The position numbers were made by a program, and so were the translations under genes. The notes under the pieces were generated by a model. The model did not search any database. It was not told the origin of the DNA and was given only the letters and a program-made list of their open reading frames with translations. 64,000 nucleotides of DNA, taken from NCBI GenBank assembly GCA_031291875.1, contig JARLIE010000183.1, forward strand, positions 65,356-129,355, read 5' to 3'. Origin of the DNA: Minisyncoccota bacterium. GTDB taxonomy: Bacteria; Patescibacteriota; Minisyncoccia; Phycocordibacterales; UBA2100. Shown here one piece after another: positions 1 to 64,000 of this stretch (its first letter is position 1; each line of letters begins with the position of its first letter).

Positions 1-553
1 CACGGTCCGTGAGCATAAGAAGCGGCCTTGTGTGACCTTCGCTGATTTCGCCGATTTGTAGCGCATCGAGCATTTCTTTGGGTAGCGCGAGGATGCGAAG
101 TGTATTGGAAACGTACTCGCGGCTTTTGCCGACGCGGGCGCCGATCTCCCCGTGTTTTAATCCGAATTCATCGGCAAGGCGTTTGAACGCGTAGGCGCGA
201 TCGACGGGATTTAAATCTTCTCGCTGGAGGTTTTCGATGATCGCGAGCTCAAGCTTCATTCGATCGGAGTCTTCAGAGGTGCGGATCACGACCGGAACCT
301 CACGCAAACCGGCGAGCTTCGAGGCGCGCAATCTTCTTTCTCCCGCAATCAGCTCATATTCTACATAAATACCTTCGCCAGGACGTTCGATTTCCTTGCG
401 AGTGACCGTAAGCGGCTGCAAAACGCCGTAGCTGCGGATCGATTCCGCGAGGGATTGCAGCGCTATTTCGTCGAACACCTTACGCGGCTGGAATGGGTTG
501 GGTTTGATGCGATCAACCTCTACCCAAAAAATAGAGTCTCCGATTGAGGCCAT
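1..553 (-). CDS. parB: ParB/Spo0J chromosome partitioning protein (3' end runs off the window)
   Basis: Hand translation from ATG at 553: MASIGDSIFWVEVDRIKPNPFQPRKVFDE...YELIAGERRLRASKLAG...IIENLQREDLNPVD. Contains the GERRxRA box and ENLQR motif. Not in the ORF track. Confidence 0.93.
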   Translation of the reverse strand, partial: MASIGDSIFWVEVDRIKPNPFQPRKVFDEIALQSLAESIRSYGVLQPLTVTRKEIERPGEGIYVEYELIAGERRLRASKLAGLREVPVVIRTSEDSDRMKLELAIIENLQREDLNPVDRAYAFKRLADEFGLKHGEIGARVGKSREYVSNTLRILALPKEMLDALQIGEISEGHTRPLLMLTDR

Positions 554-625
554 ATTCCCAGTATATCACGCTCATTATTTCGGCAATTTTCGAGGCTGAT
601 TCATGAGAAGCGCGTCAGTGACTGA

Positions 626-3600
626 TTACTTTTCACGTTCGTGCGGCGCTCGGAAGAACAGCACCGGGACCAGCACGAGTGTGAGGCAGATCGCGAAGGA
701 AAGTCCGAACATGACCGAATACGCGAGCGGTCCCCAGGTCGCGTTCGAGGCCACGAGCGGCACCATACCGATAACGGTCGTGATGGTTGTGAGGGCAACT
801 GGGCGCAATCGAGTCGCGGCGCTCTCCACGACGATATCGATGACGGGCTTATTCGGTTCTGCAAGGAGGTGTTTGATCATTGAATCCATAAGAATGATCG
901 CGTGGTTGATGATGACGCCGCCGAGCGCAATGATGCCGAGCAACGAAGTGAACGACACTGGCTGCCCCGTCAGCGCGAGGCCGTCCAAAACGCCGATCAA
1001 CGAGAGCGGCACGATCGAAAGCAGGTAGAGCGTATAGCGAATCGAATTGAACGCCACGATGAGGATCATAAACATGAGGATGAGCCCTGCGATGAGCGCG
1101 ATGAACATTTGCTGGAACGACTGGTTGATGTCCTGTGTCTCGCCGCCATAAGAAACGGTAATGCCGGATGGCAGGTTGAGCTGCGGAAGTTCCTTTTGGA
1201 ATTGTGCGACGACCGCTCCCGTCGTCGTTTTATCGTCCGGGTACGCCGAAACCGTTTCGATGCGCTTTTTATCTTTGTGCGCAATGGCCGCGTTGGAAAC
1301 GCCGAGATTTTCGTCGAGCACCTCTCCCAAAAGCACCGGGCCGGAACTGCCTTGAATTGTCAGATTTTCGATACTGTCGAGCGTCGTTTGATTGGTATTC
1401 GACGGATCGGTGTAGTTGGAATTCAAATTGAGCTTCACGATAACGTCGACGTTCTGGTTGGGCTCTGTGATCGAGGTCGCCTTGGTGCCATTGACTGCCG
1501 CTCGGAGCGTCTGAGCGATCGCCTGTGTCGTGAGGCCAAACGCGGCCGCTTTTGCACGATTGATTGAAAGATCAAGCTCAGTGCCGTTATTCTGTGTTGT
1601 CGACGTGATGTTCGTGACATGCGGAATGGTCGAGAGAAGCTGCTGGCCTCGATCGGCAGCGGTGATGAGATCGTTCAAGTTGTCGCCTTCGAATTGAATC
1701 TGGATCGGCGCTCCCGAAGAAGGACCGTTATTGGCTTGCAGCACTTGCACCGTCGCGTCGGTTACCGGAGCGAGACGTCGTTCAAGATCGCTCGCGATTT
1801 GGGTGCTCGTTTTCGAGCGATGGTCGGGTAGGTTGACCGTGATGTTTGCTTGATTGCTACCCGAAGAGCCGCTACCCGTGAGCGATGAGCTCTCGCCGAC
1901 CGTCGTCTCGAACGACGCAACGTCCGGGTCGCCGTAAAGAATCTCTTCGACCTCGCGCGTTGCAAGATCGGTTTCCTGCAACGTCGTCCCCTGCGGCTTT
2001 TGGATGTTGATGTAGACGTAATCTTGGTCGTCCTGCGGGAAGAACGTTGTTTGGATCAACCCGGTAAACGGAAGTGCGAGCGAGAGGATAAGCAGCACGA
2101 TAAGTGTTCGCAAGAATATCTTTTGCGCACGAGTACTCTCCAGCAGGGCTCGTAGTTTCTCCTGGTACCACAGGGTCACGCGATCGGTGTAGTGTTCCTG
2201 GAGTTTTTCGAGGCGGTTCGGCTGTTTCTTAGTGAAAAGGACGGCGATCAAAGGCACGATGCCGAGCGCGACGAAGATTGACGCGATGAGCACGAAAATG
2301 AGCGTATAGGGAATGCCAGCGATGAATTTGCCAATAATACCCGAGATGAAAAAGAGTGGTGCGAATACCGCGACGGTCGCCATCGTTCCTGCAATCAACG
2401 GCCACGCGTAGTCGTTGAGCGCGGCGCGCGCCGCCTGCATTTTGTCGCCATAGATGCGCATTCTGGCGTGTATCGCCTCAGTAACGACGATGCCGGAGTC
2501 GACAAGGATGCCGACTGCAAGAATAAGCGCGAAGAGCGAAATAAAGTTGAGCGTATTACCTGTCGTGTACAAGCCGATGAACGCGATCAAGAACGAGAGC
2601 GGAATCGCGAGTGCAGCGACCAGCGATTCGCGCCAGCCGATTGTTAGCAGAAGCGCGATGATGACCAACAGGACGGTCTCCATGCCCGTCTTCGTCAGCT
2701 CGCCAAGTTGTTTTGAAACTTGTGCGCCCTGGTCTGTCGATGGCGAAACGAATACGGTAAGGCCGTTTAGCGTGGTTTCCTGCAACTTAGTGATCTCTGC
2801 CTTGACCGCATCGTCAGTGCTCTGGATTTGGGCGGTTGATTGCTTATGAATGGTGAGTGTGACCGCCTGCGCGCTCGGCTTGCCGTTGAGGGAAAGGCGC
2901 GAATAGGTACTGGCAGGAGCGAGGCCGTTGGAAATAGTCGCGATGTCGCGCAAATAGATGACGGCGCCGTTTTGCTGCCCGACGGCCACGTCCGCGATCT
3001 GTGCGGGATCGGTGATACCACCTTGAAAGTTAACGTCGTAATTCACGCTGTCCATCGAGATATTACCGGCCGGCAGCGCGGCATTGCTGGCAGAAATCGC
3101 GGAAATTACGCTCGTGAGACTCAATTTATAGAGCTGGAGCGCCTGTTTGTTGACGATCACGTCTACCTCGCGCGGTGGCACGCCTGCCACGTCGACAGCC
3201 GAAACGCCAGGGACGTTCTGGAGGTCGGTTTGCACGGATTGCGCGAGATCCGAGAGTTGGGTCGGCGGCAAATCGCCCGCGATTGAGACGACAAGAATTG
3301 GCTGATCGCTGATGTTGATCTTCGCGACCTGCGGCGTAGTCGCGTCGGCCGGCAAATTCGGTACGGCTTTCGAAACGGCATCACGAAGATCCTGAATCGA
3401 CTGATTGATATCAGCGTTTGCGGTGAATTGTACGGTGATCTCTGAAACTCCCTGGCTTGAATTCGAAGTGATCGTGTCGATATTGGCGAGACCAGAAATC
3501 TGGTCTTCGAGCTTGTCGGTGACAAGCGTTTCCATATCCTCGGCCGAGGCGCCAGGAAGCGTTGCGGTTACGATGCCGTCCGGGATTTCGATGGAGGGCG

Positions 3601-3712
3601 TGTTCTCTTTGGGCATCTGCCACAGTGCATAGAAGCCCGCCACTACCAAGAATGTGACGAGAACGTAGCTGAACTGTTTGCGATCGAGGAAGAAATTCCA
3701 GAGCCAGAGCAT
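626..3712 (-). CDS. AcrB/AcrD/AcrF-family RND transporter permease
   Basis: 1028 aa with two large extracytoplasmic loops. Motifs GILVDSGIVV and RLRPVALTT match RND permeases. Confidence 0.93.
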   Translation of the reverse strand: MLWLWNFFLDRKQFSYVLVTFLVVAGFYALWQMPKENTPSIEIPDGIVTATLPGASAEDMETLVTDKLEDQISGLANIDTITSNSSQGVSEITVQFTANADINQSIQDLRDAVSKAVPNLPADATTPQVAKINISDQPILVVSIAGDLPPTQLSDLAQSVQTDLQNVPGVSAVDVAGVPPREVDVIVNKQALQLYKLSLTSVISAISASNAALPAGNISMDSVNYDVNFQGGITDPAQIADVAVGQQNGAVIYLRDIATISNGLAPASTYSRLSLNGKPSAQAVTLTIHKQSTAQIQSTDDAVKAEITKLQETTLNGLTVFVSPSTDQGAQVSKQLGELTKTGMETVLLVIIALLLTIGWRESLVAALAIPLSFLIAFIGLYTTGNTLNFISLFALILAVGILVDSGIVVTEAIHARMRIYGDKMQAARAALNDYAWPLIAGTMATVAVFAPLFFISGIIGKFIAGIPYTLIFVLIASIFVALGIVPLIAVLFTKKQPNRLEKLQEHYTDRVTLWYQEKLRALLESTRAQKIFLRTLIVLLILSLALPFTGLIQTTFFPQDDQDYVYINIQKPQGTTLQETDLATREVEEILYGDPDVASFETTVGESSSLTGSGSSGSNQANITVNLPDHRSKTSTQIASDLERRLAPVTDATVQVLQANNGPSSGAPIQIQFEGDNLNDLITAADRGQQLLSTIPHVTNITSTTQNNGTELDLSINRAKAAAFGLTTQAIAQTLRAAVNGTKATSITEPNQNVDVIVKLNLNSNYTDPSNTNQTTLDSIENLTIQGSSGPVLLGEVLDENLGVSNAAIAHKDKKRIETVSAYPDDKTTTGAVVAQFQKELPQLNLPSGITVSYGGETQDINQSFQQMFIALIAGLILMFMILIVAFNSIRYTLYLLSIVPLSLIGVLDGLALTGQPVSFTSLLGIIALGGVIINHAIILMDSMIKHLLAEPNKPVIDIVVESAATRLRPVALTTITTVIGMVPLVASNATWGPLAYSVMFGLSFAICLTLVLVPVLFFRAPHEREK

Positions 3713-3718
3713 ATGGCT

Positions 3719-5332
3719 CTATTGGGAGTCCACGACGATAGTTTCGCCGTCGGAGAGTCCGCGCGCATCGGAAACAATATCCATATCCGGTGTAAGACCA
3801 CTTGTCACCTGGACCTGATCGCCAAGAATGGAGCCAAACACGATCGGCTTCGCGACGAGCGTTGAAGAGCTTACGGTAAAGACGACCGGGCCCGTCGGCG
3901 TTATTTTTGCCGCGACGATTGGGATCGTAATCGCGCTCGAGCTTGCGGTTTGGTTTTGCTGCTGGGCTTGCTCCGCACGGGACAAATCGAGGGTAACCGT
4001 ATCGCCATCCGTGAGCGTGTTTTGACCGCTGGTGATGCCGACTTTTACCTCAATCTCACCCGTTGTCGGATCGATCGCAGGCGCAATAGACGTGACCACG
4101 CCTTGCGCACCGCCCTCGATCGTCGCCTTGCCGCCTACCGCAAGCGTTTTCGCGTCGTCCGGCGTAACGAAAGTATCGATCTCAAGCGCGCCAGGATTCG
4201 AAACTTGCGCGACCTGCGCGAACGATGAAACGAAGTCCCCTCTCGTGACCGGCAAACTTACGATCGTACCTGAGATCGGTGAGCGCACGATGGTTTTTTC
4301 CAAGTTCGCCTTGGCTGCATTCAAAGCACCGAGCGCTTCTTGCACCTGCGCTTGCGCTTGGGCGATGGAATTTTGAGTCCCCGCACCCGCGCTATTGGCA
4401 GCCGTTTGTGACGTAGTTTGCGCCGCGTCGTAAGAATTTTTCGCCGAGGCGATCGCGGCGAGCGCCGCAACGACCTCCGAGCGGCCCGCACCTACTGCGC
4501 TCTGATCTGCGGCGATCGTGGAAGCTGAGATGGTCTGTGACGGTATTGCTTCGTTCGCAGCCTGAACGCAATCGTTGAGGAAAGATGAGACGATTTTCGC
4601 GTCGGCGGTCATTGCGTCGAAACGAGCGTCGATCGACGTACTCGCGCTCGTTTGCGAGATCGCGTCCGAAAGCGTGCCCGTGAGTGAGAAGCGTTCATTC
4701 TGCAAATTCACGGCCAATTGGCTGTCGGGAATAGAAAAAAGAAGCGTCGGTTGTTGCGTCGTGCTTCGGGGATTGGAAAAAAGCTGGTCGGCCTTCGTAT
4801 GCACGGCGTCATCGAGCGACGAATAAGCACTTTGAAGCGAGGCGATTGCCGACGATTCTTCGTTGACAGCGGCTGAAGCTGCTTGTGAGGAGTTGAGCGA
4901 GGAATTTGCGGCCGTTGCACCTTGCGCGTTTTGGAGTGAGGCCACTGCAGCATCGTACGCGCCTTGTGCCTGTTGCACGGCCGCCTGTTCGCTCGCGTTT
5001 GCGAATTCTGCGATAACTTCACCTGCGCCGACGCGATCGCCGATCGCTTTCGAAAGCGAGGTGATTTCGCCAGAGCTTTGCGCCAGAATCGTCGCCTGGT
5101 TGAGGGACGTCACCTTTCCAATGACTGGCAGCGGGCCCGCCTGGGACGAGAGTGTCGCGACAGATTCAAGTTTTACGTGTGGGATCTGGAGCGGCGCGCT
5201 GTCCGTGGCCGACGGTCGCAGCAAATAATGCACGCCAATGGCACCAGCGGCGATAATGATCACCGCTCCCCCGATCGAGTAGAGCCGTGGCAGTGCCAGG
5301 ATATATACAGTAATTTTTTTGATGAAACGCAT
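3719..5332 (-). CDS. RND/HlyD-family membrane fusion (adaptor) protein
   Basis: N-terminal TM, Ala/Gln-rich coiled hairpin, VRSPISGTI lipoyl half-motif. Lies directly upstream of the RND permease. Confidence 0.88.
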   Translation of the reverse strand: MRFIKKITVYILALPRLYSIGGAVIIIAAGAIGVHYLLRPSATDSAPLQIPHVKLESVATLSSQAGPLPVIGKVTSLNQATILAQSSGEITSLSKAIGDRVGAGEVIAEFANASEQAAVQQAQGAYDAAVASLQNAQGATAANSSLNSSQAASAAVNEESSAIASLQSAYSSLDDAVHTKADQLFSNPRSTTQQPTLLFSIPDSQLAVNLQNERFSLTGTLSDAISQTSASTSIDARFDAMTADAKIVSSFLNDCVQAANEAIPSQTISASTIAADQSAVGAGRSEVVAALAAIASAKNSYDAAQTTSQTAANSAGAGTQNSIAQAQAQVQEALGALNAAKANLEKTIVRSPISGTIVSLPVTRGDFVSSFAQVAQVSNPGALEIDTFVTPDDAKTLAVGGKATIEGGAQGVVTSIAPAIDPTTGEIEVKVGITSGQNTLTDGDTVTLDLSRAEQAQQQNQTASSSAITIPIVAAKITPTGPVVFTVSSSTLVAKPIVFGSILGDQVQVTSGLTPDMDIVSDARGLSDGETIVVDSQ

Positions 5333-5417
5333 GCAGATTTCTCACTATCATACGCGATAAATCGCTTTTTTTCTACTCGGCACCTCAAAGACGCGCCTTT
5401 TGCATCGGTGTTTTGAG

Positions 5418-5499
5418 TGCCGGGAGAGGGAATCGAACCCTCACACCTTGCGATACACGATTTTGAGTCGTGCGCGTCTACCAATTCCGCCATCCCGGC
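5418..5499 (-). tRNA. tRNA-Leu(CAA)
   Basis: Reverse complement GCCGGGATGGCGGAATTGGTAGACGCGCACGACTCAAAATCGTG...GGTTCGATTCCCTCTCCCGGCA. Long variable arm. Confidence 0.95.
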
Positions 5500-5603
5500 T
5501 TTTGCCCGCAACCGTTTATAGGGCTCGTTCGAAATAATACGGGTTTTTGGCAAATATTCCACCGCATTTGAGATTAGATGATTTTTGTTGTATATTATTT
5601 TTT

Positions 5604-6017
5604 ATGTTACCGCTGGTCTATACCTTCTACCGTTTCGGTCGAAGCACCTGGAAAACATTCCGTGATCCCGAGTTCGAGGTTCTCGCGACGCTCGCCGTCG
5701 TAGTTCTCGGCATTGGCACGTTTGCCTATCACAGCATCGAAGGCTGGGGCTATATCGATTCGCTCTACTTTAGCGTGACGACACTGACCACCGTCGGCTA
5801 CGGAGACCTTGCGCCGCGCACTGAGCTCGGTCGCCTCTTCACTATCCCCTATATTCTCGTCGGTCTCGGTATCTTACTTGGCTTCGTCAACGCGGTTGCG
5901 ATGCACACGATCGAAGACGGTAAGCGCGAGGGCGTTATCATTCCAAAGCGATTCACCTTGCGCCACAAAGCAACCGGTCAAACGGAAGAAGTAGAAGCGG
6001 TCGACGTTGTATCGTGA
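5604..6017 (+). CDS. Potassium channel (KcsA-like, two TM plus pore)
   Basis: Selectivity filter TTVGYGD. ATG at 5604 preferred as start. GTGA overlap with miaA. Confidence 0.88.
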   Translation: MLPLVYTFYRFGRSTWKTFRDPEFEVLATLAVVVLGIGTFAYHSIEGWGYIDSLYFSVTTLTTVGYGDLAPRTELGRLFTIPYILVGLGILLGFVNAVAMHTIEDGKREGVIIPKRFTLRHKATGQTEEVEAVDVVS

Positions 6018-6919
6018 AAAGGCAAAAGATTCTCGTTATCGTCGGGCCAACCGCTTCCGGCAAAACAGCGCTCGGCATCGAGCTAGCTAAGAAATTCGCA
6101 GGAGAAATAATCTCTGCCGATTCCAGGCAGGTATATCGAGGACTCGATATCGGCACGGGAAAGGTCACGAAGCGCGAAATGCGCGGTGTCCCCCATTACC
6201 TGCTCGACATTGCCTCTCCCAAACGGACAGTCACGGCGCACGAATTCGCGACGAAAGCGAGGCGAGCGATTCGCACGATCGCAGCGAGTGGGTCGCTCCC
6301 CATCATTGTCGGCGGTACGGGCTTCTATATCGATACGCTACTGGGACGCATTTCATTACCGGACGTTCCGCCGAATCCCGCATTTCGCAAACGGCTGCAA
6401 AAGAAGACCGCGGCGCACCTGTATGCCCTGCTAAAAAAGAAAGATCCTCGACGTGCGAAATCCATGGATACTCCGAGCGAACGCAACAACAAAGTGCGGC
6501 TCATTCGAGCCCTCGAAATAGCGGTTGCGGGAAAGCCGAGAGCCGAGCTGCCCAAAGCAGAGTTCGATGTCTTATGGATCGGCATCTCGCCCAAAGAATC
6601 AGCACTCGAGGAGCGCATCATGCGACGCCTGAAGGCAAGGATGAAAATCGGCATGCTTGCGGAAGCTACCCGATTACACAAGCAAGGGCTTTCGTTCAAA
6701 CGAATGGAAGAACTCGGACTTGAGTACCGCGCGCTCGCGCGCTTGCAGCAAAAGAAGATCGATCGCAAGCAATTCGATGAGGAGCTGTTCCGTGAGATCC
6801 GCCGTTACGCCAAGCGCCAAATCGTTTATTGGAAACGAAATACGGAAGTTCACTGGTACGACCCTCGCCAAAAAACGAAAATCGCGAGCAAGGTCGCAAG
6901 CTGGCTGAAAGTAAGCTAA
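6014..6919 (+). CDS. miaA: tRNA dimethylallyltransferase
   Basis: Motifs GPTASGKT, DSRQVYRGLDIGTGK, VGGTGFY, YAKRQ. Confidence 0.96.
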   Translation: MKRQKILVIVGPTASGKTALGIELAKKFAGEIISADSRQVYRGLDIGTGKVTKREMRGVPHYLLDIASPKRTVTAHEFATKARRAIRTIAASGSLPIIVGGTGFYIDTLLGRISLPDVPPNPAFRKRLQKKTAAHLYALLKKKDPRRAKSMDTPSERNNKVRLIRALEIAVAGKPRAELPKAEFDVLWIGISPKESALEERIMRRLKARMKIGMLAEATRLHKQGLSFKRMEELGLEYRALARLQQKKIDRKQFDEELFREIRRYAKRQIVYWKRNTEVHWYDPRQKTKIASKVASWLKVS

Positions 6920-6929
6920 CATTTGCGAC

Positions 6930-8129
6930 ATGGTGAAAATCCTCCGCGGACCATTCGCGTTCGTCACGGCGACGATGTTTCTCAATTTCGCCTGGCTCAG
7001 CATCATCATTCCGGTCATTCCCTATATCGTGCAGCACTATACGACGAACATCGCCCTCTACGTGGGTCTTATTTCGTCAGTCGCTGCCTTTTGCCAATTT
7101 CTTGTCTCTCCCTTTCTGGGATACTTGAGTGACAAATTCGGCCGACGACCCGTCGTACTGCTGAGCTTGCTCGGCGGCGCGGTCGGTTACGTAATGTTTG
7201 GCCTTGGCGGAGCGCTTTGGGTACTCTTTCTCTCGCGGATTATCGACGGCCTTTCGAGCGGCGACACGCCAGCGATGTACGCCTATATCGCCGACGTCTT
7301 ACCGCCCCATGAGCGCGGGCGCTACTATGGCATTTTAGGCGCTGCGGCGGGCTTAGGCTTCATGGCAGGGCCAGCAATCGGCGGGCTTGCCGCGCAAATC
7401 TCGCTCTCTGCGCCATTTTATGTTGCGGCCGCGCTCGCTGTCGCAAATGCGCTTTGGGGTTCGCTCGTCATGCCCGAGAGTCTAAAAGATGTTGACCGCG
7501 TTCACGGATGGAAATGGCAACACATCAATCCTTTTACGCAGTTCCGAAGCATTCTGACCTCGTTTACCCTCCGCGTTCTTTTCGCTGCCTCACTCATCTT
7601 TTTCATCGGTCTTGTGATGCAACAGAGCAACTTCTCCGTCTTCCTCAAAGAAATCATGCACTGGGGTCCAACCCAAATCGGTATCATGCTCACGGTCGTC
7701 GGACTCGTAGACTTTTTCGCTGAGGGCTATCTCAGTGGCAAATTACTCTCTGTTCTTGAAGACATGCTCGTCGTGGGCATCGGCGTCACCCTGACGGCAG
7801 TCGGCATGTTCCTCGTCGGAACAGTCGCGCTCACCGCTTCCGAGGTCGCACTCTATATCGGTATCATCATCTACACGCTCGGCGACGGACTTTTCGAACC
7901 CGCCATGACGGGACTTGTTTCGATGGCCGCCGGACCGCACGAACAAGGGCGCGTACAGGGAGGATTCCAAAGCATCCAATCAATTGCACGTGTTATTGCC
8001 CCGCTGTGCGCGGGCTATCTCTACGAAATGGCGGCATACCTACCCTACTTCAGCAGCATGGTTCTTATGGGCATCACCTTGGTGATTCTCACCTACTTCT
8101 CGAGCAAACTCGTTTTTGAGCGCGCTTAA
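6930..8129 (+). CDS. MFS transporter, TetA/DHA1-like
   Basis: About 12 hydrophobic segments. Motif A GYLSDKFGRRPV and motif C GFMAGPAIGG. Confidence 0.88.
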   Translation: MVKILRGPFAFVTATMFLNFAWLSIIIPVIPYIVQHYTTNIALYVGLISSVAAFCQFLVSPFLGYLSDKFGRRPVVLLSLLGGAVGYVMFGLGGALWVLFLSRIIDGLSSGDTPAMYAYIADVLPPHERGRYYGILGAAAGLGFMAGPAIGGLAAQISLSAPFYVAAALAVANALWGSLVMPESLKDVDRVHGWKWQHINPFTQFRSILTSFTLRVLFAASLIFFIGLVMQQSNFSVFLKEIMHWGPTQIGIMLTVVGLVDFFAEGYLSGKLLSVLEDMLVVGIGVTLTAVGMFLVGTVALTASEVALYIGIIIYTLGDGLFEPAMTGLVSMAAGPHEQGRVQGGFQSIQSIARVIAPLCAGYLYEMAAYLPYFSSMVLMGITLVILTYFSSKLVFERA

Positions 8130-8467
8130 CGAATCAGTAGCGACGCGAAGATTCCTGCGAAACCGAGCCCGAGCCCGATCGTCGCGCCCGCCGTCGGAAA
8201 CTGATGAAACACAAGGTAGGTAATGATCGGTTCCACGATCACGATCGAACCGACCGATATCGCCGTTACGATCCAGATATTTTTCAGCTGTTCGTAGCCA
8301 AGCATGTACCCACCGACGAGGCAGCCGCCGGCCGCCGCAATCAATATGAACATGGTCCAGAATGCGAAAGCCGCTCCCGCTTCCATGTTTTTCGAGGCGA
8401 GTAGTTCGGCGATAATCGAGAATGTTTCGCCGGCAAAAACAAGCACAATCGCGAGAGCGAGATACAT
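8126..8467 (-). CDS. Small four-TM membrane protein (SMR/DMT-like)
   Basis: 113 aa with four hydrophobic helices and a Glu in TM1. Family assignment is tentative. Confidence 0.6.
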   Translation of the reverse strand: MYLALAIVLVFAGETFSIIAELLASKNMEAGAAFAFWTMFILIAAAGGCLVGGYMLGYEQLKNIWIVTAISVGSIVIVEPIITYLVFHQFPTAGATIGLGLGFAGIFASLLIR

Positions 8468-8540
8468 GGCGGGCGCTGAGGGAATCGAACCCCCACTGGC
8501 GGTTTTGGAGACCGCTGTTCTACCACTAAACTAAGCGCCC
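8467..8540 (-). tRNA. tRNA-Trp(CCA)
   Basis: Reverse complement GGGCGCTTAGTTTAGTGGTAGAACAGCGGTCTCCAAAACCGCCAGTGGGGGTTCGATTCCCTCAGCGCCCGCCA. CCA end is encoded. Confidence 0.95.
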
Positions 8541-8771
8541 AACGGGGGCAAGTATACCGTACCAAAAGCACCCTCGCGAGAGTGATCTCGCGGGACGTAT
8601 TTTTGAATAAATGGGTCGAAATTCAATTTTACTGAGCCCCAGAAAAAAGCAGGAAAAGAGCAAAAAAGAGATTGGGCATTGGTTGATCTTTTACGTCGAT
8701 ATAGATTGACAGGTGGAACTATTTAGTGCCTATTTACATCCAGTCGCTCTCTAACATAGGGAACCAAACAC

Positions 8772-10142
8772 ATGGATGAGATTCAAGAGTCTCAAACGCT
8801 TTGCGTACCGGAGATGCTGTTCACCGAAACTTTGCGGGAAGAATTAGAAAAGGCCATGAGCGAATGGCGCATGGTTACCTATGCGATCCACGGCTTCATC
8901 TTCCGCTTTTACCAGGCGGTGGTGCCGCCCGATCTGGCCAAGTTCCTCGAAGACACATTTGCTTTGCATCTCAACACGTTCGTTGAATTCCCCGACCGAT
9001 GGTTTGCGGCGGGTGGCCTAAGTGTTGTCGTGGAGGAAACAAACCATTCGCTTTTCTCGGACGAGGGGAAGGCAACACTCCGTAGGCTCGAAGTGGTGCT
9101 GGGCAACATCAGCCAATGCACCGGCTACGAGTTTCTATTCCACGCGTCCGAGAACGACTTTCTGGCTCCGAAAAAGGCGAATCGGAAGCAGATTCATGTC
9201 ATTCTCGGCGCCGTTCCTCCGGGAAGCTCAGGATACGTGCTGCGCGATAAGCATCCGGAAACCGGAGAATCGTTCATCATGCAGAACGTAGCTCAGACTC
9301 GCGTCAAAGGACCAGCACCGGGCTGGGGGCACATCGTCAACGCCAAAGATGGCAAGCCAATTGCGCAGATTATCGGTCGGAACTTCTATTTGTTCATTCC
9401 GTCCGAGGGAATCGGCATGAATTTGCTGTCTACCGAGGAGGGCGCCGGGCTCTTCGAATTGGCACTTCGCCTTGCGTGGAACACGTACATCGCCGGCGTG
9501 ACAGCTCCGGAAGAAAAAGTGATCGAGAATCAAGATGACGTGAAGAGGTATCTGGCCCTGATTGGCTCGATAGAACCGGGAGACCTTATGGCAAAAAAGA
9601 TAGCACTGGAGGATGAAATCGAAAACCTTCGTAAAAGCTACCAAAAAAAGCTCAACCTCCTGCGTCACTTGAACACACTTTCTATCGACAGTATGCGACG
9701 AGCACGGAAGCTGCTCGAGAATATCGAGCCATGGCAGCCGGTACTGTCGCACCCGCTGCTTGATCAGATGAGCGTCGTCGCGCAAGCACTACACGTGCGG
9801 ACGAAACCGCTCGTATACGACGGTCATCATCTCGGCGCGTACGTCATAAGGTTCGATTGCAACCCCCTGACGGAGCACTGGAAGGTGACGATCTACTGCG
9901 CTGGCGAGTCGCTACACCCAAACAGTATTCCGCACCCACATATCGGTATGAGTGGCAGTATCTGTTTCGGCAATGTAGGACTGATTCTCGACGAAGCACT
10001 CGTCGAACAGCGTATTCCTGATGCCGTTTTGCTTTGCCTGCGATGGCTTGCCGACGGCTACGACGAAAGTGTTGCGCGGTACAAACTCAGCGAATGGCCG
10101 CGCGTCGAAACTTCCCCCAGCGAAACAAAGGAGACGGCATGA
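8772..10142 (+). CDS. Multidomain protein: unknown N-terminal region, coiled coil, C-terminal prokaryotic E2/UBC-like domain
   Basis: HPHIGMSGSICFG has the same His-to-Cys spacing as the E2 motif HPNIxxxGxICL. Coiled-coil segment KIALEDEIENLRKSYQKKL. ATGA-coupled to the E1 gene. Confidence 0.7.
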   Translation: MDEIQESQTLCVPEMLFTETLREELEKAMSEWRMVTYAIHGFIFRFYQAVVPPDLAKFLEDTFALHLNTFVEFPDRWFAAGGLSVVVEETNHSLFSDEGKATLRRLEVVLGNISQCTGYEFLFHASENDFLAPKKANRKQIHVILGAVPPGSSGYVLRDKHPETGESFIMQNVAQTRVKGPAPGWGHIVNAKDGKPIAQIIGRNFYLFIPSEGIGMNLLSTEEGAGLFELALRLAWNTYIAGVTAPEEKVIENQDDVKRYLALIGSIEPGDLMAKKIALEDEIENLRKSYQKKLNLLRHLNTLSIDSMRRARKLLENIEPWQPVLSHPLLDQMSVVAQALHVRTKPLVYDGHHLGAYVIRFDCNPLTEHWKVTIYCAGESLHPNSIPHPHIGMSGSICFGNVGLILDEALVEQRIPDAVLLCLRWLADGYDESVARYKLSEWPRVETSPSETKETA

Positions 10143-10789
10143 GCGAGAAGCTCAATCACGCGCATCACGCAAGCATCTTCCACCCGCGCGATGCGAAGCC
10201 CACTACCATCATCGGCGTGGGTGCAGTAGGGAGCCTGGTAGCAGACGCCCTGTCCAAGGTGGGGGTGAGAGATATCACGGTCTGGGATAACGACACGGTC
10301 GCCTCTCACAACTGCTCGATGTCGCTCTATCGTCCACAGGATGTCGGCAAGTTGAAAGTCTGCGCGCTCGCGGAAATACTCGAGCAGCATTCGGGCATCG
10401 TTCCAAAGACTCACGAATGTGACTACCGCGGTGAGGCGCTTCGACACACGAGCGTGGTTGCATGCGTCCATAGCATGCCGGCACGCAAATTGATCTGGGA
10501 CTCCGTTCTAATGAATCCAAGTGTCGATATTTTCTGCGACTCCCGAACGGGCGGGGCATACATTGAAGTGTACGCCATCAACCCGTGCGACCGCAGGGAC
10601 ATCGATCGATACCAATCGCTGCTCTTCGAGGAATCGGAGCGCACCGAGCACTCGTGTGGTAATCACGGCATCATCTACGGCTCGCTCACTGCCGCTTCGG
10701 CGGTTGTGGCGAACCTTACGCGCTACTGGAAAACTGGCGAGAAACAGTGGCGCTACGCGTTGCGCAGTGATATGCTCTCGCCGGCTTGA
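10139..10789 (+). CDS. ThiF/MoeB/E1-family adenylyltransferase
   Basis: IIGVGAVGS nucleotide-binding loop, ITVWDND, DVGKLKV, DSR and a candidate catalytic Cys in HSCG. SD AAGGAG precedes the ATG at 10139. Confidence 0.88.
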   Translation: MSEKLNHAHHASIFHPRDAKPTTIIGVGAVGSLVADALSKVGVRDITVWDNDTVASHNCSMSLYRPQDVGKLKVCALAEILEQHSGIVPKTHECDYRGEALRHTSVVACVHSMPARKLIWDSVLMNPSVDIFCDSRTGGAYIEVYAINPCDRRDIDRYQSLLFEESERTEHSCGNHGIIYGSLTAASAVVANLTRYWKTGEKQWRYALRSDMLSPA

Positions 10790-10808
10790 AACGAGGAGTA
10801 AACCAGCC

Positions 10809-11045
10809 ATGAAAGTGAAGGTCGAAATCACTCCGGTCACGGGAAATCCCCACGAAACCGAGGTGGAGGTACCGGAAGGCTCGTCGGTGGAGGAAATCCT
10901 GAAGGCCGCCAATTGCGGCACGAAGGGCTTCAACCTCTTCCTCAACAACGAACCGGTGCAAGCGTCGTCGAAAGTCGACAGCACCATCACCCTCAAAGCG
11001 GTCGAGATCAAAATCACCGCGACTGAGCGCGTTGCAGGTTCCTGA
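10809..11045 (+). CDS. Ubiquitin-like / MoaD-ThiS beta-grasp protein, 78 aa
   Basis: MKVKVEITP...EVEVPEGSSVEEILKAAN...LFLNNEPV...ITATERVAGS fits a beta-grasp pattern. SD GAGGAG. This is the 3' part of track ORF 10521..11045. Confidence 0.78.
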   Translation: MKVKVEITPVTGNPHETEVEVPEGSSVEEILKAANCGTKGFNLFLNNEPVQASSKVDSTITLKAVEIKITATERVAGS

Positions 11046-11071
11046 TTCGCAGCTATCGCTGCAACATGTAA

Positions 11072-11110
11072 AAATTGGCGATCACCATCGTGTGATCGCC
11101 AATTTCTTTG
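11072..11110 (+). terminator. Intrinsic terminator-like hairpin after the Ubl gene
   Basis: AAATTGGCGATCAC-N6-GTGATCGCCAATTT followed by CTTT. Confidence 0.65.
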
Positions 11111-11177
11111 GGAAACCCTCGGTTTCCCAAATCCTTCCTCCACGGGAAACCGGTAGGTTTCCCGACCCCTTCCTCCT
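11107..11177. repeat. Tandem pair of REP-like hairpins
   Basis: GGGAAACC-ctc-GGTTTCCC and GGGAAACC-ggta-GGTTTCCC, each followed by CCTTCCTCC. Confidence 0.7.
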
Positions 11178-11220
11178 GCAAGTGGCTGAAATGCCACTGC
11201 CGATATACCAAGGGGGTGTG

Positions 11221-11379
11221 CTACTTTTTCTGCTCCTTGTGGACCGTCTGGGCGCGGCACCACTTGCAGAACTTCTTGATCTCGATTTTGCGCTCTACGA
11301 GCTTTCGGTTCTTGCGCGACCAATAGTTGACGCGGCCGCACTTCGTGCACGCGAGTTTGATGAGCTGATCCTGCGACAT
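11221..11379 (-). CDS. rpmG: 50S ribosomal protein L33, zinc-ribbon type
   Basis: Hand translation MSQDQLIKLACTKCGRVNYWSRKNRKLVERKIEIKKFCKWCRAQTVHKEQKK, 52 aa. Below the ORF-track length cutoff. Confidence 0.93.
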   Translation of the reverse strand: MSQDQLIKLACTKCGRVNYWSRKNRKLVERKIEIKKFCKWCRAQTVHKEQKK

Positions 11380-11413
11380 AGTCGCGGCACTATAGCGCAC
11401 GCCTAAGCTTCGG

Positions 11414-11842
11414 TCAACCGCGCGGCACGAACGGCAAGGAAGCGCTCTGCTGGCTGCAAAGATTGTTCCAACTGCTGTTGTTGGTGAGGGCCGACATTAT
11501 GACGCTCACAATGATCCAGGCCGAGATGATGAGTACAAGGCCTCCGGTTACATATTTGAAGATATTCTTGGCTCGTTTGACCTGGGCGGCATTGCCGCTC
11601 GATGAACCCACGACCAGCTGCCAGCCGGCCCAGGCGAAAAGGATCGCCGAGAGGAAAATGGCAACGAAAATGCCGTCATTGAGGAGGTTTTGGGCAAGTG
11701 TTGCGAGGTCGCAAATCGACTGACAGCCACCCGGCTGATTGCAATCAGACGGGACAACCTGCTGCAACCCGAGCGCCGAGGCGGCAAACGGTGCCAACAT
11801 GACGAGCGTCATGAGAGTCGCGATCATGGCCCTTCTCTTCAT
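11414..11842 (-). CDS. TrbC/VirB2-like pilin (CPR type)
   Basis: Signal peptide, Cys-containing loop, two TM helices joined by GNAAQVKRAKNIF. Confidence 0.7.
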   Translation of the reverse strand: MKRRAMIATLMTLVMLAPFAASALGLQQVVPSDCNQPGGCQSICDLATLAQNLLNDGIFVAIFLSAILFAWAGWQLVVGSSSGNAAQVKRAKNIFKYVTGGLVLIISAWIIVSVIMSALTNNSSWNNLCSQQSASLPFVPRG

Positions 11843-11897
11843 GTAAAATATTGTAGCACGGGCGAAAATACGGCATACTGTGCGGGTTCGCGAATAC

Positions 11898-11980
11898 GCG
11901 TCGGTGGCGGAGTGGTCAAACGCACTTGGCTGTAAACCAAGCGGCTTCGGTCTACGCAGGTTCGAATCCTGCCCGGCGCA
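11898..11980 (+). tRNA. tRNA-Tyr(GTA)
   Basis: GCGTCGGTGGCGGAGTGGTCAAACGCACTTGGCTGTAAACCAAG...GGTTCGAATCCTGCCCGGCGCA. Confidence 0.95.
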
Positions 11981-12145
11981 CAAAATGCCAAAACCCGAGC
12001 ATGTCTCGGGTTTTGTGCGATTTTGTAGCTGCCGGGCAGGATTCGAAAGACGGAGGCGGGGGTCCCCGCAAGCTTGCGGGGCGCCGAGTCGGGGTCGCGG
12101 AATTTTCTTTGCTGGTAAAGAAAATATCCGTGACCGAATGCTCCC
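11981..12145 (+). repeat. tRNA-3'-anchored structured element, copy 1
   Basis: Shares a 27-nt identical core and TATCCGTGACCGA with 21662..21828. Positions 12031..12047 are the exact reverse complement of tRNA-Tyr 11961..11977. Confidence 0.85.
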
Positions 12146-12237
12146 CAAGCAGCGCTAAAAATGAGAATGATACAAATGGAGAGAACTAAAGAAAAGCCGC
12201 CTAGCTAAGGGCGGCTAATCTTTTTGTTTTAGAGCGT

Positions 12238-14925
12238 CTATACCCGAGCGGCAGCACGAGCACGCACACTGCGCTCTCGCGCCGGGCCCTTGCGAACGTC
12301 GAACGAAAATTCGTCGTTCTTCCAGTCGACGGAGATCGCTCCCCCTTCGAGGACACCTCGGGCGACCATCATATTGGCGACAGGCGTGAGAATCTTGGTT
12401 TGAATCAAGCGCTTCAAGGGACGTGCGCCGTACTGCGGGTTGTAGCCTTCCTTGGCGAGCTGCTCGATGGAGGCATCGCTGAAGCTGAGTGTGATCTGCT
12501 TTTCTTCGAGACGCTTCGCAACGATGTCGGTCTGCATGCGAACGATATCGAGAATCGCTTCGTGCGAGAGAATATTGAAGAGGATGGTGTCGTCCAGACG
12601 ATTGAGGAATTCCGGACGGAAGTACTCTTTGAGCGAATCGGTGACTTTGTTCTTCACCTGCTCGTAGCGCTCACCTTCCGAAACACTCGCACCGCTTGCG
12701 AATCCCAGACCGGACATCTTGTCGATGTGTTCCGCGCCAATGTTCGAGGTCATGATGATGACACAATTCTTGAAGTTGACTGTGCGGCCCTTGGCGTCTG
12801 TCAGACGGCCATTGTCGAGAACCTGCAGCAAGATATTGAAGACTTCCGGGTGCGCCTTTTCGATTTCATCGAAGAGGATGACCGAGTACGGGCGGTGTCG
12901 CACAAGTTCGGTGAGCCCGCCGCCTTCGTCGTAGCCGACATACCCAGGCGGTGAGCCGATCATCTTCGAAACCGAGTGCTTCTCCATGTATTCGGACATG
13001 TCGACTCGAATGAGCGATTTGTCGCTATTGAAGAGGAATTCCGCAAGTGCGCGGGTGAGCTCCGTCTTGCCGACGCCGGTGGGGCCGAGGAAGAGGAACG
13101 AGCCGACCGGACGATTCGGGTCTGAGATGCCTGCACGAGAGCGCTTGATTGCATCGGAAACTTTCTGCACCGCCTCGTCTTGACCGACAATACGCTTCCT
13201 GAGCTCCTCTTCCATACGGGAAAGTTTCTCCGCTTCTTCTTCGAGCATGCGGGAGACCGGGACACCCGTCCAGCGCGAAACCACGCCGGCGATATCCTCG
13301 GCAGTGATCTCCTCCTTGAGCACGCGCCTCGTAGTTTGGAGCTTCTTCAGACGCTTGGTTGCCGTTTCGATATCTCGTTCCAAATTCGGGATACTCCCGT
13401 AGCGGATTTCAGCGGTCTTGGTTAGATCGCCCATGCTCTCGGCGGTGTCGGCGTCGATACGAGCCTGTTCGAGCTCGCCCTTTGCCTTCTTGATCTCGGC
13501 GAGGGTCTCCTTCTCATTCTTCCATTTCATTTCGAGCTCGCGGGTGGAGTCGCGCAAGTCGGCGATCTCCTTTTCGATCGATTGTACGCGCGTCAAAGCC
13601 TTCTCGACACCTTCGTCGGCTTCTTTCTTGAGTGCTTCCTTTTCAATCTCCAAGCGAGTGATTTGGCGGTGGGCATCTTCGAGTTGCGGTGGCATATTCT
13701 CGAGCGAGAGGCGGAGCGCAGAAGCGGCTTCGTCGATAAGGTCGATCGCTTTGTCCGGCAAAAAACGCTCCGTGATGTAGCGAGAGGAAAGCTGAACCGC
13801 CGAAACCATCGCGTCGTCAGTGATATGTACGCCGTGGTAGAGCTCGTAGCGCTCCTTGAGGCCGCGCAAAATAGCGACCGCGTCTTCGATTGAGGGTTCG
13901 TTTACGTAGACCGGCTGGAAGCGGCGCGTGAGCGCTGCATCGTGCTCGATGTGCTTTTGATATTCCTTGAGGGTGGTCGCGCCGATGACGCGGATCTCGC
14001 CACGCGCGAGCGCAGGCTTCAGCATATTGGATGCGTCCATAGAGCCTTCAGCGGCTCCGGCGCCAACGAGCGTGTGGATTTCGTCGATAAAGAGGATGAT
14101 CTTGCCTTCCGAGCGTTCGACTTCGCGCATAACAGCCTTGAGTCGCTCTTCGAACTCGCCGCGATACTTTGTACCGGCGATGAGGAGGCCGAGGTCGAGC
14201 TGCACGAGCTCTTTGCCACGCAATGACTCAGGAACGTCGCCCGCTGCCATTCTCGAGGCGAGACCTTCCGCGACGGCCGTCTTACCGACGCCAGCTTCTC
14301 CGATCAAGATCGGGTTGTTCTTGGTGCGTCTGGAGAGAATCTGAATGACGCGTGTAATTTCGGTATCACGACCGATAACCGGGTCGAGCTTGTTCTCGCG
14401 GGCGCGTTCGGTAAGGGAGCGCGCGAAGCGCGCGAGGGCTCGCGGTTTCGAAGAAGATTCCGCGTCGCGGATCTTCCCCTCTTTGATGTCGGTGAGAATG
14501 CGCGCGAGCGCAGTGCGGTCGATGCGGTAGCGAGCAAGCAGTTCTGAAGCCGGGCCCGGGTGTTCCGCAACCGCAAGCAGCAAGTGCTCGGGAGATACAA
14601 ACTGATCATTGAACGACGCCGAAATTCTCGGAGCCGCCTCGAACACGCGGACCAATTCCGGCGTTAGGTAGAGCTGAAAACTCGGAGAAACTGCCGTCGC
14701 GCCGCTTGATCCTTCGATCATTTCGAGTACGGAATCTGTCAGATGCGCGGTGTCGACCTCGACTTGTTCGAGCATCGGCAACACCATCGACTCCTCTTGC
14801 ATGAGGAGCGCCGCCAAAAGATGCAGCGTCGACACCTGATTATGGCCGCGTTCGACAGCAAGTTGATGCGCGCGATGCACGGCCTCTTTTGCCTTCGTTG
14901 TGTAGTTGTTGAAAGGGGTTGCCAT
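12238..14925 (-). CDS. clpB: ATP-dependent chaperone ClpB
   Basis: Two AAA+ modules ([16 protein letters not shown]), a long coiled-coil M domain and GARPLKR. Confidence 0.95.
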
Positions 14926-14982
14926 TGATTTGGATTATACCATTAATTCTGATTTCGTAAAACTTAGGGCTAATAAAGGTCG

Positions 14983-15780
14983 TTACTTTTGAGTGGATAT
15001 AAGACTGGCGGGGACAAATCCCGAGGGTGATGACGTCCGCGAGACACCTGTGCTTACGCCGACGATATTCGCAGTTGAATCGATAATGACCGAACCAGGC
15101 TGTATTGCCGATGAATCTATGTCGGTGACGATAGCCTCCGGGAATTGAGTGCTTGAATCCGCTGGCATGATTTCGGTGACGAGGCCCTGCGAGATCCGTA
15201 CCGTACTGATCCCTTCTATCGCGATAACGAGCTGGCCGAGTACCGGCGCGTTTGCCGCCTTTTGTGCCGGCGTCCAGGTCATAGCCGGGCTCGATGTGGT
15301 CGCGGGCGAGAGGTACAAAAGTCCAGAGGAAGGATCGCGAGAGATCACGAATGCTCGGATCTTTGCCCCATCTTGTGTCTGGACGATAGCACTCGCCTGA
15401 TCGCCGAGAGAGTGTATGTCGGCGGCGATCGTGCCTGAGGCGTTGGTTACAACGCCGAGACCTTCAAACTGCGGTTGGTCGTCGAGCGAGTAAATGCGCA
15501 CGATAGAGGGAGAGATCTGCTTAACCGCTTGTGCGATCTGATCCGCTTCATTGACGATCACCGTCTTTTGCGTCGTTGCGGCGGATGCCGTCTGACTCTT
15601 GCTCGAGGTCGCGACCGTTTCGATCGTATTTTCTATCACTCGATTGACCGTTTCTGCGATCGCGGGCGGCGCCTGCTGCATCAAGGAGACAGTGACGATG
15701 CCGGTTGCGATCGAGGTAACGAAGCTGACGAGCAGAGTCAAGAGGACGATCTGGGATTTTGTCAGCTTCTCGATGTCCAT
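14983..15780 (-). CDS. Membrane-anchored HtrA/S1C trypsin-like protein, catalytic motifs degenerate
   Basis: N-terminal TM, AVKQISPSIVRI, GLGVV, IVTD..IQPGS, IVGV. Lacks GNSGG. Confidence 0.65.
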   Translation of the reverse strand: MDIEKLTKSQIVLLTLLVSFVTSIATGIVTVSLMQQAPPAIAETVNRVIENTIETVATSSKSQTASAATTQKTVIVNEADQIAQAVKQISPSIVRIYSLDDQPQFEGLGVVTNASGTIAADIHSLGDQASAIVQTQDGAKIRAFVISRDPSSGLLYLSPATTSSPAMTWTPAQKAANAPVLGQLVIAIEGISTVRISQGLVTEIMPADSSTQFPEAIVTDIDSSAIQPGSVIIDSTANIVGVSTGVSRTSSPSGFVPASLISTQK

Positions 15781-16997
15781 GCGGGCACTATAGCATGAGA
15801 CAAAAGTCGTGAAAAAGTCTCTCGAAAGTGAGTAATTTCTTTTCGTGTCGTCGCGCGTCCGAGCGAAATTCGGAGCGTGTTTTCTGCTCGCCAAAGCTCT
15901 GCGCCAAGCGCTTCTACGACATGTGAGGCTTTTTGTCCTTCGTTGCAGGCGCTCTTTGTTGATACGGCGAAGCCCTCATGGTCGAGCGCAAGCGTTAGAT
16001 ACTCGGAATGTATGTCCGGAATGGAGATGTTGAGCATGTGTGGCAGGGCGTGCTTAAGATCTCCATTGATAACAAGTCCTGGAGTATTCTCGGAGAGCTC
16101 ACGTGCAAGCGCATCTCGAAGCGTTTTGAGTCGCTTGGATTCGTCGTGACGCTCCCTTGCGACAAGCTCAAACGCCGCGGCAAAACCGACAGCCAGTGCG
16201 ACATTCTCCGTGCCGGCTCGCAACTCTCGCTCCTGCTTGCCTCCAAGCACGACTCCGGCAACGTTGGTGCGATTCGAAAGATATAAACAACCGACTCCGT
16301 GTGGTCCGTACAATTTCGACGCGCTGATTGAAAGCAGGTCAACCCCGAGCGAGTGTGCAACAGTCGGCTCGTACAGCGGCGCTTGCCCGGCATCCGCGTG
16401 GAAAATAACCCGCGTTCCGTGCTTTTCTTCGTGCAACCGGATCGCCTGCGCGATTTTACCCAGAGGCTGCACACTACCGATCTCGTTGTTTGCCCAGCCG
16501 ACCGAAACGAAAACGGTTTCAGGTTTCAAGACAGCGACAATCGACTCCGGGGTAATGATCCCCTTTTCGTTCGGCGAAACATGCGTAACAGAGCCGCCGA
16601 GTCGTTCTATTTCAGAGAAACACTCAAGCACCGACGAGTGTTCGATCGCGCTCACGATCCAATGGGTTCCATCGAGCGAACCGGACAGGGTCCGACCTTG
16701 TCCGCTAAAACCATCGACGAGCATTCGACGCGCGAATCCGACAATAGCCAGATTATTTGCCTCCGTAAGCCCCGATGTAAAAACGAGCTCGCGTGCCTTG
16801 ACCCCAAGCAACAGGGCGATCCGTTCGCGAGCGTCATTGAGCGCGTTCTTTGCAGCAACGGCTTCCGCGTGAATAGCGCCGGGGTTGCCGACCAGCTTCT
16901 CGGCTTCGCGCATCGCCTCAGCTGCTTCGTGCAAAAGAGGGGTCGCGCTCGCGTGATCCAAATACACTCGTGCGGGAGACGACTTTGAAAACCACAT
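15762..16997 (-). CDS. iscS: Cysteine desulfurase (IscS/NifS family)
   Basis: Motifs YLDHASATP, FTSGLTEANN, SASKLYGP (PLP Lys), RAGTENV, STKSAC (catalytic Cys). Start ATG at 16997. Confidence 0.9.
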   Translation of the reverse strand: MWFSKSSPARVYLDHASATPLLHEAAEAMREAEKLVGNPGAIHAEAVAAKNALNDARERIALLLGVKARELVFTSGLTEANNLAIVGFARRMLVDGFSGQGRTLSGSLDGTHWIVSAIEHSSVLECFSEIERLGGSVTHVSPNEKGIITPESIVAVLKPETVFVSVGWANNEIGSVQPLGKIAQAIRLHEEKHGTRVIFHADAGQAPLYEPTVAHSLGVDLLSISASKLYGPHGVGCLYLSNRTNVAGVVLGGKQERELRAGTENVALAVGFAAAFELVARERHDESKRLKTLRDALARELSENTPGLVINGDLKHALPHMLNISIPDIHSEYLTLALDHEGFAVSTKSACNEGQKASHVVEALGAELWRAENTLRISLGRATTRKEITHFRETFSRLLSHAIVPAWTSRS

Positions 16998-17082
16998 AGA
17001 ATGAGTATACTGTTTTTCGTCAAGCCGCCTACTGCGTCCTTCGAAAGCGTTAGCCAAAAAGGATGGCCGACTATGCAACCCT

Positions 17083-18591
17083 ATGACCTCAGCCAAACCA
17101 CAACAAGAAGCAGAGCGTCCGCCCGTCGTGGCGGTTTTAGGACACGTCGACCACGGTAAATCGACGTTGCTGGATTTCATCCGCAAATCGAGCACCGTCG
17201 CAAAGGAAGCGGGAGGCATCACTCAAAAGATCGCCGCCTACGAGATTGAGCGTGAGCGTGAAGGCAAGAATAAGAAAATCACGTTTATCGATACCCCAGG
17301 CCATGCTGCCTTCCAGGCCATCCGCAGACGCGGCGCTTCCGTCGCGGATATCGCGATTTTGGTCGTCGCCGCCGATGACGGTGTCATGGCGCAGACGCTC
17401 GAAGCCCTCCAGGAGATTCGCGACGCCAAGATCCCCTTCATCGTCGCGATCAATAAGATCGACAAACCAAACGCGGACCTGCAGCGCACCGTCTCTTCCC
17501 TCCTCGAACAAAACGTCTTCCTTGAGAAATACGGGGGCGACGTACCCTGGGTCGCGATCTCCGCGAAGCAAGGCACGGGCGTCGACGAACTCCTCGACCT
17601 GGTCTTGTTAGTCGCCGAGTTACAGGAGCTCACGGGAGATGCATCAGTCCCAGCGGAAGGGTATGTCATCGAAGCGCACCGCGACCAAAAGCGCGGCATG
17701 GCGGCAACGCTTATTATCAAGAATGGCTCGCTCAAAAGCGGTATGTTTGTGCTCGCTGGCACGGCGCTCTCGCCGGTGCGAATCATGGAGAACTTTGCCG
17801 GCAAACAAATCAAGGAAGCTAGTTTCTCTTCTCCGGTTCAGCTGATCGGCTTCGACGAGTTGCCAGAGGTCGGCAGCGCGTTCCACACCAGCGAGAAGAA
17901 AAAAGATGCCGAAACAGCACAGGAAGAAGCTCGCACGGCGCGCCCCAAACAAAACACGGTTTCCTCCGAGGCCAACCCGCAGCGCTTCTTAATGCCGCTT
18001 ATCATCCGAGTCGACACGCAAGGCTCGCTCGATGCGCTCCTCTTTGAACTTGCGAAAATCGGCGATGAATTCTCTGGCGTCAAAGTAGTTTCCGCTGGCA
18101 TTGGCACTATTTCCGAAAGCGACATCAAGACGGCGATCGCCTCCAAAGAACCGGCGACGGTGCTTGGCTTTAACGTCGGTATCGACTCGGTCGCACAAAC
18201 ACTAGCCGATCGCGACGGCATACGTGTCCAAACGTACGACATCATTTATAAACTCAGCGAAGGACTTACCGAGCTTTTGCAACAAACGAGGCCAAAGCGC
18301 TCGATCGAAGAGGTTGTCGGCAAGGCAAAAGTGCTCAAACAATTCTCAAGTCGTAAAGACGAGCACGTGATCGGCGGCGGCGTTACGAGCGGCTATATCG
18401 CGAAGAACGGTACGGTTCGCGTGCTTCGCCGCAACCTTTCGCTCGGCACCGGAAAAGTAACCAACCTTCAAAAGAACAAGCAGGACGTCGATCGAGCCCA
18501 GGAAGGCTCTGAATTCGGCGCGCAGATCGTTGCCGATTTCGAAATCGCACCGGGCGATGTGCTCGAATGTATCGTGACAAGAGTCGAATAG
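17083..18591 (+). CDS. infB: Translation initiation factor IF-2, short form without the N-terminal extension
   Basis: Motifs GHVDHGKST, GGITQ, DTPGH, NKID. Confidence 0.96.
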   Translation: MTSAKPQQEAERPPVVAVLGHVDHGKSTLLDFIRKSSTVAKEAGGITQKIAAYEIEREREGKNKKITFIDTPGHAAFQAIRRRGASVADIAILVVAADDGVMAQTLEALQEIRDAKIPFIVAINKIDKPNADLQRTVSSLLEQNVFLEKYGGDVPWVAISAKQGTGVDELLDLVLLVAELQELTGDASVPAEGYVIEAHRDQKRGMAATLIIKNGSLKSGMFVLAGTALSPVRIMENFAGKQIKEASFSSPVQLIGFDELPEVGSAFHTSEKKKDAETAQEEARTARPKQNTVSSEANPQRFLMPLIIRVDTQGSLDALLFELAKIGDEFSGVKVVSAGIGTISESDIKTAIASKEPATVLGFNVGIDSVAQTLADRDGIRVQTYDIIYKLSEGLTELLQQTRPKRSIEEVVGKAKVLKQFSSRKDEHVIGGGVTSGYIAKNGTVRVLRRNLSLGTGKVTNLQKNKQDVDRAQEGSEFGAQIVADFEIAPGDVLECIVTRVE

Positions 18592-18593
18592 CT

Positions 18594-18914
18594 ATGGTAC
18601 GCAGACCTGAACAAGCAAACGAATCCATCGCGCATTTGGCAGCGCAATTTTTAGCGCGTGAGTCGAACCACGAATCCTTGATTACGGTGACTCGTTCCGA
18701 AATGTCGCCTAATTACAAAAACGTGACCGTATTTCTTTCCATTTTGCCGATCGAGCAAAGCGAAAAGGCACTCGCCTTCGCGAAGCGCCTGCGAAGCGAC
18801 TTTCGCCAGTACTTGAAACAAAAAACCGCATTGCACCCGATTCCGACCGTCGATTTCGAAATCGATTTCGGCGAGCTGAATCGCCAGCGCGTCGACGAAC
18901 TCACCCGCAAGTAG
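18594..18914 (+). CDS. rbfA: Ribosome-binding factor A
   Basis: Follows infB. LITVTRSEMSP...IPTVDFEID...RVDEL matches the RbfA pattern. Confidence 0.85.
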   Translation: MVRRPEQANESIAHLAAQFLARESNHESLITVTRSEMSPNYKNVTVFLSILPIEQSEKALAFAKRLRSDFRQYLKQKTALHPIPTVDFEIDFGELNRQRVDELTRK

Positions 18915-18963
18915 GTGTTAATAACAAACGTGCCTTTCTCTTCAAAGCGGCTATAGTTGCCGG

Positions 18964-19776
18964 ATGCACGAGTCGATGAATACCAAGGGCAACATGCCCC
19001 CACGCATCGACGAACAGGCCGATTATTTCACTCGCTTGGGTGTGGCTCGCGGAGCATCGCGCAAAGAGATTGAAACCGCCTTTCGAAACCTATCAAAGGA
19101 ATTTCACCCGGATGCCGGGGGTGACGAGGAAAAAATGAAACTCATCAGCGAGGCATGGTCCGGGCTTAAGGACGATGCCAAACGTGCTGCATACGCAAGA
19201 GAACTGGACGGAATCGAGGCTACAGCCCGATCCTCACAAGAAAGTGCCTATGCTGATGTCAAAGGAATGCGCGAACAATTCGGTAGCCCTCGCGAAGAAG
19301 CGACGGAGGCCGTGAATGCGACGGATGAACAACCAGATGCAGCTCCAGAAAAGCTGGACGAAGAGAGCATGCAGGACAAACTCGATGAATTCGCTCGCGG
19401 GCGCGGATACAAAGATTTTGAAAGTTATATCCGCTCAGACGAAGCGCCACGAGAAACTTCTTCGTCGCGCGAGAACATGACTACCCGAGAACATCTCGAT
19501 CACGAGTACGAAAAGGTTCGAGATTCGATGGATCGCCTGGGCATGCAGGCCAAAATCACCTGTTTTGCGATTTTATATAACACCTTCATCTTGCCCTTTA
19601 AACCTATTGAACACGGCAAGGGAAAAGAAAAAAAGAAAGTATTCGATCCGGCGACGCAGGTGCTTGCGGGCGCTATTGATTCCACGTACGCCGTCGGCCT
19701 CTTAGCGATGCGGGTCCTTATGACAGCCGGCCGCATTACCCTCTTTGGTATTTCAAGACTTAAAACACAACAGTAA
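18964..19776 (+). CDS. DnaJ (J-domain) protein with C-terminal hydrophobic region
   Basis: DYFTRLGV...EIETAFRNLSKEFHPD...ISEAWSGLKD...RAAY. Confidence 0.85.
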   Translation: MHESMNTKGNMPPRIDEQADYFTRLGVARGASRKEIETAFRNLSKEFHPDAGGDEEKMKLISEAWSGLKDDAKRAAYARELDGIEATARSSQESAYADVKGMREQFGSPREEATEAVNATDEQPDAAPEKLDEESMQDKLDEFARGRGYKDFESYIRSDEAPRETSSSRENMTTREHLDHEYEKVRDSMDRLGMQAKITCFAILYNTFILPFKPIEHGKGKEKKKVFDPATQVLAGAIDSTYAVGLLAMRVLMTAGRITLFGISRLKTQQ

Positions 19777-19777
19777 T

Positions 19778-20032
19778 ATGACCGACGAACAGCACGACCT
19801 CGATGCACAAGATGCAGAAGCAATCCTCGCCCGCAAAGAGGATTTTCTCCGGGTAAATTCGCAAATCGACGAGGCTATCCAAGACGGGCAACGCAAGCTC
19901 GCCGCGCTTCGAGAATATTTTGCGACGACCGGCGAATCCCCCGAGGCGTTCGCAAGCAGTGCCAAAAAGATTCAAGCAGAAATCGCACAGCGTCTGCAGG
20001 CGATCGAGACGCAGGCTACCAAGCTGCGCTAA
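19778..20032 (+). CDS. Hypothetical helical/coiled-coil protein, 84 aa
   Basis: ATG sits 1 nt after the J-domain gene stop. Amphipathic helical composition. Confidence 0.6.
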   Translation: MTDEQHDLDAQDAEAILARKEDFLRVNSQIDEAIQDGQRKLAALREYFATTGESPEAFASSAKKIQAEIAQRLQAIETQATKLR

Positions 20033-20034
20033 AG

Positions 20035-20110
20035 TGGAGGCCACAGTGGGAGTTGCACCCACCCAATAGCGGTTTTGCAGACCGCCGCGTTGCTACTTCG
20101 CCATGTGGCC
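20035..20110 (-). tRNA. tRNA-Cys(GCA)
   Basis: Reverse complement GGCCACATGGCGAAGTAGCAACGCGGCGGTCTGCAAAACCGC...GGGTGCAACTCCCACTGTGGCCTCCA. Confidence 0.9.
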
Positions 20111-20153
20111 GACGGTGTTAATGTAGCATGAATTAACGTAATATATCGATACC

Positions 20154-20238
20154 GCCGGGATGATGGAATGGTAGACATAGGGGACTTAAAATCCCCAGAC
20201 CGTAACAGGTCGTGAGAGTTCGAGTCTCTCTCCCGGCA
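20154..20238 (+). tRNA. tRNA-Leu(TAA)
   Basis: GCCGGGATGATGGAATGGTAGACATAGGGGACTTAAAATCCCC...GTTCGAGTCTCTCTCCCGGCA. Confidence 0.95.
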
Positions 20239-20274
20239 AAAAAGATGCGACCCGAATGGGTCGCATCATGGAGA

Positions 20275-20910
20275 TCACACCACAGGCTGAAGAGGACGCG
20301 GCTGTTCGATCAGGGCTCCGTACTTCGGCAGAAATACGGTCTGCTGGAACGCCTCGAAACGAGCGAGATATTCCCCGCTCTCCTCGTACTTGATCACGAG
20401 AATGGGCAGGTTGAGCATCTTGCGCGTGTGGTTAAGGAAGAGCCGTGCCGTGCGGCTATTCATCTCCCAGAACGGGCTGATGCACAGCAGCATATCGTGC
20501 GCATACTGCGCGAGGGCGGCTCGCTCGGCTTCCGGATTGGCTTTCAGTCGTTCGACGCCACTTTTGATTTCAGCGTCGAGTTCGGCAACTAGCTGACGAA
20601 CGTGCGAACCGTGTGGAATCTTTTTGGCTGCCGCGTCTCGCCCGGTGCGGAACCAATTATTGCGCCTGCCGGTTAGGTCTGAATTGATGAGACCGACCGG
20701 ATTGAGTTGATGCGCATCGAGTAGCAGGATCTCCGCGATTTCGAGGTGACGTTTGATTTCCATGCTTTCCCAAACGCTGGGGTCGCTGAATTCGACGCTG
20801 GAAATCCGTGCACTATGCTCGACAAACTCTCGCACGGTATCCAAATCCTTCTTGCGCTGCTCGCGCAGTGCCGTCCTTTGCGCCTCAGTGAGATGCTTTG
20901 GCTGGAACAT
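20275..20910 (-). CDS. Fic/DOC-domain protein with degenerate active-site motif
   Basis: ISPFWEMNSRTARLFLN aligns to HPFxDGNGRxxR. Confidence 0.75.
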   Translation of the reverse strand: MFQPKHLTEAQRTALREQRKKDLDTVREFVEHSARISSVEFSDPSVWESMEIKRHLEIAEILLLDAHQLNPVGLINSDLTGRRNNWFRTGRDAAAKKIPHGSHVRQLVAELDAEIKSGVERLKANPEAERAALAQYAHDMLLCISPFWEMNSRTARLFLNHTRKMLNLPILVIKYEESGEYLARFEAFQQTVFLPKYGALIEQPRPLQPVV

Positions 20911-21024
20911 ATGCCGCTCCGTTGGTGGTTGTCCGCGGTGATAGTAGCAACTTGTCCGACATTTTCAAATCGCGAAAGTATTGTAGAATGCCGAGGTTCA
21001 TCGTATCGACACGACTGGACGTGA

Positions 21025-21097
21025 CCGCCCATAGCTCAGCTGGTAGAGCAGTCGCCTCTTAAGCGAACGGTCGTAGGTTCGAATCCTACTGGGCGGA
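21025..21097 (+). tRNA. tRNA-Lys(CTT)
   Basis: CCGCCCATAGCTCAGCTGGTAGAGCAGTCGCCTCTTAAGCGAACGGTCGTAGGTTCGAATCCTACTGGGCGGA. Confidence 0.93.
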
Positions 21098-21325
21098 CGA
21101 GTGAGTGAAATACAAATGCAGGCCTCAGTGCCTGCTTTTGTATTTCCGAGTGAGGAGACCCAGAACGAAGTAATGATAGAGCGGATGGGGGCATACCACC
21201 ACCGGCAACATTCTAAAAGTAGACATATCCCAAAACCATAGTCTGTCGCAACAGTATGCCTATAGTTACCCCGGCAGCATAGGTAACTTCAGCGGCCCTT
21301 CACCATTTTTCCTTACACTGCGCCG

Positions 21326-21499
21326 ATGAACGCCTATATAACGTACGGAGACAATCTTGATGAGCTGGTCCGCCAGCTTCGCGAAGAACTCTTTCACGAA
21401 GACGCTCAGGGCCTTAGTCGCTCACCCAAACCGCGTCCACGACGCAATCCGCTCGCACGAGAAGAAGCGATCGAAGAAGACTGCAGCAACTCCGATTAA
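21326..21499 (+). CDS. Putative 57-aa small protein
   Basis: MNAYITYGDNLDELVRQLREELFHEDAQ...; preceded by TACACT-N6-ATG, the same leaderless signature as the core genes. Confidence 0.45.
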   Translation: MNAYITYGDNLDELVRQLREELFHEDAQGLSRSPKPRPRRNPLAREEAIEEDCSNSD

Positions 21500-21579
21500 C
21501 GCTGCGATACCCTATTCACCAACGCGCCTCTTGCGAGAGACTATTTTCTATGCGATACAGCGGTACAATAGGAAACGCC

Positions 21580-21661
21580 GCTGGGGTGGCGAAATTGGTA
21601 GACGCACTAGGCTTAGGACCTAGCTCCGCAAGGAATGAGAGTTCGAGTCTCTCCCCCAGCA
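21580..21661 (+). tRNA. tRNA-Leu(TAG)
   Basis: GCTGGGGTGGCGAAATTGGTAGACGCACTAGGCTTAGGACCTAG...GTTCGAGTCTCTCCCCCAGCA. Confidence 0.95.
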
Positions 21662-21828
21662 CAAAAATAAGGAGACCGACGCATGTCGTCGGACGACTAT
21701 ATTTTTGTAACTGCGGGGAGAGGCTCGAAAGCCGGAGCCGGGGGTCCCCGCAAGCTTGCGGGGCGGCGAGGCGGGGTCGCGGAAATTTCAGAGCGACGGC
21801 GACGAAATTATCCGTGACCGAGTCTGTC
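21662..21828 (+). repeat. tRNA-3'-anchored structured element, copy 2
   Basis: Same architecture as 11981..12145. Positions 21715..21729 are complementary to tRNA-Leu 21642..21656 (14 Watson-Crick pairs plus one G-U). Confidence 0.85.
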
Positions 21829-21838
21829 TATCAAAAAA

Positions 21839-22174
21839 TTACTGCCCACTCTGAAAGAAGGTCACGCCAGGATTGACGTTAACACTCGTATTGGGATTGT
21901 AGTTGCCCGTGCCACTCGAATTCACGTTCACCCCGAAATTGAATGTGTTGTTGATCAGCGCGATGATACCGACCACCGAAAACATAATGACCATGCCGAC
22001 TACTCCCCAAATCATGTGCTGCTTACCCTCATCGGTGTGTCCGCCCTGGTTGAGCGCGAGCAAGAATTGTACAAGCCCCCAGATGAAGTAAAAGAATCCG
22101 AGCGCAGCGAGAATGAGGAGCGCAGGGTCGATGACGTAGGTAGTAAATCGTCCGACGACGTCTCCGACCGACAT
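21839..22174 (-). CDS. TrbC/VirB2-like pilin
   Basis: FFYFIWGLVQF...GKQHMIWGVVGMVIMFSVVGII two-TM pilin pattern. Confidence 0.75.
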   Translation of the reverse strand: MSVGDVVGRFTTYVIDPALLILAALGFFYFIWGLVQFLLALNQGGHTDEGKQHMIWGVVGMVIMFSVVGIIALINNTFNFGVNVNSSGTGNYNPNTSVNVNPGVTFFQSGQ

Positions 22175-22192
22175 AGGCTATTTCGCCGGGCT

Positions 22193-22552
22193 TTAGTAGC
22201 CCGTGTTGATCTGGATACCTTGCGGAATGACCGGCGTGGTCGAAGTGACCTGGAACGTCGACTGCAAGAGGCGGACTAATCCCCAGATCGAAACCATTAC
22301 GAAGATCGTGATAACACCGTAGAGCATCACCTTGAGACCGTCGGCTTTGCCTTCGGTTGCCCCAGTAAAGAGGTATTTGATGAGACCGTAGAAAAACGCG
22401 ATGATCGCGAGCGTGACCATGAGGCCGATCGCCGCGTTGAGGAGTGTGTTGAAGAAGCCGAGCGTATTGAGAAGCGACTGAGCGGATGCAAGCGCCGGGA
22501 GGGCGATGACAGCAAAACCCAGAACTGTAGTACCGATAACGCGTGCACGCAT
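22193..22552 (-). CDS. TrbC/VirB2-like pilin
   Basis: Signal peptide, FFYGLIKY...GLKVMLYGVITIFVMVSIWGLV. Start ATG at 22552 preferred. Confidence 0.75.
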   Translation of the reverse strand: MRARVIGTTVLGFAVIALPALASAQSLLNTLGFFNTLLNAAIGLMVTLAIIAFFYGLIKYLFTGATEGKADGLKVMLYGVITIFVMVSIWGLVRLLQSTFQVTSTTPVIPQGIQINTGY

Positions 22553-22681
22553 AGGAATAGTATTTATGTGATTCGGATTAAGTACTCTCATCGTACCGTG
22601 CATACGGGAAGGTACCTAGCGGACCTGTGGATAGCTCAGTACCGTAAAACCGACAGTTGCTGTTTTACGGTACTCGCCTTT

Positions 22682-23116
22682 TTAGTGGTCCTCCTTTTTT
22701 TCCTCGCCTCCCCCGCTAAACGCACCCGAGGTAATGACCAGCCACGCGAAGAGACCAATTAGTCCGACACTCAAAATGTACAAAGTCTGGCTCAAGTGCG
22801 TTTGTATGAACTCCACGACGCCAAGCACGAGGACCAGCGTAAAAAGCGTAGCCACTGCATATTCCATACGATGGATCGCGACGTCACGAGGACTATTATC
22901 GGTACCGAGCCTGACCACCCACATCATGAGCCCGGCCCCCATCTGCAAAAAAGCGGCGACAAGCGCCAAGCCGACAACCACATAAAAAAGTCCCGCGATC
23001 TGTGCTATCAAATCGGTTTCCGTCGATGCGAATGCAAGCGAAGGACTAAGCGCAAGAATCATCGCAGACACTGCAAGCTTTGCGAGTCTGAATTTTGAGC
23101 GCGCAGTCATACTCAT
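22682..23116 (-). CDS. Pilin-like membrane protein (three TM)
   Basis: Signal peptide ending LAFA plus TM helices. ATGA-coupled within the pilin array. Confidence 0.6.
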   Translation of the reverse strand: MSMTARSKFRLAKLAVSAMILALSPSLAFASTETDLIAQIAGLFYVVVGLALVAAFLQMGAGLMMWVVRLGTDNSPRDVAIHRMEYAVATLFTLVLVLGVVEFIQTHLSQTLYILSVGLIGLFAWLVITSGAFSGGGEEKKEDH

Positions 23117-23493
23117 TGGCCGAATTTGCAGTTAAGCCCGGTGCAGGTTTGCGCCGAGGTGCCGCTCGTCGTAGTCCCAATATTCGATCCGAAGAAGCTG
23201 TTCTGCACGAGCTGTACGATGCCCCAGATGGAAACGGCGAAGAATATAACGATAATGCCCCAAAAAAGCTGCTCTTTGAGCCGCTCTCGTCCCTCTTGCC
23301 CCTGCTTGAAAAGACTGCTGGAGATTCCCCAAAAATAAATGACGATGGCGAGCACAATAAGATCGGTCGTCGCGCTCCCCAAAAGCTGCACGATCTGATT
23401 CGCGAGCTGCCCGAATGTCTGGGGTGTAGCGGCGGACGCGAGCCCGGGCATGAGCGTCGCGCCGAGAGCAATGATGAGAATTTTTTTGGTCAT
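23113..23493 (-). CDS. TrbC/VirB2-like pilin
   Basis: IYFWGI...LFWGIIVIFFAVSIWGIV. ATGA overlaps at both ends. Confidence 0.75.
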   Translation of the reverse strand: MTKKILIIALGATLMPGLASAATPQTFGQLANQIVQLLGSATTDLIVLAIVIYFWGISSSLFKQGQEGRERLKEQLFWGIIVIFFAVSIWGIVQLVQNSFFGSNIGTTTSGTSAQTCTGLNCKFGQ

Positions 23494-23849
23494 GAGCCTC
23501 CGAGCACTTGATTGGCGGTCGACGCAATGAGCGTTGCGAGTACCCAAGCGCCGAGAATCAAAATTGCTCCCAGGATCACGTACATAAAATTCTGTTTTGC
23601 CTTTCCGAGTTTCTCTTCGTTGCCTCGCGCGAAGACGAACAGGAATCCGGAGTACACGATAAAAAGTGTCAGGATCGGAAGCGAAATTTGCACTACTGCT
23701 TTCAAGAAATCTGCGATGAAGGTCTGCAAATCCGGCACCTTTGCCGGGTTACTGAGCGTCTGGTCGGCAAACGCGACGAGCGGCGAAAGCGCGACGAAAG
23801 CGGCCCCTGCCGTAAAAACGCTTCGAAGTTTGGCGATACTGCGGTTCAT
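23490..23849 (-). CDS. TrbC/VirB2-like pilin
   Basis: LSNP...IVYSGFLFVFARGNEEKLGKAKQNFMYVILGAILILGAW. Confidence 0.8.
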   Translation of the reverse strand: MNRSIAKLRSVFTAGAAFVALSPLVAFADQTLSNPAKVPDLQTFIADFLKAVVQISLPILTLFIVYSGFLFVFARGNEEKLGKAKQNFMYVILGAILILGAWVLATLIASTANQVLGGS

Positions 23850-25162
23850 TGCGGTTGGTCTGCGGTGAGTAAGTTACCGATTTGCTGATTCGCACGGCCG
23901 ATTGCGTCTTGCGCTTTCATGGCTCCGCTATCAGTATCATCAATCATAGCTTGAAAAATTGGTCCTGTCTGGGTCGGATCCGGGTCTGCCCAGGTTCTCG
24001 TGATGAGCGACATCTGGTTAATGAGCCGCGTATTTGCCACGGTAGAAGTGCTGGCGGCGATGACGTCCCGACGAGCCGGCGCGTAGCCGAGCGATTGCGC
24101 GAGCGCTTGATCGACGGGAGCTGACGCGAGCAGGTACGCGACTGTAAGCGCGCTTTGGAGATTTGGGTCGTTCTTCGTGACAGCAATCGCATACACGGTA
24201 CCCGCGTCGATCGCGTTCGAGGAACTTCGCACCTGCGGTATGGGAGAAACTGCAAAATTCAAGTTGGGATTGGCGGCAATGATTTGCGGCTGCTCTCCGG
24301 CATACCCTACGTACATAGCCAAGTTGCCTGCGGAAAATGCCTGACTCGCCTCAGGCTGTGCATTATTCCAGCTGTAGTCGGATTGCGAGGGGTTGGCAAA
24401 TTCGGTGTAAAACTCAAGCGCTGTTTGCGCAGCGAGCGAGGCACCGCCTCCTGCTGCGAGCGCGGGCGCATATTGCCCCGCCGAATTTTGGGTGACGATC
24501 TTACCGCCCGCTTGTTGAATCAACATCGAAACAATATCTTTCGCTCCCGAAATATTTTGGTAGGTACCAAGCGCGATTGCAGCAGATTGGATGTTTCCGG
24601 AAGAGTCTCGCTTCACGAGCTGCCCTGCCATGCCCGGCAATTGATCCCAAAACTGTGGCGGTTGCGCAACGCCCGCTGTCGCCAGCATGTCCCTATTCCA
24701 ATACAAAACGAGCGGATCGACGAGAACCGGGAGTCCGAGAATACCGTTTGCGGTCATATAAGTATCGCCTGCGTCGACGAAGGTATTTTGGAATTGCGAC
24801 TGCGAGAGCGAACTGTACGGGAACTGGTAGACCTTATTGGCGTCATAGAGCGCCTCATCACTGCGAAGCAGGAAGAGATCGGGACCCTTGCCGCTAGCGA
24901 GCGCGTTCGCCAGATCTTGCTCGAACGTTCCTGGATTTTTTTGCACATAGGTAACCTGCGAGAGGCGCGAATCTTGTTCGGCCGCCGCGCGAATCACTTC
25001 CTTGACCGTCCCGGCGTCGAACGTTCCCCAAATCGTAACCGGCGAGAGTCCGCCGTTGCCACCTCCGGCAGTCGCGAGCGCGAACACCAAAATACCGGCA
25101 ACGCCGATCGCGCCGAATACGGCGAGGAGCACGAGTTGAAATGAGGAAATTCCTTTGCTCAT
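23846..25162 (-). CDS. Extracellular solute-binding protein (family 1, sugar-binding-like)
   Basis: N-terminal anchor, VTIWG, LASGKGPDLF, LVLYWNRDM, FSAGNLAM. Confidence 0.85.
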   Translation of the reverse strand: MSKGISSFQLVLLAVFGAIGVAGILVFALATAGGGNGGLSPVTIWGTFDAGTVKEVIRAAAEQDSRLSQVTYVQKNPGTFEQDLANALASGKGPDLFLLRSDEALYDANKVYQFPYSSLSQSQFQNTFVDAGDTYMTANGILGLPVLVDPLVLYWNRDMLATAGVAQPPQFWDQLPGMAGQLVKRDSSGNIQSAAIALGTYQNISGAKDIVSMLIQQAGGKIVTQNSAGQYAPALAAGGGASLAAQTALEFYTEFANPSQSDYSWNNAQPEASQAFSAGNLAMYVGYAGEQPQIIAANPNLNFAVSPIPQVRSSSNAIDAGTVYAIAVTKNDPNLQSALTVAYLLASAPVDQALAQSLGYAPARRDVIAASTSTVANTRLINQMSLITRTWADPDPTQTGPIFQAMIDDTDSGAMKAQDAIGRANQQIGNLLTADQPQ

Positions 25163-25746
25163 ACGATTGGTGTGCCGAGATCGGGGCGAGCGATCAAGCC
25201 CCAATGATGAGCCCCGGCATTGAATTCGCGAACGATCTCAAATCCGGCCTCGCGGATGAGGGCATCACCCGCGGCTTTTGCTACAACCTGCTTCTTATGA
25301 GGACCCATCATGCCAAAAGAGTCGGCCCAGTCGATCGCAACGAGGCTGCCGGACGGTTTCAAAATCCGTTTCGCTTCACGCAAAACGACAGCGGTATCTT
25401 CGAGTTGGAACAAAAGATTGGAAATAAGCACGAGGTCGATTGTTCCACCAGCAAGCTTGGAGGCCTTCGGTTTTTCCAAGTCGCTCCAAATAATTTTTAC
25501 ATTCTTCAAGCCGCGCTTCGCGGATTCGTTGTGAATGCGTTTGAGGAGCTCTCGCTGCACGTCGATCGCATACAACTTGCCTCCTTCTCCAATAGCCTCA
25601 GCAATGGGCCATACGTAATGGCCCGAACCCGCGCCGAAATCGGCGACTTGCATGCCCGGCTGTAGTTCGAAATGCAAACTATTGCGCACGGGATGCGCGA
25701 AACCTTCGGTGTTGAGCGGGACATGCGAACGCGCCGGGTGCTGCAT
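25159..25746 (-). CDS. Class I SAM-dependent methyltransferase
   Basis: VADFGAGSG, YAIDVQ, RILKPSG. Confidence 0.88.
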   Translation of the reverse strand: MQHPARSHVPLNTEGFAHPVRNSLHFELQPGMQVADFGAGSGHYVWPIAEAIGEGGKLYAIDVQRELLKRIHNESAKRGLKNVKIIWSDLEKPKASKLAGGTIDLVLISNLLFQLEDTAVVLREAKRILKPSGSLVAIDWADSFGMMGPHKKQVVAKAAGDALIREAGFEIVREFNAGAHHWGLIARPDLGTPIV

Positions 25747-25833
25747 CGGTATAAGTATATCGCAAGCGGCGGCCCTTTTGGGCCGCCGCAATTCCCCACT
25801 TGTGGGCAGCGAATGCTGCAGTCGTATGCGGAA

Positions 25834-26013
25834 CTATGAGTAAAAAATATCTGCCCAGGTAATGATGCCGAGCAGGAGTATCGTGATTGAGAGCAGTACA
25901 GCTACAACCGAGAGTGTCAGTTGCCGCTGACGATGAGGAGGAAGTTTGCTTTCGAACATCGTCGCGCCATCGAGCAGCAAATCTGCGACGAATGTCGAAA
26001 CGTTTTCCCACAT
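25834..26013 (-). CDS. Putative 59-aa single-TM protein directly after gyrA
   Basis: Hand translation MWENVSTFVADLLLDGATMFESKLPPHRQRQLTLSVVAVLLSITILLLGIITWADIFYS. ATG sits 1 nt after the gyrA stop. Confidence 0.55.
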   Translation of the reverse strand: MWENVSTFVADLLLDGATMFESKLPPHRQRQLTLSVVAVLLSITILLLGIITWADIFYS

Positions 26014-26014
26014 A

Positions 26015-28510
26015 TCATTCTACGATTTCCGGTTCGACGATTACAACAAAGGATGCCACCGAGTCCCCTTCTCGCAATTTCATGACACGAACGCCCTGCG
26101 TCGCGCGGCCGGATGATCGAATCTCGTCCAAGCCGGTGCGGATCGTCTGAGATTTTTTCGACATCGCGACGAGTTCGCCATTGCCTTGCACAACGGCCGC
26201 GCCCACGAGCTGCTTGGTCTTCGAGGTGATCGACATCGTCTTGATGCCCGAACCGCCGCGGCCCTGCTGTTTGTATTCGCTCAGCGGTGTCTTTTTGCCG
26301 AAGCCGGTCGAGGAGAGAACGAGGAGTTCGGCGTCTTTGGCTGCCTTGGGAATAACGCCGGCGCCGACGATAACGTCGCCGCTGCCGAGTTTCATGCCTC
26401 GCACGCCCGCGGCCTGGCGGCCCATTTCGCGCACGGAATCAGAGAGGAATCGAATCGACTGACCCTTGGAAGTCGTCATGATGACGTCGTCACCCTTGCG
26501 CACGAATTGCGCAGCGATCAACGAATCGCCCTTGTCGAGGCCGATCGCAATCAAACCGGAACGACGAACCTCGTGGAAGTTGCTCGCTGCGACGCGCTTT
26601 ACCGTGCCGTCTTTGGTTGCCATGAACAACGACAAATCTTCAACATCCTTCTTACTTTTGGGCATCGAAAGGATCGACGTGATCTGCTCGCCTTGTTCGA
26701 GAGAGATAAAGTTCATGATCGACTTGCCCTTCGTCGCACGGCGTCCTTCCGGCAATTCGTACATCTTGAGTTGATAGACCTTTCCGCGATCGGAGAAGAA
26801 CAGGAGATCTGCGTGTGCGTTCGCGGTCAAGAATTGTGTGACGAAATCTTCTTCTTTCGTATCGAGATCGACGACGCCGACGCCTCCGCGCTTCTGGCGG
26901 CGGTACTCGCTCGGGTTGGTGCGCTTGATATAGCCGCCTTGCGTAAGCACGAGTACGAATTCGTCGTCCGCGACAAGGTCTTCCGCGTTTAAAATCGTCG
27001 CGCCCTTCTTGACGATCTTGGTGCGGCGCTCGTCGCCGAACTTTTCGGCTACCTCCCTGATTTCCTTCTTGATGAGATCCATGAGCTTCTTTGGGCTCTT
27101 GAGGAGCGCTTCAAGCTCTTCGATCAACGCCTGCACTTCCTTCAATTCATCTTCGATCTTCTTGCGTTCGAGGCCGGAGAGGCGCTGGAGACGCATTTCG
27201 AGAATCGCATTGGCCTGGATTTCTGAGAATTTGAACTTCTGTATCAACTTGGCTCGCGCGTCGTCGGTGTCTTTCGATTTTTTGATGAGCTCGATAATCT
27301 CGTCGATGTGATCGAGCGCTTTCGAGAGACCGAGCAAGATGTGCTCTCGTGCTTTGGCTTTCGCGAGATCGAATTGCGTGCGCTTTGTGACGACAACTTT
27401 GCGGAACTCAACGAAATATTCAAGGAGCGCCTTTAGCGAGAGCGTCTGCGGCACGCCGTCGACGAGCGCGACGACGTTGTAGTGGAAAGCCTCCTCAAGC
27501 TGGGTGTGTTTGTAGAGATAATTGAGAACCGTCTGGGGGTTCGCATTGTTCTTGAGCTCGATTACGACGCGAATATCCTTCGCCGATTCGTCACGGATGT
27601 CGCGGATGCCTTCAAGCTTCTTTTCGTGGACGAGGTCCGCGATCTTGGTAAGGAGGTCCGACTTGTTTACTCGAAACGGAATGGACGTGACGATGATCTG
27701 GTAATCGCCCTTTTTCCCTTCGGTTATTTCGGCATTCCCTCGCACAACGACAGGCCCGCGGCCGGTCGCGTAGGCGTGCGCGATGTCTTTCTGATTGAAC
27801 GCGATGCAGCCCGTCGGGAAATCCGGTCCTTGCACGAATTGCAGCAAATCTTCGGTCGTCGCCTCGGGATTATCAATCAAGTGGATCGCGGCATCGGTGA
27901 CTTCGCGCAAGTTGTGCGGCGGGATGTTGGTCGCCATACCGACCGCGATGCCAAGCGTGCCGTTTAAGAGTAAGTTTGGGATCGCTGCGGGCAAAACACT
28001 CGGTTCTTTTCGGGTGTTGTCGTAGTTGGGAGCAAACGGCACCGTTTCTTTTTCGATGTCGCGAAGCATTTCCCCCGCGAGTCGGCTCATCTTCGCTTCG
28101 GTGTAGCGGTACGCTGCTGCGCCGTCGCCGTCGATCGAACCGAAGTTGCCCTGGCCGATAATGAGCGGGTAGCGCATCGTGAAATCTTGCGCCATTTTGA
28201 CCATCGCGTCGTAGACGGATGCATCGCCGTGCGGGTGGTATTTGCCGAGCACATCGCCGACCACCGTCGCGGACTTTTTCGTCTTTGAGGTGACGTTCAT
28301 ACCAGCCTCATGCATGGCATAGAGAATGCGGCGGTGTACCGGCTTCAAGCCGTCGCGTACGTCCGGCAAAGCGCGAGCCGTGATAACGGACATCGCGTAA
28401 TCGAGATACGATTCTCGCATTTCGGTCGAGATCGAGCGCGAAACAACGTTCACGTGAGGGGTGACAGGGGCTGAATTGTCCTTGTTTTTATCCTCTTTTC
28501 CGCGAGCCAT
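26015..28510 (-). CDS. gyrA: DNA gyrase subunit A
   Basis: [17 protein letters not shown] (catalytic Tyr), GyrA box QKRGGVG, beta-pinwheel repeats. Confidence 0.97.
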
Positions 28511-28572
28511 AGTCGAAGAAGTATATCAAAAATCGCTTCGGAATCCAGCGCTCTTGTCTGCAAATTCCAAAT

Positions 28573-28902
28573 CTACAGGGCAGGCTCAGTCGTCGAGCCG
28601 ACTTCTTCCAACTGGATCGTGCCGGATGTCGATTCAACGAACTGGGTGGTGGATCCGTACGCTTGCTGTAGCTGCTGAGCGCCAGCCGAAAAGGCTGCCT
28701 GAGCTTGCGTAATGCCCGTTGAGCTTGCAACAGCACTTGCCGCACTTTTGAAATTAGGTGCCGGCGTTGTCGAGAGGGTGTGGAAAAAAAAGATGAGCCA
28801 ACCGATCAAAAGTATTCCGGCAACGCCCAGCGCAATCGATGCCGCGATCGCGGTCTTTTCATGCTTGGGCTTCTCGCGCAATTGTTGCAGAGCTTCTCTC
28901 AC
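28573..28902 (-). CDS. Hypothetical single-TM protein
   Basis: LREKPKHEK followed by one TM. Starts immediately after the upstream gene stop. Confidence 0.65.
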   Translation of the reverse strand: MREALQQLREKPKHEKTAIAASIALGVAGILLIGWLIFFFHTLSTTPAPNFKSAASAVASSTGITQAQAAFSAGAQQLQQAYGSTTQFVESTSGTIQLEEVGSTTEPAL

Positions 28903-28903
28903 T

Positions 28904-29524
28904 CTACGATTGTAACACTACGACATCGCCTTCCTTGCCCGCGAGGTCGCGCAATTTGACAGTGAATTTCTCGAGAGGCTTTGATCCTTCGTCTCCTGCT
29001 TCCTTTAGAAATTGTTTGAGCGTTTTGTCGTCGTACAAAATCGGAATAATGACTTTCGGTTCCAGCTTTACCGCAAGCTTTGCTGCATCTGCCGGGTTTA
29101 AGGTTCCCTCGCCGCCGATCGGCATGATCAGAATGTCTGGCGAATCCATTTCAAATACCTCTTTCGGAAGATTCGAATCCTCGAGTGCCCCGAGATACAG
29201 CACCGACATATCATCAAACGTGAGCGAGTAGACGGTATTGATGCGCTCTTCGCCGCCGTATTGCGACTTTGATGGAAAGCCGGCGGCTGTTATCTCTTTC
29301 ACTTCGTATTCGCCCGGACCAAAGATTACGAACGGTTGTTTATCACCGCGGGCGGCTTCTTCTGCACCATTCATATCGGGATTGTTTACCGAGATAAATG
29401 CGACGTCGGCGCCGAAGTTCACCGGTTTGAAGTTTTTGGATTTCTTCGAGACCGGCGAGAACACAATAGTTGTATCGCCTGCTTGTGCGCGGATGCATGC
29501 TCCGTCGTGGAATGTCAAAATCAT
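28904..29524 (-). CDS. Metallo-beta-lactamase-fold protein, metal ligands degenerate
   Basis: GPGEYEVK, NTVY, PDILIMPIGG, LEPKVIIP. The HxHxDH site reads VNNPDM. Confidence 0.75.
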   Translation of the reverse strand: MILTFHDGACIRAQAGDTTIVFSPVSKKSKNFKPVNFGADVAFISVNNPDMNGAEEAARGDKQPFVIFGPGEYEVKEITAAGFPSKSQYGGEERINTVYSLTFDDMSVLYLGALEDSNLPKEVFEMDSPDILIMPIGGEGTLNPADAAKLAVKLEPKVIIPILYDDKTLKQFLKEAGDEGSKPLEKFTVKLRDLAGKEGDVVVLQS

Positions 29525-29561
29525 GGCGTGAAGTATAGCTGTTTTTTGCCAGAGCAGCTAT

Positions 29562-29590
29562 TTGACATAGATGTTTTATGGTCGTACAAT
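29562..29590 (+). promoter_or_regulatory. Sigma70-type promoter
   Basis: TTGACA-17 nt-TACAAT upstream of the ATG at 29619. Confidence 0.7.
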
Positions 29591-29618
29591 ACCAGTAGGT
29601 TCACTTTGGGGTACTCCA

Positions 29619-29930
29619 ATGAATAAACTTGTTAGTTTTCTCTTCCTCGCAAGCGTTTCCTTTGGCATCGGCACTGCTATCTCTTCGTTCGCGGACGCGT
29701 CCAAAGAGATCATCGTCAATCGCGCGCTCAAAACCGATCGGCTGCTGCTACCGAACACAGGGCCGCAATCGGTCGATCGGACGCACAAGAGCGACAAATT
29801 GAAAGTGATCAAGCCTCGATCCATGATCGACAATCGCTGGCGTCCTACCTCAGAAACGGGCCCTTGCCCTACGAAGACGTGGGAACAAGACCCGCTGAAA
29901 CAAACATTTCCCGGGCGTTGCTTCGCCTGA
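29619..29930 (+). CDS. Small secreted hypothetical protein with a duplicated VxRxxKxDxL motif
   Basis: Signal peptide, VNRALKTDRL and VDRTHKSDKL, two C-terminal Cys. Has its own promoter and a terminator hairpin at about 29941..29975. Confidence 0.65.
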   Translation: MNKLVSFLFLASVSFGIGTAISSFADASKEIIVNRALKTDRLLLPNTGPQSVDRTHKSDKLKVIKPRSMIDNRWRPTSETGPCPTKTWEQDPLKQTFPGRCFA

Positions 29931-29977
29931 GAATCACAAGATCCCGGCTGCTTCGCCGGGATCTTTTCTTTTTTTGT

Positions 29978-30481
29978 CTACTGCGTAATCGATCCTTTCT
30001 TGCCTTCGACCTGCTCCTTCAGAAGGTCTCGGATCTCCGAAAGGAGTTTTTCTTGCGTCGAGATCGGTTCGGGAGGTGCCGCCTTCTCCTCCTCCTCTTG
30101 TTCACTCATCATTCTTTTGAAAGCGCCCGCGAAGAGCTTGTACATCAAGAAGATGGAAAGTGCGACAATGAGGAAGTTGATAGTTACCTGGATGAGATGA
30201 CCGTAGCCCACGACAAGCGCCGGTGTCGATGAACCATTCAATGTTTGTTCGGGCCGGATCGTGTACCCCCAATGGCTGAAATCGACGTTATTTGTTCCAA
30301 GCGAAATAAAGGGTGTAATGATGTCATTGACGATGGAGTTGACGACGGCACTGAAGGCGCCGCCGACTACAACTGCGACTGCCAGCTGGGCGGCATTGCC
30401 CCTTGCGGCAAAGGCCCAAAACTCGCTAAAAAAGCCGCCTACCCTGTTCGCAACCCTGCGCTGCGCTTCTTTCGCTGTCAT
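29978..30481 (-). CDS. mscL: Large-conductance mechanosensitive channel
   Basis: FAARGNAAQLAVAVVVGGAFSAVVNSIVNDIITP and LLSEIRDLL. Confidence 0.93.
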   Translation of the reverse strand: MTAKEAQRRVANRVGGFFSEFWAFAARGNAAQLAVAVVVGGAFSAVVNSIVNDIITPFISLGTNNVDFSHWGYTIRPEQTLNGSSTPALVVGYGHLIQVTINFLIVALSIFLMYKLFAGAFKRMMSEQEEEEKAAPPEPISTQEKLLSEIRDLLKEQVEGKKGSITQ

Positions 30482-30722
30482 GAAGCGAATAGTACCACGT
30501 AGGCATGGACGTTTGCATCCCGCTACTCCTTCATATATATTGTGCGTGCCGCTCAGCGGCATTATTGTTTAACGAGCGAGCGAAATGAACACTTGTGTTC
30601 ATTTCCGAGCAAGTGCGAACAATATGAAGGCTTTTAGCCTGAATATTATTACTAATTTCCGGTAACGCTTCCCTGCACGCAGTCACGGTAGAGCAAGCAG
30701 GATAGCCCGGATCTCTATAAAA

Positions 30723-31832
30723 ATGTCTACAGCAGAACTCGAGACGAAAGTCTCTGAAGTGGAAGAAGTGAAGGAGGCTACTGGCCCAATGGCCGAGCTC
30801 CTCAAAACGGCGCCGCACACGCCGATGCTTGACGATGTGGTGGAAGGACCCGTCGTCGCTATCGGTCGCGCAAAGGTCTACATCGACCTTCCCCCGTTCG
30901 GCACCGGCATTATCTACGGTCGCGAGTACCTCTCAGCCCGTGAGACGTTGAAAAACGTCCACCTCGGCGACACGGTAACCGCGAAGGTCGTCGGACTCGA
31001 TAACGAAGAGGGATACATCGAGCTCTCGCTGCGCGAGGCTCGCGCGGCGCTCATGTGGAACGAAGCCGAGGTCGCGATGCAAAAGAAGACGGTATTCGAT
31101 CTTCCGATCGCGGACGCCAACAAGGGCGGTCTTATCGTGCACTGGCAAGGCATTCAGGGTTTCCTCCCTGCTTCGCAACTCGCGCCGGCGCACTACCCGC
31201 GCGTCCCGGACGGCGATAAGGACAAGATCTTCCTCGAGCTCAAGAAGCTCGTCGGTCAGAAACTCGAGATGGTTATTATCACCGCGAGCCCGAAGGAGCA
31301 GAAGCTTATCTTCGGCGAGAAGGGCGCAGGCCAATCGGAACGCTCTTCGCTTGTTGAGAAGTACCATGTCGGCGATGTGCTCGACGGCGTCGTAACCGGC
31401 GCGACCGAGTTCGGCGTCTTCGTCAAATTGGAGGAAGGCCTCGAAGGCTTGGTGCACATTTCAGAAATGGACTGGGCGCTCGTCGAGAATCCAAAGACTC
31501 GCTACAAGGCTGGTGAGAAGGTCAATGTGAAGGTCATCGAGATTAAGGACGACAAGATCTCGCTCTCAATCAAAGCACTCAAAGACGATCCGTGGAAGAC
31601 GGCTGCCGCAAAGTACAAGAAAGACCAGAAGGTCGAGGCCGTTGTCATCAAATACAACAAGCACGGCGCGCTCGCTTCTATCGAAGAGGGTGTGGCGGGA
31701 TTGGTGCACGTTTCCGAATTCGGCAACGAAGACGAACTTCGCCAAAAGCTCGAGCTCGGCAAGGTCTACCCTTTCACGATCACATTCTTCGAACCGAAAG
31801 ATCGTCGCATGACGCTCAAGCCGGTCAACTAA
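30723..31832 (+). CDS. rpsA: 30S ribosomal protein S1 (four S1 domains)
   Basis: Repeated S1 motifs GFLPASQL, EGLVHISEM, GLVHVSE. Confidence 0.92.
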   Translation: MSTAELETKVSEVEEVKEATGPMAELLKTAPHTPMLDDVVEGPVVAIGRAKVYIDLPPFGTGIIYGREYLSARETLKNVHLGDTVTAKVVGLDNEEGYIELSLREARAALMWNEAEVAMQKKTVFDLPIADANKGGLIVHWQGIQGFLPASQLAPAHYPRVPDGDKDKIFLELKKLVGQKLEMVIITASPKEQKLIFGEKGAGQSERSSLVEKYHVGDVLDGVVTGATEFGVFVKLEEGLEGLVHISEMDWALVENPKTRYKAGEKVNVKVIEIKDDKISLSIKALKDDPWKTAAAKYKKDQKVEAVVIKYNKHGALASIEEGVAGLVHVSEFGNEDELRQKLELGKVYPFTITFFEPKDRRMTLKPVN

Positions 31833-31846
31833 CCTCAGTCAATCCA

Positions 31847-31885
31847 AAAACAAAAACCGCGACAATGAGTCGCGGTTTTTGTTTT
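31847..31885. terminator. Bidirectional intrinsic terminator between rpsA and the NUDIX gene
   Basis: AAAACAAAAACCGCGAC-N5-GTCGCGGTTTTTGTTTT. Confidence 0.8.
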
Positions 31886-31926
31886 GTCTTTCCAAACCCC
31901 ACGGGGTCGAACCTTGTCCGCTTGGT

Positions 31927-32382
31927 TTATTCGATTTCGCCGGGGTGCCAACCAAATTCGGCTAGAGCGATGTTGGATTTGTATTTTTCTATCGCAAAAC
32001 GAACCGACGGAACGGTATTTTCAGGCAACGTGTTGAGCGAGAACCACGAAAGATCATCGCACTTTTCTGGTTCGGTATTTTGCGGCTCACCTTCCCATTC
32101 CGATATCACGAAGAAAAAGTCCATATAACTGCGGCCGTTCGAGGTTCGGTGCATGACGTGCACGAACCGCTCCTGTCCCGGTCGCAATTCGATCCCCGTT
32201 TCCTCACGCACCTCGCGTCGCAAAGCCTCGGTGATCGATTCCCCAGCTTCGAGATGTCCGGCCGGCAATCCATAGTTGCCGTCTTGCCAGCCTGTATTGA
32301 ACCTTCGGAGCATCAATAACCGATCGTCTTTGATAAGAAGTCCATATACCGCAGCCCGAAGCGTAAATCGTTCGTCAGCCAT
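31927..32382 (-). CDS. NUDIX hydrolase
   Basis: Nudix box GHLEAGESITEALRREVREETGI. Confidence 0.92.
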   Translation of the reverse strand: MADERFTLRAAVYGLLIKDDRLLMLRRFNTGWQDGNYGLPAGHLEAGESITEALRREVREETGIELRPGQERFVHVMHRTSNGRSYMDFFFVISEWEGEPQNTEPEKCDDLSWFSLNTLPENTVPSVRFAIEKYKSNIALAEFGWHPGEIE

Positions 32383-32383
32383 G

Positions 32384-32980
32384 TCAGTTGCAACGATTCA
32401 TCGCAATCTCGCGACCTTCCGTGACCGTCATTTCTATTGCTTCTGAAACTTTTTTGAAAATCTTCTTGAGCTCGTCGAGTTCGGCAGGCTTGAAGCGCGC
32501 AAGAATGAATGTAACGACTTCCTGCTCGCCGAGAGGTTTCTTTGCCCGGCCATTTTTGCCCTCCGGCGAAACACCGACGCGAATACGAACGAACTTTTTG
32601 GTCTTTATAGAACGAGTGATCGACTCAATCCCCTTGTGTCCGCCCGATCCTCGATCGAAAGAGAGCTTTATTTTGCCTAGCGGAAGGTCCAGATCGTCAT
32701 ACACGACGATCAATCGCTCTGCTGCCTTCTGACTTTTGATAAATTTCGCGACGGAAACGCCGGATTTGTTCATAAAGGTGTCCGGATTTACCAAAACGGC
32801 AAGTGTTTTGCCGATCATGCCGCGATTTACTTGCGCCTTTGCTTTCTTATCCTCTTTCCATTCACTAAATGCGTGCTGCTTTGCGAAAAACTCGAGTGCC
32901 ATACGACCAGTATTGTGTCGCGTGTTCGTAAATTCTTCTCCGGGATTGCCGAGGCCTGCAATAATCCATGTCATTGTCAT
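32384..32980 (-). CDS. pth: Peptidyl-tRNA hydrolase
   Basis: GLGNPG, TRHNTG, TFMNKSG, YDDLDL, GGHKG. Confidence 0.95.
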   Translation of the reverse strand: MTMTWIIAGLGNPGEEFTNTRHNTGRMALEFFAKQHAFSEWKEDKKAKAQVNRGMIGKTLAVLVNPDTFMNKSGVSVAKFIKSQKAAERLIVVYDDLDLPLGKIKLSFDRGSGGHKGIESITRSIKTKKFVRIRVGVSPEGKNGRAKKPLGEQEVVTFILARFKPAELDELKKIFKKVSEAIEMTVTEGREIAMNRCN

Positions 32981-33207
32981 GAATCATAGAACGAAAAAAT
33001 AAAAATGACGAACGGCACGCGTCGAATTTCATTCGAATCGCGAAAATTTGCGATGCACAATCTCTATCACTTTGTGTCAACGCACGGCTCGGGTATAATG
33101 CTTGCACATGAGCTCCGTTAGAAAAGTTTTCGACGGTGCGTTTCTCCGAAAAAGTTCTTTTGCCATGAACATCCGCTCCATTGAGCACGGCAAAAGTCAC
33201 CAGTGAT

Positions 33208-33867
33208 ATGCCAAACGACGGGGTCCCGCAATTTACGCAACCTGTCGGCCGAGAAGGCGGAGAATCGTATCTCGCGCTCGCACTCTATACGATCATTGCA
33301 CTCGGTTTGGCGCTCGTAATTCGCTTTTTTGTCGCTGCTCCCTACGTTGTCGACGGCACTTCAATGCTTCCGACGTTCCAAAACTGGAATTATCTCATCG
33401 TCGATCGTGTTACCTACGACTTTTCGGCTCCCCAACGCGGCGACGTGGTCGTTTTGGCACTACCGGAAGACACTTCGCGCGATCTCATCAAGCGTGTGAT
33501 CGGTTTGCCTGGCGATACAGTGGTCATTTCTGGTACCAAACCGACCATCACCGTCTACAACGAGCAAAATAAGAACGGTTTCGTGATAGACGAGCCGTAT
33601 ATCGACCCTGCCAACTATGGCGGACCAACCAACATCACCGTTACTCTCGGCGCAAACCAGTACTACGTACTCGGCGACAACCGCGACGTCTCAGCCGACT
33701 CGCGCACCTGGGGCGTTTTGCCGCGACAAGACATTGTCGGTCGCGTTTTGCTTCGACTGTATCCGTTCAACGAGATAGGCATCTTTCCGGGCGAAGCGCG
33801 CTACGCGCAACCTGCATCCGCAGGCGCGAGCGTCGCCAGTTCGACCCGATCAGCGACTACAAAATGA
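33208..33867 (+). CDS. lepB: Signal peptidase I
   Basis: GTSMLPT (Ser), LIKRVIGLPGD (Lys), LGDNRDVSADSR. Confidence 0.94.
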   Translation: MPNDGVPQFTQPVGREGGESYLALALYTIIALGLALVIRFFVAAPYVVDGTSMLPTFQNWNYLIVDRVTYDFSAPQRGDVVVLALPEDTSRDLIKRVIGLPGDTVVISGTKPTITVYNEQNKNGFVIDEPYIDPANYGGPTNITVTLGANQYYVLGDNRDVSADSRTWGVLPRQDIVGRVLLRLYPFNEIGIFPGEARYAQPASAGASVASSTRSATTK

Positions 33868-35075
33868 TCCGCTTGCGCGATACGCGTCATGAGAACACCG
33901 CAGCCTTTCTGGGCTCGGCTATCAAGATTGCTGAATATTACGGATTCGTTCCGCTTGAGGACGCTTTGAAGTCCTCGACACAAGCCGGAGCGCGCAAATC
34001 ACTCGTCAATCCAAAGGCAGAGGGCGATATCTCGTTCGCTCGCCGCGAAGAGCGCGCGCTTGCACAAATCGCTCGTCGCTCAGCGCAGTGCATGCGCGGC
34101 GAAACGCCTGAAACCGGCGCACATATGTTCTGGCGCACGACGCCGGGCCAAAGTTCTTTCCCTTCAATCTCGCTCGAGCTGCATGTCGCCGGCGCGCGAG
34201 GCGCGATTGCCGAAGCGCTCCTACTCATCGTCGCCTCGACCATCGCCGAGGAAGCCGGTTTGCCCCGGCCAACGCTTTCGATCAACAACATCGGCTCGAT
34301 GGAATCGTCCAACCGATTCGTGCGCGACGTCGGTACCTATTTGCGCAAGCACTTGGATACGATCTCTCCGACCCTACGCCCCAAGGCCGCAACCGATCCG
34401 CTCGGCACGCTCGTACAATTGATCGAAAAGGGTCACCCTGCCATCGCGCGAGCGCCGCAGGCGATGGAATACCTCACCGAAGATGAACGCCGCCGTTTCT
34501 GGGAGCTCCTTGAATACCTTGAGGTTTCCGGACTCTCGTACGAACTCTCGCCGCACATCCTCGGTAGCCGCGATTGCTGGGCGCATTCACTCTACGAGCT
34601 CTCGACCATGGATAACGAGACGAATTCCCGTATTCCGGTTGCCTTCGGCGGACGCTACGATCCTCTCGCAAGCCGCTTCGGGGGTACCGCAGGCGCCGCC
34701 ACCATCTCGATCACCTGCGAGGTTAAGGGCAAGACTCGCTTTAAGCACGAAACCCCTGGCGTCCCGGCCATTTACTTTGCTCATTTGGGCATTGAGGCTC
34801 GCCGCGCCTCCCTCAAGGCACTCGACGTCCTTCGACGCGCGGAAATCCCCGTCTATCACAGCCTTTGCTACGAAAAGATCGGCGAACAAATGACGCAGGC
34901 CAAGACACTCGCCGCTCCATACGTACTCATCGTGGGCTACAAGGAGGCAATGGACAGCACCGTTATGGTCCGTGAGGTTGCCACGAATTCGCAAGAATCA
35001 ATACCGCTTCCGGAGCTTCCGGGCTACCTCAAACGTCGCCGTGTCGGGAATTGGAAAGGCGGAGTCGCCGCATAA
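33864..35075 (+). CDS. Histidyl-tRNA synthetase paralogue (HisRS/HisZ-like), degenerate catalytic core
   Basis: AEYYGF, FGGRYDPL and a C-terminal anticodon-binding-like domain. The LRPE and motif-2 FRxE sequences are not recognisable. Confidence 0.7.
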   Translation: MIRLRDTRHENTAAFLGSAIKIAEYYGFVPLEDALKSSTQAGARKSLVNPKAEGDISFARREERALAQIARRSAQCMRGETPETGAHMFWRTTPGQSSFPSISLELHVAGARGAIAEALLLIVASTIAEEAGLPRPTLSINNIGSMESSNRFVRDVGTYLRKHLDTISPTLRPKAATDPLGTLVQLIEKGHPAIARAPQAMEYLTEDERRRFWELLEYLEVSGLSYELSPHILGSRDCWAHSLYELSTMDNETNSRIPVAFGGRYDPLASRFGGTAGAATISITCEVKGKTRFKHETPGVPAIYFAHLGIEARRASLKALDVLRRAEIPVYHSLCYEKIGEQMTQAKTLAAPYVLIVGYKEAMDSTVMVREVATNSQESIPLPELPGYLKRRRVGNWKGGVAA

Positions 35076-35115
35076 CCTTGCTCAACTCCTAGGGTTCATG
35101 CTATAGTCCCGCCAC

Positions 35116-35442
35116 ATGGCAATTAATGCAGAAGTACAGAAAAGCGGCAGCGAGAACGTCCTCTCGACCATCCGCAAATTCTCCCGCCGCGTTCAAGGCA
35201 CGGGGCTCGTAAAGAACGCGCGCGCCAACCGTTATTTCGAGCGCCAAAAGTCCAAGACTGTTCAGAAAAAGCGCGCGCTCAAGATGCTCAAGCGCCGCGC
35301 CGACTACCAAAAGGCAGTGAAGGATGGCAAGATCGCGGAAGCCCCGATGCGCGGTCAACGCCCCAACATGGCTCCTCGCCGCGAGAGCGAAGCCCCTCGA
35401 TCACAATCCGGCCTCGGCGACTCAACCCCGATCGCTCGCTAA
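35116..35442 (+). CDS. rpsU: 30S ribosomal protein bS21-like protein with C-terminal extension
   Basis: EVQKSGSENVLSTIRKFSRRVQGTGLV...RYFER..SK..QKKRAL fits the bS21 pattern. Confidence 0.7.
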   Translation: MAINAEVQKSGSENVLSTIRKFSRRVQGTGLVKNARANRYFERQKSKTVQKKRALKMLKRRADYQKAVKDGKIAEAPMRGQRPNMAPRRESEAPRSQSGLGDSTPIAR

Positions 35443-35460
35443 CCCGTAAAAGATTTTTCG

Positions 35461-35880
35461 ATGAAAAATCTCGCGGGGCAGGCACACTCCATTGTTTCGA
35501 TAAAACAAACGACACGCGGCTCACTGCCGCGTTTGCCGTTTGAGGAAATCGCGAAAAGGATTTTAGGTCCGAACTACGAACTCTCTTTGGTGCTGTGCGG
35601 TGATTCGCTCGCGCAACGCATGAATAAGGAATACCGAAGGAAAACCTATAAGCCCAACGTGCTCTCCTTCCCTATCTCAAAGCATGAGGGTGAGATTTTT
35701 CTTAACGTACACTGCGCCGCCCGAGAAGCGAAGAACTACAACGTGAGCTTGCGCAAACACCTCGCGCTTCTGTTCGTGCACGGCTGCTACCACCTCAAAG
35801 GTCTTGATCACGAAAGCGAGCGCGAAGCCAAAAACATGGAGCGCCTCGAAACAAAGACTCTCGAGCGGTTCGGTTTGTAA
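35461..35880 (+). CDS. ybeY: rRNA maturation endoribonuclease YbeY
   Basis: NKEYRRK..PNVLSF, GEIF, HGCYHLKGLDH. Confidence 0.93.
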   Translation: MKNLAGQAHSIVSIKQTTRGSLPRLPFEEIAKRILGPNYELSLVLCGDSLAQRMNKEYRRKTYKPNVLSFPISKHEGEIFLNVHCAAREAKNYNVSLRKHLALLFVHGCYHLKGLDHESEREAKNMERLETKTLERFGL

Positions 35881-35932
35881 TATTTTCCCCATGCGGCATA
35901 GTGTCCGTCAGAAAACCTGATGGAGACTAGGG

Positions 35933-36730
35933 ATGTACAACACTGGAGAACTCTACGAACTTTCGTTCGTCGCTCCGAATGAGGGAGCGAAGCCGAGATT
36001 GGTCTTCACGATTGCAACCGTGTATCTAGAGGAGCTTGTCGAGCGGCTGCGCATACTTTCTACGAAGTGGCATTCGCACGCACAAAACTACTGTCACCGC
36101 GATGTCGAGTTCGTACTGTTTTCAAGCGACCTCTTCGGTCGCGTCGAATTCGGCTACGATCGTTGCGGATTCGTAACGACCTCAAACGAAGAAACGCTGC
36201 TGGAGCTGGATCGCGAGAAGCTCCAAGCATCGACCATGACTCTGAAGCTGCTTACGCTTGCGCTCGCCGTCCCAATCAAAAAACAACGCGCTTCCAATCG
36301 GCTGCAACAAATCGATCTGGAACTGCGATGCGATCCGTTCGACATCAACGGCTACAATCATGCCGTCAGCGGCTATGTTTCGGCGCCGATGATAGCCTGG
36401 CTTCGCAAGCAAGGTATGGCCGATTCAATGCGTTTGCCAAAACCCATCCTTGATTCGATGCGCCAAACCTGGAAAGCGGTCTGTCGCGATGGATTGCAGC
36501 ACTGGGCAGCGGAATGCGACGCATGGGTCGATTCCGACGGAAGATTTATGCTGTGCTGTTTCGGGAACGCGTGCGATATCGCGATCTATCCCGACGGAAG
36601 TTGCGGCAAAATGGACGATGCGTACGTGCGTTTTAGCTGTCACAATCTCGACTCCGCGGTGCAACAGGTAACCTTGCTCGCCGGTCTCGCAAAAATGTGC
36701 GAACTTGCGCGCATTCAGGAGGAACTTTGA
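35933..36730 (+). CDS. Hypothetical Cys-rich protein
   Basis: 265-aa ORF with SD GGAG and a downstream terminator-like hairpin (36729..36762). No family recognised. Confidence 0.7.
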   Translation: MYNTGELYELSFVAPNEGAKPRLVFTIATVYLEELVERLRILSTKWHSHAQNYCHRDVEFVLFSSDLFGRVEFGYDRCGFVTTSNEETLLELDREKLQASTMTLKLLTLALAVPIKKQRASNRLQQIDLELRCDPFDINGYNHAVSGYVSAPMIAWLRKQGMADSMRLPKPILDSMRQTWKAVCRDGLQHWAAECDAWVDSDGRFMLCCFGNACDIAIYPDGSCGKMDDAYVRFSCHNLDSAVQQVTLLAGLAKMCELARIQEEL

Positions 36731-36818
36731 GCCGCTCCCATTTGGGGTGCGGCTCTTTTTTTAAAAATTCCACAAACCAAAGGTTTCAGCTTCCGGTATT
36801 GCGCGGTAGAATGCTCGG

Positions 36819-37991
36819 ATGGCCCGCACCGTCTATTGTGGTATCGACATCGGCACGTATCACGTGAAGGTTGTCATTGCCGCGCCGGCAGAAAATCCCG
36901 ATATGCCGATGCAAATTCTCGGCACCGGTACCGCTTCTTCTCGCGGCATGCGCCACGGCTACATCATCGACCGCAATGAAGCGACGAAAAGCGTGAAGGA
37001 AGCGCTCGCCCGCGCCTCGTCTTCGGCACGCGTGCAGATCCGCTCGGCGCGCGTCGGCCTCGGCGGAGTCGGTATCGACGAAATACATTCGACCGGCGAC
37101 GTCACACTCACCCCTTCGGGCGGTATCGTCACCCAACAGCAAATCGATCGCGCCATGCGCGAATCCGAAAAGCGCGCCTCGCCGAAGCTTTCCAATCGCA
37201 CCGTCATCCACACAATCCCCCTCGAGTATCGCGTCGACGGTCAAAAGGTCTATGGCAAACCCGAAGGCATGCAGGGCACCAAACTCGCCATCGATACGCT
37301 CCTTATCACAATGCTCACGCAGCATCATGACGATCTTGTCGAAGCTGTCGAATCCTCCGGCGTCGAAGTAGAAGGCGTAATGGTCGCGCCGCTTGCGGCA
37401 GCGCTCGTTACGTTGACGAAAGCGCAAAAGACGGCCGGTGTCTGCCTCGCCAACATCGGGGCCGAAACGCTTTCCATAATCGTATTCGAGGACGACAACC
37501 CGATTTCAATCAAGGTCTTACCGACCGGCTCAGCAGACATCACCAACACAATCGCGCTCTCGTTCCAGATTCCTCTGCCCGAGGCCGAGCAAATGAAGCG
37601 CGGCGCTGTTACCGGTTCTGAAATTCCGATTAGAAAAATGGACTCGATCGTCCAAAGCCGCTTGAAGGAAATGTTCAAACTTATCGCCGCACATCTCAAA
37701 ACAATCGGTCGCGCGCAACTGCTGCCAGCAGGTATTGTCATCACAGGCGGCGGCTCCGGCATGACTTCGACACAAGAGATTGCAAAGGCAATTTTGAAAC
37801 TCCCCTCGCAGGTTGGGCAGATCGGGCATATGTCTCGCAGTGCGACGGTAGATGCTACCTGGGCGGTCGCGTTCGGCCTTTGCAAATGGGCCTACGCGGA
37901 TGACATGATCGAAAAATCATCCTCGCTCGGCGAGGCGTTCAGTGGATTTTGGGACTCCATCAAACGAGGCATCAAAAACCTGCTGCCATAG
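36819..37991 (+). CDS. ftsA: Cell division protein FtsA
   Basis: GIDIGT, NIGAET, AEQMK, GIVITGGGS. Lies upstream of ftsZ. Confidence 0.93.
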   Translation: MARTVYCGIDIGTYHVKVVIAAPAENPDMPMQILGTGTASSRGMRHGYIIDRNEATKSVKEALARASSSARVQIRSARVGLGGVGIDEIHSTGDVTLTPSGGIVTQQQIDRAMRESEKRASPKLSNRTVIHTIPLEYRVDGQKVYGKPEGMQGTKLAIDTLLITMLTQHHDDLVEAVESSGVEVEGVMVAPLAAALVTLTKAQKTAGVCLANIGAETLSIIVFEDDNPISIKVLPTGSADITNTIALSFQIPLPEAEQMKRGAVTGSEIPIRKMDSIVQSRLKEMFKLIAAHLKTIGRAQLLPAGIVITGGGSGMTSTQEIAKAILKLPSQVGQIGHMSRSATVDATWAVAFGLCKWAYADDMIEKSSSLGEAFSGFWDSIKRGIKNLLP

Positions 37992-38098
37992 CGAAGCGAG
38001 GCGACAACCGCGTGCGTTTGGATAGCTAGATAAGAGGTCATGAATATTCATGACCGTCAAGATTGCCGCAATCTTTAAAGTGCTATCATGCGCTCACT

Positions 38099-39310
38099 AT
38101 GGCAAAAGAAGTGAAGCCTGACGTCGAATCATTCGCCCGCATTCGCGTCGTCGGCGTCGGAGGATCGGGCGGCAATGCCGTCAACCACATGGTCCAATCC
38201 AAAGTTGAGGGCGTCGACTTTATCGCAGTGAACACTGACGCACAGGATCTCCACAAAAATCGCGCAAAGAAAAAGATTCATATTGGCAAGACGCTGACCC
38301 GCGGCCTCGGCACGGGCATGAACCCGGATCTCGGCAAGCAAGCCGCAGACGAAACACGCGAAGATATTCAAGATGCCCTCAAGGGCAGTGACATGGTGTT
38401 CATCACCTGCGGTATGGGAGGCGGCACTGGCACCGGCGCCGCGCCGATCGTCGCCAAAGTGGCACGCGAACTCGGTGCACTCACTGTCGGCGTCGTCACT
38501 CGCCCCTTTGCCTTTGAAGGCGCGCAGCGCATGCGTCTTGCGGAAAACGGCCTCGCCGAGCTTCGCAAAGCGGTGGACGCGCTCATCATCATCCCCAACG
38601 ATAAACTTTTGCAAATCGTTTCTCGCGACACGGGCATCAAGAACGCCTTTGCGATGTGCGACGACATTTTGAAGCAGGCAGTCGAGGGTATCTCCGACCT
38701 CATTACACAAACTGGCATCATCAACGTCGACTTCGCCGACGTGCGCTCGATCATGCAAAACGCCGGTAGCGCCCTTATGGGTATCGGCCTCGCGATGGGC
38801 GACAAGCGCGCAGAGCTCGCAGCGAAAGCGGCGATCAACTCACCACTACTCGAAGTCTCGATCAATGGCGCAAAGGGAGTGCTCTTCTCGATCGCAGGCG
38901 GCGAAGACCTCGGCATGCTCGAAGTCCAAGACGCAGCGAATGTCATCACCGAAGCGATCGACCCGGATGCCAAAGTCATCTTCGGCGCAGTCACGGACGA
39001 GACACTCAAAAAAGGACAAGTTCGCGTCACCGTTATCGCGACCGGTTTTCCGGAGAGCTCCAATCGTGCCCCCTCCCTTTTTACTTCCAAAACTCCTCGC
39101 AAAGAAGACGTTCCGCCAGCATCTGCAAAAGAGCGCGGCGAGTTTATCAAGGAACGCATCGTTATCGACGACACCGCTCCAAAGAAACCCGAACCGCCGA
39201 AAGAGCAACCTAGGCCGGAACCAATTCGCATTGTCGATACCACGACCCTTGGTAACGACGACGATGACGACGCATGGGGAGGCTTGCCTTCCTTCTTGAG
39301 GCGCAAATAG
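38099..39310 (+). CDS. ftsZ: Cell division protein FtsZ
   Basis: GGGTGTG, INVDFAD, C-terminal LPSFLRRK. Confidence 0.97.
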
Positions 39311-39356
39311 GTTTGCGCTCTCGCTAGTGACATTAAATACGCTATACTGACAGCGC

Positions 39357-40289
39357 ATGAACGGCTCAAACTACGAACTCATCATCGTGGGCGGTGGTCC
39401 CGCAGGGGCTGCCGCAGCCATCTATGCCGCTCGTAAGCGGCTCAAGACCCTTTTCATTACCAACGAATGGGGCGGCCAATCGACCGTATCAACGGATATT
39501 CAAAATTGGATCGGCACTCCCTCTATTTCCGGTGCCGACCTTGCTAAAAACCTGAAGGCACACGTCGAAGCACAGGCCAACGAATGCCTCACGATTCTTT
39601 CCCCTGCACTCGCGAGCTCGCTCGAACCGAAAGAAGACAGTGTCGAAGTAACGACCAACAAGGGCGTGTTTTCGGCGAAGTCACTCCTAATCACCACGGG
39701 CGCACAGCGTCGCAAGCTCGACGTTCCCGGCGCGGAAACTTACGATCAAAAAGGTCTTACCTACTGCGCCTCCTGCGACGGCCCTCTCTTTGCCGATAAG
39801 GATGTTGTCGTGGTCGGTGGTGGAAATGCCGCCTTCGAAACCGCCTTGCAGCTCCTCGCTTACTGCAAAACAGTCACCCTTCTCAATCGTACCGAGACAT
39901 TTAAGGCCGATGAGGTCACCGTCGCGTCGGTCGCGGCGCACGCGAATATGCGAATCGTCAAAAACGCTATCCCAATAGAAGTCGTCGGTACCCAATTTGT
40001 AACTGGTATCAAATACAAGGACGCGACCAACGGACAAGAAACACTGCTTCCTGTCGAAGGTGTATTCGTCGAAATCGGCCTTTTGCCCAACACCGACTGG
40101 ATCGGCGACAAGCTCAAGATGAACCCCATCAAACAAATCAAGATTGATCCACGCACGCAGCGCACGATGAACCCGATGATTTGGGCGGCGGGCGATTGCA
40201 CCGACGGCCTATATCACCAAAACAACATCGCTGCTGGCGATGCCGTCAAAGCCCTCGAAGATATTTACATGGCGCTCCACAGAAACTAA
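39357..40289 (+). CDS. trxB: Thioredoxin reductase / AhpF-like FAD oxidoreductase
   Basis: GGGPAG, YCASCDG, VGGGNAA, AAGD. Confidence 0.88.
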   Translation: MNGSNYELIIVGGGPAGAAAAIYAARKRLKTLFITNEWGGQSTVSTDIQNWIGTPSISGADLAKNLKAHVEAQANECLTILSPALASSLEPKEDSVEVTTNKGVFSAKSLLITTGAQRRKLDVPGAETYDQKGLTYCASCDGPLFADKDVVVVGGGNAAFETALQLLAYCKTVTLLNRTETFKADEVTVASVAAHANMRIVKNAIPIEVVGTQFVTGIKYKDATNGQETLLPVEGVFVEIGLLPNTDWIGDKLKMNPIKQIKIDPRTQRTMNPMIWAAGDCTDGLYHQNNIAAGDAVKALEDIYMALHRN

Positions 40290-40373
40290 ACAGTTTCTGT
40301 CATACTGCAGCACACAATTTGGTCACCGGCTTTCTCGACCACTCTCTCGCCACTTTTAAATTGGATTTAATTT

Positions 40374-40862
40374 CTATTGGGCAACGACGGTGATCGTGCC
40401 AACTGCGCTGTGGTCGAGGTGATTGTGGTAGCCCCACGAACCAACTTTGTTGAAGGTAAAACTAAAGGATGTCCCTGCCGCACACTGATCAAAAGGTGCG
40501 GTACCCGCATAGGTCGACGAACAGTGTTGTTGCATGGTCGTACCGTCATAGCCGTTGTGGATGGGGTGCGGATCCGAGGCAACCCACATAGCGCCGGCAT
40601 TTGAGACGAACGTAACTGTACCGCCTTGAGCAATAGTTACACTGGATGGAGAAAAGCCTGAGCCGTCGAATGTTACAGTCGCGCTTTTTTGTGCTTGAGA
40701 TGCGACGCCCGATTGGGCCTGCGTGGAGGTCGTCGGAGTTTGTGTAAACGGCGCGACTGCCGCACCAGATGTGGTAGCTTGAGACGAGGACCACCACCAG
40801 TATGCTCCAATGATCACCAGTACGACGATAATCGCCCAAACAATCTGCTGAAACCTACTCAT
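40374..40862 (-). CDS. Membrane-anchored cupredoxin-fold protein
   Basis: GFSPSSVTIAQGGTVTF...HPIH...SFSFTFNKVGSWGYHNH. Confidence 0.75.
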   Translation of the reverse strand: MSRFQQIVWAIIVVLVIIGAYWWWSSSQATTSGAAVAPFTQTPTTSTQAQSGVASQAQKSATVTFDGSGFSPSSVTIAQGGTVTFVSNAGAMWVASDPHPIHNGYDGTTMQQHCSSTYAGTAPFDQCAAGTSFSFTFNKVGSWGYHNHLDHSAVGTITVVAQ

Positions 40863-40887
40863 AAGAGAAAAGTATAGCACTGAAGGA

Positions 40888-41511
40888 TTATGCCTTGTGT
40901 GCCAAGAATTCGCGGCCATGACCGAGATCGGTATTGACCGGAATTCCTCGTTCGCAGAGTTCGCATCGATCCTGCGGCCATTGTTCGAGCTGGAGCGTCA
41001 CGAGCGATTCGAAATGGGGCACTCCGACGTCTTCGTTGCGAACACTGCCTCGATTGCAAATAGCGATCGCGCCGACTATTTCCGCGCCGGCGATCCTAGC
41101 GACATCAATAACCTTACGCATCGAGCCGCCAGTCGTCACGCTGTCTTCGACAATAAGTACGCGCTTGCCCGCAATAAGCTTGTCATACCCTCGTTTGATG
41201 ATGAAACCGCCTTGACCGTCTTTGTCCGCATAGGTCGCGAAGACTTCCCTCCCGAGGCGTTCGCTCAAATGATAGGCCGTCCACTGAGAAAGAATCGCCG
41301 CCCCGACAGCAGGACCGATAACCGCATCGACGTTAAACGAGGCGAAGCGATTGGCCATCTCTTTGCAAAGTTTCGATATTTCGCGCGTGTACGGATACAG
41401 CGCATCTTTGTTAACGTAGGTTTCGCTGTGCTTTCCCGAAATGAAAACGAAATGCCCTGTTCTAAAAACTCCCGCATTCTGCAATAGTTCCAAAACTTCC
41501 GAATCAGACAT
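40888..41511 (-). CDS. pyrE: Orotate phosphoribosyltransferase
   Basis: GHFVFISGKHS..YVNK and PRPP motif VLIVEDSVTTGGS. Adjacent to pyrF. Confidence 0.85.
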   Translation of the reverse strand: MSDSEVLELLQNAGVFRTGHFVFISGKHSETYVNKDALYPYTREISKLCKEMANRFASFNVDAVIGPAVGAAILSQWTAYHLSERLGREVFATYADKDGQGGFIIKRGYDKLIAGKRVLIVEDSVTTGGSMRKVIDVARIAGAEIVGAIAICNRGSVRNEDVGVPHFESLVTLQLEQWPQDRCELCERGIPVNTDLGHGREFLAHKA

Positions 41512-41577
41512 TAGGCGCAATTATGGACGAGAGACGCGCAGATGCAAGTGTATAAAACTGTGCACATCATCGGCTCT

Positions 41578-42399
41578 TCATACAGCGGTGCGTATTGCTG
41601 TATCGAGCTCGAGCGCTGCCTTTTGCGCCGCTTCGGCGAAGTCGAGCCCTCTCGAGGCGTACATGATAGACCTCGAGGCGCAGATCAAAAATGCTCCTTC
41701 TTGTTCTTTTGCTGCAGCGACTGCAGCCCGAAGATCACCTCCCTGCGCACCGATTCCGGGAATCAAAAAGGGTACTCCCGGCGCAACCTTGCGTACGGCG
41801 GCTATTTCTGTGGGATAGGTGGCACCGACTACCAACCCGCAATTTCCGTTGCCATTCCAAGCGCTTGCGACGCGTTTTGCCACATGTAGGTAGAGCGGCT
41901 CTTCCCCTACCGATAGATGCTGCAGTTCGCCAGCGCCCGGATTCGAGGTGCGACAAAGAATGAATATGCCTTTATCCTTACGATCGAGAAAAGGCTGGAG
42001 CGCTTCTGCGCCAAGATAGGGATGCAGCGTTATCGCGTCGGCTCGTAACTGCTCGAAAGCGAAAGAAACATACCCGAGATTCGTGTTCCCGATGTCCGCA
42101 CGCTTTGCATCGAGGATCAGGGCCACTTCGGGAGCATGTTCGAGAATGTAAAAACAGGTTTCTTGGAGCGCCGCAAATCCTTCGTCGCCATGCGCCTCAT
42201 AGAAAGCGGTGTTCGGTTTGTATCCGCAAGCGATTGTTTTGGTCGCATCGATTATTGCGCGGTTGAATGCAACGATGGTTTCGCGAACACTGGATTTGCG
42301 AAGGCTTTCAGGAATCTTTTCGTATTCCGGGTCGAGCCCTACGCAAAGGTACTTACCTTCGTTCCAGTTATTTCGCAAGAGTTCATTGAAGTTTCGCAT
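41578..42399 (-). CDS. pyrF: Orotidine-5'-phosphate decarboxylase
   Basis: LCVGLDP, YKPNTAFYE, DAKRADIGNT, RTSNP, PGIGAQGG. Confidence 0.95.
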   Translation of the reverse strand: MRNFNELLRNNWNEGKYLCVGLDPEYEKIPESLRKSSVRETIVAFNRAIIDATKTIACGYKPNTAFYEAHGDEGFAALQETCFYILEHAPEVALILDAKRADIGNTNLGYVSFAFEQLRADAITLHPYLGAEALQPFLDRKDKGIFILCRTSNPGAGELQHLSVGEEPLYLHVAKRVASAWNGNGNCGLVVGATYPTEIAAVRKVAPGVPFLIPGIGAQGGDLRAAVAAAKEQEGAFLICASRSIMYASRGLDFAEAAQKAALELDTAIRTAV

Positions 42400-42417
42400 C
42401 GCGGCAATCCTATCACA

Positions 42418-43515
42418 TCAGAAGGTATCGGTGAGCGGTGAACCGAGTCCTGTCACGTAATCATAGTGCTTTCGAGCAGTGCAAAGGTACCCACATGCGC
42501 CGTTGGTACCACTTACAATATCGCGGAAGTAATTGGCAGCATTAGGTGCCGCTTTGTCCGCGTAGAGCTGCTGAAGGTTGCTCCCGTGACCGAGCGCCGC
42601 TATCGCAGCCCACTGCGGGGCGCCAGCCGAGGTGCCGCCGACTTCCCGCCACTTGCCCTTGTAGTAGATTGGGAAACCCGAGGATGGATCAGCGTCGTAC
42701 GATACGTCGGGAATGGCTCGCATGCCGCCCGCGCGCGGAATAGTAAATCCGGACTGATACGGCGGTTCTTTTTCGTACGCGGAAATACCACCTCCAGAGC
42801 CGCTCCAGGCTGTTTCGTTTTGCTGATCGCCGCTTGCGGAAATAGCGACGTGTGTGCCACCGACGCCGATCACCTCCGGCGAAGCGGCTGGCCACGAAAC
42901 GCCCGAGCCCTTGTCGCCGGAGGAGGCAAAAAACACCGCACCTGAGCCGCTCTTGAAATGCGAATCCAGTGACGTTTCTTCGGGAAACTCTTCTCCTCCC
43001 CAGCTCATCGAGACGGCGATTACGTCCTTTTGAGAAGCGGCGTAATCGACCGCTTTTAGCAGATTCGCGCCGCTTTGTGTCGTTGCCTCGACGAGTAGTA
43101 TCTTCGCGTTGGGAGCAATCGCATGCGCCCACTCGACGTCGAGCGACGTTTCGAGATCCCAACCGCTGTTTGTTCCTTCTTTTGTGCTCATTAGGTGCTG
43201 CGCGAAGCAGCCACTCGCCTTCGTACACGCGGGCAGATTGAACTGCTTATCGAACGCGGCAAGATCGGACTCAATCGTTGCATCGTTGTACGCGCCGATA
43301 ATGGCAATCGTTCCATGGCCACCGGAGGATGGAAGGTGGTAGATCCGCTTGATTTGATCGGGCGTCATACCGATCGGAAATTGGGTCCAGGTTCCGAGTG
43401 AGTGGATCGGTGGCGTTCCTTTGAAGTTCGTAAAATGGTACGCCGCGCTCGCCGTTCGCGGAATGATAAAAAGGAGCATGAGTAACACGGACAATGATGC
43501 GGTTAGGATGTTCAT
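42418..43515 (-). CDS. Secreted S53 (sedolisin-like) peptidase
   Basis: ETSLDVE, SSGDKG, GGTSAGAP, YDYVTGLGSP. Confidence 0.9.
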   Translation of the reverse strand: MNILTASLSVLLMLLFIIPRTASAAYHFTNFKGTPPIHSLGTWTQFPIGMTPDQIKRIYHLPSSGGHGTIAIIGAYNDATIESDLAAFDKQFNLPACTKASGCFAQHLMSTKEGTNSGWDLETSLDVEWAHAIAPNAKILLVEATTQSGANLLKAVDYAASQKDVIAVSMSWGGEEFPEETSLDSHFKSGSGAVFFASSGDKGSGVSWPAASPEVIGVGGTHVAISASGDQQNETAWSGSGGGISAYEKEPPYQSGFTIPRAGGMRAIPDVSYDADPSSGFPIYYKGKWREVGGTSAGAPQWAAIAALGHGSNLQQLYADKAAPNAANYFRDIVSGTNGACGYLCTARKHYDYVTGLGSPLTDTF

Positions 43516-43623
43516 GCCAAAATTATAGCGAGCGGGCGGTCATGGAAACTTAAGGGGAAGTTCAAAAAAGTATGAAGACGCCGATGCTGCGGGCTTCGCG
43601 GGGATGTGGTACCCTGGCGGCAT

Positions 43624-44013
43624 ATGTTGATCCGAACCTGTATGGCCAAAATTCACCGGGCCACTGTTACCGAAGCTGATCTTAACTACGTCGGCTCGAT
43701 TACTATCGACGAAGATCTTTTGGACGCCGCCGGCATCAAACCGTTTCAGTACGTAATCATTACCAGCCTCGCCAACGGTACGTTTTGGCAAACGTACGCT
43801 ATTGCCGGCCCGCGCGGAAAGGGCGGTATTTGCCTCAACGGTTCACCTGCGCACCATTTCAAACCAGGCGACATGGTCATCATCCTCGCGGAAGCGTGGC
43901 TCGAACCAAGCGAGCTGCAAAACCTCACGCCGACCATCGTATTCGTTGACAGCAACAACAAGATCACGGACGTGAAAAAACACTCGTTGCTTCCTCACGA
44001 CGCGAAAGCCTAA
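43624..44013 (+). CDS. panD: Aspartate 1-decarboxylase (PanD)-like pyruvoyl enzyme
   Basis: KIHRATVTEADLNYVG/SITID self-cleavage site, TYAI, ICLNG, PGDMVII. Confidence 0.85.
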   Translation: MLIRTCMAKIHRATVTEADLNYVGSITIDEDLLDAAGIKPFQYVIITSLANGTFWQTYAIAGPRGKGGICLNGSPAHHFKPGDMVIILAEAWLEPSELQNLTPTIVFVDSNNKITDVKKHSLLPHDAKA

Positions 44014-44024
44014 CGTACCTCATA

Positions 44025-44054
44025 AAAAAGGCGCCTATCGATAGGCGCCTTTTT
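44025..44054. terminator. Bidirectional terminator (perfect 30-bp palindrome)
   Basis: AAAAAGGCGCCTATCGATAGGCGCCTTTTT between convergent genes. Confidence 0.8.
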
Positions 44055-44068
44055 GCTTGTGATTCGTA

Positions 44069-44923
44069 TTAATTACCCTGCGTGACCGAACCGTCTTCGC
44101 TCACATGGACTCCCTGAATCAGACCCTGGCTTTGTCCGTTGCCTTCGTGATTGCCACAGCCCGGCAGGATGACATGGACTTGGAAGAGTCCTCCGAGGCC
44201 ACCTTGCTCACCATCGTTCATCGGGCACGGGTAGATCGGCGCGCTCGTGCTGCCGTTCATCCAACCATGTTCGCCGCCCGGCATCGTGCTTGTTCCTTCC
44301 AGATGCATCATGAACCCGACCGTCGAGGAGCCGATCGTCATGTGATCTTGCTCTCCTTGGCCTTGTTCTTGACCGTTGCCGTTAGCATTGTCATTGCCGT
44401 TGCCGTCTTCGCAATGAACACCTACGTATCTGCGCGTCAAAGGACCGAAAAAGCCGCTTGCGCTCGAGGTTGCGGCGATACCAAAGTGCATTTGATACTC
44501 CTGAAGCGCGTGTGCCGTCATAGGACCAAAGAATCCGGTACTGCTTGCCGAAAAGAATCCAGCGCCCTGTAGCATTTGCTGAAGTTGAGCAACATCGTCA
44601 CCTTCGGATCCGACCGAAAGGTCACGACTAAAAACTGAGCAGTTCCCGTTGGAACTCAACATGCCTGGCGTGGTGCTCGCCATCCAGCTCGGGCGAGTAG
44701 TGGTGCCGTTCATCCATATCATATTCGTTGAGCTCGGTGCGACGGACTGGATGAGCGATTTTAGCTGCTGCTGGAGCGCGGTAATCTGGCTCAAAAGCGA
44801 CTGTACCTGGAGATCGATGGTCGAGCTGCCAGTTACATTGACCTGTGCCAGAGCGAGCGTCGGGGCAAACAGTGAAAACGCGAGTAATAGACCCGTAATA
44901 CGATGGTATTTTTGCATATACAT
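44069..44923 (-). CDS. Secreted peptidoglycan-binding (PG_binding_1) protein
   Basis: Signal peptide, FSRDLSVGSEGDDVAQLQQML...TGFFGPMT..AL..YQ...GFFGPLTR. Confidence 0.85.
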   Translation of the reverse strand: MYMQKYHRITGLLLAFSLFAPTLALAQVNVTGSSTIDLQVQSLLSQITALQQQLKSLIQSVAPSSTNMIWMNGTTTRPSWMASTTPGMLSSNGNCSVFSRDLSVGSEGDDVAQLQQMLQGAGFFSASSTGFFGPMTAHALQEYQMHFGIAATSSASGFFGPLTRRYVGVHCEDGNGNDNANGNGQEQGQGEQDHMTIGSSTVGFMMHLEGTSTMPGGEHGWMNGSTSAPIYPCPMNDGEQGGLGGLFQVHVILPGCGNHEGNGQSQGLIQGVHVSEDGSVTQGN

Positions 44924-45029
44924 GAATTGTACTGCATAGAACTAGCGCCCTATTTCTTCATGTTGATAAACGGATCCCCTGCTAAAAAACTGCACCACAC
45001 CAGAAGAACTGTCCTGGTACAATAAAGCT

Positions 45030-46085
45030 ATGAGCTTTTCGTATCCACGCGTTGTCGTGGCCGTGTTTGCGAGTATCTTTGCTTCCCTAGGCATGGCCGG
45101 TAGTTCGTACGCGCAATCGATTTCGGCGCAGGATGCGCCCGTTACCTCCGCTTCTGAAGCAACGGCTTGCCAGCAGGAGATTGCAACGGCTGCATCACGC
45201 GGATACCCCGATACACAGAGCATAATCATCGATCAAGGCACTCTGCAATTCGAGGACCATTGTGTTGCGGCAGTATTCAACCCTGCGGCCGCTAGTTTAG
45301 GTCCGCATAACCCGGGCAGCTATATGTGCGTCGGCAAAAGCGCAAAGGTTATCGTATCCAGCATTGGCGTAATAACCGAAGCAGCAACACCAGATCCTGC
45401 GGTACCCGCGGGAAGCTGTCTCGCTAGTGCATGCGACGCTCCAGGAGGTAGCGGCTGTATGGCGGCAACTAACGTAACCAGTCCAAATAGCGCATTCGAA
45501 AGCTCTATGCCCTCGGCGCCAACCTCAGTTACACCAGATCAAGGCATTACCGACGTGTCTGTAAACTCGGATGCCGGGATCGCGAGCCAGTCCGGAAACT
45601 CCGTAACCAGTTTCCAATCAGATGTCGGCTCTGTAAGCGGTGAAACTTCGGCAATGGGAGAAGCGCAACCTGTCTCGTGGACCCAACCCTCGGAAACTTT
45701 TACGAGTCCCGCTGAATCACCCGCAAGCGTGCAGCCGGAAACGAGCGCAAATACAGTCACGGATGTCTCAGCAACTCCCGATACGTCCGCAGCAACGACG
45801 GACGTTTCGCCGCCGCAAGCGTCCGCTCAATCAACAAATACGACCATGCCCGACCAAACGATAGCGCAACCGACGGTCAGCGATGCAGGAACCTCTCCAA
45901 ACTCCTCTGGCATCGACCTTTCGCATGCACAGACGCAGTCGCAGAGCTGGATCGATAGAGCTGGTTCGACCTTAATGAATGACGGTATCAAGGTCGTCAA
46001 CGATGTTCGTTCGTTTCTCGGTATGCAGCCGCTCAACATGGGCGCCCCCGCCGTCGAACCTTCCACAATGGGAGTTCGAGGATAG
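45030..46085 (+). CDS. Secreted hypothetical protein: Cys-rich domain plus Ser/Thr/Pro-rich stalk
   Basis: Signal peptide, six Cys in the N-terminal half, low-complexity C-terminal half. Confidence 0.7.
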   Translation: MSFSYPRVVVAVFASIFASLGMAGSSYAQSISAQDAPVTSASEATACQQEIATAASRGYPDTQSIIIDQGTLQFEDHCVAAVFNPAAASLGPHNPGSYMCVGKSAKVIVSSIGVITEAATPDPAVPAGSCLASACDAPGGSGCMAATNVTSPNSAFESSMPSAPTSVTPDQGITDVSVNSDAGIASQSGNSVTSFQSDVGSVSGETSAMGEAQPVSWTQPSETFTSPAESPASVQPETSANTVTDVSATPDTSAATTDVSPPQASAQSTNTTMPDQTIAQPTVSDAGTSPNSSGIDLSHAQTQSQSWIDRAGSTLMNDGIKVVNDVRSFLGMQPLNMGAPAVEPSTMGVRG

Positions 46086-46097
46086 CTACTACTGGAG

Positions 46098-47027
46098 TTG
46101 TCGGATTTATTGCCAGGAGTCATGGAGTTTGACAAGCGCACGCGGAAGTGGGAATGTGCGGTCTTGATTCCCGCTACCATACGATCTCGGAAAGTTCTGG
46201 CCGCAGTTGTGGGATGTTGCATTCTTGTTGTGATCTTTGGGGTTTGGGAGATCAGGATTCACTCTCTTTCTTCCCAACCGGCCGCGGCAGTTGTCTCTAT
46301 AGAATCTTGGACTGCCCTCGCATCTATACCAATGACCCCGGTTCCTACTGGCATTTCGTATATTGAGATCCTGAATAGCTGCAACTACGCGTATGCGGGC
46401 ACCTGCGTCAACTTGCGTTCAGGACCGGGCACTAACTATTCCGTTGTCATGCAGCTGCGAAATAACATGGTCTTCAGGTTGGCGAGCACCACGGTCGATT
46501 CGAAGGGGCAAACGTGGTACGAGATCCGATTCGACGGACCGATCCACTACCCGGAGCGAGTGACTAGTGATTGGTATGTCAATGCTGATTATGCACGAAC
46601 CTTTATGGATCCGGGTGTCCTTGAAACCAATGCGGGCATGAACGCGTCAAGTACTAAGCGCATCGTCGTTGATATTACCAGCGAGACGCTCTATGCGTAC
46701 GACGGCGACACACTATTCATGCAGGAGCCTATTTCCACGGGCCTTGAACTGACTCCCACATCCCTCGGAAACTTCTGGGTCTACCGAAAAATACCCGATG
46801 CTTACATGCAGGGTCCGGTTCCAGGTCTAAGCGATCAATACTATGACCTCCCCGGAGTGCCATGGGACCTATACTTCACCAAGGATGGTGCGGCCATCCA
46901 CGGCGCATACTGGCACGATCATTTTGGAGAGCCGTGGTCACACGGTTGTGTGAATTTACCGCCCGCAGCAGCAGAGATCCTCTATGAATGGGCCGATCTT
47001 GGCACACCGGTGACCGTGATCAATTGA
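46098..47027 (+). CDS. L,D-transpeptidase (YkuD family) with SH3b-like domain; start uncertain
   Basis: VNLRSGPGTNY, AIHGAYWH...SHGCVNL. Confidence 0.9.
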   Translation: MSDLLPGVMEFDKRTRKWECAVLIPATIRSRKVLAAVVGCCILVVIFGVWEIRIHSLSSQPAAAVVSIESWTALASIPMTPVPTGISYIEILNSCNYAYAGTCVNLRSGPGTNYSVVMQLRNNMVFRLASTTVDSKGQTWYEIRFDGPIHYPERVTSDWYVNADYARTFMDPGVLETNAGMNASSTKRIVVDITSETLYAYDGDTLFMQEPISTGLELTPTSLGNFWVYRKIPDAYMQGPVPGLSDQYYDLPGVPWDLYFTKDGAAIHGAYWHDHFGEPWSHGCVNLPPAAAEILYEWADLGTPVTVIN

Positions 47028-47062
47028 CCAAAAAGTGGATTTTCTTTTTCGGGGAGTCAAAG

Positions 47063-47707
47063 ATGAAGTCCGCACTTGCTCGCGGTATCTATATCTGGAA
47101 GAATGCAGAAGTGCTACCGGTTATACCGCCTCCGATCACTACTCCAGCGACGATCGTCGCTCCAATGAGTACGAGCAGCGTTCCTGACGTGCCGTTTTAT
47201 TCTCAATTCAGGGACATTCGGTCTCCACAGTGGCAGAAGGTCGGCTGTGGAATAACCAGCCTCGCGATGGTGATTGATTACTACAGTCCAAATGCGGTAT
47301 CGGTGAACACATTGCTTAAGCAAGGTATCGCTGCGGGAGCATATGAACAAAATGCTGGTTGGATATATGCAGGTTTGATCCAGTTGAGCCAAAAGTACGG
47401 CCTCGACGGAACGTATCATGATCTATCGAAACTCGACACGCAGACCGCCTTCGAACAATTTAAAAAGTATGTAAAAGCCGGACCAGTAATACTGGCCGTT
47501 CACTACAAGTTCGACCCAAAAAGCACAATACCTCATCTTGTCGTGATCGATGCAGTTCAAGACGGCATCGTGTACTACAACGATCCTGCTGCGAAGACAG
47601 GAGAAAAACAAATCGCTGTTGCCGATTTTCTAAAAGGTTGGAAAAGGAAAGTGATCGTCATCCGGCCCACACAGGAAGCGCAAAGTACAACGCTCACGAA
47701 GGTGTAA
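47063..47707 (+). CDS. C39-like cysteine peptidase; start uncertain
   Basis: VPFYSQ...GCGITSLAMV, HLVVI, YYNDP. Confidence 0.85.
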   Translation: MKSALARGIYIWKNAEVLPVIPPPITTPATIVAPMSTSSVPDVPFYSQFRDIRSPQWQKVGCGITSLAMVIDYYSPNAVSVNTLLKQGIAAGAYEQNAGWIYAGLIQLSQKYGLDGTYHDLSKLDTQTAFEQFKKYVKAGPVILAVHYKFDPKSTIPHLVVIDAVQDGIVYYNDPAAKTGEKQIAVADFLKGWKRKVIVIRPTQEAQSTTLTKV

Positions 47708-47749
47708 TGTATACGATTGGATCAGAAGCAAGTGCCCTTTGCAGTATCC

Positions 47750-48400
47750 TCATGTAATAAGCTGGGTGAAGACGACCACTCGCTGGTCGTAGCCGTTCTC
47801 GCTCTTAACCCACTGGCCCGCACAGGTGATCAAATTGAGTCGAGCTGTTGAAACATCGCTTGAGAAAATGTCGCTTGTCGGTGCGTCCTGATTGTAAAGT
47901 TTAACGTCGATCACGGTGAAGCGTCTCGTCTTCCCTGTCGCATCCACTACTTCCACCATATCCCCGGGCTGCAAAGTTCCCAGCTTGTAAAATACGGCCT
48001 CTTTCACATGTCTGCCGTCTAAGTGACCGTCGATGACGGCACTTCCGGGCGCTCCTGGACGCGGACCACCGTTATACCACCCAACGTCAGTAAAATTAGT
48101 CGGGATTCCCATCTCGCCATTGCCCTGCCAGGCGAGTCCGACACTTTGAATGGTCGCATCAACCCCGATCGCCGGAATGATGAGTCGTACAGGCTTACCC
48201 GGCACTTCGAACGAAGCGCCGAGTCCTGCAGGTCCCGAGGATACAGAGGTGGTTGCGACGGGCGTTGAGTTGCGAGTGGATAGTGCGTTCGCGGTCAATC
48301 CGTGGGTTTGGAGAAGAATAGAAAGACCACCAGCAAGCAGAGCCACACCCAGAGATATAAGGAACGCTGTTTTCCAAGAAAATGATGTAGCTGTGTTCAT
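47750..48400 (-). CDS. Class F sortase
   Basis: PVRLIIPAIGVDA, GWY..GPRPG..GSAVIDGH, LNLITC, RVVV. Confidence 0.92.
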   Translation of the reverse strand: MNTATSFSWKTAFLISLGVALLAGGLSILLQTHGLTANALSTRNSTPVATTSVSSGPAGLGASFEVPGKPVRLIIPAIGVDATIQSVGLAWQGNGEMGIPTNFTDVGWYNGGPRPGAPGSAVIDGHLDGRHVKEAVFYKLGTLQPGDMVEVVDATGKTRRFTVIDVKLYNQDAPTSDIFSSDVSTARLNLITCAGQWVKSENGYDQRVVVFTQLIT

Positions 48401-48439
48401 ATTATTTTCTGAGGGTGTGGAATATCTGCTTACTTTGCT

Positions 48440-49075
48440 CTACTGCTGTCCGTACCCACCTCCCGTGCTCGGCAAGGCGGGAGTGCTTGGCGTCGTCGGT
48501 GTAATGACGACAGAACCAGCTAAAACGTTCACCGCACATGTTGCAGTGAGTCCTCCGCTTGTGACAGTCAGTGTCTTGAGGCCAGTTGAGGCGTAGTTGG
48601 CACTAAAACCAGAACCGTTCGGATTTGTAATGTTCAGATCCGGAGCGGACCACGTGTAAGTCCCATTGCCTCCCGACGCGGAGACCGTGGCTGTTTGGCC
48701 GACAGTAAGATTCTGCGCGGCCGGCGAACAATACAGGTTGCCCGTAGAGACTGTCCCTACGACGCTAACGTTACATACCGCACTGGAGCCTGCACTCGAT
48801 ACGGTGATCGGGTAGGTGCCAGCGGTAGGATAACTAACCGCGAATTTGCTGCCTGCTGAATTCGTGACATTCAGATTCGGACCGGACCACGAATAGGTCC
48901 CGTTGCCGCCTGTTGCCGTTAGGATATTGACTTGATTTACGTTCACTGAAGAAGACGCCATGCTACAAGTGACGGGTACGGTCGTCTGTGCGAAGCTGAT
49001 CGCACCGATGCTCAACCCGACGACGGCGAGTGCTGTCACCGCGGAAAGAGCGAAATATTTTTTATTTGTTTCCAT
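48440..49075 (-). CDS. Secreted two-repeat beta-sandwich protein with C-terminal LPxTG motif (putative sortase substrate)
   Basis: Two GGNGTY(S/T)WS.P.LN.TN repeats. Ends PALPSTGGGYGQQ. Lies upstream of the sortase gene on the same strand. Confidence 0.78.
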   Translation of the reverse strand: METNKKYFALSAVTALAVVGLSIGAISFAQTTVPVTCSMASSSVNVNQVNILTATGGNGTYSWSGPNLNVTNSAGSKFAVSYPTAGTYPITVSSAGSSAVCNVSVVGTVSTGNLYCSPAAQNLTVGQTATVSASGGNGTYTWSAPDLNITNPNGSGFSANYASTGLKTLTVTSGGLTATCAVNVLAGSVVITPTTPSTPALPSTGGGYGQQ

Positions 49076-49456
49076 AGAGTTATTTTTAATCCTTATATAA
49101 TCCGACCTTTCGCCGAACGCCTTTCGTTTTGTTCACAACAGAGACGTATTCAGCTAGTCTCCATGTTTGCACATATGACATGTAGGCTTCATGAATTATT
49201 AAAGTTGCCGATGGTCCACCGATCACCCTTACTGATCGAGCAGTTCGGTTTGAATCCCTCACCCAATCGCAAATAAACTATTGACATACATCATTATTTG
49301 TTATAAAGCTATTTCAGCTAGGTACATTGATTTTTCAAGGTTCAAACGTGAGACGAGTGCTTTGCCGATCTCTGCGGAGGTCTTCAAAATACTCGTCTCA
49401 TCAGAGACTTGTCGCCGTCCGACGACTCGGACAATAACCACAAGTGGAGGTATGCG

Positions 49457-50221
49457 ATGGATACCATCGTGAGCCGTACCCTGTCGGTGCATAAGGAACA
49501 CGAAGTCCTGCTCAAGCTCGAAGCGGCCGGTTTGTGCGACGAACTCGCGCAGAAGGTCATCGACTCGAAGGACAACGCGTTGGCGCAGAAGGTCATTCGC
49601 CTGATCGAGAACGGCGGCTTCGAACCTTCGACAAGCCAGAAGCGCGCCCGCGAGATCATGGGCGGCAACATGTTCGGCGTCGAGGAAGCGATCAAGCACT
49701 TCGCGGTCAACCCGTCGAAACAGCAGCTCGCCTACTTGGCCGAAATTCCGTTCGCGGAATCCGTGCTCGAAACGTGCAAGGATACGCACGTGCTCGTCGC
49801 CGTCTTCCCGATGTCGATCCTCGGCATCCGCGGTGCCTGCAAGGATCAGCGCCTGTTCTACGATCAGGACTGGTACAACAAGCAGGCGTTCGCAAAGGAG
49901 CGCGGCGAAGTCGGTTGGCATCTCGTCCGGAAAACCCCCGTCGAAGATTCGACCTCGAAGACGTGGGACGAGCAGCAGCAACTGCTCGGCAAGGACGACG
50001 AGACGCCGAACGCCCGTGTCGTGATCTACACGATGATCGGGCACTTCAAGGCGACCGACGAACGGCTGTTCGAGAAGATCTGGATGCGTTGCTCGGATCT
50101 CGACTCGGACGGCGGCCGTGTCTACGTCGGCTTCTTCGGTGCCGGAGGGCTCTACGTCAGCTACGACTGGGACAGCTACTGCAATTCCTACTTGGGCGTT
50201 GCTTCTGCCCGGAAGTCCTGA
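49457..50221 (+). CDS. Hypothetical protein with C-terminal CLec/FGE-like region; probable DGR target
   Basis: SD GGAGG. C-terminus RVYVGFFGAGGLYVSYDWDSYCNSYLGVASARKS, with NNC codons at VR-like positions. Confidence 0.7.
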   Translation: MDTIVSRTLSVHKEHEVLLKLEAAGLCDELAQKVIDSKDNALAQKVIRLIENGGFEPSTSQKRAREIMGGNMFGVEEAIKHFAVNPSKQQLAYLAEIPFAESVLETCKDTHVLVAVFPMSILGIRGACKDQRLFYDQDWYNKQAFAKERGEVGWHLVRKTPVEDSTSKTWDEQQQLLGKDDETPNARVVIYTMIGHFKATDERLFEKIWMRCSDLDSDGGRVYVGFFGAGGLYVSYDWDSYCNSYLGVASARKS

Positions 50222-50610
50222 ACCTTGAATCTTTGAGGGCTTGCCCCTCTTGATTCCTTGAGCCCTTGCCCGAAAAATTTTTCAGCGCAGGGGCTCTTTG
50301 TTTTTACATGATAAAGTAATCGAATCCTGCTAATGCAGACTAGATCACGGTTCAGTCTCGCGGGGTGTCTCACCTTTGAGACTCGCCAGAATGTCGCTGC
50401 CTATAAATCGCGACAGCGTGCTAATGAGGAGGAAATGTAACTTCTTCTTCCTGGCTCTGAAAATGCACTTGGGCACTATCTCAACGTTTCGAATTTTCTA
50501 GACCAATCAACATAAGGATATTTTAGCCTATTTGGCTGGTTGTCGGTGAGGTCTCAACATAGCGGTACGTTTTCAGAAAATGAGACACCACTCTTGCCTC
50601 TTGCCGAACG

Positions 50611-51489
50611 TTACACCTTAAGACCTTCCCGTCGCTGCTCCTCCAGATCGTTCTTTACTGTTTCCACGGATATCTCGTCTGTGCGCGTGAACGTCAGATA
50701 GATCACGAGCGCCAGGATCGCGCCAAGGAAAATAAAGCTCGTTACTGTCGTACCGAGTCCGAGACCGCCGTCCGGTTGCGCTTGCGAAAGATAGTCCCCG
50801 ATCGAAGCGCCGAGAGGTCGTGTCGTGATGTATGCGAGCCAGAACGCAAGCACGGCGTTGGAAGAGGTATGCCGATGTTCCATGCCCAGAACGGCTTTGG
50901 CGATATAGTGGCCGGCCGTAATGACGGCAATGATACCTGCAAAAATGAGCAGTGCCGTTAGATAGCCGAGATTGAATTTCTCCGCAGCGAGGTCGCCCGC
51001 TGCCGTTCCAAGCGCGAACGTGAAGAGAATAGTGAGCCAGTAGAATGCCTCGCGGCGTCTGGTGAAGATAGAGTGGATCGAGAGCGTTTTCTCGAACGCG
51101 AACCAGACTGCAAAGGTTATCGCGAGCAGGATCGCGAATACCGCAGTGGTGGTTTCGAGCGGCACGCCGAGATTATCGCTCAAGTTGTCGGTGATAAGAG
51201 TACCGACGACGCTGATGAGGACAACTGTAAGCCAATAGAGTCCTGGAGTATATCTTTTTACCTTGAATTGAAAAAAGAGTACTACGAGGAATACGGCGCT
51301 CATGACCAGCGATGTGTACGTCAGCCCGAAGCCGAGGGTTTCATTGAGATAGTCGGCCGCAGTCTCGCCCACCGTGGTGCATAGTACCTTGATGATCCAG
51401 AAGTAGATCGTTACCTCTGGAACTTTATTGAGCAGTTGCTGCCATTTGGAGAATTCAGGAAACGCGACTGTGTCGCTTTGTGCATGCAT
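50611..51489 (-). CDS. DUF347/COG4705 repeat membrane protein
   Basis: KVPEVTIYFWIIKVLCTTVGETAAD, FALGTAAGD, FWLAYITTRPLGASIGD. Confidence 0.85.
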   Translation of the reverse strand: MHAQSDTVAFPEFSKWQQLLNKVPEVTIYFWIIKVLCTTVGETAADYLNETLGFGLTYTSLVMSAVFLVVLFFQFKVKRYTPGLYWLTVVLISVVGTLITDNLSDNLGVPLETTTAVFAILLAITFAVWFAFEKTLSIHSIFTRRREAFYWLTILFTFALGTAAGDLAAEKFNLGYLTALLIFAGIIAVITAGHYIAKAVLGMEHRHTSSNAVLAFWLAYITTRPLGASIGDYLSQAQPDGGLGLGTTVTSFIFLGAILALVIYLTFTRTDEISVETVKNDLEEQRREGLKV

Positions 51490-51565
51490 GATAGATGTAG
51501 TATAGGGAATTTTATGCTAACGCGAAAGCACGCCGATTATGATCGGCGTGCTTTGCGCTATGGAT

Positions 51566-51895
51566 CTAATTACTTACCTCTCCCGTGTCGGGGCCAGTGT
51601 AATCTGGACCGCTCTCCGCTTCTTGCGGTTGAGATGAGGTCGCTGCTACTTTTGAGTCGTCAGCTTGCTCACCATCGAGCTGCTGCGGGTCTTGGGTGCT
51701 GGTTTGCACCGTCACACCCACTCCGTCCGCAGTTTCTCCATCGAGACTGTTCGTATCCTGTGCGGTCGTCTGGACCTGCGAGGATGTGCTTAGGTTCGAA
51801 GCAATGCTCGCTGCATGAACGACATACCCTGCGGCTCCGATAACACCGACGACAAAAGCGGCGAATATCGGCAGATATTTTTTAGTAGAGAACAT
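51566..51895 (-). CDS. Secreted acidic low-complexity protein
   Basis: Signal peptide and a duplicated Q.T.QD...LDGE.AD motif. Confidence 0.65.
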   Translation of the reverse strand: MFSTKKYLPIFAAFVVGVIGAAGYVVHAASIASNLSTSSQVQTTAQDTNSLDGETADGVGVTVQTSTQDPQQLDGEQADDSKVAATSSQPQEAESGPDYTGPDTGEVSN

Positions 51896-51964
51896 TGAAG
51901 TGAATTTAACGCTTGTAATAGGCCTTCATTAGGACTACGCGCTTCACCTCCAATTCCTTACAAT

Positions 51965-52438
51965 TCAGTTCGGGCCATCTTGTGAACTTGCCCGGCCTGT
52001 AAGCACCTGGTACACACTCTGACCAAAGTCGATGGCGTTGAGGGCCACACCCAAGCCGATACTAAGGACGATGACTACCGATACTACCCATGCCGTCGCG
52101 TATCGGTACCCATGTCGCGTGCGTCGAAAACTGTAGTACGCGATGATGCTGAAGAATATGAGGAACCCGAGCCAGATAAATGGAATGCTTTGCGCGATAT
52201 CCTCGATCGAAGAGCCTTCCAATTTCGCAATACCATCGTTGTCGAAAAATACGAATTCAGCTATAGAGAACGCGACGCTTCCGATCGCAACCGAGGCGAT
52301 GGCAAGGAACCACACCATGCCGCGGCCAAGGAGAAACTGCCAGCGCGGTTTTGGCACTGCACCCCTCGCCTCGATTTCTTTCACGATCTCCTCTGGAAAT
52401 GTATTGTTGGATTCCATACTATTGATTTGACTCATCAT
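51965..52438 (-). CDS. Membrane protein, putative anti-sigma factor
   Basis: Three TM segments. Overlaps the 3' end of the ECF sigma gene. Confidence 0.6.
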   Translation of the reverse strand: MMSQINSMESNNTFPEEIVKEIEARGAVPKPRWQFLLGRGMVWFLAIASVAIGSVAFSIAEFVFFDNDGIAKLEGSSIEDIAQSIPFIWLGFLIFFSIIAYYSFRRTRHGYRYATAWVVSVVIVLSIGLGVALNAIDFGQSVYQVLTGRASSQDGPN

Positions 52439-52997
52439 ACCTCTTGAGCGCTTCTTTCAACTTTGCCTTGGCGCGATTGATATACGCAGCTACCGTGCCC
52501 TCCGGTAGTTCTAAAATATCTGAGATTTCAGCGTAGCTCTTATCTTCAAAATAGCGTAAGAGAACGATGTCGCGATATTTCAGATCAAGCGACTCCACGG
52601 CGGCGCGTACGGCTGCGTGGGCACTGGTTTTGTTCGCCTCGTGCTCGATGTTGAGATCATCCGCGACCCGCTCGAACATCTCCTCGTCTGCGCTTTCCAG
52701 GACGCGGGGACGATTCTTTTGGCGGCGATAATGCGAGAACGTCTCATTGCGTGCGATGCGATACAACCAGGCACTGAATGGCAAGCTCTGGTCGTAATCG
52801 TTCAGATTGATATAGGCCTTGATGAAAGACTCCTGCAAGATATCTTTCGCATTTTCTGGATCAAGCATACCAAGGCGCATAACGTACCTTCGCAAACGTT
52901 GCTCGTAACGAGACACCAAGAGGGCAAACGAATGACGATCGGCAAGCGACGCTCGAACGAGATCCTGATCAGATGAGTCTTGATCATGTTCCACCAT
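52419..52997 (-). CDS. ECF-family RNA polymerase sigma factor
   Basis: DILQESFIKAY, FSAWLYRIARN, LRYFEDKSYAEISDILELPEGTV...INRAK. Confidence 0.93.
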   Translation of the reverse strand: MVEHDQDSSDQDLVRASLADRHSFALLVSRYEQRLRRYVMRLGMLDPENAKDILQESFIKAYINLNDYDQSLPFSAWLYRIARNETFSHYRRQKNRPRVLESADEEMFERVADDLNIEHEANKTSAHAAVRAAVESLDLKYRDIVLLRYFEDKSYAEISDILELPEGTVAAYINRAKAKLKEALKRYDESNQ

Positions 52998-53393
52998 AGC
53001 TAAACCCTATCACGCTTACGCGTGCAGGCGATCGATATCGATGCGAGTTGCCACGAGATACCAAACGAGACCCGGAATGGAGTGATCGCATGTTGAGCGA
53101 AATCAGTAAAAAACGACTTCCGACAATAACTTAGTACGTTCCCGGACCCGCACGCGACTACAGTTTGTTATTAAAGGTATCCATTTAGCTATATGTTTCC
53201 AACCACAGTAGGCCCTCAAAATAAGGCTCGACATACGGACGATAACAAGTACTACCTGCGGGCCGCCCGCAATTAGTACCCAGGGGTCCCAGCCCCACAA
53301 GGGTTTTTTGGCGACTCCGGCGTCAGTGCGGCGAGGCGTCCGCAGCAACGGTCATTTTTCTGAAAAGTAGACAACTCGTGGGCAGTGCCTAAC

Positions 53394-53422
53394 TTGACAT
53401 GCTTACATATAAGGTATATAAT
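53394..53422 (+). promoter_or_regulatory. Perfect consensus sigma70 promoter
   Basis: TTGACA (53394-53399), 17-nt spacer, TATAAT (53417-53422). Confidence 0.8.
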
Positions 53423-53470
53423 ATATTTTAGCTACATACAGCCATCTTTTCTCGAACCAAGGAGCGTCAC

Positions 53471-53725
53471 GTGACGGATTTCCTCTTGAGCTTCAGACTC
53501 ATAATCGGAAGCGGGCCATCTGCAATTTCTTTGCCATATGTTGCCATCTTGATGATCTTGGTGGGACTGTGGGGTATCTTCTTCGCCCTAAGCGGCGGCC
53601 TGAAGAGAGCCAAGAAAAGCGAGCCTCGAATGGTGTGTTTCAATCTCGCATACGTGGTGGTGGGGTGCATGCTTTGCGTCAGCTTGCTTTGCCTCACTCC
53701 TGTTGCACACATAGTTCGCTACTAG
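53471..53725 (+). CDS. Small two-TM hypothetical protein
   Basis: SD AAGGAG, GTG start, consensus promoter upstream, two hydrophobic segments. Confidence 0.6.
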   Translation: MTDFLLSFRLIIGSGPSAISLPYVAILMILVGLWGIFFALSGGLKRAKKSEPRMVCFNLAYVVVGCMLCVSLLCLTPVAHIVRY

Positions 53726-53821
53726 TCGCTCATGCGGAAGTCTCTCGCAAGAGCGACTTTCGTTTTGTGTTTCGAATATCCATTTGAACCATGCGAGATG
53801 TCTCGGACGGCAATGCATCGG

Positions 53822-53851
53822 CATACGTCCGATACTAAATATTCAGGGCGG
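53822..53851 (+). repeat. Island repeat copy 1: CATACGTCCGATACTAAAT-N6-GGCGG
   Basis: Direct repeat of 54471..54500 and 55870..55899. Confidence 0.85.
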
Positions 53852-54038
53852 GCCGTACGCAGTTAGTATCCTCTGCTCCTAGCCCCATAAGGATATTTTA
53901 TGGTCTTTTCCGAAGCTTTGCCGAGCCCTTGACAGCAAAGTTTATTTTTTTGTGTAATTTGACAATTACATGAGAACCTGTTACTTTGCTAGCTAGTTTC
54001 AACGTACTACGTACTAAACAGATAGGAAGGAAAATCCG

Positions 54039-54386
54039 ATGGACTTGAAGCAGCACCTAGCCATCCTCACTTTGGACGGTGAACTTGCGGATATTGGGCT
54101 GAAGGGTCCGCAATCCTGCATCATCTATTCTAAACATCCGATCACGGCGGAAGTCCTCCAGATTGTCCAGATGGATATTCTCGAGTGTTTCGTGAATGGG
54201 CCGCCGGCTGTGCTTGAGGAGAGAAAGAAGCAGCCGTTCAAGGCTCTTCAAGACGTCCTGGCTCAATCGGGGTATCAGGTCCTGGACGCCGGCAACATCG
54301 CCGTCGAAAACGGAGGAAAGCGTATCTGGGTTCAAGAACCCGGACACGAATACCATTCGAACATTCTCAATCGGATTGTGCTCTAG
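54039..54386 (+). CDS. Hypothetical protein, 115 aa
   Basis: Purine-rich SD-like AGGAAGG before the ATG. Lies between repeat copies 1 and 2. Confidence 0.6.
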   Translation: MDLKQHLAILTLDGELADIGLKGPQSCIIYSKHPITAEVLQIVQMDILECFVNGPPAVLEERKKQPFKALQDVLAQSGYQVLDAGNIAVENGGKRIWVQEPGHEYHSNILNRIVL

Positions 54387-54470
54387 CATTTAAACATGCC
54401 AACCCACGTGTCCAATCTTTTAACCCGTCTGGTCTTCGGACCTCTGACGGGTTTCTTTTTTACCCGTCAA

Positions 54471-54500
54471 CATACCTCCGATACTAAATGCTTATGGCGG
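54471..54500 (+). repeat. Island repeat copy 2: CATACCTCCGATACTAAAT-N6-GGCGG
   Basis: Direct repeat; see copies 1 and 3. Confidence 0.85.
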
Positions 54501-54598
54501 GGTCTAAGGGATTCTCACCCGTCAACAGCGCCTCGGAGGCCTTGGCTTAAAATCTCACTTTCTCATGGGCTAGTCCAGTTCGAATCCCGGAGGGTCAA

Positions 54599-54982
54599 CT
54601 ACTTTTTACGTAGGTGCAGAGCAGATAATTTACCACCAAGCCAAGCACTTGGTAGCGCAAGTGTCGCGACAGACAATCCGTACCAGTGTGGGCCTACGTT
54701 CATGTCCCATGTTGCAGCTGATCCAAGGATGCCTAAAATTAAACCGAGCAAGCCGAGTACCAATACGTGTCTCATAGGATGGTTAGGTGCCAACCTGGCG
54801 GTTATATAACATCCAATCACAACGTAAACACTGCGATAGAAAATGATTCCAAGAATAAATAAGGGCGCAGTATACTGCAGCGAATGGAGGCCCAATATAT
54901 AATCAGTGCCATAAGATAAGATTCCTCCCACAACAAACCCTGCAAGGCCAGCCCAAATGCTTTTTAGGATGTTTCTGTTCAT
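54599..54982 (-). CDS. Four-TM membrane protein
   Basis: YITARLAPNHPMRH...GPHWY. Third gene of the ArsR-SRPBCC operon. Confidence 0.75.
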   Translation of the reverse strand: MNRNILKSIWAGLAGFVVGGILSYGTDYILGLHSLQYTAPLFILGIIFYRSVYVVIGCYITARLAPNHPMRHVLVLGLLGLILGILGSAATWDMNVGPHWYGLSVATLALPSAWLGGKLSALHLRKK

Positions 54983-54987
54983 AATTT

Positions 54988-55449
54988 TTAGGCTAAAACT
55001 TTTCCAAGTTTATCTAATTGCTGATTCCATCCCGGCTTCATGCCTTGGAGCATAAACTCGGTCCCAGGCGCATCTCCTGTAGCGCTAGCGATCACAGTGA
55101 GTTTCGTTTTGCCTCCTTCATCCTCGAAGGTAACGGTGGTCTTGCCTGAAAGCAGTACATTACCCGTTTCATCAAGTGCATCGCTAGAAAATACGAGCTT
55201 TTCGAGCTCGACGATTTCTTTAAAGACTCCTTTCATCGGCCACTTTTGTCCGGCGAGCGGCCCCATCTCTTTGCCCGCAAGCATGACGATGTAGAGAGCA
55301 CCTCCCACGCGCAGATCAACTTCGCTGATCGGAATGGTTACGCCGCTTGGCCCCCACCACTGCGCTAGCTCTTTCGCATCGGTCCATGCCTTCCATACGC
55401 GCTCACGCGAAGCGTCGAAAGTCCGCGCTATCATAATTTCTTTTTTCAT
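54988..55449 (-). CDS. SRPBCC/AHSA1-domain protein
   Basis: RTFDASRERVWKAWTD...WWGP...DLRVGG...GWNQQLDKL. Confidence 0.9.
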   Translation of the reverse strand: MKKEIMIARTFDASRERVWKAWTDAKELAQWWGPSGVTIPISEVDLRVGGALYIVMLAGKEMGPLAGQKWPMKGVFKEIVELEKLVFSSDALDETGNVLLSGKTTVTFEDEGGKTKLTVIASATGDAPGTEFMLQGMKPGWNQQLDKLGKVLA

Positions 55450-55453
55450 ACGA

Positions 55454-55780
55454 TTATTTATCATTTTTTAAAAACATCTCTAATCTGTCCAATTTCTCCT
55501 CCCACAGCTTTCGATACTGCTCCAAGTATTTATCAGCCTGTTGCAGACCCGTTGGCGAGAGCTCGACCCGCTGCTCTCGGCCACTCTTACGCTTGTGCAC
55601 TAGCTTGGCACGCTCGAGCACTTGGAGATGTTTTGAAACGGCGGCAAAGGTCAAATCATAATGATCAGCCAATTCACTGACCGTCTGCACACCAGGGGCC
55701 AATCGACGCAATATGTCGCGTCTCGTTGGATTGGCGAGGGATAAGAAGATACCGTCAAGCGTGGATTTATATTCAACCAT
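55454..55780 (-). CDS. ArsR/SmtB-family transcriptional regulator
   Basis: FLSLANPTRRDIL...AVSKHLQVLERAKLV...GRE. Confidence 0.92.
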   Translation of the reverse strand: MVEYKSTLDGIFLSLANPTRRDILRRLAPGVQTVSELADHYDLTFAAVSKHLQVLERAKLVHKRKSGREQRVELSPTGLQQADKYLEQYRKLWEEKLDRLEMFLKNDK

Positions 55781-55817
55781 TTAGTTGAATACTATACGCG
55801 TAGGTGTGACGTGTCAA
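55770..55817 (-). promoter_or_regulatory. ArsR operon promoter with probable autoregulatory operator
   Basis: Minus strand reads TTGACA-17-TAGTAT. Palindrome TATTCAAC-N6-GTTGAATA (55770..55791) overlaps the start codon. Confidence 0.7.
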
Positions 55818-55869
55818 CGTCTCACCCTTATAGACCGTCCGCAACTCATCGGAGGGGTCTAGCCCTCGG

Positions 55870-55899
55870 CATACCTCCGATACTAAATACTTTGGGCGG
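55870..55899 (+). repeat. Island repeat copy 3: CATACCTCCGATACTAAAT-N6-GGCGG
   Basis: Direct repeat; see copies 1 and 2. Confidence 0.85.
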
Positions 55900-56045
55900 A
55901 GAGTAGTAGACGAAGTTAGAACTTTTTGGTCAGCTTCTTCTAACCACTTTTACCTTCCAAATCTAACCTCTAGTGCGGCTCAAATCAACTAAAGAGCCCG
56001 TCTCACTCGGAGACGGGCTAGATGCGTTCAAGGTTATTTGCTGCT

Positions 56046-56300
56046 TTAGGCGGCAGCAACTTGGAGCGCACGGAACGCTTCGGAGCCACGCTCGGCTTCA
56101 ATAATGGTAACCGCAGTGTTCTTTTGCAGCCGACCATCTTCCGCTGCACTCATCAGAGCAATCCTGCCTTTCGTTTCGCCATTGATGACGGCGAACTTAT
56201 GTCCTGAGACGGGTTCATCCAGCGTCACGACACCAAACCGCCCACATCTGCTGACAGATGAAATCTTGCCGTGCAAAGGGGTAGCCAAATCGTTAGTCAT
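56046..56300 (-). CDS. Hypothetical 84-aa protein, possibly OB-fold-like
   Basis: SD GAGGAG. GKISSV...FGVV beta pattern. Downstream hairpin GCCCGTCTC/GAGACGGGC. Confidence 0.55.
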   Translation of the reverse strand: MTNDLATPLHGKISSVSRCGRFGVVTLDEPVSGHKFAVINGETKGRIALMSAAEDGRLQKNTAVTIIEAERGSEAFRALQVAAA

Positions 56301-56545
56301 CTCACACTCCTCGTGTTTGAGCCCAAGGTCGTACTAACGAAAAACTACCACTTTGGTCACAAAACTACAATCGGTTAGAACTTCTTGCTTGAATGTATAA
56401 AAATCTATGCAGCTCTTGCTAAAAGAAGTAACGAAAACAATAAACCCTATAAAATGCCATCCAAGCTATTACTCCTGTTAGAACTTCCGAAACTGGCTCA
56501 ACCGAAGGACAAACGGTTACTTTCGCAGACGAAAATCTACTTGAG

Positions 56546-56630
56546 CGGAGGGTGAGGGATTCGAACCCTCGGTACCTTGCGGTACACACGCTTTCCAAGC
56601 GTGCGCACTAGACCACTATGCGAACCCTCC
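56546..56630 (-). tRNA. tRNA-Ser(GGA)
   Basis: Reverse complement GGAGGGTTCGCATAGTGGTCTAGTGCGCACGCTTGGAAAGCGTG...GGTTCGAATCCCTCACCCTCCG. Confidence 0.95.
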
Positions 56631-56709
56631 TCGTTCGCGGGCTAGTATACGCCAGGAACGCCTGTATAAAAAGTACGACCGCCTTAGAAAGGCGGTCGTG
56701 TCGTGAAGA

Positions 56710-56874
56710 TCAGCACCCTGCATACCAACCTTCGGGAAATGGAATAAGTGGCCACGCGGAATCGTTGTCGTTCGCGTAGGACTGTTTGGTGGCGAAGTTT
56801 GGAAAGTCGGTCTCTGGGACTTCTTTCCGCTCGTCGTCTTGCTTTGGGCCCTCGGAATCATTCACGATTTCCAT
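56710..56874 (-). CDS. Putative small peptide ending ANDNDSAWPLIPFPEGWYAGC
   Basis: Overlaps the stop of the upstream small ORF and is followed by a hairpin (about 56674..56700). Start uncertain: ATG 56874 or GTG 56865. Confidence 0.55.
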   Translation of the reverse strand: MEIVNDSEGPKQDDERKEVPETDFPNFATKQSYANDNDSAWPLIPFPEGWYAGC

Positions 56875-57044
56875 GGACGTCGGAAGAACGTGGTGTCGTC
56901 CTTCCTCTCCCACACCGGTCTCTCAGCGGGCGCTCCGGTCGTCGCGGCCGCTTCGTCCTGCCTCTCTTGATGGTCCGTTTGTACGAATTTCGGCTTATCG
57001 GAATTCAGGGCAATAATTCGATCTCCTCGGCAACATCCGGGCAT
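56862..57044 (-). CDS. Putative 60-aa peptide MPGCCRGD...FFRRPWKS
   Basis: Strong SD AAAGGAGG 6 nt upstream of the ATG at 57044. Confidence 0.5.
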   Translation of the reverse strand: MPGCCRGDRIIALNSDKPKFVQTDHQERQDEAAATTGAPAERPVWERKDDTTFFRRPWKS

Positions 57045-57084
57045 GTGCTTCCTCCTTTTGTTGGCTCCGAGTGGCATTATGCCA

Positions 57085-57987
57085 CTAAACTTTTATGCCT
57101 TCAAGTGCTTCGATTCGCTTCTCAATCGGCGGGTGTGTCGAGAATAAATTCTGCATCCACTTCCCTGCCGGGTGCGCACCGAACGGGTTTGAGATATAAA
57201 GATGCGCGGTCGTCGTCGAGGCCGTGCGCATAGGCGCCTCGTAGCTGCCCAATTTGCGCAAAGCGGACTCGAGGCCCTCCGGATATCGCGTGAGAAGTGC
57301 GCCGGAAGCATCGGCGAGGTATTCGCGCCGTCGGGAAATCGCGAGCTGGATAAGCGTCGCCGCGATTGGCGCGAGAATAATGGCGATGAAGCCCAGGACG
57401 AGAATGACTGCGTTTTGATTGTCGCGATCTCGCCCACCGCCAGAGCCGTTCCAGAAGCTGATCCTTAGGAAGAAATTCGCGAGCAATGAAATGATGCCCA
57501 CGAGCACGATCGCTGCCGTCGAAAGAAGAATATCGCGGTTGCCGATGTGCGAGAGTTCGTGTGCGAGCACACCTTCGAGCTCGCTGCGATCCATCATCTG
57601 CAAGAGGCCTTCCGTCACCGCGATTGCCGCGTGATTTTTGTCGCGACCGGTCGCGAACGCGTTCGGAGCGGGATCAGGAATAATGTATACGCGGGGCTTG
57701 GGCAAGCCTGCAGTGATGGCGAGGTTCTCGACAATGCGGTGGAGCTCTCGGTAGTGATCCTCATCAGCCGGATACGCGCGAGCCTGCGCAAGCGCGGTCC
57801 TGTCGGAGAACCAGTACGCCCAAACGTTCATACCAAGGGCGAGGGCGATCGCGATATACAATATCGCGGTCGAATCGTAGTAGTACGAAACGAACCAACC
57901 GATTGCGACGACCAATGCTAAAAAGACCGTCATCATAAGCCACGTGCGCACGACGTTGCGGGATTGTTGCGTGTAGAGGGATGCCAT
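57085..57987 (-). CDS. htpX: Zinc metalloprotease HtpX (M48)
   Basis: PNAFATG, LAHELSH, SRRREYLAD, FSTHPP. Confidence 0.94.
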   Translation of the reverse strand: MASLYTQQSRNVVRTWLMMTVFLALVVAIGWFVSYYYDSTAILYIAIALALGMNVWAYWFSDRTALAQARAYPADEDHYRELHRIVENLAITAGLPKPRVYIIPDPAPNAFATGRDKNHAAIAVTEGLLQMMDRSELEGVLAHELSHIGNRDILLSTAAIVLVGIISLLANFFLRISFWNGSGGGRDRDNQNAVILVLGFIAIILAPIAATLIQLAISRRREYLADASGALLTRYPEGLESALRKLGSYEAPMRTASTTTAHLYISNPFGAHPAGKWMQNLFSTHPPIEKRIEALEGIKV

Positions 57988-58038
57988 GGCGCAATAATAC
58001 CGCTTTCGCTCGGCAAATCCAACAAAACATACGGCCCG

Positions 58039-58578
58039 CTAGCAGGCGGGCCGTTTTCGTTTTCGCTTTCTTGAACGCTTCGAAAGGCGATAGTGGTCTC
58101 CCATGCGACGGATGCACTCACCAGCTATCCCGATCACCCGGTACTTTTGTATGTCACCGGCTCTGACCCATTTGAACTCCGAACAATCACCTCGTTTGAG
58201 TTTGACGCAACCTCCTACGTGCCTAGCAGCAAAAACGATGAATATCGAATATATGCCGTCGGGCCGGACGAACGACGCATTGTCGAGATACCGGGGCACG
58301 CCAACTTCGATCCCGGCCTCTTCGAGGCTCTCGCGGGAACCGGCTCGATACAGCACGCCTTGACCGAAGGATCGCTTTTTTCGAAATCCGACAAAGTCTT
58401 TTTTGCGATCAACGCCGCCACCCGGCAAGGTCCAACGATGCGGCCACACCGTGTGTCGACCAGTCCTTCGCATAATTAGATACTCGCGCGGATTGCCGCG
58501 ATAGATGACGTACTGGACGACGACCCGGTATCGCTCTTGGAGCTTTTGTTTGGTTGATTTCTCCGACCTCTTTTTCAT
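58039..58578 (-). CDS. NUDIX hydrolase with basic termini
   Basis: WTLPGGGVD...RESLEEAGI. SD AAGGAG. Confidence 0.8.
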   Translation of the reverse strand: MKKRSEKSTKQKLQERYRVVVQYVIYRGNPREYLIMRRTGRHTVWPHRWTLPGGGVDRKKDFVGFRKKRSFGQGVLYRAGSRESLEEAGIEVGVPRYLDNASFVRPDGIYSIFIVFAARHVGGCVKLKRGDCSEFKWVRAGDIQKYRVIGIAGECIRRMGDHYRLSKRSRKRKRKRPAC

Positions 58579-58701
58579 TCGAAGTCTCCTTTCCTTCCGA
58601 CTCTATACCAGAAAAAGCCTACAATTGCACTTCAAACAAGAAAGGCGGCCAAGTATGACCGCCTTTAAAGACGTAATAATGTCGTCGCCGGCACGCCCGA
58701 A

Positions 58702-59265
58702 CTAGAACTGCACTTTTACCGGTTGTTGTGCCGCTGCCTGTTCTTCCGCACCAAGTTGAAAGTAATCGGCGGGCTTGAAGCCGAACATATTCCCGATCAA
58801 ATTGCCCGGGAAACGTTGCAAACGGGTGTTGAGATCCTGCACGACTGAATTGTAGAAACGGCGCGCGGCCTGCAGTTTGTTTTCGGTGTCTTCGAGTTGG
58901 CGCTGGAGTTCGAGGAAGTTTTCGTTCGCTTTCAAGTTGGGATAGCTTTCGGCGACTGCGAAGAGCGATTTGAGCGCTCCGGAGAGCATGTCTTCGGCCT
59001 GTGCCTTATCGGCTGGCGCGGTCGCGTTCATCGCGCGAGTGCGCATCTCGGTGACCTTTTCGAGGGTACCGGATTCGTGCGCGGCATAGCCCTTGACCGT
59101 TTCAACCAAATTCGGGATGAGATCGTAGCGGCGTTTGAGCTGCACGTCGATATCCGACCAAGCTTCTTTCACGCGCTGTGTGAGCGTGACAAAACCGTTA
59201 TAAGAAGCGACCGCCCAAATCACGAGAATAACGAGTATCGCGAGCAAGACGTAGAGAAGTGTCAT
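58702..59265 (-). CDS. lemA: LemA family protein
   Basis: WSDIDVQLKRRYDLIPNLV, ESYPNLKA, ARRFYN. Confidence 0.95.
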   Translation of the reverse strand: MTLLYVLLAILVILVIWAVASYNGFVTLTQRVKEAWSDIDVQLKRRYDLIPNLVETVKGYAAHESGTLEKVTEMRTRAMNATAPADKAQAEDMLSGALKSLFAVAESYPNLKANENFLELQRQLEDTENKLQAARRFYNSVVQDLNTRLQRFPGNLIGNMFGFKPADYFQLGAEEQAAAQQPVKVQF

Positions 59266-59313
59266 ATGCAAATATTATACAACATATAACCGGTTTATTC
59301 CAAGATACGATTG

Positions 59314-59379
59314 GGTGTGAATGGACACCATTCACACCTAAATTAAGTAAAGCCTGTGAATGGTGCCCATTCACAGGCT
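59314..59379. repeat. Twin palindromes with core GTGAATGG-N3-CCATTCAC
   Basis: GGTGTGAATGG-aca-CCATTCACACC (59314..59338) and AGCCTGTGAATGG-tgc-CCATTCACAGGCT (59351..59379). Confidence 0.8.
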
Positions 59380-62300
59380 AGTAGCAAAAGCCGGTCGTCC
59401 AACAGACTTTTAGATAGCTGGTATTGATTGCGTTGGTTTGCAAAAATCCGATTTGTCCAAGGCCAGGCTGTTCGAAAGGTGCTATATCCGCCGGAAGTTG
59501 GTATCCGGCGTTGCCGAGCATACTCTGAAGCTGCGTTACCTGAGAAGCTGATAGTGCATTCCATTGAATCGAATCGAGCTGCGATTGACTGAAGGTAACG
59601 GAAGACGCCCCCGAATCATACGCCGCGAGTACCGCTTCTTTCATACTCGGTGGTATCGCTGCGGCGAGTATCGGGTTTACCAAGAAATCTCCACGAAGAT
59701 CGCCCGCGTTCGAGAGTGTGTACGTTTTCTCAGGAGCGGGAACCGGGGTTTGATCCGCGCCAGCGCTTGCGGCATTTGCCTTCTCTTGATTGAGCTGGTC
59801 GGCCTGCTGCTGTGCGGCCGCCTGTTGAACCTGTTGCGTAACCTGATCGCCTGATTGCTGAACCGCGATTTGTCCTTCGCTCGCAGCAACATTGTTCATG
59901 ACCCCCGCCGTTTGCGGACCAACAGCGCCGTCAGATTGAATACCGTTTCCTTTTTGAAAGGTTTCGACGGCCGCCTGCGTTTGTGCGCCATAGACACCGT
60001 CAACTTTGAGACTGAATCCCTGCTGGTTGAGAAATTGTTGAATCGTTTTGACGTCCGCACCGGTATTCCCTACTTCACAGACGCCGCCGCAACCAGCGAG
60101 ATTAAGGCCGAGCTGCCCAGCATCCGCCGGACGAGGCGTAGGTAGCGGAGGATTTTCTATCGGCTGCACATCCTGCTGGAACTGCGTGGCGTCGGTGATC
60201 GTTTTCGCCACATCCGGGTTGTACGAAGCCGCACCGAGCGCGACCGAATTTGGGTCGAACGAATCGGTACTTAGTTTGGTTCCATTAGCGTCCGACCCGA
60301 TCGAGGAATTTGTATCGATGAGTGAAAAATTTCGATCCGCGCTCGTCACGTCGGCGAGCGTCGCGGCTGCACTTGCAGGAGGAGGCGTTCCTGCCAAAGA
60401 AGCATCCATCTGCGCCGCGACGGTTTGTTGGATCTGCGCGGTAACCTGCTCACCGCTTTGCACATCGGTCGAAGGAGTCGGTATTTCTCTTGCAATCGCG
60501 ATCTGTCGAAGAGAATCGACCGAGTTCTGAAACGCGTCCTGCACGTAATTGGCTGCATTTGAAACCGCACTCGAAACACGATCGGTGAGCGACGCTTGTA
60601 CGGGAGCTAAAGCGGATTGTTCGACCGGAGGCGTCGGAACACTCTGCGCAACCGGCGCTTGCGCAGCTACCTCATGCGCAATTTGATTCGTGAGCGCCTC
60701 TCCGCTTTGCACGCTCGTGTCGGGCACCGGAACCTGCGAAGGAGCACTCTTAAGCGCTTGGTCGTATGCCGCAGTTTGTTGATCCGCCTGCGCGAGTCGA
60801 TCTTGCAATTGCGCCTGCTGCGCCGCCTGGTAATCGGGAGTGTTTCCCTGTACGGAGTTGTAGAACGAGTTCGCATCTTGCGGGGAAAGACTCTGTCCCT
60901 GCGTGAGCAGTTGCGCCTGCGCCTGCGCTTGTGTCGGGATGTTTACCTCCGCTGCTGACGGAACAGGCACCTGATTGCCCGCGCCGGCGATTGCACTGTC
61001 GTAGATTTGCTGCGTAAGCGCCTGGCCGCTTGGCAGATCGGTATTGACCGGGGGCAGTATTGGATTATTAAATGCTACCGTTTGAGCATCGGCCTGCGCG
61101 AGACGATCGTTCAACTGCGTTTGTTGTGCGTCTTGCGCAAGCTGCGCTTCGATCGAAGCCTGCGCATCCGTCTGTACTTGCTCGGGAGTCGGAATGTTGG
61201 CGGCGATTTGCTGATCGGAAAGCGGCAATGCCGAGCTAGTGACTTGTCCGGCCGGATACGGCGCTTCGAGCTGGGGGCCTTGCGTGACGTTGCCACTCGG
61301 GTTTGCAGGCCCTTGATCGACCGCGACTTGCGGCTCGGTATAGGGCGCGAGACTAGGAGTTACTCCTTGAAGCACGCCGCCGCTCAAGCCGCCGTCTTGT
61401 GTGGCCGAAATCGGCTGAAAATTCGCTGAACCGGTCGGTTCGAGCAGAGGACTAGAGTCGACTTGTCCTGCTGGATATGCCGTTCCCGAATCGGCAAGCG
61501 CGGGCGATTGGAACTGTGAACTGCCGCCGATCGAAGCAGTCCAACCTTCGGCGAGGGGGCCGGGTGTATAGGAATCACTGGGAAGCGATCCTGGTGTGGA
61601 GTTCCAAAGACTGTTCAACGTGGATGCGACCTGTACCCCCGAAGAGTAACCGCCCGTGCTGTTTACGAGCGACACCTGCATATCGGCCCGTCCTTGATCT
61701 TGCGTAAGGCCGACGGCATTTGCAGCAGCAGGATTCAAGTCGATACCTTTTCCGCAAGCCGAACAACTATCCCCCACTACGGCTGTTATAGATTGTCCCG
61801 TATCTGGATTCGTTACTTTAAGGACGTCTCCATACGAGTATCCTGAGTTGTATCCCGCAGCCACTGTCGGAACTTTTGGATCCAGATAGTTGTCGTGTGT
61901 GCCATACAACCCTCCCTCTTCGACAACGCTACAGCCTGTGGGTCCTCCAACGCAGCCGGGATAGTAGATCGTTGCAGGGGTGGTCTCCCCTGTTCCCGCC
62001 CCTGTGCCGGGCTGTTGGCTGCCGAATGTATTTTGCTCAACATATGAGAGCGCCGATTGCGCCCAGCTGCCGCCCGTATCGGCGATTCCCTTTGCGACAC
62101 TTTGTGCGTCCTGCATTGCGAGTTCCCCGGGTGTTTGCGTAACAAGAGAATTCGCCTGCGCAACGTCTTGCAACGACGGGCCGAGATTTCCATCCGGCGT
62201 CGAGACGGGCGCAAAACCGGGATTGGAAACGGGCGAGAATGAGCTATCTGTTGATCCTCCTACGGGAGAAGACTCGAGCGGTGGCGCAGGCACACTCGAT

Positions 62301-62956
62301 TGCAGTTGATATGATTGTTGTGCATCGGGTAACCAAGCTGCTTGATCAGACAAAGACTGGCCTGTGGATCCGTTCGGCTCCCCTCCCACATACTGAGGCG
62401 GTACCGTACCGTTTTGTCCCGAGATCCATTGGTATGCATCTTGCAGGAGTGAGCTTCCCTGGGTCGGCGTCCCGACCGTCGTCGGCTGCGCACTTGCGGC
62501 GGGTGTCGCGCCGGAAGAAGCCGATGCGGGATTCGCGCCACTAACCGTCGGCGATGCGCTGGGGTTTGCATTTGTCTGCGTTCCGTTTGCCGAGGCACCA
62601 TTCGTAGCCTGCTGCTTTTGCTGTGGCGTTACTTGCTGTGGCGTTTTGCCATCTGTTTTTTGAGCTAAACACTTTCCTGCCGCGACGCAGATTCCCTGCG
62701 TCGGCTGACCGTTGGTGACATCCTGACAAATCCCGACCGGACACGCATGCGTATTGCTTCCTTTACTACACTTTCCGGGATTGCTGCTATCCGGTTTTTC
62801 GTTGCAGGGACATTGTTCGTAGTACGGCTGACACAAACCATCGGCGCTCTCTCCGACCGCGCTCGCACGAGCTGCGGGCACCAGAATACACGCAAGGAGC
62901 GCAATCAAAATCAATTTCGATCTGAAACCTTTGTGACCCGTTTGCATGCTGCTCAT
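59378..62956 (-). CDS. Large secreted protein: Cys-rich N-terminus, RlpA/DPBB-like domain, Gln/Ala-rich repeats, PG_binding_1 domain
   Basis: GDVLKVTNPDTGQSITAVVGDSC...IDLNPAAA (DPBB-like). GNTGADVKTIQQFLNQQGF..VDGVYGAQT..AV..FQ...DGAVGPQT (PG-binding). Confidence 0.8.
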   Translation of the reverse strand: MSSMQTGHKGFRSKLILIALLACILVPAARASAVGESADGLCQPYYEQCPCNEKPDSSNPGKCSKGSNTHACPVGICQDVTNGQPTQGICVAAGKCLAQKTDGKTPQQVTPQQKQQATNGASANGTQTNANPSASPTVSGANPASASSGATPAASAQPTTVGTPTQGSSLLQDAYQWISGQNGTVPPQYVGGEPNGSTGQSLSDQAAWLPDAQQSYQLQSSVPAPPLESSPVGGSTDSSFSPVSNPGFAPVSTPDGNLGPSLQDVAQANSLVTQTPGELAMQDAQSVAKGIADTGGSWAQSALSYVEQNTFGSQQPGTGAGTGETTPATIYYPGCVGGPTGCSVVEEGGLYGTHDNYLDPKVPTVAAGYNSGYSYGDVLKVTNPDTGQSITAVVGDSCSACGKGIDLNPAAANAVGLTQDQGRADMQVSLVNSTGGYSSGVQVASTLNSLWNSTPGSLPSDSYTPGPLAEGWTASIGGSSQFQSPALADSGTAYPAGQVDSSPLLEPTGSANFQPISATQDGGLSGGVLQGVTPSLAPYTEPQVAVDQGPANPSGNVTQGPQLEAPYPAGQVTSSALPLSDQQIAANIPTPEQVQTDAQASIEAQLAQDAQQTQLNDRLAQADAQTVAFNNPILPPVNTDLPSGQALTQQIYDSAIAGAGNQVPVPSAAEVNIPTQAQAQAQLLTQGQSLSPQDANSFYNSVQGNTPDYQAAQQAQLQDRLAQADQQTAAYDQALKSAPSQVPVPDTSVQSGEALTNQIAHEVAAQAPVAQSVPTPPVEQSALAPVQASLTDRVSSAVSNAANYVQDAFQNSVDSLRQIAIAREIPTPSTDVQSGEQVTAQIQQTVAAQMDASLAGTPPPASAAATLADVTSADRNFSLIDTNSSIGSDANGTKLSTDSFDPNSVALGAASYNPDVAKTITDATQFQQDVQPIENPPLPTPRPADAGQLGLNLAGCGGVCEVGNTGADVKTIQQFLNQQGFSLKVDGVYGAQTQAAVETFQKGNGIQSDGAVGPQTAGVMNNVAASEGQIAVQQSGDQVTQQVQQAAAQQQADQLNQEKANAASAGADQTPVPAPEKTYTLSNAGDLRGDFLVNPILAAAIPPSMKEAVLAAYDSGASSVTFSQSQLDSIQWNALSASQVTQLQSMLGNAGYQLPADIAPFEQPGLGQIGFLQTNAINTSYLKVCWTTGFCY

Positions 62957-62959
62957 AGA

Positions 62960-64000
62960 TTATTGAACGCCGACGCTCGTTGAGGTCGCGATTATCGAAT
63001 TGGAGAGGGTCTGACATTGGATCGTGAAGAGTGTTGTCGCCGTGAGCTTCGGCGAAAACACGCTGCCTGCCGTCGTCGTGCCGATTGTGAACCCACTCGA
63101 AGTGACCACTTGGCAAGCCTTGGTGCCGACAGAACTCCAGGAAATTCTCGCGCTGCCGCCGCTTTTCACGGAAGTCGGTGTCGTCACGATCGAGACGACT
63201 GCTGCAGGCGGCGTTGACGTGGCCGTCGTTGTCGCCTGTAGCGCAGAAACAACAGGCTGCTGCACGAGCGGATAGCCGCTCGTTTGTTGCTGGGGTTGTG
63301 ACGAATAGGCCGGTTGGGATGTTTGCGCGAATTGCGAGGGCGCTCCGACGGGCGTCGTCGTGTAGGTCGGATTATTCGTGTACGGATATCCGGCGGTGGT
63401 CGGCCATGGGTTGGCAGGTTTTGGTTGGGCCGGACGATCGTCGGGAGCGGTGTATTGATTGGGGTTGGACGGATCCTGCGCTACCGGAACCGGAGTTACA
63501 GGAATCGGCTGACCATTTTGATCCAACTGAAGTGTTCCGTCGGGGTTAGTAAGGAATTGGCCAGTGCCGTCCGTATTCGGCGATTGCGTTGTAGTAATCG
63601 GCTTGCCGTTTCCATCGAGAATCGGCTGGCCATTTTGATCGACGAACTGATACGTCGGTACCGGTGCTGGAACGACGCCTTGGTATACATACGCCATCGT
63701 TACAGGCCCCGCTTCCAACGAGTCCCTATGTCCTGGCTCAATTTGTCCGTGGGTACCGACTTCCCAACCAAGCTGATCCATCGCCACGTTGGTAATTTTT
63801 TCCATCGCCACGATCTGCGCGGGCGTCGGATTATCCCCTTGATTGGTCAAGCCTTGTATCTCGATACCGGGCCCCATTTTATTGGTGGTCGCGGCATGGA
63901 ACGAAAGTGCGTCTACGGGTGCGACTACTACCAGCGTTCCGTCTCTTTGCAAAACCATTTGAGCCGCCGGGCTGCCGTTATTATTCTGACTTATCTCCGT
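62960..64000 (-). CDS. Surface protein with an Amidase_2-like (N-acetylmuramoyl-L-alanine amidase) domain; 5' end outside the window
   Basis: FHA...N..GPGIEIQG...PTPAQ...VGTH, then a Pro/Gln/Thr linker and an Ig-like C-terminus. The frame is open to position 64000. Confidence 0.62.
   Translation of the reverse strand, partial: TEISQNNNGSPAAQMVLQRDGTLVVVAPVDALSFHAATTNKMGPGIEIQGLTNQGDNPTPAQIVAMEKITNVAMDQLGWEVGTHGQIEPGHRDSLEAGPVTMAYVYQGVVPAPVPTYQFVDQNGQPILDGNGKPITTTQSPNTDGTGQFLTNPDGTLQLDQNGQPIPVTPVPVAQDPSNPNQYTAPDDRPAQPKPANPWPTTAGYPYTNNPTYTTTPVGAPSQFAQTSQPAYSSQPQQQTSGYPLVQQPVVSALQATTTATSTPPAAVVSIVTTPTSVKSGGSARISWSSVGTKACQVVTSSGFTIGTTTAGSVFSPKLTATTLFTIQCQTLSNSIIATSTSVGVQ

Follow-up and report, generated by a model that had tools for sequence, protein, structure and literature searches.

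A three-gene E2-E1-Ubl operon with a serine-ended ubiquitin-like protein in a Minisyncoccota bacterium

Can three adjacent genes, with neither an E3 nor a deconjugase beside them, tag proteins with a ubiquitin-like protein (Ubl) that ends in serine rather than glycine? This question is raised by a locus in a Minisyncoccota bacterium genome, which we analysed within a window of 64,000 nucleotides (contig JARLIE010000183.1, positions 65,356 to 129,355). The original prediction, made from the DNA letters, read the locus as a minimal E2-like, E1 and Ubl operon for protein tagging, possibly directed against phages.

A compact operon between tRNA-Trp and rpmG

The three-gene E2-E1-Ubl operon is real. 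The three co-oriented genes, their ATGA overlap and their position between tRNA-Trp and rpmG were confirmed (Table 1), and all three frames are intact. The existence of 197 clusters of gene 1 homologues together with the conserved gene order points to more than a chance arrangement. The Shine-Dalgarno motifs noted originally stand for gene 2 (AAGGAG, 6 nt upstream) and gene 3 (GAGGAG), but gene 1 has only a weak AGGGA. The predicted closing hairpin corresponds to an inverted repeat of 14 bp without mismatch (11072-11105), followed by a second hairpin at 11107-11131; it was not among the calls of a terminator scan of the window.

Table 1. Features of the cassette and its borders (window coordinates)
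Feature	Position	Strand	Basis
Gene 1, E2-like protein, 456 aa	8772-10142	+	ORF call
Gene 2, minimal ThiF/UBA5-like E1, 216 aa	10139-10789	+	ORF call; ATGA overlap with gene 1
Gene 3, single beta-grasp Ubl, 78 aa, ends E-R-V-A-G-S-stop	10809-11045	+	ORF call
E2 active-site loop H388-P-H-I-x6-C398, predicted catalytic Cys	9933-9965	+	motif HPHIGMSGSIC
Two tandem hairpins between cassette and convergent rpmG, likely terminator(s)	11072-11131	.	inverted-repeat analysis
tRNA-Trp, left border of insertion interval	8467-8540	-	tRNA call
rpmG (L33), 59 aa, right border of insertion interval	11221-11400	-	read from sequence

The 59-aa ORF read as rpmG has no NCBIfam match at the strict threshold of 1e-20. 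Among 29 genus relatives, 21 have the tRNA-Trp gene downstream of rpmG, at a distance of 19-906 nt. The GC content of the cassette (0.55) is close to that of the window (0.54), and no att-like or terminal repeats were found.

Conserved features of the E2, E1 and Ubl proteins

Gene 1 combines an N-terminal region of unassigned role (residues 1-241), a long helix or coiled coil (254-316) and a UBC/E2 domain (about 319-445). Its AF2 model has a pLDDT of 91.3, and nearly all top Foldseek rows are E2s (best E 0.03). By VIA, the E2 domain aligns with the E2 chain 3fn1_B over 109 residues (Z 6.5, rmsd 3.3 Å); an inactive RWD domain scores equally high (Z 6.8). Sequence identity to solved E2s is low, about 14-18%, and we claim no descent from them. 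According to Ledvina et al., canonical E2s have a conserved Trp downstream of the Cys and, some 8 residues ahead of that Cys, an HPN-like motif. In the gene 1 family C398 is invariant in all 130 aligned homologues, as are H388, H390, G400 and Y430, and W425, downstream of the Cys, is conserved in 121 of them; no conserved His follows C398. The active-site loop HPHIGMSGSIC (H388-C398) was originally matched to the UBC motif, and the spacing holds, with His instead of Asn at the third position. Together these results predict that the C-terminal domain of gene 1 adopts a UBC/E2 fold with a conserved catalytic Cys, as originally proposed. Pfam, NCBIfam and PADLOC returned no match to gene 1.

We considered the N-terminal region as a built-in peptidase and rejected this, as it lacks invariant catalytic residues: the invariant positions are limited to G186 and Q199, and H124 and H142 occur in 85 and 77 of the 130 homologues. 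Fold searches reached at best Z 5.2, for a weak class-I-glutamine-amidotransferase-like arrangement, with Foldseek E values of 0.23 or above and no named match in the Atlas.

Gene 2 matches Pfam ThiF (E 3e-13), in line with its original reading as ThiF/E1-like, and its best solved matches are UBA5 (E 2.5e-11) and ThiF. It carries the GxGxxG motif and, within HSCG, the predicted catalytic C173. Cassette E1s are only 33-48% identical to the one in this window, yet C173, K73 and R116 are present in 50/50 and the P-loop is conserved. Conversely, the N-terminal R-Q arginine is lost in all 50 E1s of this Ser clade and kept in 27 of 31 other E1s, and Q62 is replaced by Ser in all 50 and kept in 28 of the 31, a comparison set that includes three truncated type-A loci. 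The equivalent of MoeB Arg73 (named in PMC12355090) is likewise absent from the clade.

The Mg-binding D111 is found in 49 of 50 cassette E1s, the sole exception being the copy in this window, which reads His111-Ser112; its three nearest relatives read His111-Asp112. The missing residue is the Asp130 equivalent, whose loss in UBA1 impairs ATP-Mg binding. Lacking this Asp, the E1 of this window may work poorly, and this copy of the cassette may be functionally impaired. A contig of run X2 spans the His111-Ser112 codons with no differences, so a sequencing error at His111 is unlikely, although the one agreeing contig set possibly derives from the same sample as the assembly.

Gene 3 matches Pfam SAMP2 below the cut-off (E 5.6e-4), and its family profile matches solved SAMP2 at E 2.4e-5; the beta-grasp assignment of the original prediction thus holds, and the profiles class the protein as SAMP2/ThiS-like. 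Its C-terminus is AGS, not GG, with the stop codon directly after Gly-Ser. The C-terminal Gly expected of conjugating Ubls is replaced by Ser in 72 of 73 distinct Ubl sequences. In the 52 complete loci, collected with no filter on the ending, 50 Ubls end GS, one SS and one GG; 23 further Ubls, found with a profile built from Ser-ended sequences and therefore biased, end GS in 22 cases and SS in one. The terminal Ser is encoded by TCC, TCG, TCA, TCT or AGC before all three stop codons, so selection acts on the residue. Stop-codon readthrough as the cause of the Ser end was rejected, since each of the three stops is used and the DNA beyond them varies. An hhalign alignment (probability 98.5) sets G77 on the first G of GG and thereby S78 on the terminal Gly position, a register that may slip given that some Ubls of related four-gene cassettes have A or N there. 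The sister Ubl (L066) ends TARVAGG where that of this window ends TERVAGS. Besides this Ser terminus, the original reading overlooked the changes in the E1 active site and the descent of the cassette from a four-gene family with a JAB peptidase.

Origin of the cassette and its relation to known systems

Degenerate-motif scans, whose pattern covers 98 of 153 homologues, yielded a sample of loci in which metagenome members are those among the matches listed. At least 57 high-scoring loci were found, of which 52 hold the complete E2-E1-Ubl set, in agreement with the predicted co-occurrence, and the remaining 5 are cut by contig ends; related loci do not count as independent. The complete loci come mostly from small Patescibacteria-type genomes. 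Distribution is patchy: gene 1 is absent from 60/60 relatives searched, and one full-length type-A E1 was found among 400 phylum genomes. No conserved fourth gene and no conserved regulator accompany the cassettes.

As originally noted, no JAB peptidase is present: none was found in 55 cassette loci, and 34 of 37 host genomes have no match to the JAB profile, although a peptidase could be missed because host genomes are incomplete. Of the JABs in the three genomes with a match, two, inspected in full, belong to separate four-gene cassettes; the third has neighbouring E2, E1 and Ubl genes of its own. These four-gene Ubl/E2/JAB/E1 cassettes have an E2 and an E1 of the same families as the three-gene form, together with a related Ubl, but they retain the JAB as well as Q62 and the N-terminal Arg of the E1, and their Ubls mostly carry GG plus a variable tail. 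In an E1 tree from a quick short search with a midpoint root, a branch with SH-aLRT 99 sets the 55 cassette E1s apart, and two JAB-containing cassettes are their sister group. By this phylogeny, the cassette E1s, nested among four-gene cassettes, descend from them. Viral contigs also carry members of the parent family. Among cultured phages, the gene 1 E2 domain has no match and a four-gene-type E1 matches 82 records, two of which show only distant neighbours. We found no published description of the four-gene cassettes, and none of the three-gene family in a literature search covering few subscription journals. Millman Table S4, on JAB-less subtypes, and other supplements may bear on novelty.

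The original prediction held the architecture to differ from described operon types, and comparison bears this out: as judged from sequence, the cassette belongs to none of Bil, Bub, CBASS or 6d/PRTRC. As in type I/II Bil, the Ubl, E2 and E1 are encoded separately, the enzymes have catalytic cysteines and an E3 is absent. However, BilD, the Bil E1, is a multidomain IAD-AAD-CYS protein whereas the cassette E1 is a 216-aa single domain; the cassette E2 has a canonical-like HPH-x7-C behind a 315-aa extension; and the cassette lacks the JAB (BilC), is ordered E2-E1-Ubl and has a Ser-ended Ubl. The Bil papers compared were Millman 2022, the Hör 2023 preprint and the Chambers 2023 preprint; the first two refer to subtypes that lack a JAB or have just one Ubl domain. 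No BilB or BilD profile is among the matches listed, which for the E1 are the best 25 of 32, and BilA reaches only E 0.012.

The 6d/PRTRC operons (Iyer 2006; Prok-E2_D PF14460) share with the cassette a stand-alone minimal E1, a small Ubl, an E2-like protein and a G-x-x-C-x-G-N micro-motif. The 6d E2 has no pre-Cys His and a conserved His after the Cys, and its operon includes a JAB (with JAB-N) and an alpha-helical protein; the cassette instead has invariant H388 and H390 before the Cys, no conserved His after it, and neither JAB nor alpha-helical accessory protein. PRTRC_ThiF scores 32.9 bits (cut-off 144.75), and Prok-E2_D/PRTRC profiles match neither gene 1 nor 38 homologues. Aligning gene 1 with one PF14460 member by hhalign gave a probability of 1.7% over 12 columns, which leaves room for remote homology. 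Bub type I/II (6e) combines Cys-less E1 and E2, Tyr/Ser oxyesters and a DUF6527 protease (Ye 2024 preprint). The cassette resembles Bub in its predicted bacterial E1/E2 conjugation, and type II Bub typically lacks a JAB, but the cassette enzymes keep both cysteines invariant and no fourth gene accompanies them. The type II CBASS protein Cap2 (6b) is an E2-E1 fusion without the HPN motif that acts on the CD-NTase, whereas the cassette has separate genes and no conserved CD-NTase or effector neighbour; PADLOC CBASS E1-E2 matches span only about 65 residues of the Rossmann part. The best solved matches for E1, fold and Ubl come from eukaryotic UBA5-UFC1-UFM1, canonical UBC E2s and archaeal UbaA-SAMP2, systems that activate a terminal Gly, whereas the cassette Ubl ends in Ser.

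A candidate one-way tag and its alternatives

A terminal Gly is treated as near-obligatory for ubiquitin-like activation. In Bil, changing it to Ala abolishes defence, according to the Millman 2022 preprint, which suggests that Gly is usually required. We propose, with confidence evenly balanced, that the three-gene cassette stands alone and tags proteins through direct activation of the terminal Ser, with no E3 or deconjugase. The E1 would adenylate the C-terminal Ser of the Ubl directly, the Ubl would pass by thioester from Cys173 of the E1 to Cys398 of the E2, and the E2 would transfer it unaided to a target chosen by its N-terminal region and coiled coil. The tag would be effectively one-way. 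The modest structural scores (Z about 6.5, Foldseek E of 0.03 or above) weigh against this reading. More tentatively, and falling somewhat short of even confidence, a Patescibacteria-type lineage may have dropped its deubiquitinase, fixed Ser in place of the terminal Gly and remodelled its E1 to activate it, yielding an irreversible, E3-free, seryl-linked tag.

In the same cascade, a host peptidase encoded outside the cassette could instead remove the Ser as a one-residue pro-piece, leaving Gly77 for the E1 to activate. Gly precedes the Ser in 70 of 72 Ser-ended Ubls, the Ubls of Bil and Bub undergo processing ahead of activation, and the genome encodes a RadC JAB-fold protein. We consider this unlikely: the register puts Ser rather than Gly at the activated position, extensions vary in the JAB-bearing relatives whereas the terminal Ser is fixed here, the great majority of host genomes have no cognate JAB, and in the two Ubls ending S-S trimming one residue would not expose a Gly. 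Loss of phosphate-binding arginines across the clade, the His111-Ser112 of this copy and the absence of gene 1 from relatives would also fit a degenerate cascade, either a family of non-covalent complexes without adenylation or decay of this copy only. Against such decay, which seems distinctly unlikely, both cysteines, K73, the P-loop and D111 are fixed despite E1 divergence, and the frames here are intact; short contigs from RNA libraries (runs X3 and X4) also cover parts of gene 1, a weak sign that is neither proof of transcription nor a measure of its level. A sulfur-carrier or small-molecule pathway, in which the Ubl would form a thiocarboxylate or end up on a lipid, a nucleic acid or a metabolite, appears very unlikely. 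Its appeal lies in the resemblance of the Ubl to SAMP2/ThiS and of the E1 to ThiF/UBA5, and in an IscS-like desulfurase 4.8 kb away (15828-16967, - strand), overlooked when the flanks were first described as free of thiamine, MoCo and tRNA-thiolation genes. The ThiS/ThiF and MoaD/MoeB relays have partner synthases, but ThiG and MoaE were not found in this genome (90.4% complete), and that part of the claim stands. Moreover, an E2 with an invariant Cys is always present, no other cassette locus fetched has a desulfurase homologue, and no fourth gene is conserved. An MnmA-like ORF, which we take as such from its motif, could account for the desulfurase.

As to function, seryl activation would be compatible with an anti-phage role in which, as in Bil, a virion protein is tagged. 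The patchy distribution, insertion in the variable rpmG-trnW interval and the Bil precedent favour it; yet most flanking genes are ordinary, the loci share no conserved regulator, Bil depends on its JAB and the related four-gene cassettes occur on viral contigs. Of 144 proteins that flank 41 loci, PADLOC matches only 7, a count without background control, mostly as single domains and with only one pair resembling restriction-modification. The anti-phage role originally suggested thus finds no direct support and is possible but doubtful. For the proposed seryl tag, a role in stress or conflict is more likely than one in metabolism.

If the seryl linkage is true, the tag would resist Gly-specific isopeptidases, among them phage JABs and the JABs ancestral to the system. 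A fixed Ser, matching E1 changes and the loss of the peptidase make the rule of the terminal Gly testable with three small proteins, and a working set could become an orthogonal tagging tool. The family would also add a bacterial E2, overlooked by Pfam, NCBIfam and PADLOC, whose active-site loop is of the canonical type. That it occurs in reduced genomes, and as part of the four-gene form also on viral contigs, bears on the origins of E2s and on which functions streamlined cells keep.

The cassette and its genomic setting

The three genes, their ATGA overlap, the gene 1 motif and the closing hairpin were all found in the reading frames and sequence as first described, and genes 2 and 3 have the ribosome-binding sites noted for them. 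Between the hairpin and rpmG a 32-nt palindrome occurs twice as an imperfect direct repeat. The contig spans 207 kb of a 1.63 Mb assembly (90.4% complete), and genus relatives have 0.6-1.1 Mb. The assignment to the CPR fits the labels of the nearest named E1 relatives, namely Kaiserbacteria, Paceibacterota and other Patescibacteria-labelled genomes.

Coordinates of the cassette and of related features
Feature	Sequence	Position	Strand
Gene 1, E2-like, 456 aa	window	8772-10142	+
Gene 1 motif	window	9933-9965	
Gene 2, E1, 216 aa	window	10139-10789	+
His111-Ser112 codons of E1	window	10469-10474	
Gene 3, Ubl, 78 aa	window	10809-11045	+
Palindromic direct repeats	window	11110-11176	
IscS/NifS-like cysteine desulfurase	window	15828-16967	-
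Four-gene cassette, tail-less Ubl	L006	4157-5029	
Four-gene cassette, tail-less Ubl	L162	1801-2370	
E2 domain in frame with E1	L056	1057-2619	-
E2 domain in frame with E1	L099	3-1286	+
Phage Fpv3, region with related E1	L249	2704-4636	
Phage PhiXhv-12, region with related E1	L250	1256-4630	

Of 29 genus relatives, 21 have a tRNA-Trp gene 19-906 nt downstream of rpmG, 3 have none within 1.5 kb, and 5 end at a contig edge; the corresponding gap in the window is about 2.7 kb. Because this spacing varies and gene 1 was found in none of the 60 relatives searched, the cassette is an insertion specific to its lineage, at a site that varies among relatives. Its GC content is host-like and no att-like repeats were found at the cassette.

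Three-gene and four-gene cassettes

Scanning for the motif gave 13 stretches from viruses, 70 from genomes and at least 121 from metagenomes, with many chance matches, from which true family members were separated by a profile. The order E2-E1-Ubl is complete in 52 of the 57 high-scoring loci longer than 1.4 kb and the other 5 end at contig edges, in line with the expected co-occurrence of the three genes. Neither a gene for JAB, the peptidase that removes or processes Ubl tags (0/55 three-gene loci), nor a conserved fourth gene was found around them. The window's genome yielded no cognate JAB, its sole JAB-fold match being RadC. The JAB profile matched only 3 of 37 host genomes checked, each time adjoining its own E2 and E1 genes; all 37 measure 0.6-1.6 Mb, even where the label is Gammaproteobacteria or Binatia.

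A second group has four genes, for Ubl, E2, JAB and E1; its members come from viral contigs, from other bacteria with small genomes and from larger ones. In an E1 tree of 88 rows, a branch with SH-aLRT 99 sets the 55 three-gene E1s apart from the rest, with two four-gene cassettes as their sister (support 95). As this tree was searched quickly and rooted at its midpoint, we regard JAB loss as only the likely direction of change between the two forms. The three-gene cassette is rare, since a draw of 400 genomes from the phylum held one other full-length three-gene E1.

The three-gene Ser cassette and the four-gene JAB cassette occur together in three genomes: G064 (L036, L066), G465 (L016, L215) and G484 (L051, L216). 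In the E1 tree, the four-gene cassettes of G064 and G465 make up the sister lineage. Several hosts labelled Gammaproteobacteria or Binatia (loci L016, L021, L027, L062, L083 and others) have only 1.0-1.6 Mb and a phylum draw around G465 gave similarly small genomes, so these labels are probably wrong. Related E1s, annotated as thiamine biosynthesis protein, occur in two cultured phages: in Flavobacterium phage Fpv3, after a JAB-like gene, and in Xanthomonas phage PhiXhv-12, after a protein of 892 aa that faintly matches the E2 domain (E 0.005). The E1 was also matched by 29 Bacteroides phage records.

The serine terminus and its E1

Gene 3 encodes a SAMP2/ThiS-like beta-grasp protein. In the 52 complete loci, taken without any filter on the ending, the Ubl ends in GS in 50, SS in 1 and GG in 1; Ser also ends 49 of 50 distinct Ubl sequences in a filtered set and 23 of 23 additional Ubls in a profile-biased set. 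Five Ser codons and all three stop codons are used at this end. Because a profile alignment pairs G77 with the leading Gly of the GG in four-gene Ubls (TARVAGG in the sister Ubl vs TERVAGS in the window), Ser78 is predicted to be the position activated by the E1. Tails beyond GG are variable in JAB-bearing cassettes, and a few Ubls have A or N at the aligned position. Among other ThiF-family enzymes, MccB acts on an Asn end and Cap2 on an Ala or Gly end. Activation of a Ser terminus is argued against by the Bil system, in which a terminal Gly-to-Ala change abolished defence (Millman 2022). Two four-gene cassettes (L006, L162) have tail-less Ubls ending in KGN or KGA and a JAB-like gene that does not match the JAMM motif pattern; they may have shifted to a non-Gly end in parallel.

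Gene 2 encodes a minimal E1 resembling ThiF and UBA5, and the window's genome has one E1 and one Ubl of these kinds. In the Ser clade, the arginine of the N-terminal R-Q, which we take to be a residue of the E1 ATP site, is replaced in 50/50 E1s and Q62 is S in 50/50, with N6 and H176 invariant; 27 of the other 31 E1s keep the arginine and 28 keep Q62. Across the aligned sequences, the E1 changes go in step with the Ser-ended Ubl. Alignment to MoeB, for which PMC12355090 names Arg73, Lys86 and Asp130, indicates that the shifted positions would line the ATP and tail site.

Of 81 E1s, only the window's lacks Asp at position 111; His111-Ser112 stands at the conserved Mg-binding Asp position, in agreement with a contig of run X2. 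Since the three nearest E1 relatives (P0156-P0158) have His111-Asp112, the comparison suggests that the Asp moved by one residue in this sub-lineage and was then lost in the window. Because its E1 alone lacks Asp111, the window's copy may have little or no activity, even in a family that functions.

The E2-like protein and the standing of the family

Gene 1 has no Pfam, NCBIfam or PADLOC match. Its homologues form 197 clusters at 50%, and H388, H390, C398, G400 and Y430 are invariant across 130 full-length members. The AlphaFold model (pLDDT 91.3) comprises an N-terminal alpha/beta region, to which fold searches assigned no fold, a 63-residue helix and a C-terminal domain. The best Foldseek PDB rows are nearly all E2 enzymes, none as good as E 0.001, and VIA-align against the E2 chain 3fn1_B (Z 6.5, rmsd 3.3 Å, 109 residues) ties with RWD-fold chains; for this reason the E2 fold of the C-terminal domain is predicted from many consistent weak matches together with the motif. 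These matches and the conserved C398 agree with the UBC/E2 fold first proposed. The protein carries an HPH-x7-C loop and a conserved downstream Trp, both of which Ledvina et al. (bioRxiv 2022.03.31.486616) give as canonical E2 features that Cap2 lacks. At L056 and L099 the E2 C-terminal domain runs in frame into E1, by natural fusion or frameshift, and the N-terminal part has its own ORF at L056. Five loci (L006, L014, L047, L096, L128) have two or three E2-like genes or tandem cassettes.

A sulfur relay is unlikely, because ThiG and MoaE were not found in the window's genome (90.4% complete) and the IscS/NifS-like gene 4.8 kb from the cassette is not common to other cassette loci. An ORF on contig C38 is, by its motif, presumably MnmA-like. 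The suggested anti-phage role finds no support in gene context: of 144 proteins encoded beside 41 loci, 7 matched PADLOC in a survey without background control (4 of 148 ORFs, edge-cut, were excluded), and only L039 has a restriction-modification-like neighbour.

The cassette would work like Bil or UFM1-type cascades. As anticipated from its architecture, the features tested place it in none of Bil, Bub, CBASS or 6d/PRTRC; the comparison drew on Ye 2024 (PMC11601596), Gong 2024 (PMC11601603), Chambers 2023 (10.1101/2023.09.26.559546), Iyer 2006 (PMC1779556), Hör 2023, Millman 2022, PMC12355090, PMC11354881 and Ledvina 2022. The literature searched yielded no published description of the three-gene family or of any Ser-ended bacterial Ubl. 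The cassette family is real and conserved, a known kind of system in a family for which we found no description, and its Ser terminus is the one surprising feature, which can be tested cheaply.

Follow-up and report, generated by a model that had tools for sequence, protein, structure and literature searches.

Why do two tRNA genes each carry a structured segment behind them that contains a stretch complementary to that very tRNA? The question is raised by a 64,000-nt stretch of DNA from a Minisyncoccota bacterium (the window), in which a first-pass annotation had described two such copies with a shared layout, behind tRNA-Tyr and tRNA-Leu(TAG). Both copies were found where it had placed them and both are real, but the unit is larger than described, as it starts in the T-loop and not at the tRNA end. 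Its parts are as follows:

11898..11981, plus strand: tRNA-Tyr(GTA); the last 19 bases are probably an element-borne replacement end, from comparisons with displaced ends
11960..11963, plus strand: left junction of copy 1, G-TT^C, in the T-loop; probable cut 11962/11963, with G at -3
11963..12134, plus strand: element copy 1, whole, 172 nt
11980..12026, plus strand: hairpin 1 of copy 1, A-run/T-run stem, apex GCATGTC at 11999-12005
12031..12047, plus strand: guide arm of copy 1 (putative), reverse complement of 11961-11977
12048..12090, plus strand: conserved body of copy 1, left helix RGNCGSAG...GAGNC with a GGA/GA internal loop, around hairpin 2
12057-12083, plus strand: hairpin 2 of copy 1, the 27-nt core, inside the conserved body
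12093..12135, plus strand: hairpin 3 of copy 1, GGTCGCGGA/TCYGTGAC; its foot is the right junction (after 12134)
12135..12139, plus strand: displaced original tRNA-Tyr end, decayed, CGAAT
21580..21662, plus strand: tRNA-Leu(TAG); the last 19 bases are probably an element-borne replacement end
21641..21644, plus strand: left junction of copy 2, G-TT^C, in the T-loop; probable cut 21643/21644
21644..21818, plus strand: element copy 2, whole, 175 nt
21661..21708, plus strand: hairpin 1 of copy 2, apex GCATGTC at 21681-21687
21715..21729, plus strand: guide arm of copy 2 (putative)
21730..21772, plus strand: conserved left helix and hairpin 2 of copy 2, 27-nt core at 21739-21765
21775..21819, plus strand: hairpin 3 of copy 2; right junction after 21818
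21819..21825, plus strand: displaced original tRNA-Leu end, decayed, CGAGTCT

Each window copy starts at the T-loop base C56 (11963, 21644), ends in GTGAC (12134, 21818) and has directly behind it a direct repeat of the tRNA end, in decayed form. This downstream repeat, absent from the first-pass annotation, is the key to the mechanism. As annotated, the arm is complementary to the adjacent tRNA, with 17/17 positions for tRNA-Tyr and 14/15 plus one G-T pair for tRNA-Leu. Among the 46 tRNA and tmRNA genes of the ten large contigs the own tRNA is the best match for both arms, by a margin that is narrow (15/15 against 14 for Asn with the Tyr arm; 14/15 against 13 for Leu-TAA with the Leu arm) because the T-loop is common to tRNAs. 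The 27-nt core is indeed identical in both copies, its only two occurrences genome-wide at four mismatches or fewer, yet across the family it is a variable hairpin and not the conserved part. Folding with the tRNA included gave z-scores of -8.6 and -6.3, and 0/200 shuffles were as good. Contigs from four public runs of one study span both copies with no difference; these runs are possibly the source sample, so their agreement excludes only a window-specific error. The Rfam scan of the window returned only tRNAs above the gathering threshold (at 11950-12200 the best non-tRNA match had E 0.032 and 15.6 bits against a threshold of 233), and the family found no Rfam or literature match, in line with the earlier impression that it belongs to no named family.

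The genome holds 10 copies, and the association with tRNAs that had been expected of all hits holds for nine of them; across the family tmRNA, topA and rplL are targets besides tRNA genes. The family occurs in 50/200 other genomes of the order, which consists of ultra-small bacteria, and in 0/246 genomes outside it. The element is 90-300 bases long and gene-less, and a single body of 60-100 nt is used with more than 30 anticodon classes as well as with tmRNA, topA and rplL, copy counts across the family being taken without correction for kinship. Among 170 copies with enough flank the element reads in the sense direction of the gene upstream of it (115 tRNA/tmRNA genes on the same strand against 2 on the opposite one). 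Occupancy is patchy in the genus, with 3/30 Tyr loci and 4/27 Leu-TAG loci filled, and empty alleles in relatives were looked for and found; at the filled site L352 the sequence behind the element can be aligned to the trailer of L351, an empty site. At three loci (L382, three times 134 nt; L461; L100) units lie head to tail and are joined internally as GTGAC^X', where X' is the replacement end. Such tandem units could come from unequal crossing between X' and the displaced original end X. In the phage and virus search two body patterns gave 0 matches; 15 further matches collapsed to 5 distinct sites, all lacking the element, and 16 matches for sister families were chance-like among the matches listed. 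The named matches outside CPR (L022, L049, L051, L073, L085) were rejected because the right end is missing, and the search did not bear out a possible likeness to tRNA-linked repeats of haloarchaea.

The first-pass annotation had offered three options, namely an RNA controlling tRNA maturation, a non-autonomous mobile element, or a shield or decoy for attB sites, and only the second stands. The first and third amount to an RNA trailer resident behind the tRNA, with a role in regulating tRNA maturation or termination or in shielding the tRNA from integrases. Such a role would suit the predicted pre-tRNA fold, which sequesters the 3' half of the tRNA, and the A-run/T-run hairpin 1 that is present in 58/102 copies. 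In the window, however, hairpin 1 of copy 1 is terminator-like on the minus strand only, and the plus-strand terminator pattern is found in the Leu copy only. The patchy presence in the genus, the precise direct repeats and the protein-gene targets topA and rplL also speak against it, as do the foreign replacement ends, the short tip-type arms that pair mostly with the trailer, and the serine-recombinase islands that still enter occupied tRNAs. As a primary role this explanation is already largely refuted, and we regard it as very improbable.

The layout that emerges from the family reads, from 5' to 3': the target 5'-G-N-N, the cut, X', hairpin 1, an arm that is the reverse complement of NN^X, the body RGNCGSAG-hairpin 2-GAGNC, the segment GGGGTCGCGGAA-hairpin 3-TATCYGTGAC, a second cut, and X. 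At the register predicted by the arm the repeat identity reaches at least 6/8 in 71/84 copies; with the register shifted by 1-4 bases, no more than 1 copy does so. In an independent test the junction was set by the downstream repeat alone (72/205 parsed copies with a repeat of at least 13/16), and in these 72 copies the arm is Watson-Crick to the target base at -2 in 68, at -1 in 69, at -3 in 1 and at -4 in 0. Base -3 is the same in the target and in the element end in 71/72, and it is G in 54/57 non-T-loop junctions. Nine different target dinucleotides are each matched by the arm, the junction being chosen by the arm in this count; the last two bases (AA) of the copy 1 arm, for instance, are complementary to the TT that lies 5' of the junction. 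The annotated claim that the arm tracks its neighbouring target like a programmable guide is borne out by the T-loop copies, where 62/63 arms match the own tRNA better than other tRNAs at variable positions. Arms of 9-20 nt span the cut, the arm is weak in 18/102 tRNA-linked copies, and one class of copies has a plain hairpin in place of X' and the arm. The direct repeats are gene ends of 5-50 nt, many of them decayed, both window repeats included. From this pairing the arm likely serves as a built-in guide to its own junction, with a logic that, by analogy, is likely IS200/IS605-like.

The fold is maintained by paired changes. The N:N' position pairs in 115/117 copies with five pair types, the inner positions of hairpin 3 pair in 272/275 (one position being G-T in 156 and G-C in 119), and in 17/48 TT^CGA arms a tandem G.A replaces two Watson-Crick pairs. 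The plus strand, which the earlier G-U reading had favoured as the folded one, folds better than the minus strand in 70/72 copies with RNA and 71/72 with DNA parameters. Hairpin 1 of copy 2 shares 47/56 alignment columns with the hairpin behind the tRNA-Tyr of another genome (G008, locus L306). One could read the copies as functionless scars, that is, decayed attL/attR sites of ordinary integrase islands with chance palindrome correction, since many repeats, those of the window included, are decayed and T-loop direct repeats are typical of such islands. Yet the near-perfect covariation over 275 copies, the tandem G.A substitutions and the sharp boundary at -2 need selection, and the copies lack integrase remnants. 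This covariation refutes the scar reading, which we consider extremely improbable.

A mechanism that fits these observations better is that of a self-guided mobile element, and this much, whatever the enzyme, we hold with good confidence. In the fuller form that we favour as the probable one, the copies would be a non-autonomous, gene-less integrating element that travels in the form of a folded circle of single-stranded DNA, aided by an enzyme acting in trans; an HUH (Y1-like) single-strand transferase is our tentative choice of enzyme class. The steps by which the element may move are read from the sequence. It occupies a fixed junction close to a conserved gene's 3' end and supplies a replacement for the displaced end. 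On excision GTGAC and X' would become joined, forming a three-way junction; the arm would exchange X' for the single-stranded target, its last two bases would choose the cut in the manner of the IS608 left guide, and one strand exchange followed by replication would give the filled site. The tRNA or protein would be kept intact by the replacement end, which would make essential genes safe landing sites. Retargeting likely proceeds, in this hypothetical scheme, by insertion where the match is partial, with X' repair and palindrome correction of the arm coming afterwards. The tandem junctions are compatible with a single-stranded circular intermediate; in the contigs of the four runs, which drop rare forms, no excision joint or circle was seen. 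Lagging-strand transposition would predict a replication-strand bias, and by a GC-skew proxy that is weak on short contigs no difference was found (39/65 against 82/136).

A close likeness is to IS200/IS605 elements. According to the parts of PMC5934647 available to us, the guide of IS608 lies 5' of a hairpin and pairs with nucleotides on the 5' side of the cut, and IS608 moves via a single-stranded circle; extended pairing raises its specificity, and engineered IS608 reaches 12-17-nt targets. As far as the consulted portions of PMC5934647, PMC3479197 and PMC6006769 describe IS200/IS605 (IS608) and REP/TnpA-REP, our element shares with them top-strand hairpins with a guide directly 5' of the hairpin foot and, with IS200/IS605, a target-site sequence that is not read by protein. 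The guide pairing that marks IS200/IS605 and REPtrons is thus present in the element, judged by sequence. In contrast to them, no TnpA lies in or near any copy, and the targets are 3' ends of conserved genes. The guide, at 9-20 nt, spans the cut and there is no GTAG-type tetranucleotide; a replacement gene end is carried and a long direct repeat is left, whereas IS608 leaves none. A MITE of the terminal-inverted-repeat type was rejected on the target-derived left end, the GTGAC right end and the repeats of 5-50 nt gene ends, and a group I/II intron on the missing Rfam match, the 60-100-nt body and the duplicated gene end.

Another question is which enzyme moves the element. The transposase, recombinase or reverse transcriptase that had been expected to co-occur was looked for around the copies and none recurs: ORF clustering gave no repeated family of nucleases or recombinases, either in the 1.3 kb around 276 copies or in the 4 kb around 75 loci. 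Y1_Tnp is found in 29/51 element-bearing genomes and in 121/201 overall (counted from two lists), with no element at 29 Y1 loci, and the sole Y1 hit of this genome falls on a contig of 1.3 kb, not on one of the ten large contigs. The Y1_Tnp genes were rejected as mobiliser, as they carry their own short flanking repeats. A 228-aa ORF inside a broken copy on contig C100 was also set aside as the enzyme, having no Pfam and no confident atlas match; it has 16 other homologues, and its sole relative in 115 genus genomes lacks the element.

The guide of the same element might instead act as RNA, the arm of a transcript pairing with target DNA on behalf of a trans-acting recombinase or reverse transcriptase, in a bridge-RNA-like or retro-element-like manner. 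The common loops yGNCGr and nAGNAn, which are tetraloop-like, together with the G-T and tandem G.A pairs suit RNA, although the loops and G-T pairs suit DNA as well, and the constant sense orientation (115 against 2) would fit a transcript. In the sections of PMC11208158 consulted, the IS110 bridge RNA is likewise a guide made of nucleic acid, covarying with its target about the crossover, and in the bridge RNA of IS621 the right target guide base-pairs to the top strand to either side of the cut; cognate pairing beside the cut, however, blocks strand exchange in IS621, while here the arm pairs with its cognate target. The element also differs from IS110 in having no recombinase gene, no DEDD/Tnp20 recombinase beside it and no short core duplication. 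By eye only top-strand pairing and no second guide were seen, and the two loops of IS110, for target and donor, with their guides for the bottom strand appear to be missing. The IS110 transposase domain is rare, found in 11/201 genomes of the order and absent from this one, and 0 of 12 IS110 loci hold the element. Reverse transcriptases in this genome lie on two small contigs only, and the related family C ends in a GTA mini-loop, a kind known for stable DNA hairpins. An RNA guide seems to us rather unlikely. At L370 one IS110 gene lies about 2 kb from a copy, beyond a serine recombinase.

A different option is that the folded strand (X' plus arm) rebuilds a duplex attachment site for a site-specific recombinase of the host or of an island, either the single Xer-like tyrosine recombinase or the abundant large serine recombinases that target tRNAs, as XerC does with CTXphi. 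The available parts of PMC5357621 describe for CTXphi-type IMEX and integron attC a fold-back of about 150 bases that makes a duplex site from one strand, CTXphi integrating via its fold-back attP and one strand exchange. The only recombinases on the large contigs of this genome are a Xer-like protein (C202) and serine recombinases; the latter occur in 138/201 genomes, their islands have the same T-loop or tip positions as end points (L286, L288), and the element body occurs inside non-coding ends of such islands (L370, L394, L437, L228). Against this, IMEX and attC need protein-recognised sequences (dif, GTT/AAC), whereas the targets here are variable and share only one G, which is too little for protein recognition and argues against dif-like Xer sites. 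A duplex would work without the two arm bases whose covariation with the target lies 5' of the cut. With serine recombinases, which cleave both DNA strands, the body would be excised from a folded single strand. Where island and element occur together, the island lies between the tRNA and the displaced element (clearly at L288, probably at L047, L210 and L215). We therefore judge a rebuilt attachment site unlikely. Serine-recombinase islands were rejected as the autonomous form, 0/20 such regions ending in the element body.

In tRNA- and tmRNA-targeting integrase islands the gene is restored by an element-borne 3' fragment and the original is displaced, as it is in the serine-recombinase islands here. 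The self-guided element resembles them in its attL/attR with replacement and displaced 3' gene fragments, but has no tyrosine or serine recombinase gene of its own, and its single body serves many targets with an antisense arm that covaries with each. Strand-biased circularizing integrative elements (SE) share the idea of top-strand-biased circularisation; in the excerpts of PMC10214605 at hand they measure about 16 kb, carry the genes intA/tfp/intB/srap and occur in Gammaproteobacteria only, unlike the gene-less element.

Judging from the sequence, internal pairing over 10-20 bases sets the insertion site, and the G at -3 is its one fixed base. This points to an undescribed programmable strand-transfer enzyme, a natural counterpart of the engineered long-guide IS608, and the exact junction rule gives both a substrate design and a profile for hunting it. 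The family also explains the tRNA-like fragments that confuse annotation in CPR genomes.

It further suggests that gene 3' ends, of topA and of tRNAs, are exchanged between lineages. In the four topA copies with all 19 codons comparable, the displaced end differs from the replacement by 48 synonymous and 8 non-synonymous bases; the total over seven loci is 62 against 10, where an adaptive stop favours synonymous changes, and the four full-length loci were used. As the displaced topA ends differ almost only synonymously, the element probably brings its replacement gene end from another lineage.

Two structured stretches, each abutting the 3' end of a tRNA gene, are present in the window as the first-pass annotation had claimed:

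11898-11981: tRNA-Tyr(GTA), with the structured stretch of copy 1 directly behind it
11963-12134: element copy 1, followed by 5 bases of the old tRNA-Tyr end
21580-21662: tRNA-Leu(TAG), with the structured stretch of copy 2 directly behind it
21644-21818: element copy 2, followed by 7 bases of the old tRNA-Leu end

The guide stretch (arm) is, as had been described, complementary to the adjacent tRNA, at 17/17 positions for Tyr and at 14/15 plus a G-T for Leu, and among 46 tRNA/tmRNA genes on ten large contigs it fits its own tRNA best, by a margin of one base. The 27-nt core shared by both copies is one variant of a hairpin that varies in the family. In Rfam, tRNAs were the sole matches, in agreement with the annotation, which recognized no named family. 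The element is real, is widespread within one CPR order (Phycocordibacterales) and lies outside Rfam, the searched literature and every family tested; we regard it with good confidence as a self-guided mobile element. No description of it was found in the full-text literature searched, a body of text outside which most subscription papers lie. Passages of a 2026 preprint on intergenic clusters (10.64898/2026.10.21.760802) do not mention Patescibacteria or CPR, and its supplements and database may hold the motif; passages of PMC7002104 contain nothing relevant to the element. Pilin-like ORFs (PF18895; 11414-11830 and 21839-22174) flank both tRNA/element sites, and a weak Fic-domain ORF (20275-20910) lies between tRNA-Leu(TAA) and tRNA-Lys(CTT).

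In relatives, the gene end appears again as a direct repeat 3' of the conserved body. The left part of the layout consists of the target G-N-N, the junction (^), a replacement gene end (X'), hairpin 1 and the arm; the right part consists of RGNCGSAG-hairpin 2-GAGNC and GGGGTCGCGGAA-hairpin 3-TATCYGTGAC ^ original end. The arm matches at 8/10 positions or more in 84 of 102 parsed tRNA-linked copies, and at the junction that it predicts a downstream repeat of at least 6/8 is found in 71 of these 84; when the junction is shifted by 1-4 bases the repeat matches in at most 1. The dominant junctions fall in the T-loop (TT^CGA, TT^CAA; 63 copies) and at the tRNA tip (21 copies). T-loop and 3' tip are sub-sites in the scheme by which integrases use tRNAs. 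When the variable T-arm positions are compared, 62/63 T-loop copies have an arm that agrees more closely with its own tRNA than with other tRNAs (4.7 vs 2.6 of 6). The earlier comparison to a programmable guide was thus correct, and the idea of a tRNA regulator is judged to be wrong.

Because the first junction had been picked using the arm, the rule was retested on junctions located from the repeat alone (276 distinct copies, 205 parsed, 72 with a repeat of at least 13/16). Watson-Crick pairing of the arm was found at position -2 (two bases 5' of the junction) in 68, at -1 in 69 and at 0 in 64 of the 72, and it stops beyond -2 (-3 in 1/72, -4 in 0/72). Of five listed exceptions, two are inner junctions within tandem units. 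Target and element end have the same base at -3 in 71/72, and in 54/57 non-T-loop junctions that base is G; the target can therefore be written GNN^ and the element end GAC^. In the source genome (G000) all nine tRNA-linked copies fit at -2/-1 except that of Arg-TCT, a composite whose left part comes from a sister family. Several copies (L040, L047, L113, L150-type hairpin in L243, L196, L221) have a short palindromic insertion, CCTGCCTRCCGGCAGGCAGG, in their repeats and hairpins; it is a second, smaller CPR repeat.

Two arm bases change in step with the target bases 5' of the cut (nine combinations), which calls for pairing of the element with the target top strand. GA replaces TC in 17/48 TT^CGA arms, which gives tandem G.A pairs on the plus strand only. 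In raw copy counts, which ignore kinship and fit RNA and DNA alike, N:N' is paired in 115/117 copies with five pair types (the left motif being picked without reference to N), pairing holds at the first inner positions of hairpin 3 in 272/275, one hairpin 3 position has G-T in 156 copies and G-C in 119, and the plus strand gives better folds than the minus strand in 70/72 (RNA parameters) or 71/72 (DNA parameters). As a circle, both window copies are predicted to fold into a three-way junction with both guide bases unpaired.

The arm-target geometry is that of the IS608 left guide: within a single-stranded circle this guide binds the bases lying 5' of the cut, and its pairing can be extended by engineering (PMC5934647, PMC3479197, PMC6006769). 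One possible option is a fold-back attachment site, which can serve a tyrosine recombinase (PMC5357621), yet such a site has no need for the two covarying arm bases. Another is a bridge RNA guide; this works with a recombinase (PMC11208158) that is mostly absent from these genomes. For these two reasons we adopted the reading that the element would move as self-guided single-stranded DNA with an enzyme acting in trans, likeliest of HUH type; we infer the circle intermediate, the trans-acting enzyme and the retargeting route. A guide made of DNA is somewhat favored, and the HUH assignment of the enzyme is tentative.

The strict body lies behind 3/30 tRNA-Tyr and 4/27 tRNA-Leu(TAG) genes of the genus. 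The sequence after the filled locus L352 can be aligned for ~250 bases to the trailer at the empty locus L351, which identifies the downstream repeat as the original site. The upstream and displaced topA ends differ by 48 synonymous and 8 non-synonymous changes (four copies, all 19 codons comparable). Such mostly synonymous differences indicate that each of the two ends has evolved under coding constraint; the element therefore imported the gene end of another lineage rather than duplicated its target. Hairpin 1 of the window Leu copy is identical to the hairpin behind tRNA-Tyr in another genome (G008) in 47/56 columns, against 40 identities for the window Tyr copy, which suggests that a single lineage switched its target between Tyr and Leu. 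Some units are arranged head to tail, with inner junctions of the form GTGAC^X' (L382, L461, L100); these match the predicted circle, and unequal crossing could be an alternative origin.

Around 276 copies no recurring candidate enzyme was found. Y1 transposases showed no link to the element: they are not enriched in carriers (29/51 vs 121/201 overall) and their loci lack the element body. CPR Y1 genes of ~225 aa (L161-L177) carry short tandem GGGGTCAG-type repeats on their flanks and are REPtron-like. IS110 is rare (11/201 genomes of the order) and unlinked to the element. Serine recombinases occur in 138/201 genomes of the order and use positions similar to the element's; their islands were rejected as an autonomous form, as 0/20 fetched regions terminate in the element body. 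Where an element is already present, the islands seem to have entered on its tRNA side, separating it from the tRNA. On the large contigs of G000, recombinases are limited to one Xer-like and serine recombinases. No virus carrying the element was found, and GC skew revealed no replication-strand bias.

The strict pattern is present in 51/201 genomes of the order, G000 included; the reversed pattern gave 0 matches in the same set, and 0/246 genomes from the rest of the phylum matched. At least 122 loci were found in GTDB genomes and at least 122 in metagenomes, and among the matches listed almost all named carriers are Patescibacteria. Of 180 distinct copies gathered by body motif alone, 170 have enough flank; a same-strand tRNA/tmRNA lies within 260 bases in 115 of these, and in 2 of the remaining 55 there is only an opposite-strand tRNA. 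The element also occupies topA 3' ends (seven copies parsed) and, by translation of the flank at L100, that of rplL; L093 and L458 probably sit at the dnaJ 3' end (we take these to be rplL and dnaJ from their C-terminal motifs). At G000:C38:39316-39499, tRNA-Pro(CGG) and tRNA-Pro(GGG) are in tandem, and the bodies of these two tRNAs are near-identical; tRNAs with anticodon TTA (stop; ARAGORN) adjoin elements at L039 and L128. GC-rich metagenomic contigs (54-65%; L367, L368, L375, L399, L411, L418) contain the body beside what are presumably succinyl-CoA synthetase-like and alanine racemase-like ORFs; because of this composition and gene set, their host is possibly outside CPR.

G000 is a 1.63-Mb bin whose ten contigs >20 kb total 0.86 Mb. 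Its relatives have genomes of 0.4-1.3 Mb, which, together with the predominance of Patescibacteria among named carriers, marks the host as a CPR bacterium. A body profile search yielded 10 copies, nine directly behind tRNAs (Tyr, Leu-TAG, Arg-CCT, Lys-TTT, Arg-GCG, Arg-TCT, Val-TAC, Ile-GAT and Asp-GTC). The tenth is a right half (C100:87969-88966), 950 bases behind tRNA-Val(GAC); in between lies an orphan 228-aa ORF, which contains no known domain and for which 16 further homologues exist. Some 300 small contigs (0.77 Mb; e.g. C80, C135, C196, C230) hold extra tRNAs, reverse transcriptases, integrases and one Y1 transposase with its own hairpins; they are probably foreign to the CPR genome, despite a listed contamination of 0.64%.

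Related bodies were also seen. The collected loci, which are enriched for elements, contain 490 tRNA/tmRNA genes. A T-loop arm lies within 200 bases of 139 of them, and a control window placed 1 kb away gave 5 (counted only in loci of sufficient length). A repeat is also found in 97 of the 139, and in 29 of these the body does not belong to the strict family. At least three other recurring, unrelated bodies share the arm-plus-repeat layout and T-loop junction, one terminating in an invariant CTGTAAG mini-hairpin (26 copies). Sister-family loci include:

L346, L019, L187, L195, L322, L331
G000:C202:96175-96290
G000 contig C229, behind tRNA-Thr(GGT)

In a further class a plain hairpin replaces the replacement end and arm; such copies (L126, L218, L417, L465, L416, L478, L201, L481) lie behind a tRNA 5' fragment (D-loop of tRNA-Ser, T-loop of tRNA-Val/Glu), with an intact tRNA downstream.

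The body is also found within structured non-coding ends of serine-recombinase elements, which are a possible vehicle for its transfer. Genes encoding large serine recombinases run into the 3' ends of tRNAs in antisense orientation (L255-L284, L263, L370, L437, L394, L228, L047; G000:C100:76444-78082). The other arm of these islands carries a sequence mimicking the T-loop (GGTTCGAGC) and a structured region that is conserved (CCCGCCCATTCAA hairpin, GCCACCACGC.CGCGGAGCG hairpin), and close relatives among them occupy different tRNAs. At L391, two inverted bodies surround two restriction-modification-like genes, with a serine recombinase adjoining.
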